Source: Squalus acanthias (taxonomy: Eukaryota). From it: a DNA stretch of 64,000 nt. Shown in pieces: positions 1 through 64,000 of this stretch. The position numbers and the translations under genes were made by a program. Numbering within the stretch: position 1 is the first letter of the stretch; the number at the start of each line of letters is the position of its first letter. The stretch lies in assembly GCA_030390025.1 (NCBI GenBank), contig CM059432.1:99574001-99638000 (forward strand), written 5' to 3'. Under the pieces are notes generated by a model that saw only the letters and a program-made list of their open reading frames with translations, was not told the DNA's origin and did not search any database.

Positions 1-1079
1 GAACATCAGATGCCATATCAGTCACTCATGCAATCTAAATGAGAGGGTTACAAATCTATTCTGTCACCAGCTTGCTCTACTGAGCCCATCTGACCGTCCC
101 CCACTTCCAGCTCCTCCGCACCTCTGACGATCTCGATAGCTGCCTCCTCAGCGGTGGTTAATTGCGCCATGGAAGGTGGCCCTCCTCCTGTCCTGCCCTC
201 TCCCTCTTATTGTGGGCTCTCTTTTCCTGCAATGAGGGAGACAAGTGGAGTTTGAGCGAGAATGTTGGACTGAGTTTTGAGAATCCATAGCATAAATGCT
301 TAGAGGGAGATAAAGATGGAGTGAGGTGCCAATACCAAGGGCCCTCCCTGTGCGTTGTCAGTTGTTGTCATTGCATAACAGTGATAGCGAGTGTGAGGGG
401 TGCATAGTAGAATGGTGGAGTGATTCTGTACATAGAGAGAGAGGGATGGCTAAGGGTGCAAGGAATGTAAGGGTAAGTTGGGATGTGCAGGAGTAGGTTG
501 ACAATGCAGAATGCTGGTGATGAAAGGAGATGGGGAGCAGATTGAAGGTAAGTGTGATGTTATACTCACTTTTGCTGAGTGTAGCAGATCATTGAACCTT
601 TTGTGGCACTGAACCCAGGTGCAACCACACAAAGACCTGGCGCTCACCTCCTCAGCAATTTGTAGCCAGGCTGCCTTGGTTTGCTGAGGAGGCTTCCTAC
701 ATCCATTGGAGGGAAACAGAACGTCCTTGCGCCCTCTCACTCCCTCCACAAGAGCCTGGAGGGAGTTCATCATCAAATCGGGGAGAAGCCTTGGCTCTTG
801 AAGCAGTCAGCTCGCTATCAGGAATACTGAGAAGCAGCAGAATTTGAATGAAATACCAAAACTGCATGGGCCCCTTAAATGCAGATGAATCGAAGATGTC
901 AGCAGAGGCGAGCAGCAGACCCGAACCCACTGATTGGGCCGGGTAACGCGCACAGCGGGCTTAATAAACCCAGTTAAGTCAAAATTGTTATTTCAGCGTG
1001 GCTGAAACCGGCAGCAGGACCAGAACACACCTAGCAGCCAACCCGATGCGAACCCGCCTTCGATGGCAAAATCGCGGCC
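1..1079 (-). mobile_element. PIF/Harbinger-type DNA transposon, partial (runs off window start), carrying a decayed spliced Myb/SANT-like gene
   Basis: TIR-like end AAAATCGCGGCC at 1068-1079 followed by TAA. The minus-strand Myb/SANT exon closely resembles the one at 46489-46728. Confidence 0.7.
68..800 (-). pseudogene. Harbinger Myb/SANT-like DNA-binding protein, two exons (~800-570 and 226-~68)
   Basis: Translates as ...KAAWLQIAEEVSARS...WVQCHKRFNDLLHSAK. GTGAGT donor at 569 and TTGCAG acceptor at 227 give a phase-0 join to EKRAHNKRER. Frameshifted. Confidence 0.75.
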
Positions 1080-1199
1080 TAAAGACCCAAGCTGATTCTT
1101 ATTTTAGGGAAGCTAGTGTCCCTGAGGGACCAGCTTCCAGTAGCCTTACAGTTGCAGTTGAAAGGGTTTTCCAAGCCTATATCTGAAGCAGCCACATAA

Positions 1200-1800
1200 A
1201 TACTGTGGCTACAAGGGCAGGTCAGTGGCTGGGTATTCTGCGACGAGTGTCTCACCTCCTGACTCCCCAAAGCCTTTCCACCATCTACAAGGCACAAGTA
1301 CGGAGTGTGATGGAATACTCTCCTCTTGCCTGGATGACTGCAGCTCCAACAACACTCAAGAAGCTCGATACCATCCAGGACAAGGCAGCCTGCTTGATTG
1401 GCACCCATCCACCACATTAAACATTCACTCGCTCCACCACCAGCGTACCGTGGCTGCAGTGTTTACCATCTACAAGATGCACCACAGCAACCTGCCAGGG
1501 CTTCTTTGACAGCACCTCCCAAACCCCCGACCTCTACCACCTAGAGCGACCAGGGCAGCAGGCACTTGGGAACACCAACACCTGTAAGTTCCCCTCCAAG
1601 TCACGCACCATCCTGACTTGGAAATACATCGCCATTCCTTCATCGTCTCTGGGTCAAAATCCTGGAACTCCCTCACCTAACCACACTGTGGGAGTACCTT
1701 CACCACACGGACTGCAGCGGTTCAAGGCGGCGGCTCACCACCACTTTATCAAGGGCAATTAGGGATGGGCAATAAATGCTGGTCTTGCCAGTGGTGCCCA
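1200..1800 (+). mobile_element. 3' fragment of a non-LTR retrotransposon (L2/CR1 group), RT C-terminus plus 3' UTR
   Basis: Peptide RAGQWLGILRRVSHLLTPQSLSTIYKAQVRSVMEYSPLAW...LDTIQDKAACLI is typical of the post-RT region. Stops and frameshifts present; AATAAA near the end. Confidence 0.8.
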
Positions 1801-3265
1801 CTGCATTGCAAATGAGGGCCCTGTGAGGAAAGTGCAGTGGTTTGCAGCGGAGTCACTTAGGCGGACATTACTCCCCTTCCCCAACAAATAACTTGCCAAC
1901 ACAAGGAGAATCCAGCCCGTTGAGTCTAGAGGTGACAAGAGCAAGCGTTTTGGTGGTAATTCTTGTTGCTGTTTTGTTGGAATCCTATGATATTGACCTT
2001 CACAATGTACACTTCCTGACTATCCCTGCTTTATTTTATGAAAGATAATTTCTTATTCCTCCCTTATTTTTAGTGGGAATGTATTTTTTTGACAAGCTGT
2101 CATGATTTTATTGCTTAAACATTATTTTGAGCTGACAGTAATAGCAGATATGTGGGCAGAATGAGCTATTCAACCAACCCAGAATTGATGTCCTCTAAAT
2201 TTTGTAACCGTTTTACATGGGTGACTCCATTGCTTCCATCACCTGCAGTTTTCCTGATGTCTGTTCTGCAGTTACCAATGATCTACCACCAGTATTTAGT
2301 CTCTAATGTTAATAAAGCTCACATTAACACATCAGGCTTCCTAGCTAAGCATGTATCAACAAGATCTTTACTCTTGTAGCCTGTTTCTCCTTTGTTTTGT
2401 TGCCACTTACTCTCGTGCAGTAGAAACAGACCACTAACTAAAAAGATCAATAACCCCAGTGTGAGAAGATAAGAACTGATACAAATTAAACCTATTCTTC
2501 CTGTTTGTTTACCTAATATAAGCAGTGTGTAGTGATTTGTTCAATCTGACATATGAAATAGGTTTTAAACCCTTCAAAGCATTTCTTCTGCTTACAATTT
2601 TCTTTCTTTACACCTTGTCTCCTGGAAACAGTGCGTCTTGCTGGTGTTCGATTTCAGGATTCAAATTTGACAAAAAATAAACTGTTTTTACATCTTCCAC
2701 TCATGTGAAATAAAAGTACTAAAAAGAAAACTAGATTTGGATGGGCTGCTAGCACAGCTGCCTGACTGGAAAAGCCAGTCAAGAGATCTCCTTGCAGAGA
2801 CAACAGAGCCGAAGCATCAGGTGCGAGAGGAGCAAAATGCTCACTTTACACCTCAGCTGTCAGGCATAGGAGCAAGTCCCATAGCCTGCCAAATGTGAAC
2901 TAGTTTTCAATCTGTTATATATCTTGCTGCTAGTGGAGTGTCGATGAAGGGAAAGAAAAAAAGTGTCTAACTCATCTGCCTTCAGGCAAAATTATGGCCT
3001 CGAAATTTGTGGACTTACTTAAGGCCCATTTCTTGAAAAAAAATGGCGGCTGCCTCACTTCCATCCACCTCTGGCACAATTTTGCTGATGGCCATAACGC
3101 TGCTGTTAGCAAACGCTCTGCAAACTTCGACCGTTGCGCTGACTTTAATGCTGGATCCTAAAAGCGAGCGTGCAGCTGACTTACAGAGACGCTGTCAGTG
3201 CTAATTAAAGGGACACACATGTCTTTCAGGTAAGTTTGGATTTAAGCTTTTGGACTGGATTTTTT

Positions 3266-4007
3266 GGGGGAGAAATTCAGTATCGCCCCGTTTGGGGCGG
3301 TAAATTTTGAAAGCTGGAAAAATTAGCGCCAGACACTAATCATTCTCAGCTTTCGGTAAATTCAGTGTTAGCGCTCCAGGACATAAAGCGCTATATCAAG
3401 CGCTACCACTTCCCTTCTGGAGCACTAAACCAAGCAGGGGGTACGGTAGAGGTGCAGCACTGCACAATGACCACTGCAGCATTGCCGGGATCTGAGGGCT
3501 CCTTCACTCCCTTAAAGGGAAGGGCCATTGCTGCAGGCTCTGCATTTGAACGATCTCCCTCGTCGCTAACGGCAGCCGGGATCCACGACAATCAGCCCCA
3601 AGCACTCTAACAGAGTGCAGCGCTGATCAATCAGGCCATTTAAAAATTTTCAAAATGCACCCCAGTGGAAACACATTTCCACTGAAGACCAGCGGCCTTA
3701 CCTTTAATTAGCACCCTCGAAGCGCCCGGCCTCCCGAACAACGCCTCCAGCAGCTGTCAGTGTTATCGGCCAGTGATGCTGCAGGGGGCGGAAACGAATT
3801 TCGGGTCCGGGGTGCTACGCAGCCGGATGACGTCATGATCTCCGGGCACAGAAAGGCGTGGTGCTAGGGGTTACCTCTGCCGCAAACCACCAGGTAAATT
3901 TTGTGGGCGTCGGTACTATCGCCGCACCCGGGCGGTAAGTCATTAGTGCCCCATTATCGCCCCCGGAGGCACTAACAGGAGGCACAAAGGAGGCAAATTT
4001 CTAGCCC
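3266..4007. mobile_element. Harbinger-type MITE nested in 2996-5792
   Basis: TIRs GGGGGAGAAATT / AATTTCTAGCCC and TSD TTT on both sides. GC/CpG-rich interior. Confidence 0.75.
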
Positions 4008-4125
4008 TTTATATTTTACTGAAGTAGTGGCTTGGTGCAATAAATGTTAAATGTTTTTAAAATGTGCAGGGAGTGCTGCTGGACCCATGCAAGCTCTCGG
4101 ATGGTAACAGAAGGCCTCTGCAAAG

Positions 4126-4268
4126 ACAGAAAATGTGGCAAATACTCAGCAGGTCAGGCAGCATCTGTGGAGAGAGAAACAGAGTTCATGTCTCAGGTCG
4201 AGACACTGCCTGACTTGCTGAGTATTTCCAGCATTTTCTGCTTTTATTTCAGATCTCCAGCATCCGCT
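4126..4268. mobile_element. Short palindromic Penelope-like-element-derived repeat
   Basis: CAGAAAATG..AAATACTCAGCAGGTCAGGCAG is followed by its reverse complement CTGCCTGACTTGCTGAGTATTTCCAGCATTTTCTG. Same family as 6391-6481 and 47248-47372. Confidence 0.7.
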
Positions 4269-6390
4269 CATAGAGGGAAGAGGAAGACGCAGAAGAGGAA
4301 GACGCAGAAGGAAGGATGCAAACCAGACATCCTCTTTCTGGCCAAAATATCCCAATTCCCCTTTCAACATTTGTCCCACACCTTACCTTCCCTCTGTTAC
4401 TGACCATCGCAGCGTCCTCTTGGCCACAATACTGAAATAAAAGCCACCACAAAGCAAACTATCCAATCCAACTTTATACATCTATCCTTCCAATAAGACA
4501 TCAAGAAATCAACTGCATTCCCTTAGTGACTGTCTTGTGTGTCCCATTGCCTATCCTATTGATGTAACACAGTGCTACCCCAGTGGCTGCAGCATGGCTG
4601 GTGGAAGGCTGCTGACTTTCAGTGGGGGACACTGCAAATGGCCTTGCAGGATGACCTCGAGGAGCTGGTGGCTGGGAGTGTCAAATCGAGTGGCAGCATT
4701 TCTTCTTCTTTGTGTTGTTGTTCTTCTTCTTCTCCTCTCTCCTCTCCCTCTTCTTGGCCAACTATTGGCTGAGCAAGCTGCATATCTTGGGTGTGCGAAA
4801 TGAGGAAGGCACAAGGGTAGAATTGTAGTGAGGGGAGGGTGGGAAAGCAAGAGGTGCGTGCCAGAAGGAGGATAACATATGAGGATACCAGCATCTTGTA
4901 TCCTTTCAGCCCTGACGCTGGCCATGGGCTCAGCCATGCCACTGCCAAGAATAGCCAGCACGATCTCCTCCAAGGGGTTGAGGTAAAGCTAGGAATGGGA
5001 GGTGTGCCTCGTGTTTGGTACAGATTGTTGGTATGTGAGTGATGGGGGTGGGGGTCGTGCAATGAGCAGTGTGTGAGGCTAGTGGTGCAGTTGGTAGGAG
5101 AGGGTTTTGGATGATGCATTTGCTGACCTTGATTACTGGTCTGAGGTCATGAGGCAGCTTTGGGTACTGGAGCCAGGTCGTGGGGGTAACACTGCTGGCA
5201 GTGACGGCCTTGGTGATCTGGTCCCACATCCTGCTTTCTGGAGGGCCTCCTGGCCCATGTGGGTAGAGGACCTCTCTTGCAGTGTTGACCCTCTGCACAA
5301 AGCTGGAGTTCTGTGTGTGAGACCCTGGGTGCCCCTTCCCTGGCTTGTTCAGCCATCTGTGTTAGTGCTGAAGCACTTTTACCATTTTTTTAGGTGCGGA
5401 AGGCAATTCAGCTTTAAGAGCTGAAGACTGCCATTTGCAAATTATTTTTAATTTTTTTCAGAAGGCAGTTGAGCTGTAAGAGCTAAAAACCGCCTATTTT
5501 TACATGATTTTTACTTTTTTTCATTTTAGAAGGCAGGTCCCCCTTAAGTGACCGACACTTCTTCCTAAAATGTCAAGCTAGCTTTAAGATAACGCTGTTC
5601 TTGCTCCAGGGATGCTACGGCCACGTTACATTGTGCATCCTGCTGAGGGTAGCACCAGTAAAAGAGGTAAGTATAGCGCTGTGCTAATTGAAATTAACAG
5701 GTAGCACCAAAATACTGGTGCTGCCTGTGCTATGAATTCGGGTGGCCGTTAACTGCGGCCTGTGCTGCTTGACATATTGGAATTTCTAGGCCTATGTCTC
5801 TTACTAGTTGAGCCACGAAATAAACATTAGCTTCATAGCTGCAGAAAGGATTAATTATGCCAACTCCTATCCCAAGATAAAAGGCTGTGAACAAATAGGT
5901 TTAAAAAAAACGGACAATTTAATGATAAGGTTAACTGAATGAAAAATATATTCAGATTAATTGAATAAAACACCATCTCTGTCACCCTAAAGAGTCTGAT
6001 GCAATAGTTTGATATTTGAAAGTTGTTTAAATTGAACATTTACAGCATAAATTCACAATGAGGTATTCTCACTAGTCACATCAGCACACAATTTGTGATG
6101 CATGTAATTATTCCTTTTTTTGTGTTGTAGGTTTAACTACTTATCTCATGACTAACTGAGAGCAAGTTATTTCACAGTAAAATTCAATTATTTCAAATCT
6201 TCACTCAGATTTTTTGTACAATACTAGATTTCCTGTGTCCTTTCTCATAATAAGCCAGAGGTTATGGTGCTGCAAAGAGGAAAGCGTGATAACAAGTGAG
6301 GAACAGGAAAGAAACATCATCATTGGAGGGATTTGGAAAGCAGTTTGTGGGAGATATGCTCAGAGACAAAGTAAGTGGTTTTTGAAACAA

Positions 6391-6481
6391 CAACAGAAAA
6401 CGCTGGAAAAACTCAGCAGGCCAGGCAACATCCGTGGAGAGAGAAACAGAGTTAACCTTTCAGGTCGAAACCCTTCGTCAG
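6391..6481 (-). mobile_element. Penelope-like terminal fragment with hammerhead-like core
   Basis: Minus strand reads CTGACGA-A-GGGT-TTCG-ACCT-GAAA. The remainder matches the 4126-4268 family. Confidence 0.6.
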
Positions 6482-9351
6482 TAGTTTTTGATTTGTTTCT
6501 GAAAAATAAATTAATTAGTAATGATTCGAAAAGGAGTGCGTTTGAAGAAAATGCGTGTTGGGAATTTGCGGACACCTAGTCCGAGATTTTCTATCAATTA
6601 ATTTTAATGGATGAGTACTCAAGGTTTGATCGCCCGTGATTTCCAAAGATGCACTCATGTGAGCACCGCTGGGAGTGCTGGCTCATGGATTTATGCTTAT
6701 AATGTTTTCCTTACTGTAGATAAATAGATAACTATGTTTTCTTCACAGTGAGATAAATAAGTAAATCTCTGCAATTGGGGAACAGCTCTTTACATAGGAC
6801 ATCAAATAGGCTGACTGGGGGTATATTTAAACTAGGGGGTGGCCAAATGGCGGAGTGCACAGTCCACCCGCCCGTTCCTGCCGGCAGGAGGCATGAGCCA
6901 TTTCATAGGGCTGGGATTCATTTCCACGCCACCGTGAGCAGCACATCCTGAACTCACTGCAGGCTGCTGGGTTTTGGTGACTCAGATACGGCGCCGGCCC
7001 ACAGCTAAGTCCTGGGAGGCGTGCAAGCCCAGGCTGGCAGCAGCCCTCAGTACTTCTGTGCAGCCAGGGGGAGCAGTATTGCTCTAATTTGCTCCAGATT
7101 AATACCAACTCAAAAAAGTTTTTGGAGCGGCCAGCAGCAGTCCCTTTAAGGACAAATATGTCGGCTGCTCAATGCTGGGTTAAATGAAGCCGCCTGTATG
7201 TGGAGCAGGCCACCCATGTGTCCTTTAAAATTGCAATGGGGTCCTAACTACATCTTAGGACCCTGATTTGCATAGTAAAGAGCCCTCGCAGGCTCTCCAG
7301 TGCTGATGGGAAAACATCTTTAAAAATGGGCAATAATAAGACGGTAAGTCCACAAACTTCATTTTGAGGCCATTTTGAGAGTTATATTAATGCATAATTC
7401 AGCTCTTGGAACTTTATTTTTCCAGAGGATTATCTCCTGCAGCTCAATATTCACTAAACTTTAATTATTTAATTGTGGTTATTATGTTGCCGAATGCAGC
7501 AGACGTCTGTGGGACTGGACTATGCAAACGAATTATTAAAGAGTTAGTTTTATTCATAGTGCCGCCAGGCGTCACCTACAATTCATTTACATCAAAGGTT
7601 GTTGATAAGCTCTGTCGACACCTGATTTGTTTGATCTTTGAGCTCATGACATATAAGGATCCCCAGGGGAAATGCTTTATTAGTTCAGACTGTTGAAAGG
7701 CTCCGTTAACTAAACTGTACAATTAAATGAAAACCTTGTTCAAATTCAACATAGCTGTCACACTGTATTACATTGTATCAGAAGATTTCTTCCGACTCAT
7801 GCACCTGACAACATATTTCATAATTGGATTAAAAAATACACCATAAGCTGAAACCTGATTTATTTATATTGCTTGCTAAGGGTACAATTTTTTAAAAATC
7901 CTGTAATCACATATTTTGCTACTGTTGCAATGCCTCTTAATCATGTTATATTCAATGTTAACGGCAATGACTACATAATGTGCACATACACTCTGAATGT
8001 GGGATACAATGACTAATTACTGAATTTTTTTTAATGAATTACATGACAAAATTTATACTATGTTTCTGTTGTATAAACCAATGCCATGAAAATCGTCTAC
8101 CATGGATAAGATTTATACATTTATATTCTGTTTCCTCATGGTCTCAGTGTGACACACCACAAGTACGCTGCAAGACAACAGACTATACTCCTCTCAACTG
8201 CACCAGCTACTAAGTGGTCAACGCCACACTCTCCACCACACTGGTCACCCAAAATGTGGCAAATTGCCACAGGCGCCCACCAAATGTTTTAAAATGGGAT
8301 GACCCCACCTTGACCCCAGAACTCTGGCAGGATCAAGAGTGCAGGTCAGCTACATCAGCTCTGCTACACTTATGCCGGCACAGTGGGCCCAAGAATTTCC
8401 AGCATCAATCATGTCAGCTTGGCTCAAAGAATAAAAAAGCAGATCATGTGACTGATCAATCTAGAAAATATTACATCTACACCTAAAAAGTTAGACAGCA
8501 ACCATATTAAAGGATTATCTATGTATAAACCAGCATGAAAAACTTAAAAAAAAATACCTAATGTAAAAAAAATATCTAATGTACAAGTCAATCATGGCAG
8601 GTTTGTTACTTAATTGGATCAGGATTCATAATGCAATAAACCAGTGCGTTATGCTGTCGGAAAGTTCTCCTATTTCAATCAATGAAGTCACCTGCGATTC
8701 AAATCGCTGCACCAATGTGATCTAAGATTAATAAATGACATTTGGATAATAAAATCAGGGATACAAACTGTACACTGTAACAAAGTATTTGCTTTCAGAA
8801 AAATGCACAATGCAACATGCTGTGCACGTATGATTTGGTAATATTTTACAGAATGCCTTAAAAATATCATTTTGGTGTGAAGACCCCTAATATTTAATTT
8901 TTTTTTATAAATGGCTTTCCTCATGCTGACTTTTTTCCACTAACATAAATTGACATCTGGTCCAAACGTGATTGCAAACATCAATACAGTATGCCACATA
9001 AATGTTAACAATTTTCTATGCAGCTGAAGTTAATTGTATCCTTCACAATAATTAATTTAATTGATGTTTTACTCTACCAACAAGCAGCTCTAACCACCAT
9101 GCAAATAAAACATAAAGCACAGACTACCATTTTCTGCACATCCGTATATTGCTATTAAAATCACTGCCAGATGAAAAAACTCTCCTTCAGTGTGTCGCAT
9201 TAACAATGATAAGAATGTTAATCATATAATATCAGTAATAATGCCAAATGTGCTAATAGGACAGAAATACAAAAGAATCTTAAAGTGTGAAGGGAAAGAA
9301 ACAAATCGGACTGGAAAGAGGCAAAATAATATTTTCACTTGTACACTGATT

Positions 9352-9967
9352 GGCCCTGAATTTGTGGTCTGTATGACGGCGTATTCCCAGAGTATGCCAT
9401 CATACCGCCTTTGAAACTGACCACAACTTTGGGATTTGGCTCATGCACAGGCGCATGCAAAAATTCCAAAGATGCGGTCTGTCAATGTAATTGGGGTTTT
9501 AACAGCATATCAACTGCTAAACAAATGTTGAGGGCCTGGAAAACTAATTTTAATTTTGTGCAGTGTGAAATTTGTCCATTTTAATACAAATTAAAATTTA
9601 AGAAACTTAAAAAATATATATTTTTTAAGTTTTTGTATCTTTATTTTAGGTTTGCCTTTTCCCCATGTGAGAACCCCAATCTTTCTTTTGCTCTCTCTAA
9701 CTATTTTAAAAAAATTAGAATTTTAAGGACTTACCCACTTCCTTGTTTGCTGGCTGTGAGAATTCTGCCCTTTGATTGGCTGCTTAGACAACCTGTTGAC
9801 AGCACAGCACTTCGCACAAGGGGATCCCCATTAAATTCCATTGAATTGAATTCAAGGTCGGAAAACCCAAAGTTTTCGACACCGGGATTGCGAGATCCCT
9901 GTGCGGAGCGTATTTCAGGGCCAGCAGCGAACGCCTTCGCTTCACTGCTGGTTGCAAGTTCCAGGCC
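9352..9967. mobile_element. Harbinger-type MITE
   Basis: Imperfect TIRs GGCCCTGAATTTG / CAAGTTCCAGGCC and TSD ATT on both sides. Confidence 0.6.
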
Positions 9968-10438
9968 ATTGTTAAAATTTGGACCAATGTTCCTTAATGG
10001 AGATTAAATGAATATACAGTAACATGTCACACTTACAATGTTGTTCCATATATGGGTGAATAAGCTGACAGCAGGCATTCAATGGATGACAAACCCCTGG
10101 AAAATTGGGCATAGAGCCCTGAGGCCTAAACTGTGCCTACAGCACTCAGTACATCCAATATGAGTGACGGGCACAAAGGAGGCTGGGAGCTTTCACACAA
10201 GCTGTGCACTAAGCTCCATAACTGTCAACTTTAATACAGATGAGGCAGCCACCCCATAATTTGGCTGGAGGATCTGAACAGTGCTCCAGCATCACAGTGC
10301 CTGTTTGGAACTGGCCCTGAAGGAAATGCTGCAATTCAAATAAAAAAGAAATGAGCATTCCTGCCCTTTTCCCTTCTATCCCTGCTGCTTTTCCCAGTGC
10401 TTCAGTGCCACCCTACCCTTCATGCCTGAAAAGTGCAT

Positions 10439-10688
10439 AAAATTGAGAGGTCGCACAACACCAGGTTATAGTCCAACAGTTTTATTTGAAATCACAAGCT
10501 TTCGGAGCTATCGATTTGCTCCTTCCTCAGGTGAAGTAAATTAGATACAGGTTTACTTCACCTGAGGAAGGAGCAAATCGATAGCTCCGAAAGCTTGTGA
10601 TTTCAAATAAAACTGTTGGACTATAACCTGGTGTTGTACGACCTCTCAATTTTGTCCACCCCAGTCCAACACCGGCATCTCCGCATCA
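10439..10688. mobile_element. 250-bp Penelope-like insertion built from a 102-bp inverted repeat, with 12-bp TSD
   Basis: Arms 10439-10540 and 10552-10653 have one mismatch. TSD TGAAAAGTGCAT at 10427-10438 and 10689-10700. The arm matches 47571-47658, downstream of a GIY-YIG fragment. Confidence 0.85.
10558..10600 (+). ncRNA. Minimal hammerhead ribozyme motif (Penelope type); mirror copy on the minus strand at 10492-10534
   Basis: TCAC-CTGAGGA-A-GGAGC(loop)GCTCC-GAAA-GC-TT-GTGA: conserved core, stem II, palindromic stem III and stem I (TCAC/GTGA). Confidence 0.65.
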
Positions 10689-10914
10689 TGAAAAGTGCAT
10701 GGCATACAATGAGCAACAGCAGCCCTTCACAACTGTTGCCTCCCAATAATATGGCTCATGTCCTCCCTGCACATTAGAGATGTGGCAGGTCAGGTAACAA
10801 ACAGGCGGTGCAGTATGCCTGCTTCATTATTGACCCATTAGTGACCAATTCCTGCTCCATAGTGAATGCAAGACTTTGGTGTAACAAACTCAATATATAA
10901 TTGATACAAATATT

Positions 10915-12223
10915 CCTGGAAAAATAATGGCTGTTAATGATGCATGCTATTACTAATGCACAAATCGGCCAGCAAGTTCAGGGGATGAAGAGATATGTCG
11001 TGAGTTGCAAATCTCCAGAACTTGCTGTTCGATTTACACCGTTCCACCATTTGCCTCACACAAACGTCATCTCGCCAATAAGCCTCCCCGTTATTTTTAA
11101 GAACTTAAGAACATAAGAAATAGGAGCAGGAGTAGGCCATTCGGCCCTTCGAGCCTGCTCCGCCATTCAATAATATTATGGCTGATCTTCTACGTCAACT
11201 GCACCTTCCCACACTATCCCTATATTCCTTGATTCCCTTAATATCCAAAAATCTATTGATCTCCATCTTGAATATACTCAACAAATGAGCACCCACAGCC
11301 CTCTGGGGTAGAGAATTCCAAAGATTCACACCCTTTGAAGAAATTTCTCCTCATCTCAGTCCTAAATGGCCAACCCCTTATTCTGAGACTGTGACCCCAG
11401 GTTCTAGACTCCCCAGCCAGAGGAAACATCCTCCCAGCATCTACCCTGTCAAGTCCTGTAAGAAATTGATATGTTTCTATGAGATCACCCCTCATTCTTA
11501 TAAATTCTGGGGAATATAGGCCTACTCCTCTCAATCTCTCCTCATTGGACAATCCCCCCATTCCAGGAATTAGTCTGGTGAACCTTCGTTGCACTCCCTC
11601 GAAGGCAATTATATCCTTCCTTAGGTAAGGAGACCAAAACGGTACACAGTACTGCAGGTGCAAATATTGCTGGATTTGCACATTAATTGCCCATTAAACT
11701 TATTGCAGAAAATTAGGCTAGAACTAAACAGTGTAAGTAGATTTTTAATGACATGGTAATTGTTAATGCAATGCCAATTAACCTCTCTGTCCCAGAAAGG
11801 GAACAATTTAAACTGTTCAATCTCATTCCTGCATGTAGTAAATTGTTGTTAGAGACTCTAAAAATGCCAAATTTTATTTATTTTCTTACTTTTCCTTTCT
11901 GTCTCTTTTTTTGCTTTCTCTTAAACCAATCTTTCTTTCCATCTCTTTATTTCTCTTTCTGTTCCTGATTTGACACTAATCCACCTTCCTTTTCCATTGT
12001 TTGTCTGTTTCTTTCTCAATCCTTAAATCTCATTGGTTAAGGAGATACACTGTTGGTCCCGTTGTTAACTAAGGTACCAGATGCCCCATTGTCCTCGACG
12101 TGCCATTATCAGCTCGCACTTCCAGCAAGTTGCAGCGCAAAAGAAATTTGAATAAGTAATGTACAGGAAAATCTAAATAACGGTGTATGCTGCAAGATTC
12201 CCCACTCCAGCAAGTTCAAGCCC
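10915..12223. mobile_element. Old MITE-like DNA element interrupted by a CR1 fragment
   Basis: Right end CAAGTTCAAGCCC followed by ATT. The interior resembles 9352-9967 and 42121-42874. Left end uncertain. Confidence 0.4.
11104..11660 (-). mobile_element. CR1 LINE 3' fragment
   Basis: Peptide HLQYCVPFWSPYLRKDI...VQRRFTRLIPGM, CR1 3' UTR and (TTCTTATG)-type tail. Confidence 0.92.
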
Positions 12224-12973
12224 ATTATTACTGTGACATTTACTTATTTTGCCTTGAAGGTATTTTGATTGAATCTATATTATGTTATTAATCGGAAATT
12301 AGATTCAGCTTATAAGTGGTTAATTCAAGAGTTGCAAAATTTTCAGACTTAATATTGAAATTAAAGTAGATACTTGATAATGGATAGTGGGAATATTAAT
12401 ATGCTATCTCGAGGGGAAATGAGATAGCCATTAAAGCTTTATAATTTCACATGTCACATTAGTTTTGAAGTCATTGAGCACATTCTGGAGCAATCTGCAC
12501 CCTGATGTTAAAAGAGGTTTTCATTCAATATGTCCCAGCAGGGGGACTCAGCTGCTGGTGAGGAATACCTGTACTGCCCGCTTCCTCGCCAAGGGTAGGT
12601 TTCATTTAAGGTCATAACTTTGATTGGTAGCTCAGTCGCCCAATGCTTGCCGCATAAAGGAGAGGTCACAGGCCATCCTTTGTCATTTTCTCACTTTCTT
12701 CCTCTCTCTCTCTCTACTCTCACTCACTCGAGAAGTTAGTTTAGGCCAGTTTGAGTATGGAACAATAAAAGACACAGATATAGATAACTGTTTTGGTAGC
12801 CAAATGGAGGCTGATATGAACACATATGACCTATAAAAGAAAAGATTAGTTTTATTTAATTAAGGGATTGTTATTTTTAAGTTAATTTAGCTCTATATAT
12901 CATACTTGAAAATTGTGCTCTGTTCATTCATCTATGTCATGTAAAATTAACTATTTTGTTAGCCTGACATCAT

Positions 12974-13182
12974 TAAGAACATAAGAAAAAGGAGCACGAA
13001 TAGGTCATTTGGCCCTTTGAGCCTGCTTCACCATTCAATAACTTCATGGCTGATCTTCCCCACTTCAACTCCACCTTTCAGCACTATCTCCATATCCCTT
13101 GGTTCACTTAGTATCCAAAAATCTATCGATTTCTGTCTTGAATATACTGAACGACTGAGCATCCACAACCCTCTGGGGTAGA
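12974..13182 (-). mobile_element. CR1 LINE extreme 3' fragment
   Basis: Tail and 3' UTR similar to 11104-11310. Confidence 0.85.
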
Positions 13183-13290
13183 GTAGTAGTAGGGAACATA
13201 CTAGAATCTATTATGAGGGACATGGTAACAGGTGCCACACAAGTGGTTGTTATACAGAATTAGGCCTCATGGGATTGGGAGCAATATATT

Positions 13291-14032
13291 GGCCCAAAAA
13301 TTCGTGAGGAAGCCTTCGTGCGAGGGTAAGGCCTCCCCGCGATCTCTCACTCCGCGTTGGCTTTTTCAGTTCCAGCTCGCACGAACTTGATGTTCTGGAC
13401 AGCTGCTGTGCTGGGCTTGCGTATCCCACCGGCGTAGTTAATTCGTGCGAGCTGTGGGATCACGTGACTCAGTTAGAGCCAATGGCAGCACACCATCTTC
13501 CATTCATAACTTTCACATAAGTGCTGTGAAAGTTATGAATACTATAGCCCCCCAAAAGAACCGCTAAACCTCAATTAAATTTAAAAAAAACCATCACATT
13601 AATAAAATAAGTATAGTTAAATAAATTAACCATTTTAAATAAAAAATTAAATTTTTGAAAATTTTTAAAATCTTTTAAAAAGTTATAAAAATAAACTTAC
13701 CTGTCTTTAAAGTCTCTAAAAAAGATATACCTGTTAAAAAAAATTCAAAATAATACTTAATTCACTACTTACCTTGTTAAAAGTGGGTCTTACTCCTCCT
13801 TTTTTTATGTGTAGAATCTTCCGTACTTACCTGCGCGTTGAAACCACTAAGTGCACAGCGTGCGCGCAGCCTGTAGCGCGCACGCGGTTCACCTAGGACC
13901 CGCCCCCTTTTCCATTCACCAAGTGCCGGTTTTCAGCGTATGCGCAGTGCATGCAGAAAACCGGCAATTGGAGACAGAATACGCGAGAGTACGCAGTGCG
14001 TACTCTCGCGTAGCGGCACTAATTTTTGGGCC
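13291..14032. mobile_element. Harbinger-type MITE, hairpin-rich
   Basis: Perfect 12-bp TIR GGCCCAAAAATT and TSD ATT. It splits a CR1 (GGAGCAATAT-ATT-AGCTTGAATTG). Confidence 0.9.
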
Positions 14033-14747
14033 ATTAGCTTGAATTGAGGATTGGTTAATGGACAGAAAACAGAGAGTAGGAATAAATGGGTCATTTTCGG
14101 GTTGGTAGGTTGTAACTAGTGGGGTGTCACAAGGATCAGTGCTTGGGCCTCAGCTATTTACAATCTATATCAATGACTTAGATGAGGGGACCGAGTGAAA
14201 TGTATCTAAGTTTGCTGATGATACAAAGCTAGGTGGGAGAGTAAGTTGTAAGGAGGATCCAAGGAGGCTGCAAAGGGATATAAACTGGTTAGGTGAGTGG
14301 GCAAGAAAGTGGCAGATGGAACATAATGTGGGGAAATGTGAAATTATCCGCTTTGGTAGGAAGAATAGAAAAGCAGAATATTTTTTTAAAAGATGAGAAA
14401 CTAGGAAATGTTGGTGTGCAGAGGGATTTGGGTGTCCTTGTACACGAATCACAGAAAGTTAACATACAGCAAGCAATTAGGAAGGCAAATGGTATGTTAA
14501 CTGTTACCACAAGGGGGTTGGAGTATAACAATAAGTAAGTCTTGCTGCAAAAATATAGGGCTTTGGTGAGACCACACCTGGAGTACTGTGTACATTTTTG
14601 GTCTCCTTTCCTAAGGAAGGATATACTTGCCTTAGAATGGGTGCCACAAAGGTTCACTAGATTGATTCCTGGGATGAGAGGGTTGTCCTGTAAGGAGAGA
14701 TTGAGTAGAATGGGCCTATATTCTCTGGCGTTTAGAAGAATGAGAGG

Positions 14748-15245
14748 GAGTGCAGCGAAGATTTACCAGACTGATACCTGGGATGGCAGGAATGACGTAT
14801 GAAGAGAGATTGGGTCGATTAGGCTTATATTCACTAGAGTTTAGAAGAATGAGAGGGGATCTCATTGAAACTTATAAAATTCTAACAGGACTAGACAGAC
14901 TAGATGCAGGAAGGATGTTCCCAATGGCGGAGGAGTCCAGAACCAGAGGTCACAGTCTAAGGATAAGGGGTAAGCCATTTAGGACTGAGATGAGGAGGAA
15001 TTTCTTCACCCAGAGAGTGGTGAACCTGTGGAATTCTCTACCACAGAAGGCAGTTGAGGCCAATTCATTAAATATATTCAAGAAGGAGTTAGATATATTT
15101 TTTAAGGCTAAAGGGATCAAGGGATATGAGGAGAAAGCAGGGACAGGGTACTGAATTTGGATGATCAGCCATGATCTCATTAAATGGTGGAGCAGGCTCG
15201 AGGGGCCGAATGGCCTACTCCTGCTCCTATCTTCTATGCTTCTAT
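14748..15245 (+). mobile_element. Younger CR1 3' fragment inserted in an older CR1
   Basis: Open C-terminal ORF 14750-15154 ending KAGTGY, with its own 3' UTR and tail. The outer element rejoins as GAATGAGAGG|TGATCTCATTG (RMRGDLI). Confidence 0.88.
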
Positions 15246-15693
15246 GATCTCATTGACAGGTATAAAATTCTTAAAGGGCTTGACAGGGTATATGCTGAGA
15301 GGCTGTTTCCACTGGCTGGAGAGTCTAGAACTAGACGTCAGAAGGTTTTGAATCTTTGGAATTCTCTACCCCAGAGGGCTGTGGATGCTCAGTCGTTGAG
15401 TATATTCAAGTTTGAGATCGATGGATTTTTGGACACTAAAGGAACCAAGGGATATTGATCTATTGCGCGAAAATTGAGTTGAGGTAGAAAGTCAAAGATC
15501 AGCCACGATCTTATTGAATGGTGGAGTAGACTCGAGGGGCTGTATGGCCTACTCCTGCTCCTAATTCTAATATTCTTATGTTGGTTCACAATTGACCTCA
15601 TTTGAAGTTCTCCTTCTGAAAGCATTGCCACATCAGGGTATTGAGTACCTGCAACTAGGGGTTTATTGTTGTGATCTTTAGTCATACCAATTG

Positions 15694-16168
15694 TCAGCCA
15701 GTGGCTCAGTTGGTAGGACTTTTGCCTCTGAGTCAGAAGGTTGTGGGTTCATAGTCCCACTCCAGAGACTTGAGCACAAAAATCTAGGCTGACACTCCAG
15801 TGCAGTACTGAGGAAATGCTGTACTGTTGGAGGTGCCGTCTTCCAGATGAAGCTTTAAACCAAGGCCCCGTCTACTCTCTCAGGTGGATGTGCAAGATCC
15901 CATGGCACTATTTCGAAGATGAGCAGGGGAGTTATTCCCGGTGTCCTGGTCAATATTTATCCCTCAATCAACATCACTAAAAAAGATTATCTGGTCATTA
16001 TCACATTGCTGTTTGTGGGAGCTTGCTATATGCAAATTGGTTGCCACATTTCCTACATTACAACAGTGACTACACTGAAAAAAAAACTACTTCATTGTCT
16101 GTAAAGCGCTTTGGGACGTCCAGTGGTTGTGAAAGGCGCTATATAAACGCAAGTTTTTCTTCTTTCTT
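15694..16168 (+). mobile_element. tRNA-derived SINE (SacSINE1/DeuSINE-like)
   Basis: A box TGGCTCAGTTGG at 15702-15713 and B-box-like GGTTCATAGTCC at 15746-15757. 3' end GAAAGGCGCTATATAAA plus TCTT tail. Further copies at 36519, 43362 and 51710. Family name is from recall. Confidence 0.85.
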
Positions 16169-17705
16169 TACTATCAATTGATTAAGTAATGTACAGTAAA
16201 GGTGCTCTCCAGATCAAAGGGGACAAAAGATCCGTTCATGGGATTGACTAATGATTCGGGACCCAAGAAAGTATCTGCTATAGACAGTTACATTCAGGAA
16301 AACGTTTATTTCTTTCAAAAAAAGATCATAGGCCTAAAGTTTGAGTCTGCACTAATGGCTGAGTTCCTCGTGTAAGTGCGTATCAGAAAATGACATAGTT
16401 GCCCGTGTGTTTCTAATACATGTTGCTGGCAGAGGAGGCATTTTTCCACCAGTGGTCACATAGACAGAATTTTAATTTTAACTCACAAAATAACACTATC
16501 CTGATTGATCCACAAACACACTCTTGGAAAAATGTGCTCATTGCATCACATGATATTAAGACTTGGATCAATCCACAGTCACAGTGCACCAAAAATGTTT
16601 ATCAACTAAATGAAAATAATGTAAAAATGTAAAATGTGTGCTATACATATATAATACACATCAGGATCTAACGGTTTCTGGAAAACAAGCCTTTCATGTT
16701 GCTGCTGCAAAAATTCCCTTCTTGCTGGAAGGCGTACATACGCAGATGTTTGCCAAAGGATTGAGCTCAGTGGTAATGTTCCCTATGTTATAAGTCAGCT
16801 AGTTCCGATTGTCAGGGCTCATATATGGAGAATTATCACATGAAGTAGCTGAGCCCTGCTAATGCCATTGGAACTAAATCCCAATGCTGCATACAGGAGA
16901 GAAGAGAAATGATTAAAAACAAAATAACTACCCCTGACATGTTTGCATCTTTTAAAAAGTTCATACCTAGTCAAGGAAATGGGATTTGTTAGAAAACTGT
17001 TGGTAATCAACCCCAGATGAATGGGATGACAGCCCTTCTGACAGATATATAACCCAGAGAACTATTTTGGGTACTCTCAATTCAGTTCCACCTCACAAAG
17101 CTGGCCATTATTTAGTATTAGATGTCACCAATTGGGCAGTCTCGCTCAGATAAGGATGCTGGTGTGGGAAAAGGAAAACATCATACTGATGAAGTAGGGG
17201 ACATTCTTCTGAGGTTGGACTAACAGTATAATGCTGAGGCAAAGCAGAAGCTTCATTTTGCATTCAAATGTATTAGATCTGAGCTGACACCCATGCTGTG
17301 CCTGGCCTGAAAGTGCTTTCTATTGACCCTGGGCCAAAAAAGTGGAGAATCTAACATTCCCCAGCACGGACATCCTGCTCCTTGATGTGGAAAGTCTGAA
17401 GGGGGGGAAAAAAGGCTCAGAGCACAGCACAAAATGCTGAACACAGCAAAAATCCCCCCTAAAAATATTACTCCAAATTCTGAAGCAAAATCACAGCATG
17501 TTAAAGATTGACAGATGTATCTCTTTAAATTCACTTCCGTCAGTCATATAGTCGCCCAGCAATGCTGAACTCCTATTCTTTGTAATGGGTGAGCCAGAGG
17601 ATGAAACATTAGGAAAATCCTATATTTGATGTCAGAGCAGCATTTCAATTTACATATGGGTGCCAGTATTCGCACAGCTGTTTCCAGCAGAAAATTGTTG
17701 CTGAC

Positions 17706-17842
17706 TGTAATGTATTATCGCATGGTTTATCACATGGTTTGGTATGAGCATGCTCAGTTCGCTCTGACCTAATAAAGCAAGCACATGGACTAGCAACTCA
17801 TTGTGTCTCTGTCCTTCATTTGTTCTACTCACATATATTACA
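17706..17842 (+). repeat. 5' LTR (137 bp)
   Basis: TGTAAT...ATTACA inverted termini, internal AATAAA, direct repeat of 34160-34308. Confidence 0.92.
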
Positions 17843-17845
17843 TTT

Positions 17846-17856
17846 TGGCGATGAGG
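17846..17856 (+). promoter_or_regulatory. Primer-binding site, probably tRNA-Ser
   Basis: TGGCGATGAGG lies 3 nt after the LTR and is one transition from TGGCGACGAGG, the complement of the tRNA-Ser(GCT) 3' end. Confidence 0.75.
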
Positions 17857-20687
17857 AGGGCTCCCAAAGCTATTTTTAGAGATCATGGAAGGACACAATG
17901 TTCAACCTTCGAGTGGGCATGTTTAAGGTGAAATTGTGATGCCTAATCTGAATTTTTGCGATGTTTCACTGTTAATGCTCATGGAGAATCGTCTGTGATT
18001 CGCCTTCGCTTGTATGTATAAGAACATAAGAAATAGGAGCAGGAGTAGGCCATTTGGCCCTTCGAGCCTGCTGTACCATTCAATAAGATCATGGCTGATC
18101 TTCTACCTCATCTTCACTTTCCTGCACTATCCCCATATCCCTTGATTCTCTTAATATTCAAAAATCTTTTGATCTCTGTCTTGAATATACTCAACGACTG
18201 AGCCTCCACAGCCCTCTGGGGTAGAGAATTCCAAAGATTCACCACCCTCTGAGTGGAAAAAATGTCTCCTCATCTCAGTCCTAAATGGCCGGCCCCTTAT
18301 TCTGAGACTGTGACCCCTGGTTCTAAACTCCCCAGCCAGGGGAAACATCCTCCCTGCATCTACCCTGACAAGCCCGGTATAAATTTTGTTTATTTCAATG
18401 AGATCACCTCTCATTCTTCTAAACTCTAGAGAATATAGGCTTAATCTACTCAATCTCTCCTCATAGGACAATCCCCCATCCCAGGAACCAGTCTGGTGAA
18501 CCTTCGTTGCACACCCTCTAAGGCAAGTATATCTTTCCTTAGGTAAGGAGACCAAAACTGCACACAATACGCCAGATGTGGTCTCACCAGGGCCCTATAT
18601 AATTGCAGTAAGACGTCTTTAATCTTATACTCAAATCCTCTTCTAATAAAGGCCAACATACCATTTGCTTTCCTAATTGCTTGCTGTACCTGCATGTTAA
18701 CTTTCAGTGATTCGTGTACAAGGACACCCAGGTCCCTCTGAACACCAACATTTCCCAATCTCTCACCATTTAAAAGATACTCTGCTTTTCTATTTTTCCT
18801 ATCAAAGTGGATAACGTCACATTTCTCCACATTATATTCCATTTGCCATGTTCTTGCCCACTCACTTAGCCTGTCTATATCCCCTTGAAGCCTCCTTGCA
18901 TCCACCTCACAATTTACATTCCCACCCAGCTTTGTATCATCAGCAAACTTGGATATTACATTTCATCCCCTCATCCAAATCATTGATGTAGATTGTGAAT
19001 AGTTGAGGCCCAAGCACTGATCCTTGCAGTACCCCACTAGTTACAGCCTGCCAACCCGAAAATGACCCATCTGTTCCTACTCTCTGTTTTCTGTCCGTTA
19101 ACCAATCCTCAATCTATGCTAATATATTAGCCCTAATTTTGTTTAATAACCTCTTGTGTGGCACCTTATTGAAAGCCTTCTGAAAATCTAAGTACACCAC
19201 ATCCACTGGTTCCCCCCTTATCTATTCTGCTAGTTACAACCTCAAAACACTCAAACAGATTCATCAAACACGATTTCTCTTTCATAAATCCATGTTGACT
19301 CTGCCCAATCCTATTATTATTTTCTAAGTGCCCTGTTACCACATCCTTAATAATAGATTCTAGCATTTTCCCTACTCTTGATGTCAGGATAACTGGTCTG
19401 TAGTTCCCCGTTTTCTCTCCCTCCTTTCTTAAATAGTGGGGTTACATTTGCTACCTTCCAATCTGCGGGAACCGTTCCAGAATCTATGGAATTTTGGAAA
19501 ATGACAACCAATGCATCCACTATCTCTGTAGCCATCTCTTTCAAAACCCTATGATGCAGGCCATCAGGCCCAGGGAATTTATTGACTTTCAGTCCGATTA
19601 ATTTCTCCAGGTTTTTTTTTACTAATACTAATTTCTTTCAGTTCTTCATTCTCGCTAGAGCCTTGGTTCTCCATTATTTCCAGGAATTTTTTTGCATCTT
19701 CTTCCATGAAGACAGACTCAATGGGCTGGATTTTCTCAATGAGAAGCTTTTGGAGGTGGGACTGCTGCTTGCCAGCTCTCAATCCTGCCTCCATCAGCTT
19801 CTGGCCAACCAGCAAGATTTTCCCCTGATTGACCTTGTTAAGCCCGCCCAACGGGCTCAGCAGGCCAATTAGGGGGAAGTCACTGACAGAGCATGTCAAC
19901 ATCTGACGTGCCATAGAACATAGAACATAGAACAGTACAGCACAGTACAGGCCCTTCAGCCCTCGATGTTGTGCCGAGCATTGTCCGAGACCAAGATCAA
20001 GCTATCACACTCCCTATCACTCTGGTGTGCTCCATGTGCTTATCCAATAACCGCTTGAAAGTTCCTAAAGTGTCCGACTCCACTATCACAGCAGGCAGTC
20101 CATTCCACACCCCAACCACTCTCTGAGTAAAGAATCTACCTCGGACATCCCTTCTATATCTCCCCCCATGCACCTTATAGTTATGCCCCCTTGTAACAGC
20201 TGCCTCTACCCGAGGAAATAGTCTCTGAACATCCACTCTATCTATCCCCCTCATCATCTTATAAACCTCTATTAAGTCGCCTCTCATCCTCCTCCTCTCT
20301 AAAGAGAAAAGCCTCAACTCCCTCAATCTTTCCTCATAAGACCTCCCCCCCAAACCAGGCAGCATCCTGGTAAATCTCCTTTGCACCCTTTCCAATGCTT
20401 CCACGTCCTTCCTATAGTGAGGTGACCAGAACTGCACACAATATTCCAAATGTGGTCTCACCAAGGTCCTGTACAGTTGCAGCATAACCTCACGGTTCTT
20501 AAACTCAAACCCTCTGTTAATAAACGCCAACACACCATAGGCCTTCTTTACTGCTCTATCCACTTGAGTGGCAACCTTCAGAGATCTGTGGATATACATA
20601 GATACATAGAAGATAGGAGCAGGAGTAGGCCATCCGGCCCTTCGAGCCTGCTCCGCCATTTAATGAGATCATGGCTGATCCTTCAAT

Positions 20688-23639
20688 TCAGTATCCCGTC
20701 CCCGCCTTCTCTCCGTAACCCTTAACCCCTTTTGCCTGTAGAAATATATCTAATTCCCTCTTAAATATATTTAATGAGCTGGCGTACACTGCCCTCTGTG
20801 GCAATGAGTTCCACAGGTTCACCACTCTCTGAGTGAAGAAATTCCCCCTCATTTCTGTCCTAAATGGTTTAGCCCTTATCCTTAAATTATGTCCTCTAGT
20901 TCTGTTCTCACCCGCCAAGGGAAACATTCCTTCTGCATCTAATCTGTCTAGACCTGTCAGAATTTTATACACTTCTATGAGGTCCCCTCTCAATCTTCTA
21001 AACTCCAGTGTGTACATCCCTAAACTACATAGTCTCTCCTCATAGGTCAATCCCGCCATTCCTGGTATCAGCCTGGTGAATCGCCGCTGCACCCCCTCCA
21101 TGGCAAGAACATCTTTCCTCAGATGAGGCGACCAAAACTGTACACAGTACTCGAGGTGTGGTCTCACCAGTGCCCTGTACAGCTGCAGCAAGGTATCCCT
21201 GTTCCTGTATTCCAACCCTTTTGCTATGAAGGCCAGCATACCGTTTGCCTTCTTGACCGCCTGTTGCACCTGCATGCTCGCCTTCAGTGACTGGTGTACA
21301 AGAACACCCAGGTCTCTCTGTACTTCCCCCTCTCCCAATTTATTGCCATTTAAATAATAATTTGCCCTCCCGTTCCTGCACCCAAGGTGGATAACTTCGC
21401 ACTTGTCCACATTATAGTGCATCTGCCATTTATCCGCCCAATCACCCAGTCTGTCCAAATCGCTCTGGAGCTTCCTGGTCTCCTCCTCTGAGCCCACCCC
21501 CCCTCCTAGTTTAGTGTCGTCTGCAAATTTGGAAATGCTGCATTCGACTCCCTGATCCAGGTCATTAATATAAATTGTGAACAGCTGGGGACCCAGGACA
21601 GATCCCTGTGGTACCCCACTTGTTACTGCCTGCCATTCAGAAAATGAGCCGTTTATTCCAACTCTCTGTTTTCTATCTGACAGCCAGTTCTCTATCCACG
21701 TCAATACTTTCCCCTTTATCCCATGAGCTTCAATTTTCCATGCTAATCTTTTATGTGGGACCTTATCGAAGGCCTTTTGGAAGTCCAGGTACACCACATC
21801 TACTGGCTCTCCCCCATCTATTTTACCAGTTACTCCCTCAAAAAATTCCAATAGATTAGTCAAGCACGATTTACCCTTTGTAAATCCATGTTGACTCTGT
21901 CCTATCCTGTCCCCATTTGCTAAGTGCTCGGCTATTTCATCCTTAATGATGGACTCCAGCATTTTGCCCACAACTGATGTAAGGCTTACAGGTCTGTAAT
22001 TACCTGCTTTTTCCCTACCCCCCTTTTTGAATAGTGGGGTAACGTTAGCTACCCTCCAATCCATGGGCACTGTTCCCGAGTCTAATGAATTCTGAAAAAT
22101 CATGCTTAGTGCATCCGCTATCTCTAGGGCCACCTCCTTCAGTACCCTAGGATGCATGTTATCAGGCCCTGGGGATTTGTCCGCCTTCAATCCCTTTAGC
22201 TTCCTTAACACCATATCCTTAGAGATATTGATTTGCGTCAGTTCCTCCTTTGCCAATGTCCCTATTTTTCCCGATATCCCAGGGAGGTTTTTTGTGTCTT
22301 CCTTCGTAAAGACTGACCCAAAGTATGCATTTAGTTGGTCTGCCATTTCCTTATTTCCCATTATATATTCCCCCGTATCTGACTGCAATGGACCAACTTT
22401 GGTTTTCACCAGTCTTTTCCTCTTGATATACTTATAAAAGCTTTTGGAGTTAGTTTTTATATTTTCCGCCAGCTTGCTTTCGTAAGCTATTTTGCCCTTC
22501 TTGATTAAGCCCTTTGCCCTCCTTTGCTCTATCTTAAACTGTTCCCAATCTTCCGCTCTGGCGCGTTTTTTGGCTATTTTATACGCCCTATCTTTGGATT
22601 TTATGCTGTCTCTAATTTCCCCTGTTATCCACGGTTGAGTCACCTTTTTAGATTTCCTTTTATGCCAGATTGGTATAAACAATTTTTGCAATTTTGTCAT
22701 TCTATCTTTAAATGCTTGCCATTGTTTATCTACCTCCAGTCCTCCCAGGAACGTTGTCCAATCAGACCTACTCAGTTCCCGTCTAATGGCATCATAATTC
22801 CCCTTGTTTAAATTCAGGACCTGAGTCTCTGAGTCAATTTCTTCGCTCTCCATTTCGAGTGAGAAATCGATCATGTTATGATCGCTCTGACCCAAGGGTC
22901 CCCGTACAACAAGATTACTAATTAGTCCCTTCTCATTGCACAGTACCCAGTCCAATATAGCCTGTTCCCGAGTTGGTTCCTCGACATATTGATCCAGATA
23001 ACCATCCCTTAAACACTCAAGGAATTCCTCCTCCTCATTATTTTTACTGATTAGGCTAGTCCAATCTATATGTAAGTTAAAGTCACCTATGATGACAGCT
23101 GTGCTCTTATTGCACGCTTCTCTAATTTCCCTCGTGATGCCCTCCCCAACCTCTATTTTACTATTTGGAGGCCTATATACCACTCCTATTAATGTTTTTC
23201 GCCCCTCGCTATTTCTTAGCTCCACCCATATAGATTCTGTATTAACTGAGTTAATATCCTTCCTTTCAATTGCATTTATCCCCTCTTTTACCAGCAATGC
23301 TACCCCTCCTCCCTTTCTTTTTTGTCGATCCTTCCTAAATACTGAATACCCCTGTATGTTAAGCTCCCAGCCCTGCTCACCCTGCAACCATGTTTCCGTA
23401 ATCCCAATTAGATCATAATTATTAACCTCTATTTCCACAGCTAATTCATCTACCTTGTTCCTGATGCTTCTCGCATTAAGGTATAAAACCCTCAGGCTTT
23501 TTTTATGCTCACATTTTTTATGAATTAGTTTGGCCCTTTGTTTTTTGTTCCTCTCCTTTTTACCATTTATTTCTGTCTGCCTTTCACTTTCCTCTATTTC
23601 ACTACATGGGTTTCTAGCCCCCTGCCATACTAGTTTAAA
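20688..23639 (-). CDS. CR1 ORF2: APE-type endonuclease plus reverse transcriptase, with no initiating AUG
   Basis: Motifs LYLNARS, ITETW, GDFN, SDH, PQGSVLGP and FADD. The frame stays open 67 codons upstream of the track start (23438), back to the ORF1 end. Confidence 0.95.
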   Translation of the reverse strand, partial: FKLVWQGARNPCSEIEESERQTEINGKKERNKKQRAKLIHKKCEHKKSLRVLYLNARSIRNKVDELAVEIEVNNYDLIGITETWLQGEQGWELNIQGYSVFRKDRQKRKGGGVALLVKEGINAIERKDINSVNTESIWVELRNSEGRKTLIGVVYRPPNSKIEVGEGITREIREACNKSTAVIIGDFNLHIDWTSLISKNNEEEEFLECLRDGYLDQYVEEPTREQAILDWVLCNEKGLISNLVVRGPLGQSDHNMIDFSLEMESEEIDSETQVLNLNKGNYDAIRRELSRSDWTTFLGGLEVDKQWQAFKDRMTKLQKLFIPIWHKRKSKKVTQPWITGEIRDSIKSKDRAYKIAKKRARAEDWEQFKIEQRRAKGLIKKGKIAYESKLAENIKTNSKSFYKYIKRKRLVKTKVGPLQSDTGEYIMGNKEMADQLNAYFGSVFTKEDTKNLPGISGKIGTLAKEELTQINISKDMVLRKLKGLKADKSPGPDNMHPRVLKEVALEIADALSMIFQNSLDSGTVPMDWRVANVTPLFKKGGREKAGNYRPVSLTSVVGKMLESIIKDEIAEHLANGDRIGQSQHGFTKGKSCLTNLLEFFEGVTGKIDGGEPVDVVYLDFQKAFDKVPHKRLAWKIEAHGIKGKVLTWIENWLSDRKQRVGINGSFSEWQAVTSGVPQGSVLGPQLFTIYINDLDQGVECSISKFADDTKLGGGVGSEEETRKLQSDLDRLGDWADKWQMHYNVDKCEVIHLGCRNGRANYYLNGNKLGEGEVQRDLGVLVHQSLKASMQVQQAVKKANGMLAFIAKGLEYRNRDTLLQLYRALVRPHLEYCVQFWSPHLRKDVLAMEGVQRRFTRLIPGMAGLTYEERLCSLGMYTLEFRRLRGDLIEVYKILTGLDRLDAEGMFPLAGENRTRGHNLRIRAKPFRTEMRGNFFTQRVVNLWNSLPQRAVYASSLNIFKRELDIFLQAKGVKGYGEKAGTGY

Positions 23640-24577
23640 TGCTCCCGAACTGCTTTATCAAAATTTACCCCGAGAACCTCAGTTCCATCTTTGCACAGGT
23701 GTAGACCGTCCCTTTTGTATAGGTCACACCTACCACAAAACTGGTCCCAATGCCTCAAAAATTTAAAACCCTCCCTCTTACACCACTGCTCAAGCCACGT
23801 ATTTAGCCTAACTATCCTGTTCTCTGTACTCTTACTAGCACGTGGCACTGGTAGTAATCCAGAGATTACTACCTTCGAGGTCCTACTTTTTAGCTTGGCT
23901 CCTAACTCCCTAAATTCTACTTGTAGGACCTCTTCCCTTTTTTTAGCTACGTCGTTGGTACCAACATGTATCACGACAACTGGCTGTTCCCCCTCCCCCT
24001 CCAGAATGTTCTGCACCCGCGCCGAGACATCCTTGACCCTTGCACCAGGGAGGCAAATTACCATCCTGGAGTCTCGGTCGCGACCACAGAAACTCCTATC
24101 TATTCCCCTTACAATCAAATCCCCTATTACTATAGCCCTGCCACTCTTTTTCCCTCCCTTCTTTGCAACAGAGCCAGTCATGGTGCCATGAGCCTGGCTG
24201 CTGGTGCCTTCCCCCGATGAGTCATCCCCCCCGACAACAGCACCTAAGGCGGTGAACCTGTTGCTGAGGGAGACAACCCCAGGGGATTCCTGCACTACCT
24301 TCCTGCCCTTGCTCTGCCTTTTGGTCACCCATGTACTATCTACTCTGGCCTTAACCTGCGGTGTGACCAACTCACTAAATGTGCTATTCACAACCCTCTC
24401 AGAATCGTGGATGCTCCAAAGTGAGTCCATCCGCAGCTCAAGGGCCGTCATGCGGTCCCACATGAGCTGCAGCTGGACACACTTCCCGCACACATGGTTG
24501 TCAGGGACACAGGAAGCGTCCATGATTTCCCACATGTTACAGGAGGAGCATGACACAGGTCCGAGCTCTACTGCCAT
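23630..24577 (-). CDS. CR1 ORF1: zinc finger, coiled coil and SGNH/GDSL esterase-like domain (315 aa)
   Basis: CSSC...HVCGKC, then the esterase blocks IGDLIVRG, CLPGA, HVGTND and DGLHL. Confidence 0.95.
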   Translation of the reverse strand: MAVELGPVSCSSCNMWEIMDASCVPDNHVCGKCVQLQLMWDRMTALELRMDSLWSIHDSERVVNSTFSELVTPQVKARVDSTWVTKRQSKGRKVVQESPGVVSLSNRFTALGAVVGGDDSSGEGTSSQAHGTMTGSVAKKGGKKSGRAIVIGDLIVRGIDRSFCGRDRDSRMVICLPGARVKDVSARVQNILEGEGEQPVVVIHVGTNDVAKKREEVLQVEFRELGAKLKSRTSKVVISGLLPVPRASKSTENRIVRLNTWLEQWCKREGFKFLRHWDQFCGRCDLYKRDGLHLCKDGTEVLGVNFDKAVREHLN

Positions 24578-24983
24578 GACTTAACCCTTATATTACTTAT
24601 TAATTTTCTAGTTTTAGTTTATTTATTGACTTTTGTTTTCCCGAAGCTTACTTAGACCAATGTATACTGTACTCCTCTTATTCCTTTTTAAACTAACCAA
24701 ATCGCACTAGTTTTAGTTGTACTTTCTAGGAAGGTTTGAGGAAAGTACTTACCAGTTAGTCTTACCTCCCTGGTCTTTCGCTGACTTCCCGGTCTTGTGT
24801 CCCCTTGGTCCTACGCCGACTTCCCGCTCCTCCCGGTTCCTGCTCTGCTGAAAAGAAACTGAGACCAAAAAATTTGTGACCTCTGTTTTTAGACTGCTAA
24901 AAGACTACTAGGTTAGAGGAGGAGGGCGGGTGGGGGTTCCTACTCTGTAGGAACTCGGGTTTAAGCCACCACCCTCCTTAAAT

Positions 24984-25956
24984 GCCGCTCCAACCAGGTC
25001 CGCTCCTCCTTCCCCGCTGCCGACCGCTCTGTGGGAGAAAAAGAAAGAAAGGCTCCTCCTCCGCCGCTGTCGACGCTGGTCTGAGGCCTACCTGAGCCTC
25101 GGGGCTCCCTTTATCGACTCGCCGCCGCTCCCGCCGCTCCAACCAGGTCCGCTCCTCCTTCCCCGCTGCCGACCGCTCTGTGGGAGAAAAAGAAAGAAAG
25201 GCTCCTCCTCCGCCGCTGTCGACGCTGGTCTGAGGCCTACCTGAGCCTCGGGGCTCCCTTTATCGACTCGCCGCCGCTCCCGCCGCTCCAACCAGGTCCG
25301 CTCCTCCTTCCCCGCTGCCGACCGCTCTGTGGGAGAAAAAGAAAGAAAGGCTCCTCCTCCGCCGCTGTCGACGCTGGTCTGAGGCCTACCTGAGCCTCGG
25401 GGCTCCCTTTATCGACTCGCCGCCGCTCCCGCCGCTCCAACCAGGTCCGCTCCTCCTTCCCCGCTGCCGACCGCTCTGTGGGAGAAAAAGAAAGAAAGGC
25501 TCCTCCTCCGCCGCTGTCGACGCTGGTCTGAGGCCTACCTGAGCCTCGGGGCTCCCTTTATCGACTCGCCGCCGCTCCCGCCGCTCCAACCAGGTCCGCT
25601 CCTCCTTCCCCGCTGCCGACCGCTCTGTGGGAGAAAAAGAAAGAAAGGCTCCTCCTCCGCCGCTGTCGACGCTGGTCTGAGGCCTACCTGAGCCTCGGGG
25701 CTCCCTTTATCGACTCGCCGCCGCTCCCGCCGCTCCAACCAGGTCCGCTCCTCCTTCCCCGCTGCCGACCGCTCTGTGGGAGAAAAAGAAAGAAAGGCTC
25801 CTTCTCCGCCGCTGTCGACGCTGGTCTGAGGCCTACCTGAGCCTCGGGGCTCCCTTTATCGACTCGCCGCCGCTCCAACCAGGTCCGCTCCTCCTTCCCC
25901 GCTGCCGACCGCTCTGTGGGAGAAAAAGAAAGAAAGGCTCCTCCTCCGCCGCTGTC
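24984..25956 (-). repeat. Tandem array of ~6.6 copies of a 149-bp GC-rich monomer forming the CR1-C 5' end
   Basis: Units start at 24984, 25133, 25282, 25431, 25580, 25729 and 25869. They are near-identical (one C>T and one 9-bp deletion seen). Confidence 0.97.
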
Positions 25957-27774
25957 GATATGAACCCCCAGATCCCTCTGCTCCTCCACGTTCCTCAGAA
26001 CCCTGCCGTTGACCCTGTAATCCTTATTCAAATTTGCCCTACCAAAATGAATCACCTCGCACTTATCAGGGTTAAATTCCATCTGCCATTTTTCGGCCCA
26101 GCTCTGCATCCTATCAATGTCTCTTTGCAGCCTACAACTGCCCTCCAGCTCATCCACTGCTCCACCAATCTTGGTGTCATCAGCAAATTTACTGATCCAC
26201 CCTTCAGTCCCCTCCTCCAAGTCATTGATAAAAATCACAAACAGCAAAGGACCCAGCACCGACCCCTGTGGCACACCGCTGGTAACTGGTCTCCAGTCCG
26301 AAAATGTTCCATCCACCACCACCCTCTGCCTTCTATGAGATAGCCAGTTACTTATCCAATCGGCCAAATTTCCCTCTATCCCACAACTCCTTACTTTCTT
26401 CATGAGACGACCATGGGGAACCTTATCAAACGCCTTACTAAAATCCATGTATACGACATCAACTGCTCTACCTTCATCTACACACTTAGTTACCTCCTCA
26501 AAGAATTCAATCAAATTTGTTAGGCAAGACTTACCCTTCACGAATCCGTGTTGACTATCCCTGATTAAGTTGCCCCTTTCCAAATGGTCATAAATCCTAT
26601 CCCTCAGGACCTTTTCCATTATCTTACCAACCACCGAAGTAAGACTAACCGGCCTATAATTACCAGGGTCATTCCTATTTCCTTTCTTGAAGAGAGGAAC
26701 AACATTCGCCACTCTCCAGTCCTCTGGCACCATCCCTGTGGACAGTGAGGACCCAAAGATCAAAGCCAGAGGCTCTGCAATCTCCTCCCTTGCCTCCCAA
26801 AGAATCCTAGGATATATCCCATCTGGCCCAGGGGACTTATCGACCCTCAGGTTCTTCAAAATTGCTAAAACATCTTCCCTCAGAACATCTACCACCTCCA
26901 GCCTATCCACCTTTATCACACTCTCATCCTCAAGAACATGGCCCCTCTCCTCGGTGAACACTGACGAAAAGTATTCATTCATCACCTCTCCCATCTCTTC
27001 TGACTCCATGCACAAGTTCCCACTACTGTCCTTGACCGGCCCTACCCTCACCCTGGTCATTCTTTTATTTCTCACATAAGAGTAAAAAGCCTTTCTTGAA
27101 AGAAGAAATGTCAGCGTTTGACAGCTCTGTGAAGCTGTCAAACACTGACATTCTGTGTAGTTTGATGAGTCCTTGTGTTAAGGACTCATCAAACCTTTCA
27201 ACTTTGCAGAAATAACCTGGCTGTTGGTTCGGAGGATCCAACAGCCAGCCTATGAAGTTAACAGGCAGTTAATAGGATTTAATCCCTTTCCTGCCTCGAG
27301 GAGATGGTACCCGGGGCAGGACGGCTTCCCACCTCCTGGCAAAAGGGCACAGAGGTGGGATGGGGGTGGGTTTGTCAGCTGCACCCACATTCTGCAACTT
27401 TACCAGCAATCCCGCCTCCATACCCACCTCCTCGGGGCTGACAAAATCCAGCCCAAAGTATTTGTTTAATTTTTCTGCCATTTCCTTATTCCCCATTATA
27501 ATTTCTCCTGTCTCAGCCTGTAAGGGACCCACATTTACTTTTGATAGTCTTTTCTTTTTTGCATACCTATAGAAGCTTTTACAGTCTGTATGTCTCGCAA
27601 TGTTATTCTCATTCTATTTTCCCTTTCCTTATTAATTTCTTGATCCTGCTTTGCAGAATTCTAAAATCCTCACAATCCTCAGGCGTACTACGCTTTTTGG
27701 CAACATTATAAGCCTCTTCCTTTGATCTAATACTATACACAGCACCAGCGGTGTTCGACGGGATCGGGACAATC

Positions 27775-28600
27775 ATGGCCGTGCCTACGGGATTTATCAG
27801 AAACCTCAGCATATATGACCGAGCTTGCGAACCATTCAGTTCTTACATTGAGAGGGTGGCGATGTTTTTTAAGGCCAATAACATTATTGAGAATGAAGGT
27901 GTAGTTGAGAATGTTCAAGCTCAAAATAAAGGAATTCGTGAATGGAATAAGGCTATTTTTCTAACAGAGATCGGGCCATATGTCTACAGAGCATTAACAA
28001 ACCTACTCGCACCAGTGAAAGTGAAGGATGTGTCGTTTGAAGACATTGTTGAGAAACTTGAGGACCATTTCAACCCAAAGCCGTTAGTAATAGCAGAGGG
28101 CTATAAGTTTGGTACCAGAAACCAAAAACAAAGTGAAACCATCAGTGAGTACATTGTAGCTCTTAAGAACCTGTCTTTGCATTGTAACTTCAGCACATTT
28201 TTGGATCGTGCGTTGCGAGATAAGTTTGTGTGTGGACTGGTGGATGAGCGCACACAGTCCAAGTTACTGAACACTCTGAACCTAACATTTGACTTAACAT
28301 GCAAAATTGCCCTATCTATGGAGATGGCGTCTAAGAATGCAAGGGAGCTCCATCCAACTCAAGTGACTAGTGCAGCTGAGGTCTACAACCACCGCCAAAT
28401 CTAAAGCTGTGAGACTAGGTCAAAAGCATGTCGGTGAGAGCAGTTCAGTGAATTGTTATTGCTGCAATGGAAATCACTCACCACAGTCCCGCCAATACAG
28501 AAATGTGAAGTGTTTCACTGCCAGAAACGAGGCCATAATTTAACAGCTTGAAGAGCTAGATCTAAAGCAGGAAATAAGAACCATTCTAGTGGCAATGAAA
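27775..28600 (+). pseudogene. Gypsy gag, with a premature stop at 28404 and a decayed zinc-knuckle region after it
   Basis: MAVPTG...SYIERVAMFFKANNI...RNQKQSETISEYIVALKNL...LRDKFVCGL. Confidence 0.88.
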
Positions 28601-28637
28601 GCAGCAACAACAAAAGGGAAGAGTTCACAATATTGAA

Positions 28638-30518
28638 GTGACCACACCTGATGTTGAAGGACTAGGCATCTACAGTATCTATGCCACTAGCGGAAATGCT
28701 AGCAGTCATGAGAAAGACTTCCGTACAAAACATTTGGTCAACAAGCAATATATTGATATGTGTATCGATACAGCGGCGGACTGCTCCATCATGAGAAAGG
28801 ACACATATGAGAGTAAGTTTAATCAAATACCACTTACAAAGAGTACCATAGAGTTAAAAACCTGCTCTGGAGAAATCCGAGAGACATGTGGGCAAATGGA
28901 GTGTACAGTTCAACACAATAGCCAGTCAGTAAAGCTGCCTATTATTGTAGTGAGCTACAACAACAGGCCAACCCTCATGGGCAAAGACTGATTGAGAAAG
29001 TTAAAGCTAGACTGGAAAAATATCTTCAACGTAAATGCTTCAAAGAAGTGACTCGATACAATGCTGAACAAGTACGAAAGCTTGTTCACACACAGGGCAT
29101 CACTGTGTGTGACGCGCATATCCACATCAAGTCCAACACAAAGCATGTCTATTGTAAGGCAAGGCCAGTCCCCTATGTGTTGAAAAGTCAGGTGGAGGAA
29201 GAGCTAGTGAAGCTCAGAGAGAACGGAGTGCTAGTAAAAACTGACAAAAGTGAATGGGCTACCCCAATTGTGGTAGTGCCCAAAGCAAACAAAACTGTAC
29301 TCTTGTGCGGTGACTACAAAGTTACTATCAACCAAGCAGTTGACGATGAGCAGTACCCGTTACCTACATCGCTAGATTTGTATGCAGTGCTCTCTGAGTC
29401 AAAGGTTTTCTCCAAGATTGACCTGTCACACACTTACACTCAGCTGCATGTTGACAAAGAGAGGCAACAGTATCTCACCATCAACACACACAAGGGACTG
29501 TACTTATACACCAAGCTGCCGTATAGTGTAAAGTCCTCCCCCAAAATCTTCCAGGCTATGATGGATAAGATTTTGCAAAGAGTTCAAAAATGCTTATGCA
29601 ATCAAGATGATGTGCTGATTACAACAAGCAGTGAGGAAGAAAATGTAGAAGTGTTAGATATAGTGCATCAAAGGTTGAATGCCCACAATATCAAATTGAA
29701 AAGGAGCAAATGTGCTTTTGTGCAGCCCAAGGTTGTGCACCTTGGTCTGAAAGTTGATGCAAATGGTTTGTAACCAGTGAAGGAAAAGGTTGATGTTGTC
29801 ATCAATGTTTCAAAGCCACAGAACGTGTCTGAGTTAAGATCTTTCCTTGGAATGGTCCAGTACTACGCACGTTTCTTACCTGAGTTAGCAACCATGTTGG
29901 CTCCATTACATAAGCGCCTCAAGAAGGATGTCCAGTGAAAGTGGACAAAAGCGCAACAGGAAGCTTACAACGCTTGTAAGAGAAGTCTCTCAAGTGATGC
30001 TCTACATGTGCACTATGACACAGAGCATGAGCTTAAGTTAACGTGTGATGCTTCTAGCTATGGAGCTATCATAAGCCACATAATGGATGACGGCCAAGAG
30101 AAACCAATTGCCTTTGCATCGCGAACCCTCACAAAGAGCGAAAGAAACTGCATGCAAATTGAAAAGGAAGCTCTCGCCATCGAGTTTGGAAGCAAAAAAT
30201 TCCAACAGTTCCTGATCGGCAGAAAGTTTACCCTGATAACTGATCACAAACTGCTCTTAGCAATATTGGGGCACAAATCTGCCATCCCTGCAATGGCCGC
30301 ATCAAGAATGCAACGTTGGGCAGTGTTTTTGTCACAATATGACTACACAATTGAATATCTCACTTCAAATCAGAACGCAATCGCAGATGACTTGTCCAGG
30401 TTGCCACATGAGGACTAACGTTTTGGCAGTTGGCAAAGCCTTTCCCGTGAATGCAACTGAAATTGCAGATGAGACTCAAAAGGACTCAGTACTGAAAAAG
30501 AGTGTATGAAAACACCGA
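28638..30518 (+). pseudogene. Gypsy pol (protease, RT, RNase H), disrupted
   Basis: IDTAAD (protease); WATPIVVVPK, CGDYK, KIDLS and QDDVLI (RT); CDASSYG, EKEALAI and TDHK (RNase H). Confidence 0.92.
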
Positions 30519-31061
30519 TGGGGAAAAATTTGTCCCCGTAGCTCCTCCCGTTACCATCATCCACTGGTGCTAACGGGGTGCTGGAGCATTATTGCTGGGG
30601 TGAGGCAAATCCGGCACTGCACGACAAATCCCAACCCCCCATAGTGCCGCCGGTAACAGTTATCGCTGGGAGCCTCAACGCCAGGTGGATCGTGATGTCA
30701 CTGAGTGTGCAATGCTCCTTGACCACCCGATCTTTGAAATTGATTGTTGCCACCTACCTTAGAGCCTGGAGTAAACAGCGACAGGGAAAGCTGGCATGAA
30801 GCAGCAGGAAGCTGGCTCCAGGGATGTTATTTAAAGGGATCATCAGTAATGACTTGCAGCTGTCCGGTTAGTGGAGTTTCAGTAGTTTCTTGTCAGTTTC
30901 ACATAGTCCAACAGTTCCATTCAGTAATTTCAAGTTTATTTTGTATGACGAGTGTTGTGGCAACTAAAAAGTAGTTACATTTATTCTTTAAAAAATGAAA
31001 CTGCCACACTTGGTTACATTAATAGGGGCTATACTGGCAGTCAACCTTGCCCTCCAGGATC

Positions 31062-31420
31062 TATGGCAGAGGCAGCGAAAAAGACTGGAACATGTGGCCA
31101 GAGGGAGGAGGAGGGCCATCAGGGCTCTCAACAGGAGGCCTTACCCTCCGAGGGTATTCTGAGAACACTTCTCCTACCTCCAATTAAGCAAGCAGCAGTG
31201 TATTAGAAGACTCCACTTCAGCAAAGAGGTGGTCACAGAACTCTTGTCTCCTCCTACAACCAGACCTCCAGCCTCAGATCAGGGCGACCACGGCTCTCTC
31301 AGTGGCAGTCAAGGTCACCGTCGCCCTCAATTTCTTGCCAGCGGATCCTTCCAGTCTGCAACAGGAGATATAGCTAACATCTCACAATTCACTATCCATC
31401 GCTGCATCTGGGCAGTCATA
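31062..31420 (+). pseudogene. 5' fragment of a HARBI1-like transposase
   Basis: Encodes NRRPYPPRVF...LNFLASGSFQSATGDIANISQFTIHRCI. Truncated. Confidence 0.8.
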
Positions 31421-31904
31421 GAAGAAGGGTGTTGGGAATGCACAAGGAGATGATAAGTGCAATGGCAAGGGTGCCCAAGAGCCTCTCGGCAATGATAAGA
31501 AGCGTGGAGGAGTCCACCTCCAACATTGCACAGAGCTCTGCACACACCATGGAGCCCATCATTTCCAGTCTGCAAAGGATGGTAGACTCCGAGAGACCGT
31601 GACGACCCAGACCTGATGCCGCATGTGATGGGCGATCTGGCAGCTTCCATTGCAGCACAGGCAGAAGCGACGCAATGTCTTCATGCTGTAATGCAGTCTA
31701 TGCTTGGTGGCATCTAAGGGATTGCACAAGGGTGAATAGTTAATATTTTTGTTGCAATTATGTGTTCACTGATTATTGATAAATTTATTACTTCAGTTTG
31801 GATTCTTTTGTGGTGTCTCTCATTTCAGCTTTGCGCTGTGATAGGGCCTGTGGCAGGGATAGAATGATGGGGATCTGGTGAGCAACGGGGATCTAGGATT
31901 TAAT

Positions 31905-33040
31905 TCAGTCGAACCACAGTCTGATGAGGTGGTCACGGACCACCCTTCCGGAAGGCTGATTGAGTGGCTGCCTCGTCCCTCGCTCCTGTTCCTCCTCATC
32001 CTCCTCATCTTCATCTTCCTCCTCCTCCTCTCCCTCTTCCTCCTCCTGAGGTGGTCCTGCAATCCCTTGTGGCAAGGGCTGGGCCCTCATGGTGGCCAAG
32101 TTGTGGAGCATGCAACAGACCACCATGAAATGGGACACCCGCTCAGCTGAGTACTGGAGGGCTCCTCCCGAGTGGTAAAGGCAGCGGAACCGTTGCTTGA
32201 GCACCCCAATGGTCTGCTCAATGATGTTCCTGGTGACATCATGACTCTCATTATATGACTGCTGGGCAGGAGTTTTGAGGTTGCGCAGGGGAGTCATGAG
32301 TCAAGTGGAGAGCGGATAGCCCTTGTCTCCGAGCTGCCAGCCGTGAGCTTGACATGGTGGCTGGAAGAGTGCAGGCATAGGATGAAGATATCGTGCCTGC
32401 TGCCAGGATAGCTGGCATTGACATTGAGGATTAGCTGTCTGTGGTCGCACACCAACTGCACATTAAGTGAGTAATAGCCTTTGCAGTTACGGAAGATCTC
32501 AGGATTGTTATGCGGTGCTCGCAAAGCCACGTGGGTGCAGTCAATGGTGCCCTGTGCCATGTGGAATACCGCTATCGTGGCAAAGCCATGTGCATGTTTG
32601 TCTTGCTTCTCTCTAGTAATGGGGAAGGTAATGTAGTCCCTTCTCCTACTGTAGATAGCCTCTGTGACCTCCCGAATGTAGCGATGGATGGCGAACTGCA
32701 AGATGTTAGCTATGTCTCCTGTTGCAGACTGGAAGGATCCACTGGTGAAGAAATTGTGGGCAATCGTGACATTGACTGCCACAGAGAGAGCCATGGTCGC
32801 CCTGATCTGAGGGTGGAGGTCTGGTTGCAGGAGGTGGCAGAGTTCTGTGAGCACCTCCTTGGTGAAGTGGAGCCTTCTAATACCCTGCTCCTCACTTACT
32901 TGAAGGTAGGAGAAGTGTTCTGTGAGCTCGGAATACACTTGGAGGGTAAGGCATCCTATTGAGAGCCCTGATGGGCCTCCTCCTCCCTCTGCCCACATGT
33001 TCCAGTCTTTCTCGCTGCCTCCGCTCTCTCGACTATAGAT
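31905..33040 (-). pseudogene. HARBI1-like DDE transposase, frameshifted
   Basis: FFTSGSFQ, GTIDCTHVAL, YSLNVQLVCD, YPGSRHD and RNIIEQTIGVLKQRFRCL...CCMLHN, with an acidic tail. Confidence 0.92.
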
Positions 33041-33592
33041 CCTGGAGGGCGAGGTCGACTGCCAGTGCAGCCCCCATTAATGTAACCAAGTGTAGCAATT
33101 TGATTTTTTAAAGAATATGTGTAGCTACATTTTAGTTGCCACAACACTCCTGATACTAAATAACCTTGAAATCACGGAATGAGACTGTTGCACTATGTGA
33201 AACTGACAAGAAAGCACTGAAACTCCACTAATCTACAGCTGCTACTCATTACTGTTGATCCCTTTAAATAACATCCCTGGAGCTGGCTTCCTGTGGCTTC
33301 ACGCCATCTCTCCCTGGAGCTATTTCCTCCAGGCGTTAAGGTAGGTGGCGGCAATCAATTTCACAGATCGGGCGGTCAGTGAGCATTGCACACTCACTGA
33401 TGTCATGATCCACCTGCCATTGAGGCTCCCGGCAATAACTGTTTGCGACGGCGCTGTTGGGGTGGTGAGATTTGGTGTGCAGCGCTGGATTTGCCTTGCC
33501 CCAGCAAACAGGAGGCACTATGGTAACGAATTTTTGCCCCAACTTTTCTACTGATACTGCCCATTCCTGGGCTATAATGAATTTTTAGCCCC

Positions 33593-34034
33593 TTCAATGG
33601 ATGGACTGATCAATGTATGGACACAGAATTGAAACCATTCCATAACCGTTCGTACTGAATTTTCTTGTGAGCAAGGTTCTATCGAGTGGGGAAACAGAGT
33701 GGTGGTACCTACTTCTTTGAGAATTAGAATTCTGGCCGAACTTCATACTGAACATCCAGGGATCGTCAGTATGAAATCAATTACAAGAAGCTTTGTTTAC
33801 TGGCCTGGATTGAACAGTGATCTTGAAACACTTGATCATGAACACATACATGAGTTTGACTCAGTTCAGACTTCAGTAACTGAAGTACCAGGTTCAAACA
33901 AGTCTGAGAGAGAAACAGGATCATCTTTGAGTTCGGAACCAAAACAAAACAGCCCGAAAATTGGTTCAACACCAAAACCTTCTGTAAGGAGATCAGGAAG
34001 GCTCCGCAAACCTGTTATTAAACTGGATTTGTAG
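33593..34034 (+). pseudogene. Gypsy integrase remnant (catalytic core deleted)
   Basis: RVVVPTSLRIRILAELHTEHPGIVSMKSITRSFVYWPGL is joined directly to the C-terminal RRSGRLRKPVIKLDL. Confidence 0.85.
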
Positions 34035-34159
34035 TTAATTTAAAAGAAAAAAAAGCCGGGAGTTTTTGTTACATGTTACATGTAATGATGGAAAAGTTGG
34101 GACCATAGTTTTGTTGTATTTGAGAGGGGAATACATATTTTTTTTTAAGTGGAATTCAG

Positions 34160-34308
34160 TGTAATGTATTATCACATGGTTTGTCATATGGTTTATCACA
34201 TGGTTTGGTATGAGCACGCTCAGTTCGCTCTGGCCTAATAAAGCAAGCACAGGGATTAGCAACTCATTGTCCCTCTGTCCTTCATTTGTTCTACCCACAT
34301 ATATTGCA
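34160..34308 (+). repeat. 3' LTR (149 bp)
   Basis: Matches the 5' LTR with roughly 9 substitutions and one extra 12-bp unit. Confidence 0.92.
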
Positions 34309-34449
34309 CACACGTTGTTAAATGCGGAAAAAAACAATATGCATCACCAACCCATTCTCCGATGCCACCCTCCCCGAAAACAGGAAATAAAATTGAGGAT
34401 AATCCAGCCCATAATTTAATCTTGCTAATATATTCATATGGAAATCTAT

Positions 34450-35208
34450 GGGCTGGATTTTGTCTTGGGGTCGGGTTGGGGTCGTGTAATCCGCATTTCG
34501 TGTTTCCCCCCCGACTCCAGATTAATGTGGATGCCTGATGCAATTTTCATTTAATTGGGCAATTGAGTTGGAGCATGTGGGAACCCATGAACTAATTAGT
34601 GTTTTCAGTCTGAAAGCCGCCTCTGATGATGTCATCATTGCTGACTGGCTAGTCTCAGAGACTGTTGGTGAGAGAGGACCTGCGTGGCTTGCTTTTGATG
34701 TGAGTGGACCTGGATGCAAAAATGGGGTGGGGGGGGAGAGAGAGAGAGAGAGAGAATTTTTTTGCCAAGCAAGTCGTCCCAGGCAGTCTCTGAAGACATT
34801 CAATGCAGCAGCATCAGAGGTGGCGTTCAGACCTATTACTACTACTACTACCTTCATCACATCTCCGTTGTAATAGTGGACCTGCAGCCGATAGTCAGCT
34901 ATCCACTTGTGCTCCCGCCAGGTTTCACTGGAGTGTTTCACACCAGGCGTGCTTCACGTCAGAAGAGGGTTAAACTAGCTACAGCATTTCAAAATGGCAT
35001 TACAGAGCCAATTTAGAGCTTGTTAAGGGCTTTAATGGCCTCTCCTGCCTCTTGAAGGCGGGACGGAGTCGGGAACCCCACGACTGATTATGTCAAAATT
35101 GCGTGGAGGCGGGATGGAGTCGGGTTGGGGTCGGAAACCCCGACTCCGCAAATTTAACCCCCCACACGCCTCCAAACCCGACTCCATGGGTCATTCAAAA
35201 TCCAGCCC
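34450..35208. mobile_element. Harbinger-type MITE
   Basis: Perfect TIR GGGCTGGATTTT and TSD TAT. Subterminal GGGGTCGGG / CCCGACTCC motifs are shared with 46209-49341. Confidence 0.9.
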
Positions 35209-35225
35209 TATGTCTTCCAAACATG

Positions 35226-35592
35226 AAAGTGTTCACGATCATGAACGGCTTTGAGAGCGTAAATAAGGAGAAACTCTTTCCACTGGCACAAGGGTCAATA
35301 ACCAGAGGACACAGATTTAAGGTAATTAGCACAAGAACCAGAGGCGACATGAGGAAACATTTTTTTACACAGTAAGTTGTTATGGTCTGGAATGAACTGC
35401 CTGAAAGGGTGGTGGAAGCAGATTCAATAATAACTTTCAAAAGGGAATTGGATGAATACTTGAAGGGAAAACATTTACAGGGCTGTGGGGGAAGATCAGG
35501 GGAGTGGGACTAATTGGATAGCTCTACCAAAGAACTTGCACAGGCACGATGGGCTGAATGGCCTCTTTGTGTGTTGTATCATTCTACGATTC
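35226..35592 (+). mobile_element. Old CR1 3' fragment
   Basis: KLFPLAQGSITRGHRFKV...MRKHFFTQ followed by a CR1-type 3' UTR and ATTCTA tail. Confidence 0.8.
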
Positions 35593-36518
35593 CTTGAAAT
35601 ACTTTTTCCATCTGTTGTGCGATTGAAATATTTGTGATTTTTTTTCCTCATAATTAGAGGTTGAACTATTGGTGGAGGGAGGATTTTAACTGGAAGCAGG
35701 TTTCGGGTGGTCAAGGAGTAGGGCATATATCAAACTCGCCCGACATCATCAATTTGAGGGCCGGGCTATTTTAACTCGTGGGCCTCATTTTCATCCCGCC
35801 GGCCATGTGCCCACCCGAGACAGTAGTTTAAGATCGGGCAGCCCCACAAGCACTCAGATATGTTGCAGGGGCCCAGATCTTCCCTTCTGGTGCCTGGAGA
35901 AGCACTCCTGAAATTCCAGGCCACACAAAGGAAAGTTTTGCTCTTACTTTGCCTCTTCTTCCTGCAGACCAAGTTTCACTGACTGGGGCGGCTGCGCCAT
36001 CATAGGATCCTGATTTACATGTATTAATGGACCTCCTGCCTGAGTCAGGTGGGCACCTCAGTCACCTATATAAAGGGCCCAGTTAAGGTGGTGGTGGGTG
36101 ACATTTGAGCGGGTGTGGCCCAGTAAGTTTTCAGAAGTGGTTTTATCTGCGCTGTCGCCCTGTTTCCACCAGGCAGGATGATTTAAAATCGGCCTGATTA
36201 TATCTACAAAAACTTGATGCTGAGCATTATTTTCAGCTCTCTTTAGGAAGAGGTTAGACTAGATCGTCTCATTAATGTTATTGCCCATTATGTTAGTTCA
36301 AAAGCCTCAAGCTATACCTGTTCCCACTCATTAGCTTTTGCTTCATAAGCTTTTGATAGATAGCTTTGTACCTAAGCACATTTTTGGACTTTGATGGTTT
36401 ATACCTACAGGTGTTGAGGCCTCTAGGTTGAGCTGCAGCTGAGTTCCACATCCTTTGTTTCATCCTATGTTAAGCTCTATTGCTCATATTAAACCATCAG
36501 ACAAATGACTAACTGCTA

Positions 36519-36965
36519 GAAAAAGAAAGACTTGCATTTATAAAGCATTTTTCATGACCTCAGGACATCCAATTAAGTACTTTTGAAGTGTAGTTACTTT
36601 TCCACTGTAGGAAACACGGCAGCCAATATGCGCACAGCAAGGTCCCACTAACAGTATTGAGATATTGACCAGAAAATCTGTTTTAGAGACATTGATTGAG
36701 GGATAAATATTGGCCAAGACATTGGGAGAACTACCCTGCTCTTCTTTGAAATAGTGTCATGGGATCTTTTATGCCCACGAGAGAGAGCAGATAGGGTCTC
36801 AGATTAACATCTCCTGCTAAAGACAGCACCAATGACAGTGCAGGATTCCTTCAGTACTGCACTGAAGTGTCAGCCTAGATTATGTGCTCAAGTCTCTGGA
36901 GTGGGACTTGAGCCCACAACCTTCTGATTCAGAGGCAAGAGTTCTACGACTAAGACACGGCTAAC
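36519..36965 (-). mobile_element. tRNA-derived SINE, same family as 15694-16168
   Basis: Reverse-complement similarity along its whole length. Confidence 0.85.
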
Positions 36966-37224
36966 ATTAGTGGTACTACAACCACATAGTGTGACCAGTT
37001 TTTGGCCACTGCTGCCTCTACTCTTTCTTGGTAAATGGCTTTTCCTCTTCTTTCCAGGCAGTACATAAAAGTGTAAGTGGTCTGAACGTTTTGCTTTCAT
37101 GTAAGTTGAATCCGCCTATATGGCAGCAAGATCCTGGAAAGCAATAGTGTGACCTTGTGATGTGAACTAGATACCTTTTACATGTGGACTTCTGATATCT
37201 CTCTGAAGGCAGACCAGTGAACAC

Positions 37225-40200
37225 AGAAACATAGAAAAATAGGAGCAGGAGCAGGCCATTCGGCCCTTCGAGCCTGCTCCACCATTCAATATGATCATGG
37301 TTGATCCTCTATCTCAATACCATATTCCCGCTCTCTCCCCAAGCCCTTGATGCCTCTTGTGTCTAGAAATCTATCTATCTCCTTCTTAAATATATTCAGT
37401 AACTTGACCTCCACAGCCTTCTGTGATAGAGAATTCCATAGGTTCACCACCCTCTGAGTGAACAAATTTCTCCTCATCTCAGTTCTAAATGTCCTACCCT
37501 GTATCCTGAGACTATGACCCCTCGGTCTAGACACCCCAGCCAGGGGAAACATCCTCCCTGCATCCAGTCTGTCTAGCCCTGTCAGAATTTTATACGTTTC
37601 AATGAGATCCCCTCTCATTCTTCTAAACTCTAGTGAATACAGGCCTAGTCGACCCAATCTCTCCTCATACGACAGTCCTGCCATCCCAGGAATCAGTCTG
37701 GTGAACCTTCGATGCACTCCCTCTATGGCAAGTATATCCTTTCTTAGGTAAGGAGACCAAAACTGCACATAGTACTCCAGGTGTGGTCTCACCAAGGCCC
37801 CGTATAACTGTAGTAAGACATCCTTGCTCCTGTACTCAAATCCACTTGCAATGAAGGCCAACATACCATTTCCCTTCCTAACTGCTTGCAGCACCTGCAT
37901 GTTTGCTGTCAGTGACTGGTGTACAAGGACACCCAGGTCCCTCTGTACATCAACATTTCCCAATCTATCACCATTTAAATAATACTCTGCATTTCTGTTT
38001 TTCCTACCGAAGTGGATAACTTCACATTTATCCACGTTATACTGCATCTGCCATGTATTTGCCCACTCACTCAACTTGTCTAAATCGCCTTGAAGCCTCT
38101 TTGCATCCTCCTCACAACTCACAATCCCACCTAGTTTCATGTCGTCAAAAAACTTGAAAATATTACATTCGGTTCCCTCATCAAATCATTGATATATATT
38201 GTGATAGCTGGGGCCCAAGCACTGATCCCTGCGGTACCCCACTAGTCACCGCCTGCCACCCCAAAAAAGACCCATTTATTCCTACTCTAAGTTTCCTGTC
38301 TGTTAACCAATTTTCAATCCATGCCAGTATATTACCCCCAATCCCATGTGCTTTAATTTTGCACACTAACCTCTTATGTGGGACTTTATCAAAGGTCTTC
38401 TGAAAATCCAAATACACCACATCCACTGGTTCTCCCTTATCTATTCTACCAGTTACATCCTCAAAAAACTTCAGTAGGTTTGTCAAACATTATTTCCCTT
38501 TCATAAATCCATGTTGACTTTGTCTAATCCCATTGATATTTTCTAAGTGTCCTGTTATCACATCCTTTATAATAGACTCTAGTGTTTTCCCTACTACTGA
38601 TATTAGGCTAACCGGTCTGTAGTTCCCTGTTTTCTCTCTCCCTCCTTTTTTAAATAGTGGGGTTACATTTGCCACCCTCCAATCTGCAGGAACTGTTCCA
38701 TAATCTATAGAATTTTGGAAGATGGCAACCAATGCATCCACTATTTCCATGGCTACCTCTTTTAGTACTCTGGGATACAGATTATCAGGCCCTGGGGATT
38801 TATCGGCTTTCAGTCCCATTAATTTCTCTAGCACTATTTTTTTACTAATACTAATTTCCTTTAATTCCTCCTTCTCACTAGAACATTGGTTCCCTAACAT
38901 TTCTGGGAAGTTATTTGTGTCCTCTTCTGTGAACACAGAACCAAAGTATTTGTTTAATGGCTCTGTCATTTCCTTGTTCCCCATTATAAATTCTGCTGTT
39001 TCTGACTGTAAGGGACCTATGTTTGTCTTCACTAATCTTTTTCTGTTTATATACTTGTAGAAGCTTTTACAGTCCGCTTTTATGTTCCTTGCAAGTTTAC
39101 TCTCATATTCTATTTTTCCCCTCTTAATCAATCTCTTGGTCCTTTTTTCCTGAACTCTAAACTGCTCCCAATCCTCAGGCTTGCTACTTTTTCTGGCAAC
39201 TTTATAGGACTCCTCTTTGGATCTAATACTATCCTTAATTTCTTTTGTTAGCCATGGTTGGGACACTTTTCCTTTTGTGTTTTTGCATCAGAAAGGAATG
39301 TATAACTGTTGCAATTCATGCATTCGTTGCTTAAATGTTAGCCATTGCCTATCCACCATCATGCCTTTTAATGAAGCTCCCCAATCTATCATAGCCAACT
39401 CACTCCTCATACCTTTGTAGTTTCCTTTGTTTAGATTTAGGACCCTAGTTTCAGATTGGACCACTTCACTTTCCACCTTAATGAAATATTCTATTATGTT
39501 ACGGTCACTCTTCCCTGAAGGACCCCGCACAACAAGATTATTAATTAACCCCTTCTCATTGCACAATACCCAATCTAGGATAGCCTGTTCCCTAGTTGGC
39601 TCCTCAATGTGCTGGTCTAAAAAACAATCTCGTACACACTCCAGGAATTCATCCTCCACAGTATTATTGCTAATTTGGTTTGGCTAGTCTATATGTAGAT
39701 TAAAGTCACCCATGATTACTGTAGTACCCTTGTTACATGCATCTCTAATTTCCTGTTTGATCCCATCCCCTACATCACCACTACTGTTTGGAGGCCTATA
39801 GACAACTCCCACCAATGTTTTCTGCCCCTTGGTGCTTCTTAGCTCCATCCAGACTGATTCTACATCTTTATTTTCTGAGTCAATATCCTTTCTCACTATC
39901 GTTCTGATTTCATCCTTTACTAATAATGCCACCCCATCTCCTTTTCCGTTTTGCCTGTCCTTTCTAAATATCGAATATCCTTGGATATTCAGCTCCCAGC
40001 CTTGGTCACCCTGAAGCCATGTCTCCGTAATCACAATTATATCGTATCCGTTTACATCTATTTGCACTGTTAATTTGTCTACCTTATTACGAATGCTTCG
40101 TGCATTCAGATACAATGCCTTTAGATTTGTCTTTTTAACATTTTTAGACATCTTTACATTTTTTTGTACTATGGCCCTATTTGTTAGTGTACTCCTTTGT

Positions 40201-41927
40201 TTGTTCGCTCTGTCCCTTCCTGACACAATCTGCTTATCCTTACCCCAATCACTTTCCTGCACTGCTTCCTTGTCTTTTTTCTTTGGCATTCTAGATTTCT
40301 CTCCACTGGGACCCCCCCCCCCCATTATTTAGTTTAAAGCCCTATCTAACTCCCTAGTTATTCGATTCGCTAGAACTCTGGTCCCAGCATGGTTCAGGTG
40401 TAGTCCGTCCCAACGGAACAGCTCTCTCTTTCCCCAGTACTGGTGCCAGTGCCCCACAAATTGAAACCCACTTCTCCCACACCAATCTTTGAGACACGCA
40501 TTCATCTCCCTGATCCTATTGACTCAATGCCAATTTGCTTGTGGCTCCAATAATAATCCAGAGATTATGACCTTTGTGGTTCTGCTTTTTAATTTAGTCC
40601 CTAGCTGCTCAAACTCTCTCAGCAGAACTTCTTTCTTTGTCCTACCTATGTCGTTGGTACCTACATGGACCACGACAACTGGATCCTCCCCCTCCCACTC
40701 CAAGTTCTTCTCCAGCCCGGAGGAGATGTCCTTTACCCTGGCACCGGGTAGGCACCATAGCTTTCGGGACTCATGCTCCTGGCTGCAGAGAACAGTGTCT
40801 ATCCCCCTAACTATACTGTCACCTACAACAACCACCTTCCTTTTTGCTCCCCCCACTTGAACGGCTTCCTGTACCACGATGCTGTGGTCAGTTTGCTCGT
40901 CCTCCCCACAGTCCCCGCACTTGTCCACAAGGGTTGCAAGAACCTCGAATCTATTGGACAAGTGCAGGGACTGAGGCTCCTGCAATACTACCTCCTGTGT
41001 CCCCGTACCTGCCTCACTCGCAGTCACACCCTCCTGTCCCTGACCACGTGTCAATTCTAAAGTATTTAATCTAAGGGGTGTGGCTGCCTCCTGGAGCAAA
41101 AGGTCCAGGTAACTTTCTCCCTCCCTGATGTCTCGCAATGTCTGCAGCTCGGAGCTGAAGTTCCTCGAGCCGCAGACACTTACCACAGATGTAGTCGCCC
41201 TGGACAAAAATGTTCACAAGCTCCCACATATTGCAGCAGCAACACATCTCCTGTTCTCCCATTATTTTATTTATTTAATTAATTAGTTTAGTGTTAATCA
41301 AATTATTTACCTCCTTTAGTTTATTAAATTAATTAAATTAAGTTTAGTTTTTAAAATTTAGATATATGTTATATGTTAACTTAAAAGTTAGCCCACAGTC
41401 ACTACCAATCACTTACCTGCCTTACCTTTGAAGTCACACTGCCATTTTTTCTTGTTGATGCAGGTCTGCTGCTGCTTTTATCCCCGCTCTCGGGCCTCGG
41501 TCGGCTCCCACTCAGGTCCGCCGCTGCTCTGCGGGAGAAGTTAGGAAAAGCTAGCACCTCCTTCCTCCACTTCACCGAACTCCCACACTTACCAAACTCC
41601 CAGTTGTTCACTCTGTTCTGGCTGCACTAACAGGCCCCTGTGTTTATACTGTTTGTGACTCAGATGAGTCAGCACTGCTCTGCTATGGTTTCAGGAACCA
41701 GTTTAATCCAGTTAGCTAATTAACTAACTACATCAGTTCTCCAGCAGGAGAATTTGCTTGTTTGTCTCTGCTTAAGCCTGAAGAAACTCAACATTTTAAC
41801 TTAAACAGTTGATCTTATTTAAGAGCTACTAGCAATTAACACTAGATTTTAAAAGAGATTAACCCTTAAAACTCCCACACTTATCAAACTCCCATTTGTT
41901 CACTCTGTGCTCGCTGCACTCAGTGCT
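37225..41927 (-). mobile_element. CR1-D: full-length decayed CR1 with 10-bp TSD
   Basis: TSD CAGTGAACAC at 37215-37224 and 41928-41937. Fragmented ORF1 (41262-40329; GDSIVRG, HVGTND) and ORF2 (EN and RT). Confidence 0.93.
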
Positions 41928-42120
41928 CAGTGAACACTAGATGAGATGAAGTTTGGTTTGAATCATTAAACTGCTTTATTCCACAGTGTAAGGTGAGATG
42001 TGCAAAGCAAAAATTTATGATCAGAGTTACTTAGTTTATTGATAGAACTTTCACTCACATAATAATACAAATAAAGAACACTACCACTTTCACAGTCGTC
42101 CTACTTGAATTAAGCAGAAT

Positions 42121-42874
42121 AGCCCAGATTTTGCGGTCAGCCCTGAAGGAACGGCACTCGCCATTCACCTTGCTGACAGCTGCCCACAAAAGCTTCGTGG
42201 CCTTCAGAGCAGAGACTTGCTCTAATCCAGTATCTGATCCAGCACGGCACCCTCCACAGTGGATCTGTGGGCTCTGTGAGCAGGTCAAGCAACAGCGAGG
42301 CTCTTCAACCAATCAGATTGAAGAATCCTCACTGAGACACGCAGAGTCTAAACCAGGAAGTATAAAGTGGGAAATATAAATTAGATGTAAATCATGTACA
42401 GAAAGCGGAATAAAGATTGGGTAATATAGGTGGGATTAAGAGAGAGAGAGATGAAAGAGACAGAAAAGGTTACAAAAGAATTTTTTTTAAATCTCCAACA
42501 CTAATTAACTTCACATTTGCAAAATTAAATTTTCAGGGCCAGAGAGGTTGTTTGGCAGTAATGATCAATTATCACACCATTAAAAATTCACTTACTTGTG
42601 AATGCACCAGCCCTAACTTTTTCTGGCATCTTTAGTGGGGAACCAGTGGGCAAGTACCCCATGTTCACACCCTTGCATTGATTTCAATGCCGTGTCTATT
42701 GGTGAGGACTGCTACAGCACACGCTGTGGAGGAACGGGGTATCTCTGACAACAACTTCCGGATTTTCGCATTTAACTGCGCATGTGCCGACGCCAGAAGT
42801 TGCTATCCAATTTGCTCCATAATAACGGTGAGCGCTGTTAGCCTTACTGTTATTATTAATGCAAAATCCAGACC
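42121..42874. mobile_element. Harbinger-type MITE, diverged
   Basis: Imperfect TIRs AGCCCAGATTTTGC / GCAAAATCCAGACC and TSD AAT. Confidence 0.6.
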
Positions 42875-43361
42875 AATAATTCTTTTGCATTTCACCCAGG
42901 GCAGAACCTCTGTCCCTGTAGTGACCCACCTTTTTTAACTTTGCTGCCTGACAGAATTTTGGTGTCTTTGTTTACATTTTTAAAGGCCTCTTTCACTGTG
43001 TCAAAAATGTCTGTCCTTTTTCTGCTCCCCCACCTCACAGACTAACAGAGATCAATGTGTTTCCCAACACAATGGTGAAAGGTGCCTTTCCAAATTCTAG
43101 AAAATCAAATCAATTGCCTGTTGTTTAGTTTCAAGGGGAAACAAATATGGCTCAGCATATAAACAGCCTTTTGTCAGAGTGCCTAACTCAGAAGAATGCA
43201 CATTGCATTTAAAACAGCCAGCATTAAAATTAAATTCCTTCCAAATTATTTCTGTGGAAAAATGGTCAAAAATCGAAGTGAGCTAATTCCTGTTTGGCCA
43301 TTCTCTTAAAATTTCTCTTAACTCTGCTTAAACATCTTAATGATCAGCTTATGTTATAATG

Positions 43362-43456
43362 TATCCTACATTACAACAGTGACTACACTTCAAAAAGTAT
43401 TTCATAGGCTGTAAAGTGCTTTGGGACATCCTGAGGTTGTGAAAGACGCTATATAA
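43362..43456 (+). mobile_element. SINE 3' fragment
   Basis: Matches 16051-16165. Confidence 0.8.
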
Positions 43457-46400
43457 ATGTAAGTCTTTCTTTCTTTCAGTGTGTTTTACAGTTGTCGTAC
43501 AAATGAACGTTAAGAAGAGCAACGCAGTGATCAGACTAACAGCTCCTGAGTCAGTCCGTGAACTGTGACTTGGTAATTAGGCTGTGAGATACTTTCCTGT
43601 GAATGCTTAACAGTCTTGTGTCAAATTCCTCTATGTTGGTACAATAATATCTCACAGCATAATTTGCAGGCTGATATAATTATAGAAAGTTGTGTGCATC
43701 GATTGCAAATGGCCTTTATTAACAGCTTGTCTGCAATCCAGGTTCAAGTCTGATTCATCAAATTATAGTTTTGACTAATGTTAACTGGATAATATAGACA
43801 GGTGGCTTCTTATTATCTCTATATCGTCTTTGACACGTGTTATATTATGCTTGGCATGTAGTTATATGGGTCCAGTCATACAGAAAGGAATCTAAAGCAA
43901 CATTTCAGAAAGCTCTTATCTGCAACACATGGTAGGGAATTAGTTTGCCATCTTTTTAATGGATATTTTTAATCTAAGGAGATTAATTTAGTGGCTATAC
44001 TTACCTAGTGGGAAAAGCAGATTGCACTATTTAATTGAAAGCATCGTTAGCATCACATAATGAAGTGACCTAATTAAAAACTGTGCTTACTGCCCAAACT
44101 CTTAAATAGATTATCATTGGTTTACAAATGATCGCTAAAGTAACTTAATTAAATAGTAATATTTTTCCTTGCTTTAGTTAATTCTTGACACAATTCTCTG
44201 AACAGCTTTAGATGAACTCACTTTCAATCTGTCTTGGACACCTGTCACAAGCTTCCACATAGTCTTAGCCACGAGTGCTTGTGAAACAATTCATTTTTAT
44301 TTTGCAAGATTACCTATGTACAGTATGCAAATTATATTTAAGAATCTTTAGACAGCACAAATTTGCCCAGCTCCTTTGAAACTAATGAAAACATAATATA
44401 CACTGTTGCACTAACATGCTCACATTTAACCATATTGATCCCAAGATATTAGTGCCTGAATCCAGGTGTGATCCATGCGGCACACTGCCAAGGCACGCCA
44501 GAAGAAGGAGCATCCAAAAATTATCATCGGTCCTTATCATCATAATTGTGGCGATCTGTGGGTGCTAATTGGACCCTTTTAACTTCGGTCCGCTCAGATG
44601 TCGACTGAGGCACACAAGTGAGCATGCCTGCTCCTGCTGCCTCCATATTAAGGTAAGTTTCCTGCAGGCATCTTCCGTGGCCTCCAGCCATCCCTTTAAG
44701 GATCGCTGGTTGGGCCGTGTAGAAACTGAAAAAGAAGTTAGAGTCAGACTAATTTTCATTAATGTCGGGAACGGGTCCAGAAATGGACAAAGGACCTTCA
44801 TTTCAATATTGAAATGAGGCCTACGTTCATTTCAGGTGGGTGCCATGGGCGCCATGGGTGCCGAATGTAGCAGTGGCCCAGGCGCCCGCGCAAATTGGGC
44901 GCAGGCCTTCCCACTGTTAAATTTGTCGTTGTTGCACCCATTTTATCCTGTTAAAATGAGTGTAATGGTGTTGAATTTAGACCATACTGTGTTCTATTTA
45001 CTGGCATATTTATCTGAAATACCTGAATATTTAGAACCCAATCTCACCAGCCTTTTATAGCACCAGGTTTGGGTAGTCTTGGAGGGGGGTGGTTCTAATT
45101 TAATTTCCAGGTATTACTAAAATGTTACAATCACAATGCCAAAGCAATAGAGAAAGTTGAATTTTTTCCTTCAGGCCTAATGCAAATTTAATTATAACCA
45201 GTTGTTGAGCTGTGACTATAATTAAATGACCTTTATTCTTGCTTCCAATTTACTCCTCTCCTCAAGGCACAAATTTATGGTGGGATATGGCTCTATGGAT
45301 GCCAGCAACCCTCTATATCTCGTCGAAGGGGCCATTCTTATAAGAACATAAGAAATAGGAGCAGGAGCAGGCCATTCAGCCCCTCGAGCCTGCTTCACTA
45401 TTTAATGAGGTCATGGCCTTAACTACACTTTCCTGCCTGTTCCCCATAACCCTTGACTCCCCTGTTGCTCAAAAGTCTGTCTATCTCAGCCTTGAATATA
45501 TTCAATGACTCAACTTTCACAGCTCTCTGGGATAAAGAATTCCAAAGATTCACAACCCTCTGAGAGAAGAAATACCTCCTCATCTCTGTCTTAAATGGGC
45601 GACCCCTTATTCTGAGACTATGCCCCCTTGTTCTAGATTCCCCCATGAGGGGAAACATCCTCTCAGCATCTACCCTGTCCAACCCCCTGAGAATCTTATA
45701 TGTTTCAATAGGATCATCTCTCATTCTTCTAAACTCCAATGAGTATAGGCCTAACCTGCTCAACCTTTCCTCATAAGACAGCCCTTCCATCCCAGGAATC
45801 AACCTAGTGAACCTTCTCTGAGCTGCCTCCAATGCAAGTATACCCCTCCTTAAATAAGGGGACCAAAATTGTACACAGTACTCTAGATGTGGTCTCACCA
45901 GCGCCCTGTACAGTTATAGCAAGACTTCCCCACTTTTATAGTCTATCCCCCTTGAAATAAAGACCAACATTCCATTTGCCTTCCTAATTACTTGTTGCAC
46001 CTGCATGTTAACTTTTTGTGTTTCATGTACGAGGACACCCAAATCCCTCTGTACCGTCGCATTCTGTAGTCTTTCTCCATTTAAATAATATTTTTCTTTT
46101 CTATTTTTCCTACCAGAGTGGATAACTTCACATTTTCCCACATTATACTCCATCTGCCAAATTCTTGCCCACTCACTTAACCTATCTATATCCCTTTGCA
46201 GACTCTATGGGCTCAATTTTGCCATTGGGGTCGGGCTGGGGCGTGTCAGGTGGTTTTCGTGTCAGGACCCCGACTCCGATGTGAAGTGGGAAAAAAGTGC
46301 GATTTTCCCCTAATTGGGCACTTGATTTCTAGCGTGTGGGAACCCCTGGCCCAATTAGTCTTTCCATCCTGAAAGTCGCCTCCGATGATGTCATCAGCGC

Positions 46401-46948
46401 TGCTGTATTTAAGGCCTGCAAGCAGCCTTGCTTCTTCTTGAGACTGGAAACGCTTTGGACATTGTATAAAGGACTTCATTTACTGACCATGTCCACCAGC
46501 AAGCAAAAGTGTGCACCTTGCTTTGATGAAACCTCCCTCCAAGCTCTGGTGCAGGGAGCAAGATCTAATAAGGAGGTGCTCTTCCCTTCCTCAGGGAGAA
46601 AAAAGCCACCACAACAGACTAAAGCTGTGTGGCTGCAAGTGGCCCAGGAGGTCAATGCCATCCCTATGTGCCGCAGAACCTGGCTGCACTGCAGGAAGAG
46701 GTTTCATGACCTTCTCCGCACAGGTAGAGTGAGTATGACTTTCTCATCACCCTCAATCTGATCCCCATCGCCTCTCCTCACCAGCACTCTGCTTTGCCAA
46801 CCTCTTCCTCCACATCCCACTTGACACTGGCATCCCTGCACCCTCACCCATTCCCTCTCTCTCTATGGTCACATTCACTTAACTATTCAACCATCCAGCC
46901 CTCACACTCCCTATCACTGTGACGCAATGACAAGAACTTACAACACAC

Positions 46949-47660
46949 ATCGGAGGCTGAATGTCCTTGACTGCTGAAGTGTTCGGCGAGACCATGCAGA
47001 CACTGCGACAATGTATGAATGGACACTGCGCAACAATCGCCAGGCAGGAGTGTTCCCTCCCAGTCGGGGAACACGTCAGCAGTCAAGGACATTCAGCCTC
47101 CGATCTTCGGGTAAGCATTCTCCAAGGCGGCTTTCGAGACACACGACAACGCAAAATCGTCGAGCAGAAACTGATAGCCAAGTACCGCACCCATGAGGAC
47201 GGCCTCAACCGGGATCTTGGGTTCATGTCACGCTACATGTAACCCCACCTGATGTAGAGTCATCCAGACTCGAGTCGTCGTTGGCTTGTTCTCTCTACAC
47301 AGATGCGGCCGGACCTGCTGTGATTTCCAGCAAAAAAGTTTTTTGTTTTCCATACAGACCCCAGCATCTGCCACATTCGACCCCTTGTGACCCCACCTCA
47401 TTGTCTTTGATGTAATGTTTTCCTGACTGACCTGTTTGGACACCATCCACACCTGTGATTGCGGTGATTATCTCTCTGCCGAGGTGTGATAAAGGGCAGT
47501 TAGAAAGATTAACTGTAATCGTCTGGCAGTGTTCTCTGACTATATATGCTGTGCCTATATGCATCTCTTCACTTCACCTGAGGAAGGAGCAGCGCTCCGA
47601 AAGCTTGTGATTTCAAATAAAGCTGTTGGACTATAACCTGGTGTTGTGCGACTTCTCACA
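46949..47660 (+). mobile_element. Penelope-like element 3' fragment (GIY-YIG endonuclease end and terminal repeat) with 5' inversion
   Basis: GETMQTLRQCMNGH...PVGEHVSSQGHSASDLRVSIL...EQKLIAKYRTHEDGLNRD. 46949-46984 is an inverted copy of 47069-47104. Confidence 0.88.
47574..47610 (+). ncRNA. Minimal hammerhead ribozyme motif
   Basis: TCAC-CTGAGGA-A-GGAGC-AGC-GCTCC-GAAA-GC-TT-GTGA. Confidence 0.65.
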
Positions 47661-50579
47661 GAATAGTTTGGCATCTCTCTCATTGACATTGCATGAGTGA
47701 CTGATAATGATTCTGATGCTCTAACAGATTGAGTTATGATCATCTGCATAATTCAATGTGCATGCAACCTTTACCTCACATCTCTAACTCTTTCCTTTAC
47801 TCCCCCACAGGACCATCGAGAGCCCCCGTCCCCACTGTCCAGGAGGAAGAGCCTGAGCTTCCAGACTCCTCAGAGGAAGCTGCAACCTCTGAGGGTGCTC
47901 CGTCAGCAGAATTAAGCGCACCCTGCACCAGCGCAGACACTCACACCTCGGTGGGACCTTCGGGACATAGAGTAGAATTGTCACCTGGTGTATCACAGCT
48001 CACAAGTGAGCATCAGCAGATGGTGGAGACAGGGACAGCAGTGGAGAGTCCTCGTCGCAGTGGAGAGGACGCTCCCAGCTCGGCTCAGCTGCATGTCGAC
48101 CCTGTGCCTCCGGGTCCATCCAGAAGGAGAGCAGTGCTCGAACTCCAGGAACAGGTGCAGGAGTCGCTGGCAGGTTTTGTCTCCAGGGTCGCTGCGAGTG
48201 TGGAGCAAATGGAGGAGTCCATCGCTAACATGAGCAGAGCCTTTGTGGAGGCGTTGGCGCATGAACACATCACCACAGAAAAGATGGCAACCTCCTTGGA
48301 AAGGATGGCTACCTCCATGGTAAGGCTGGCTACCATATTCACTTGGGTGTAATGTTGTGTTTAATTTTGAAAAGCCATCAGTTGCTTATTGTCATAAAAA
48401 ATTCTGATGGCAAACTGTTGCAGTTGTGGCGTGTGTCATTTCGCTAATGGGACTTCCACATTGAGGGCTTAGGGTGACTTGCAATTGTCAGTATGGTGGT
48501 CAGTGTGATAGGAATCGGCACATTCTTGGCCATTGTCAATGGTCTGATAAGAAGGTGCGAGGCAAAGTTGTTTGATTGTGCAGGCTAAACAAATCTGGCC
48601 AAGATGAGTGCGTCCCTTGCATCCCGGGCAGCAATGTGGTCGCGTGCTGGCGCCTTCTGGCCTGTGCAGCTTCAGGTGGGTGAGCAGTAGCTTGGCGCTC
48701 CTGTTGTTGCTGTTGCTGTTGGTGGTGCTGTTGTTCATGGTTCTGCTGCTGCCACGGCTGGTCTTCATCCGAATCTGATGTCCAGGAGGAAAGGAAATAA
48801 ATGGTTCCCATGCTTCTGGTATATGCCTCAGTTGAGGAAGCGCTCAGTCAATGTGGGGAGAGGGGTTTCCCAGGAGGTCACACTGGAGATGGGTGTCAGG
48901 CTCCAAACTTCCACAACAATGGGTATGCCTGCTAAAAGTTTCCCCAGACCTGAGACAACAAAGTTCTGCCACCTGCAAATGATGATTGCTGAAAACTCCT
49001 TTTTAATGGTGGAGCTGCAGCTGTTAGTAAGCATTCCACTTGTGAGGCCGCCAGGATTCACTGACATGTTCCAGAGGAGACGTGCAGGATGTGGGAAAAG
49101 TGGTAAAATCAGAAAGGCCTCTCAAAATGGGATTATAGAGGCACTTAACTGGTTGTTAAGGGCCTTAAGGGCCTATCCCGCCTCTTGGAGGCGGGATGGA
49201 AACGGGGTCAGAAAACAAGCATTTGGGAAAATTGCTCAGAGGCGGGATGGAGGCGGGATTGGGCCCGCCCGGCATTTTTTACAATTTTACCACCTCACAC
49301 GCCTCCAATCCCGTCTCCTCAGGCCTGGCAAAATCGAGCCCTTTATGTCCTCTTCACAACTTGCTTTCCCACCTATCTTTGTATCGTCCACAAATTTGGC
49401 TACAATACACTCGCTTCCTTCATCCAAGTCATGAATATAGATTTAAAATAGTTGAGGCCCCAGCTATGATCCCTGTGGCACCCCACTCGTTACAGATTGC
49501 CATCCTGAAAATGACCCATTTATCCCGAGTCTCTGTTTTCTGTTAGGTAGCCAATCCTCTATCCAATCTAATATATTACCCCCAACACCATGAGCTCTTA
49601 TCTTATGCAGTAACCTTTTATGTGGCACCTTATCGAATGCCTTTTGTAAATCCAAATACACTACATCTACTGGTTCCCCTTTATCCACCCTGCTCATTAC
49701 CTCCTCAAAGAACTCTAATAGATTTGTCAATGTGAGCTTGGATAGTGAGTTTTGGAAGGCTATTGACTCTTGAAAAGCATCACATACAACCCTGATCATG
49801 TTTTTAATCAGACTATTAATATTAGCCATGCCAGCACACATTTTGGTAACACCAGGATGAACACTAGCTTAGTTATATTGCATGAAATTATGCAGTTGGG
49901 TTGCATGCAGTTGACAAAACAGATTGGGTTTCTAGCATACCACTCGAGTGCAAAACCAACAGCTCTGCTCCATGTTGCTTTTGGATATTAGCATTTAGAG
50001 CTCCTGCAAATCATCTAAGTGCTTTCCCATGGGTCCATCATCCAATTTTGATGTCATTGTGATGGTTCCTGATTCAATGCAGCATCTTTCCCAGCACCAA
50101 TCCTGCAAATGCTCAGCCCTCTGTGCTTCTTTTCAAATCTCTTTATTTTTGCTTTTAACTTCATCCATGCCCTCACCCCACCTATTTGGTCATTTTCTCC
50201 AGTCCCAGTCTCCACTCTCCACTCCTCTAACTCCAAATCACAGTTTTTATCTTGACCCCTCCACTCTATCAGTGCTCTTTTATTCACTTTTCCCTGCCCT
50301 CTGAGATTCTCTTCCAAAACCACTTTGTTTTACTGTCATTCTTCCTGTCTTCTAAAACATCCCAAGAATCTAACCATTCAACCAAGCCTTTGGTGACCCC
50401 TGCCAACACTAAATTCCTTTGCTTCTGTCTCTGTGTACAATTCCCTCTGCACATAATGCTCTCTAAGACAGTCTGAACTAGGATCACCACATAAAAATAC
50501 CTTATTGTTAGTATCTCTCCCAAATGGCCATACTTTATCTGTGAAACTAGACAGTGAGTTGTCAGTCTGTTGTAAGGAT

Positions 50580-50735
50580 CATCACAGCTGTGCCTGATCC
50601 TGTCTCACCCGATGACCACTCATGTGCACTCCCAAGAGAGCTCACTGGATAGTCACAAGGATTGAATCTGGAACCTTCCTAGTCTGTATGGTTCAGCTAC
50701 ATATTGTTTTAACCAGCTGGGCTATCAGTGAGCTT
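50580..50735 (-). mobile_element. Possible old tRNA-derived SINE fragment
   Basis: The minus strand has A-box-like TAGCCCAGCTGG and B-box-like GATTCAATCC at tRNA-like spacing. Confidence 0.4.
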
Positions 50736-50861
50736 TTACAGTGTTTCTAAGTTAATTAGATTACTATCCTACAAATAATTGGTAAAAATTACGCTCACAG
50801 CATTACCTGTTCTGTTAAAGCTGTATGAACATTTGTGAATGGGCTTCAATGTAGTAATTGG

Positions 50862-51127
50862 TAGAAGGATTAGTGGGGAGTTGAGGAGAACTTTTTTCAC
50901 ATAGAGGTTGGTGGGGTCTGGAACTCACTGCCTGAAAGGGTGCTAGAGGCAGAAACCCTCATCACATTTAAAAAGTACTTGGATATGCACTTGAAGTGCT
51001 GCAACCTTCAGGGCTATGGACCAAGAGCTGGAAAGTGGGATTAGGCTGAATAGCTCTTTTTCGGCCGGCACAGACACAATGGGCCGAATAGCCTCCTTCT
51101 GTGCTGTAAATTTCTATGATTCTATGA
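50862..51127 (+). mobile_element. Old CR1 3' fragment
   Basis: LRRTFFT..LVGVWNSLPE and a (TTCTATGA)2 tail. Confidence 0.8.
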
Positions 51128-51709
51128 ATGTACCGTTATGCCTAGGCTGCCATTTACAGAAAAGCAGTAAGTCTGTGCAAAAAGATGGCCAGTTGGGAAA
51201 TCACCTAAAAAGACACTTGTAAGTCCTGTTGTTATTTCTAAATCATTCACAAATACTTTTATTGCTTTTAGTATTTCCAATGGGACAGTCTGTGAAATGA
51301 GTACACTCCCACAGCGAAGATTGCTAACACCATAAAGATACTCATGGGTTAAATTTAGATAATTAAATCAAAATAATTTTTTTTTTCCCACTTTGAAAAA
51401 TTAAATGATAGTATGCATGTTCTACATTTCTGTGTAAAGGGACTTGTTTTTATACGTAAGCCCTGATTTTAACCTAATCTGCTTGGTGGGTACGGCAGAT
51501 TCGGTTAAAATAAGATTGGACTTGGATCAGACGCCCGTATTACACCCTGCTCGTTTTACACTATGGATAGTCAATGGAACTTAAATTGGGTGGAGTTTAA
51601 ATCGGCATCTGACCCAAAGTTGCCCCATTCTCAGCAGTTGGGTTAGGATAAAATCAAAGCTTTAGTCACAGTAACTCTTTTTGATGAGAATTCTAAGGAA
51701 GCAGGTCAG

Positions 51710-52150
51710 TTAGACAGAAATAATAGCTCACATTTATATAACGCCTTTCATCCTCATGACATCCCAAAATGCTTCACAGTCAATGAATTCCTTTTGATGT
51801 AGCTATTGTTATTATGCAGCCAAAAGCAGTCAATTTGCGCACAGCAAAATACCACAAACAACAATGACAAAAATGACCGGTTAACCTGTTTTTTTGATGG
51901 TGTTGGTTGAGGGATAAATGTTGGCCATGCTACTGGGAGAACCCCCTGCTCTTTTTGAATTGTACAAAGGGTTCTGTTACACCCACCTAAAGAGTTAGAT
52001 AGGGTGCCAGTTTAGCATCACATTTTAGCACCTCTGACAATGCAGCACTCCCTCAGTGTTGTACTGAAGCGACAGCATAAATGATATACTCAAGTCCATA
52101 GTGGGACTTGAATCCATGTTCGTTGATTCAGATGCAAAAGTGCTACCATG
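51710..52150 (-). mobile_element. Diverged tRNA-derived SINE, same family as 15694-16168
   Basis: Colinear similarity to 36519-36965. Confidence 0.75.
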
Positions 52151-53129
52151 AGTCTGTCAGACAAGGTAGAAAAATATTTTGAGTTCGACAGCTGTTAAAA
52201 TTGTGGCAAATCTTATTTCAGCGTAATCTCATTCTTCAATGAATATTTAGTAATGTGTGCAGCATGTTCATATATTCTGCAGTTTTGCTTCAGAGTTGCT
52301 TCCCCTTATCTTCTTGGAGTATACTGGAATTCAATTTTCTACAATCTCCAACCGAGAAATATACTGCTACGTTTACACCAGTCATTCACTTTTGGATACA
52401 ACAACCATTAATTCAATGTTGATTTTTTTCTTCCCGTCATGCCTCACATGCTGTGATGATGGTACGGAAAGTGTCAGAAAGGAAAACATTTTGATGCTCA
52501 GATTGTGCATTGGCATGAAATAATCATTAGAAAATTATTATAACTGATGTGTTTTGGGATACATTATTTCACTGACACATCTTAATATTCAAACAGTATT
52601 GATTGGATGAAATTACCACGTATGTTTGAATTCAATGCGATGTTGAAGTTCTCATCTTTAATGCAATTTTTTTTATTGTTGTCCGGAGCAAAGGGCTGCC
52701 AGGCAACACAGTACATCATTGATACATTCATTTCTTTGGTCTACTGGCGCCAATTGTAACTCCAGGGGTTAGAAATTCATTATAGCCCAGGAATGGACGG
52801 CATCATTAGAAAAGTTGGAGAACTAGCGCAAGGCACTAATGCTTTAGACTGCACACAAAATTCGTGCTCACTGCTCAAAGAAATGATTGGAGCACTAATT
52901 CAAGTCTTTAAGCCCAAGCTCATTGGCGATACACTCAAAGGGTGGACCAGTATCAGGTGCAGTCTAATCGTAAGTCATAATTGCCACAGGCTTTTTCCAG
53001 TTCTTAAAGGGGAGGTTCATTGATGCTACAGAACCTCATTCTCAGCATTGCTAGCTGTGCAGCTGCCTCAGCAAGCAGTAGCAGCTCAAGGAGAAGGAGC
53101 CAGAGGACTGAAGCAACTGTACTCAAGGC

Positions 53130-54135
53130 AGATCCATGCCCCAGGGAGAGAGCCCGCAGATTCTGCGATCAAGCATTGGAGGTGTTGGTGTTCGCTGTGG
53201 AGAGACGGAGGGCGTTGCTCTAACCGGCAAGTGGCAGGAGGCCCTCGCCGCAAGTCTTCCGCACCATGTGGAGGGAGGTAGCACAGCACGTCTCGGGCAG
53301 CACTGTGGTCCCAAGGACACACACACAGTGCAGGAAGAAATTTAACGACCTCACTCGGGTGGTCAGGGTGAGTGAATGCTTCAACAAATGATACGTACCA
53401 CCATTTAAACCACAGACTTCACACACTGCCCAAAGCACCACACCCCCAGCACTCATCCACCAACAATCTCTACCTACCAATACTCACACCTTGTACACAA
53501 TGACAGCTATTCAAATATGGCAGGCACATCACCCAAACACATTGCTCCGCACTTACTCACACACTTTCCTTTCTCTTGCAGGCCAAGGAGGCTCACAACA
53601 GGAGGGAGCAGGAGTGCACAGGCGGGGGACAAGCCAACACCCAACCACTGTCTGCGCTGGAAAATAGAGTGCTGCAGATTACTGGGTGCCAGGTGGTGGG
53701 CGCCGTGGTCACTGGCGACGTTGACCCCATTGGGGACCACAATGGTATGTTCATCCCTACTCGTTCTTCTCACATCCCACTTCCCCCTCACCCCACAAGC
53801 ATTTCACACTTTCCAGCTAATCATGCTGTATGCATGCATTTCTCCTTTCCTGCACCCACCCCTCACCTTAACCTGACTCCTGTGCCTTTATGCTTTCAGA
53901 TAATGAGCAAGCACCTGAACAGCCTATCCCTGAGGGCACCGATGAGAACGATGCGGGAAAAGAGGAGGAGGAAGAACACACCGTGTTACTGCATGTCTCA
54001 CCCGCAGGCACCAGCTCAGGTACTGGCACTACGCGTTCTTTAGAGGCTAGTATAGTAGTGGAATCTGCACAGGATAAGGCACCGGGGACCAGTGGGCTGC
54101 AGCAAGGCCAAAGGGAAAGGGTAGCTCGGGGGCCA
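53130..54135 (+). pseudogene. Myb/SANT-like gene, three exons (to 53367; 53582-53744; from 53900)
   Basis: RARRFCDQALEVLV...MWREVAQHVS...QCRKKFNDLTRVVR|AKEAHNRRE. GT-AG sites are in compatible phases; in-frame TAA at 53221. Confidence 0.85.
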
Positions 54136-54520
54136 GGATTCACTATCTGTGGTTGCACACGAACTGCATATTAAGTGAGTGATAGCCTTTGCAGTTAAAT
54201 CAAGATCTCAGGATTGTTATGCAGTGCCCGCAAAGCCACATGGGTACAGTCAATGGCACCCTGCTCCATGGGGAATCCCGCTATCCTGGCAAAGCCACAT
54301 GCATGCTCGTCCTGCTTCTCTCTGGTGATAGGGAAGGAAATGTAATCCCTTCTCATACGGGGGAGAGCCTCTGTGACCACCTCCTTGGTGAAGCGGAGCC
54401 TTCTAATACATTGCTCCTCACTTAACTGGAGGTAGGAGAAGTGCTCTCTGAATACCCTCGGAGGGTAAGGCCTACTGTTGAGAGCCCTGATGGCCCTCCT
54501 CCTCCTCCCTCTGGGCACAT
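54136..54520 (-). pseudogene. HARBI1-like transposase fragment
   Basis: RPYPPRVFREHFSYLQLSEEQCIRRLRF...GAIDCTHVAL. Confidence 0.88.
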
Positions 54521-55771
54521 GTTCCAGTCTTTCGCACTGCTTTCATTCCCTCTGTTATAGATCCTGGAGGGCGAGGTCGACTGTCAGTACAACGCCCATT
54601 AATGTAACAAAGTGTATCAGTTTGATTTTTTTAAGAATAAATGTAGCTACTTTTTAGTTGCCACAACACTCCTGATAATAAAAAACATTGAAATTATGGA
54701 ATGAGACTGTTGCACTATGTGAAACTGACAAGAAAGCACTGAAACACCACTAACCTACAGCTGCGACTCATTACTGATGATCCCTTTAAATAACATCCCT
54801 GGAGCCAGCTTCCTGTTGCTTCACACCAGCTCTCCCTGTCACTGTTTCCTCCAGGCGCTAAGGTAGGTGGGGACAATCAATTTTGTAGATCGGGCAGTCA
54901 GTGAGCATTGCACACATACTGATGTCATGATCCACCTGGCGTTGAGGCCCCCGGCGATAACTGTTAGCAGCAGCACTGCGGCGGATGGTGGGATTTGGCG
55001 TGTGGCATTGGATTCGCCTCATCCAGGTGATAATGCTCTAGCGCCCCATTAGTGCCATCTGCTGGTGCTAACGGGAGGCGCTAAGGTACTGAATTTGTCC
55101 CCCCAGGTTTTTTTTGGGTGGATGCAGCATTTTGCAGAGGTGGCCAATTGGCTTCCTTGGTGAAGCGCAGTCTCCGACGGTGTCTCAAATCGCATTCAAT
55201 TCCTGTATACTCTCTGGGGGTAGGGGGGAGGGGAAAGTCAATCAAGAGCAGGGGAATAGCCAGTGGATTGGCCATTGTAATCTTTTCACCCTTCTTAATG
55301 TGTAGAGAGGGGTGTGAATCCTGAAAGTATTGGCTTCAGACACTCACAGGACTCTGGATGGAAAAACTGGCAAGGATGCCAAACCTGAAATAATCAGAAA
55401 AGAAAACCTCAGAACAATTTCCAGACTGCAGGGATGAGGCTCCACAGCTTCAATGGTGTGTTTGATGTCGTCCCAGACTGAGAGTCATGCGAGGGACATA
55501 AATCACACCAATACCAGATCACCCACTGATGTTTAGTCTAAGTGTCTGTGACGAGAAAACAGGCGTAAATCCCGGAAATTTGTGATTGCCATTGACTGCA
55601 TTTGTGAGTGGAGATATGATAATGAACCTTTCTCAATTTTGCTAACATTATTGGAGGAGCGGCACAAATGTCCCAGAGAATTATGGTGCAGCACAACTAA
55701 TAGCATAACTCACTTACGCTGTTATTTCCTGGAACTTCTATGCTGTAATAATGGCACACGCCTTTGATGTG

Positions 55772-57062
55772 AAATTAAATTATCAAGGAACATAAAACAA
55801 AATAGTAAAATATTTGATAGGCATATCAATTAAAAAATGAAGGTTGGAATGGGAATAGGGCCATTAAGGGATAGTCAGGATAATACCACAGGTAACGATA
55901 TAGAGATGGCAGAAATATTAAATAATTATTTTGCTTCAGTATTTACCAGGGAGATAGAACAGGTGGACATGACATTGGATAATGAGATGAGTAATGAGAT
56001 AAGTGCATTTAAAATAAAAAAGGGGATATATTAAATAAATTAATCAAACTCAAAGAGGATAAAACCCCTGGTCCGGATGGATTGCATGCACACATTTTAA
56101 AAGAATCTAGGGAAGAGATAGCAGAGGCATTACTACGCACATTTAATAATTTGTTAGAAAAAGGTATAGTGCCAGAGGACTGGTGGATAGCTAACGTAAT
56201 ACCAATATTTAAGAAGGGGGTAGAATATGTCCAGGAGAAAATAGAAGAACATCTAGAAACCAAAAATATAATAATGAATAGTCAACACGGATTTCAAAAG
56301 GGAAAGTCTTGCTTGACCAACATTATTGCATTTTTTGAAGAGGTAACAGAGAAAGTAGACAATGGTAATGCAGTAGATGTAATTTATCTAGATTTTCAAA
56401 AGGCCTTCAATAAGGTACCCCATAATAGACTGAAAAACAAGGTCAGAGAATGCGGAGTCGGGGGACAAGTAGCAGAATGGATTGCTGGCTGGCTTCAGGA
56501 CAGAAAGCAGAGAGTTTGAGTAAAGGGTAGCTATTCACAGTGGGAGAGGGTGGGTAGTGGTGTTCCACAAGGATCAGTGCTGGGACCACTGCTGTTCACA
56601 ATTTATATAAATGATTTAGACTTAGGAATTAAAAACACAATTTTTAAATTTGCGGATGATACCAAATTGGGGGGGATAGTCAACACTGAGGAGGACTGCA
56701 ACAAGTTACAGGAGGACATTAATAAACTTGCAGAATAGGCATATAATTGGCAAATGAAGTTCAACACAGATAAATGTGAGGTATTACATTTTGGTCGGAA
56801 AAATAGGCAGGTCACATATTACTTGGAGGATGCGAGTCTAGGTGGGGTAGAGGAACAAAGGGATCACGGAGTACAAATACACAAATCACTAAAAGTTGCG
56901 ACAAAAGTTAGCAAGGCAAGGGAAAAGGGAATAGAGGGTTATGCTGATAGATTTAGATGAGGAAAGACGGGAGGAGACTCATGTGGAGCATAAACGCCGG
57001 CATAGACTGGGTGGGCCGAACGGCCTGTTTCTGTGTCGTATATCCTATGTATATCCTATGTC
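55772..57062 (+). mobile_element. AT-rich old CR1 family fragment with internal deletions
   Basis: QHGFQKGKSCLTN, GVPQGSVLGP and KFADDTK motifs, with a (ATATCCTATGT)2 tail. Confidence 0.88.
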
Positions 57063-57356
57063 ATTACTATAGTGTAAGATTCCAGGAAATTCCGAGCTAA
57101 TATTTTGGATGTTGCAGGATCATGAGCTCCCATGACCCATTGATAAAATGCAAAATCAATATCTAATGGTCCAGGTACATTTGGTCTCAACAATGATCCA
57201 GTACTGGAAGTAGGTCCAGCAAAGGTTTCACAAATTGAAGAGCAGTACCAAGGCAGTCCATAATACAACAGAAATCTGGAAAAGAGAAGGCTGAGGAGTG
57301 GTCTAATAAAGATGTTTAAAATTATGAAGGGGTTTGATATAGTAGATATAGACTAT

Positions 57357-57695
57357 GGCCGTCAAATTCGATAAGGCCTGAGATTTGCTCATACTCGTTT
57401 AGAAAGCACTGGCAGCACGTTAATTTGGTGTTGCCTGCTAATTTAAATGATTTTACTGCACAACCCAATAACTATTGTACTGCTGACAGGCAGTGCGCTC
57501 AGCAGGAGGCCAAAGGTCGCATCGTTAGAATCTTGCTGCATTTTCTCAAAGCAAGGCTGTTCCTTTTGAAGGCAACCTCGAGTCCTTAAAGGTGAACTGC
57601 GTTCTGAAAAAAACATGGAAAATCAATCAAAAATAGACAGTCTCTAGCCCATAAAGCTGAACTGCCATTTGCAAACTAGGCAGTCTGCAGCTCTT
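57357..57695. mobile_element. Left part of a Harbinger-type element, cut off by the minisatellite/CR1
   Basis: TAT followed by GGCCGTCAAATT. 57405-57450 resembles the reverse complement of 5690-5735. Confidence 0.5.
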
Positions 57696-60600
57696 GAGCG
57701 GCGAGAGGCCAGCGAGAGGAGCGAGAGCAGCGGCGCTATAAAGAGTGCGAGACCAGCGGCAAGAGGAGGGGCGAGAGGAGCAGCGAGAGGAGCGGCGAGA
57801 GGAGCAGCGAGAGGAGCGGTGAGAGGAGCGGCGAGAGGAGGGGCGAGAGGAGCGGCGAGAGGAGGGGCGAGAGGAGCGAGAGGAGCGGCGAGAGGAGCAG
57901 CGAGAGGAGCGAGAGGAGCGGCGAGAGGAGCAGCGAGAGGAGGGGCGAGAGGAGCGGCGAGAGGAGCAGCGAGAGGAGGGGCGAGAGGAGCGGCGAGAGG
58001 AGCGGCGAGATGAGGGGCGAGAGGAGGGGCGAGAGGAGGGGCAAGAGGAGCGGCGAGAGGAGGGGCGAGAGGAGGGGCGAGAGGAGGGGCAAGAGGAGCG
58101 GCGAGAGGAGCGAGAGAGGAGCGGCGAGAGGAGCGAGAGAGGAGCGGCGAGAGGAGGGGCGAGAGGAGGGGCGAGAGGAGCAGCGAGAGGAGGGGCGAGA
58201 GGAGGGGCAAGAGGAGCGGCGAGAGGAGCGAGAGAGGAGCGGCGAGAGGAGCGAGAGAGGAGCGGCGAGAGGAGCAGCGAGAGGAGCGGCGAGAGGAGCA
58301 GCGAGAGGAGCGGCGAGAGGAGCGGCGAGAGGAGCGGCGAGAGGAGGGGCGAGAGGAGGGGCGAGAGGAGCGGCGAGAGGAGCGAGAGAGGAGCGGCGAG
58401 AGGAGCAGCGAGAGGAGGGGCGAGAGGAGCGGCGAGAGGAGCGAGAGAGGAGCGGCGAGAGGAGCGGTGAGAGGAGCGGCGAGAGGAGCGGCGAGAGGAG
58501 CGGCGAGAGGAGCGGCGAGAGGAGCGGCGAGAGGAGCGGCGAGAGGAGGGGCGAGAGGAGGGGCGAGAGGAGCGGCGAGAGGAGCGGTGAGAGGAGCGGT
58601 GAGAGGAGGAGCGAGAGGAGGGGCGAGAGGAGCGGCGAGAGGAGCGGCGAGAGGAGCGGCGAGAGGAGGGGCGAGAGGAGGGGCGAGAGGAGCGGCGAGA
58701 GGAGCGGCGAGAGGAGGGGCGAGAGGAGGGGCGAGAGGAGCGGCGAGAGGAGCGGTGAGAGGAGCGGTGAGAGCAGGAGCGAGAGGAGGGGCGAGAGGAG
58801 CGGCGAGAGGAGCGGCGAGAGGAGCGGCGAGAGGAGGGGCGAGAGGAGGGGCGAGAGGAGCGGCGAGAGGAGCGGCGAGAGGAGGGGCGAGAGGAGGGGC
58901 GAGAGGAGGGGCGAGAGGAGCGGCGAGAGGAACGGCGAGAGGAGCGGTGAGAGGAGGGGCGAGAGGAGGGGCGAGAGGAGCGGCGAGAGGAGCGGCGAGA
59001 GCAGCGGCGAGAGGAGCAGCGAGAGGAGCAGCGAGAGGAGCGGCGAGAGGAGGGGCGAGAGGAGGGGCGAGAGGAGCGGCGAGAGGAGCGGCGAGAGGAG
59101 CGGCGAGAGGAGCGGCGAGAGGAGCGGCGAGAGGAGCGGCGAGAGGAGGGGCGAGAGGAGGGGCGAGAGGAGCGGCGAGAGGAGCGGCGAGAGGAGGGGC
59201 GAGAGGAGGGGCGAGAGGAGGGGCGAGAGGAGCGGCGAGAGGAGCGGCGAGAGGAGGGGCGAGAGGAGGGGCGAGAGGAGGGGCGAGAGGAGGGGCGAGA
59301 GGAGCGGCGAGAGGAGCGGCGAGAGGAGGGGCGAGAGGAGGGGCGAGAGGAGGGGCGAGAGGAGGGGCGAGAGGAGCGGCGAGAGGAGGGGCGAGAGGAG
59401 GGGCGAGAGGAGCGGCGAGAGGAGCGGCGAGAGGAGGGGCGAGAGGAGGGGCGAGAGGAGCGGCGAGAGGAGCGGCGAGAGGAGGGGCGAGAGGAGCGGC
59501 GAGAGGAGGGGCGAGAGGAGGGGCGAGAGGAGGGGCGAGAGGAGGGGCAAGAGGAGGAGCGAGAGGAGCGAGAGAGGAGCGGCGAGAGGAGGGGCGAGAG
59601 GAGGGTCGAGAGGAGGAGTGAAAGGAGCGGCGAGAGGAGCGGCGAGAGGAGTGGCGAGAGGAGCAGCGAGAGGAGCGAGAGAGGAGCGGCGAGAGGAGCG
59701 GCGAGAGGAGCGGCGAGAGGAGCGGCGAGAGGAGGGGCGAGAGGAGCGGCGAGAGGAGCGGCGAGAGGAGGGGCGAGAGGAGGGGCGAGAGGAGGGGCGA
59801 GAGGAGCGGCGAGAGGAGCGGCGAGAGGAGGGGCGAGAGGAGGGGCGAGAGGAGGGGCGAGAGGAGGGGCGAGAGGAGGGGCGAGAGGAGCAGCGAGAGG
59901 AGGGGCGAGAGGAGGGGCGAGAGGAGGGGCGAGAGGAGGGGCGAGAGGAGGGGCGAGAGGAGGGGCGAGAGGAGCGGCGAGAGGAGGGGCGAGAGGAGTG
60001 GCGAGAGGAGGGGCGAGAGGAGGGGCGAGAGGAGGGGCAAGAGGAGGAGCGAGAGGAGCGGCGAGAGGAGCGGCGAGAGGAGCAGCGAGAGGAGCGAGAG
60101 AGGAGCGGCGAGAGGAGAGTTGAGAGGAGGGGCGAGAGGAGGGGCAAGAGGAGGAGCGAGAGGAGGGGCAAGAGGAGGAGCGAGAGGAGCGAGAGAGGAG
60201 CGGCGAGAGGAGCGGCGAGAGGAGGGGCGAGAGGAGCGGCGAGAGGAGGGGTGAGAGGAGTGGCGAGAGGAGGGGCGAGAGGAGGGGCGAGAGGAGGGGC
60301 AAGAGGAGGAGCGAGAGGAGCGAGAGAGGAGCGGCGAGAGGAGGGGCGAGAGGAGGGTCGAGAGGAGGAGTGAAAGGAGCGGCGAGAGGAGCGGCGAGAG
60401 GAGTGGCGAGAGGAGCAGCGAGAGGAGCGAGAGAGGAGCGGCGAGAGGAGCGGCGAGAGGAGTGGCGAGAGGAGCAGCGAGAGGAGCGGCGAGAGGAGTG
60501 GCGAGAGGAGTGGCGAGAGGAGTGGCGAGAGGAGCAGCGAGAGGAGCGGCGAGAGGAGCAGCGAGAGGAGCGGCGAGAGGAGCGAGAGAGGAGCGGCGAG

Positions 60601-63600
60601 AGGAGAGTTGAGAGGAGCAGCGAGAGGAGGGGTGAGAGGAGGGGCGAGAGGAGGGGCGAGAGGAGCAGCGAGAGGAGCGGCGAGAGGAGCGGCGAGAGGA
60701 GTGGTGAGAGGAGCAGCGAGAGGAGGGGCGAGAGGAGCAGCGAGAGGAGGGGTGAGAGGAGGGGCGAGAGGAGGGGCGAGAGGAGCAGCGAGAGGAGCGG
60801 TGAGAGGAGGGGCGAGAGGAGGGGCGAGAGGAGCAGCGAGAGGAGCGGCGAGAGGAGCGGCGAGAGGAGTGGTGAGAGGAGTGGCGAGAGGAGCGGTGAG
60901 AGGAGGGGCGAGAGGAGGGGCGAGAGGAGCAGCGAGAGGAGCGGCGAGAGGAGCGGCGAGAGGAGTGGTGAGAGGAGTGGCGAGAGGAGCGGTGAGAGGA
61001 GGGGCGAGAGGAGGGGCGAGAGGAGCAGCGAGAGGAGCGGCGAGAGGAGCGGCGAGAGGAGTGGTGAGAGGAGTGGCGAGAGGAGCGGCGAGAGGAGCGG
61101 CGAGAGGAGCGGCGAGAGGAGGGGCGAGAGGAGGGGCGAGAGGAGCAGCGAGAGGAGCGGCGAGAGGAGCGGCGAGAGGAGTGGTGAGAGGAGTGGCGAG
61201 AGGAGCGGCGAGAGGAGCGGCGAGAGGAGGGGCGAGAGGAGCAGCGAGAGGAGCGGCGAGAGGAGCAGCGAGAGGAGCAGCGAGAGGAGCGGCGAGAGGA
61301 GCAGCGAGAGGAGCGGCGAGAGGAGCAGCGAGAGGAGGGGCGAGAGGAGCAGCGAGAGGAGGGGCGAGAGGAGCGGCGAGGGGAGCGAGGGGAGCGAGGG
61401 GAGCGAGAGAGGAGGGGCGAGAGGAGAGTTGAGAGGAGGGGCGAGAGGAGCAGCGAGAGGAACAGCGAGAGGAGGGGCGAGAGGAGGGGCGAGAGGAGGG
61501 GCGAGAGGAGGAGCGAGAGGAGCAGCGAGAGGAGCGGCGAGAGGAGGGGCGAGAGGAGCGGCGAGAGGAGGGGCGAGAGGAGGGGCGAGAGGAGCGGCGA
61601 GAGGAGCGAGAGAGGAGCGGCGAGAGGAGGGGCGAGAGGAGCGGCGAGAGGAGCGAGAGAGGAGCGGCGAGAGGAGGGGCGAGAGGAGCGGCGAGAGGAG
61701 GGGCGAGAGGAGGGGCGAGAGGAGGGGCGAGAGGAGCGGCGAGAGGAGCGAGAGAGGAGCGGCGAGAGGAGGGGCGAGAGGAGCGGCGAGAGGAGCGAGA
61801 GAGGAGCGGCGAGAGGAGGAGCGAGAGGAGCAGCGAGAGGAGGAGCGAGAGGAGTGGCGAGAGGAGTGGCGAGAGGAGCGGCGAGAGGAGCGGTGAGAGG
61901 AGCGGCGAGAGGAGTGGCGAGAGGAGCAGCGAGAGGAGCGAGAGGAGCGGCGAGAGGAGTGGCGAGAGGAGTGGCGAGAGGAGGGGCGAGAGGAGGGGCG
62001 AGAGGAGCTGCGAGAGGAGCAGCGAGAGGAGCGGTGAGAGGAGCGGCGAGAGGAGCGGCGAGAGGAGCGGCGAGAGGAGCGGCGAGAGGAGCGGCGAGAG
62101 GAGGGGCGAGAGGAGCTGCGAGAGGAGCAGCGAGAGGAGCGGCGAGAGGAGCGGCGAGAGGAGCAGCGAGAGGAGCGGCGAGAGGAGCGGCGAGAGGAGG
62201 GGCGAGAGGAGCAGCGAGAGGAGCGGCGAGAGGAGGGGCGAGAGGAGCAGCGAGAGGAGCAGCGAGAGGAGCGAGAGGAGCGGCGAGAGGAGCGGCGAGA
62301 GGAGCGGCGAGAGGAGGGGCGAGAGGAGCAGCGAGAGGAGCAGCGAGAGGAGCGGCGAGAGGAGCGGCGAGAGGAGCAGCGAGAGGAGCAGCGAGAGGAG
62401 CGGCGAGAGGAGGGGCGAGAGGAGCAGCGAGAGGAGCAGCGAGAGGAGCGAGAGGAGCGAGAGGAGGAGCGAGAGGAGCAGCGAGAGGAGCGAGAGGAGC
62501 GAGAGGAGGAGCGAGAGGAGCAGCGAGAGGAGCAGCGAGAGGAGCAGCGAGAGGAGCAGCGAGAGGAGCGAGAGGAGCGGCGAGAGGAGCGGCGAGAGGA
62601 GGGGCGAGAGGAGCAGCGAGAGGAGCAGCGAGAGGAGCAGCGAGAGGAGCGAGAGGAGCGGCGAGAGGAGGGGCGAGAGGAGCGGCGAGAGGAGCGGCGA
62701 GAGGAGCAGCGAGAGGAGCAGCGAGAGGAGCAGCGAGAGGAGCGAGAGGAGCGGCGAGAGGAGCGGCGAGAGGAGCGGCGAGAGGAGGGGCGAGAGGAGC
62801 AGCGAGAGGAGCAGCGAGAGGAGCGAGAGGAGCGGCGAGAGGAGTGGCGAGAGGAGTGGCAAGAGGAGCGGCGAGAGGAGTGGCGAGAGGAGTGGCGAGA
62901 GGAGTGGCGAGAGGAGCGAGAGGAGCGGCGAGAGGAGCGGCGAGAGGAGTGGCGAGAGGAGCGGCGAGAGGAGTGGCGAGAGGAGCGAGAGGAGCGGCGA
63001 GAGGAGTGGCGAGAGGAGTGGCGAGAGGAGCGGCGAGAGGAGCGGCGAGAGGAGGGGCGAGAGGAGCGGCGAGAGGAGGGGCGAGAGGAGCAGCGAGAGG
63101 AGCGGCGAGAGGAGGGGCGAGAGGAGCGGCGAGAGGAGCGGCGAGAGGAGGGGCGAGAGGAGGGGCGAGAGGAGCGGCGAGAGGAGCGGCGAGAGGAGCG
63201 GCGAGAGGAGCGAGAGAGGAGCGGCGAGAGGAGCAGCGAGAGGAGCAGCGAGAGGAGCAGCGAGAGGAGCAGCGAGAGGAGCGAGAGGAGCGGCGAGAGG
63301 AGCGGCGAGAGGAGTGGCGAGAGGAGCGGCGAGAGGAGGGGCGAGAGGAGCGGCGAGAGGAGCGGCGAGAGGAGCGGCGAGAGGAGCGGCGAGAGGAGCG
63401 GCGAGAGGAGCAGCGAGAGGAGAGCGAGAGGAGGAGCAAGAGGAGCAGCGAGAGGAGCGGCGAGAGGAGTGGCGAGAGGAGCGGTGAGAGGAGCGGCGAG
63501 AGGAGTGGCGAGAGGAGCGGCGAGAGGAGTGGCGAGAGGAGCGGCGAGAGGAGCGGCGAGAGGAGCGGTGAGAGGAGTGGCGAGAGGAGAGTTGAGAGGA

Positions 63601-63690
63601 GCGGCGCGAGGAGCGGCGAGAGGAGCGGCGAGAGGAGTGGCGAGAGGAGTGGTGAGAGGAGTGGCGAGAGGAGCATCGCTATAAAGAGCG
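57696..63690 (+). repeat. ~6-kb purine-rich minisatellite, 12-bp unit GAGAGGAG(C/G/T)(G/A)GC with 9- and 11-bp variants
   Basis: Directly visible. It explains all the long low-complexity ORFs in this interval. Confidence 0.98.
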
Positions 63691-64000
63691 CGAGTGGAAG
63701 AGGAGGCAGTGGACCTGAGCGGGAGCAGAGCGAGAGAGGCAACAACTCAACAGAGGCAGAATCCAAAAGAGTGACGTCAGAGTAGAAAAAGTGACGTTGG
63801 CACAAGGGAAGAAGCTGATTGGTGAGTAGCTGGTGAGTGTTTTTTTTAATTTGAAGTTTATTTCTGTTAAGTTAGTTCTTAGTCTATTAAATAGAGACAT
63901 GGCAGGGCAGCTCAGTCCCATGGAGTGCACATCCTGTGCCATGTGGGAAGTCCTGGTCGCTTCGTGTAGCCAGGACAACCACATGTGCAGGAAGTGTCAC
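63676..64000 (+). mobile_element. CR1-E 5' UTR and start of ORF1 (ATG at 63899; runs off window end)
   Basis: MAGQLSPMECTSCAMWEVLVASCSQDNHMCRKCH aligns with the CR1-C ORF1 start MAVELGPVSCSSCNMWEIMDASCVPDNHVCGKC. Confidence 0.9.

Follow-up and report, generated by a model that had tools for sequence, protein, structure and literature searches.

The 64-kb stretch of DNA analysed here (the window) contains a young, intact, full-length CR1-type LINE on its minus strand (20591..25956), which sits inside ORF2 of an older CR1 copy, with ATATC present on either side as a direct repeat of 5 bp (25961-25957 and 20595-20591). In birds, reptiles and cartilaginous fish, few repeats are as common as CR1 elements, and LINEs of this type typically end in a 3' stem-loop and a short terminal repeat in place of poly(A). 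The element is classed as CR1-type by its domain content, its esterase ORF1 and its 3' end: in the 3' UTR (20591..20687) a local stem-loop is predicted, and the terminal repeats are short, of TCTATG type, and not accompanied by poly(A). The 5' UTR is an array of 6.6 tandem GC-rich monomers of 149 bp each (24984..25958). ORF1 (23630..24577) encodes 315 aa, with an N-terminal cysteine-rich region and an SGNH/GDSL esterase that matches Pfam PF13472 and, over aa 149-311, the 'ORF1-encoded protein' of PDB 4c1b_A (E 2.7e-29).

ORF1 ends Leu-Asn-stop. The heptamer T_TTA_AAC (23639-23633) lies there in X_XXY_YYZ phase with ORF1 and is directly followed by the stop codon TAG (23632-23630), which in relatives is either TAG or TAA. 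The frame of ORF2, which is shifted by -1 against ORF1, lies open between 23654 and 20688, and the stop that bounds it upstream is separated from the heptamer by five codons. Read from the heptamer, this frame encodes 983 aa, comprising a variable linker, an APE endonuclease (Exo_endo_phos, aa 55-254) and then a reverse transcriptase (RVT_1, aa 541-751), with PF03372/PF14529 and PF00078 all above the Pfam cut-off, and it is 43-44% identical to the ORF2 of two full-length bird-type elements. Its first AUG (22874-22872; Met at aa 256) comes immediately past the SDHN motif, beyond the endonuclease. A G-rich tract begins 6 nt past the heptamer and includes a G5 run (23622-23618, from 11 nt past the heptamer), a candidate stimulator whose position is conserved across lineages. 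This layout had been set out in the original prediction, and its coordinates all proved correct on re-examination.

Among 738 candidates, at least 40 copies match the junction region with 100% identity. The window also holds a second, older and degraded CR1 family on the minus strand, with an ORF1 40% identical to that of the young element and a junction (40329..40338) that again consists of heptamer, stop (TAA) and G-run; in that copy the phase of ORF2 is 0, behind a long G run.

Conservation of the junction across lineages

Taken alone, one 10-mer in the window does not exceed chance (with at most one mismatch it has 9 matches against 4.9 expected, and 9 of 100 shuffles had as many), and the evidence lies instead in conservation between lineages. 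Similarity searches with protein or DNA, which made no use of the motif, gave 287 loci and in them 170 ORF1 ends; the 30 loci found by a motif-dependent pattern search are excluded from these numbers and from the 53 copies considered below. TTTAAAC stands right before the stop in 145 of the 170 ends and GTTAAAC in one (L121, the one case of the G_TTA_AAC variant in DNA), while ten more have kept the heptamer, out of phase through an upstream indel. The remainder are five ends that are one base off, one that is degraded and eight distant esterase ORFs, and the motif is absent from more distant esterase LINEs. Five copies share the loss of one G upstream and have no other derived site in common; the idea that they represent an amplifying subfamily was rejected, there being no clade signal.

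A long open ORF2 is in the -1 frame, with that frame open across the heptamer, in 48 of 53 copies (45 of the 53 come from three families of one genome, and the independent lineages number about ten), the other five being in +1 through small indels. Of the 16 full-length ORF2s in 60 fetched shark regions, 15 are in -1. They come from three families with linkers of 128, 149 and 191 nt, and in one shark family the linker contains a Met. ORF2 is also in -1 in bird-type elements (L122, L127, L130, L134) and in distant ones (L121, L257, L277), and conservation of the junction reaches three shark families, bird-type elements and probably invertebrate elements. As the ORF2 frame of L122 opens only one codon before the heptamer, initiation upstream cannot explain the fixed codons. 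Some comparisons below use 20 representatives, four of them families from the pattern search; since the representatives were located by the heptamer, a count of the heptamer among them would be circular and is not used as evidence.

In the comparison that the original prediction had called for, the heptamer, its phase and the -1 frame prove to have been kept despite silent sites that are saturated, four-fold identity between shark, bird-type and distant groups being 0.15-0.31. Across six lineages, none of 26 invariant-Leu columns and none of 67 invariant four-fold columns of ORF2 keeps one codon, and across eight lineages third bases are invariant in only one of 279 variable columns. TTA accounts for only 11% of Leu codons. 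The base preceding TTA is T under different amino acids (12/12), and it is T also among the motif-pattern matches listed, for which the pattern left that base free. Similarly, the Gly past the spacer is encoded by GGG in 19 of 20 representatives, although GGG makes up 33% of Gly codons.

The same constraint can be followed in proteins. ORF1 tails end in LN in 70 of 108 cases, and the residue before LN has a codon unable to end in T (Q, E, K, M or W) in one of the 70, compared with 26 of 70 one position earlier; ORF1 proteins of a turtle (KAM7138764.1) and a lizard (XP_060129222.1) have LN at their ends as well. All eight tails that end in GN are QGN, which at the protein level fits G_GGA_AAC and suggests a putative compensatory variant of the heptamer. 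No DNA for ORF1 families ending in QGN or KN turned up in viral contigs, in plasmid and phage records, in a GTDB ORF1 scan or in the 399 genomes scored of 401 from one order. The sole match to an ORF1 query in the viral contigs (L160) turned out to be an unrelated phage-like esterase, and the scan of those contigs also gave five weak reverse transcriptase matches (L251-L255).

The downstream G-run

The original prediction had proposed looking for a hairpin, pseudoknot or G-quadruplex downstream of the heptamer. None was found, and the conserved feature there is instead a G-run with constant spacing from the heptamer. The run starts at +11 in 13 of the 16 representatives not selected on it and between +8 and +12 in all 16. 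Minimum free energy folds of the 80 nt downstream are no more stable than those of shuffled sequences in any of the 20 representatives (z -1.1 to +0.8), an RNAalifold consensus on 23 junctions contains no pairs, and, judged from stems, there is no conserved hairpin or pseudoknot stem 5-9 nt past the heptamer, where a classical stimulatory structure would lie. The G4Hunter-type score of the window copy, 0.64, is the lowest among the 20 representatives. Long-range base pairing between the G-run and the 3' UTR was considered and rejected, as in an 8 x 8 table an element's own 3' end had no advantage over the 3' ends of the other elements. The downstream element is a short conserved motif with fixed spacing and without structure, as in signals of the arterivirus type. 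G runs are indel-prone in copies.

Probable frameshifting and its alternatives

The junction combines several marks of a programmed -1 frameshift site: a heptamer of X_XXY_YYZ form in phase, an overlapping -1 frame that is open across it, and nucleotide conservation beyond protein constraint. On mammalian ribosomes, U_UUA_AAC and G_GGA_AAC rank with the most shifty heptamers, and a G_UU(A) slippery form is used by equine arteritis virus (PMC5009743, in part). We therefore consider it likely, from sequence comparison, that programmed -1 ribosomal frameshifting yields an ORF1-ORF2 fusion, which the original prediction put at about 1,300 aa and for which we compute a predicted length of 1,296 aa. 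For the majority of ribosomes UAG would end translation, giving the 315-aa ORF1 protein. In a minority, tRNA-Leu and tRNA-Asn would slip back by one base (UUA to UUU, AAC to AAA), and these ribosomes would read CUA in place of the stop and continue through the variable linker into the endonuclease and reverse transcriptase. Slippage may be favored by a pause from the adjoining stop codon together with the G-run about 10 nt downstream, which, given that we found no conserved RNA structure, we propose to act through its sequence.

The main alternative is that ribosomes terminate and then restart a few bases past the ORF1 stop, at an AUG or independently of one, so that ORF2 is made as a separate protein and the heptamer and G-run constitute a re-initiation signal. 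For ORF2 of mammalian L1, an AUG-independent initiation of unknown kind is assumed (PMC5009743, in part), and it follows that a missing AUG is no proof of frameshifting; moreover, ORF2 translation depends on that of ORF1 in both L1 and SART1 (PMC2881922, in part), and re-initiation likewise predicts a fixed phase. The window family has no usable AUG for the endonuclease, as the original prediction had argued. An in-frame AUG directly at the stop or shortly past it is present, however, in five of the 20 representatives: it lies 2 nt past the stop in four of seven bird-type representatives (L122, L125, L127, L134), and L152 has a UAAUG overlap. The other 15, the window family included, have no in-frame AUG in the first three codons past the heptamer, and past the stop there is no conserved start or near-start codon, the -1 frame varying without constraint at its codons 4 and 5. 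Nor does re-initiation account readily for a conserved 7-mer with the X_XXY_YYZ pattern and the phase to go with it, when by arithmetic only 24 of 16,384 heptamers have that pattern, or for variants (G_UUA_AAC in L121 and the predicted G_GGA_AAC) that remain known slippery forms. On balance we regard re-initiation as unlikely.

It is considerably harder to attribute the junction to some other constraint, such as an esterase C-terminal Leu-Asn, a promoter-like TTTAAA or polymerase slippage at the G-run, with ORF2 expressed by an unrelated route. The C-terminal LN does lie within, or just past, the part that matches the solved ORF1 esterase region, and the tendency of G runs to gain and lose bases would be in keeping with slippage, but a protein constraint would not fix synonymous positions that are free elsewhere, the preference for GGG past the spacer is left without explanation, and intact copies are in -1 rather than in mixed phases; we judge such an account very improbable.

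The least plausible proposal is that a spliced or sub-genomic RNA links ORF2 to an upstream start, the junction providing a branch point and, ahead of the G-run, a 3' splice site. In several families the run is indeed immediately preceded by CAG or AAG, but F200b and L152 have no AG there, a polypyrimidine tract is absent, four runs of contigs contain no joint at the junction (a weak point, as their RNA status is guessed), and an ungapped contig spans 23327-23745, although contigs give no measure of how often splicing occurs, of strand or of level. The contigs aligned to the element also include two joints of low depth within ORF1.

If programmed frameshifting is indeed used, it would explain how CR1 elements make their copying enzyme, which would be an ORF1-ORF2 fusion produced at a set ratio, and ORF2 annotations that start at the first AUG would leave out the endonuclease. 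Animal genomes would then contain a -1 frameshift signal of ancient origin that can do without the RNA structure usual for such signals. The conserved signal is 25 nt long and can be tested with one reporter.

Comparison with known systems

In anatomy the element does not differ from other CR1-clade LINEs with an esterase ORF1 in birds, turtles, lizards and cartilaginous fish, which have the esterase, APE and reverse transcriptase and no poly(A). A short ORF overlap was reportedly described for turtle CR1 in the 1990s. We found no report of frameshifting in CR1 in the literature within reach, which did not extend to older subscription papers, among them those of the 1990s on chicken and turtle CR1; the portion of PMC5009743 examined, a source on frameshifting, does not contain the term 'CR1'. 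Translation of LINE ORF2 is described as unresolved in the available parts of two reviews (PMC2881922, PMC5009743). Mammalian L1 and silkworm SART1, like CR1, have a bicistronic LINE RNA in which ORF2 translation depends on that of ORF1 (PMC2881922, in part), but both are thought to re-initiate and to make a separate ORF2 protein, in contrast to the fusion proposed here, and the ORFs of L1 do not overlap (PMC1965478, in part). TRE5-A and TRE3-A of Dictyostelium are also APE-RT LINEs, although of a different clade and host, and their ORF2 is said in a review to need a -1 frameshift (PMC5911963, in part).

The U_UUA_AAC frameshift of viruses (coronavirus/IBV; retroviral gag-pro-pol) has the same heptamer and phase (for the heptamer, PMC5009743, in part) and the same two-ORF logic, in which an abundant RNA-binding or structural protein is accompanied by a rare polymerase fusion. 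CR1 differs in being a non-LTR retrotransposon, in the stop that adjoins the heptamer, and in having a G-run at fixed distance with no pseudoknot or hairpin detected.

The spacer of the arterivirus nsp2 signal is similar, about 10 nt. The -2/-1 frameshift at PRRSV nsp2 is stimulated by a short downstream motif bound by proteins rather than by RNA structure (PMC7618843, PMC5009743, both in part); PCBP and nsp1-beta are the proteins that bind this C-rich motif, whereas the CR1 motif is G-rich and has no known binder. It is tempting to speculate, though we hold this only tentatively, that LINEs mirror both retroviral routes to Gag-Pol: a sister LINE group appears to use UAG readthrough, while the CR1 clade, from sharks to birds and invertebrates, would make a Gag-Pol-like fusion by a structure-free frameshift. 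That frameshift would be driven by the adjoining stop and by proteins bound to the G-run 10 nt downstream, so that animal genomes would encode a G-rich equivalent of the arterivirus signal.

The LINE in the window and its ORF1-ORF2 junction

The full-length LINE lies on the minus strand at about 25956-20591, has a 5-bp direct repeat and sits within ORF2 of an older CR1. Its 5' UTR is an array of 6.6 near-identical 149-bp monomers (24984-25958, minus strand), which may be likened to the monomer promoters of rodent L1. ORF1 (minus strand) encodes 315 aa with an SGNH esterase domain, its closest named relatives being those of sharks and rays, which points to a cartilaginous fish as host, and the ORF2 frame on the same strand encodes an APE endonuclease and a reverse transcriptase. 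The family is a young one: over the 551 bp of the junction, 40 of 40 scored matches (738 candidates in the 3.7-Gb genome) are 100% identical. With so many identical copies, the offset between the frames is neither a sequencing error nor decay of the window copy.

ORF1 ends in T_TTA_AAC TAG at 23639-23630 on the minus strand. The -1 frame opens five codons upstream of the heptamer and extends to 20688, where ORF2 ends, and its first AUG is codon 256, downstream of the last endonuclease motif. With coordinates checked on the window, heptamer, phase, open frame and late AUG are all as described in the original prediction, which had proposed a -1 frameshift at U_UUA_AAC giving a Gag-Pol-like ORF1-ORF2 fusion; the predicted fusion is 1,296 aa long. 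One nucleotide past the ORF1 stop, an AUG in good context begins a +1-frame mini-ORF of 4 codons (23628-23614, minus strand), an AUG that is present in three shark families and absent from other families. Elsewhere in the window, a purine-rich tract at ~58000-64000 is strongly skewed in composition, with a GC skew of about 0.6 and an AT skew of 0.7-0.96, and is probably a simple satellite.

Conservation of the heptamer and its phase

Junctions were collected from the same genome (DNA and protein searches), metagenome contigs and animal DNA inside bacterial genome bins. The counted set was 287 loci, with ORF1 ends located by profile in 170; left out were 29 loci of the identical family, 30 that came from a pattern biased towards the motif, and a single unrelated one. 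Some bin elements are presumably 'bird-type', given their resemblance to the chicken CR1 3' end, and the label 'invertebrate' for others is a guess. LINE reverse transcriptases occur at 46 loci in bacterial and archaeal genome records (the GTDB bins behind L256-L301), with many LINE copies in one bin of 17.8 Mb; the LINE loci in these bins are host contamination. One ORF1 relative (P0011) is filed under Pseudomonas aeruginosa.

Immediately 5' of the stop, TTTAAAC is found in 145 of the 170 ORF1 ends and GTTAAAC in one; in 10 the heptamer is intact but an indel 5' of it has shifted the phase, in 5 it has a one-base difference and in 1 it is degraded, and 8 ends belong to distant esterase ORFs that have no such motif. 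Where ORF2 is long and open, it lies in the -1 frame in 48 of 53 copies and in +1, via small indels, in 5; three shark families supply 45 of the 53, which leaves about ten independent lineages. Heptamer and phase thus recur across lineages as the original prediction would have it, and the phase is unchanged while the stop-to-endonuclease distance ranges from 110 to 263 nt between elements. Many copies of the L257/L304 group carry two overlapping slippery-form heptamers at the junction, T_TTT_TTA then T_TTA_AAC.

Silent sites are saturated when the shark, bird-type and distant groups are compared with one another (four-fold identity 0.15-0.31); among the three shark families, four-fold identity is 0.32-0.42. 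Across six lineages, a single codon is kept in 9 of 218 invariant columns of ORF2, and in 0 of 26 where the invariant residue is Leu. The conserved Gly and Asp codons adjoining the ORF1 end vary, and the last two codons of ORF1 and the base preceding them are fixed in 12 of 12 rows, all found via the heptamer, so that the unbiased figure is the ORF1-end count of 145 of 170. A check on protein tails agrees with this nucleotide-level conservation: 70 of 108 end in LN, turtle and lizard proteins among them, and a residue whose codon cannot end in T directly precedes LN in 1 of these 70, whereas at the position before that the figure is 26 of 70. Another eight tails have the ending QGN, as G_GGA_AAC would require judging by protein sequence only. 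The other 30 of the 108 end differently, so not every esterase ORF1 carries the motif.

Routes to ORF2 and the downstream G-run

From sequence comparison, the signal is real and deeply conserved, and is best explained by programmed -1 frameshifting in CR1-type LINEs. The most likely mechanism, and one we consider quite probable, is that a minority of ribosomes would slip in tandem on U_UUA_AAC, and that these would go on to make the ORF1-ORF2 fusion. Re-initiation past the ORF1 stop as the source of ORF2 is rather unlikely: it too predicts a fixed phase, and in four bird-type copies the stop is followed at 2 nt by an in-frame AUG, while L152 has UAAUG, but it does not predict a heptamer of slippery form. 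Also in favour of re-initiation, translation of L1 ORF2 is thought not to depend on its own AUG, according to a review (PMC5009743). Frameshifting and re-initiation could operate side by side in AUG-bearing lineages; splicing as a route to ORF2 has little support, on data that are themselves weak.

If slippage is the mechanism, its stimulator would not be a classical one. A G-run (at least 4 G) starts 11 nt past the heptamer in 13 of the 16 representative junctions not selected on this feature, and between +8 and +12 in all 16; L257, L277 and L326 likewise have it at +11, and its Gly codon is almost always GGG. No stable or conserved downstream fold was found at the junctions, the G-quadruplex score of the window copy is low, and G-run pairing with the 3' end showed no cognate preference, so that the signal lacks a stimulator of the classical kind. 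Candidate stimulators are the stop codon next to the heptamer and, read as a sequence motif, the G-run, an unusual, structure-free part of the CR1-type signal. The review PMC5009743 describes a strong effect of a stop codon near the shift site in an umbravirus and stimulation by protein in arteriviruses.

Other LINE junctions and known systems

In a different esterase LINE group (L332, L336, L338, L342, L343 and L347, from animal DNA within the bacterial bins G007), ORF1 ends in TAG and the endonuclease is in the same frame, open directly past it; GGC-AYT-ACT-GCC is conserved 6 nt past the TAG at 6 of 6 loci, and the first Met comes 21-195 codons on. By analogy, the arrangement resembles the UAG readthrough known from murine leukaemia virus. 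A readthrough-like context is also seen in a non-esterase LINE (L270 at 1230-1240, and L265), in which ORF1 TGA is followed by CAA, the same frame continues and the first Met is 37 codons further on. 2A-like motifs, known for some LINEs, end in NPGP or HPGP directly 5' of the endonuclease in L279, L280, L281, L282, L284 and L300. In two distant esterase LINEs, ORF2 is likewise in -1 and its overlap with ORF1 measures 154 nt (L327) and 277 nt (L331). An in-phase A_AAT_TTT lies close to where the L331 overlap starts, and the pattern used found no slippery heptamer in the L327 overlap.

In viruses, -1 frameshifting at U_UUA_AAC is textbook. The openly accessible literature searched yielded no report of CR1 frameshifting, though an earlier proposal is possible, and the accessible part of the frameshifting review PMC5009743 makes no mention of CR1. 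Among LINEs, -1 frameshifting is stated for TRE5-A and TRE3-A of Dictyostelium in the review PMC5911963.
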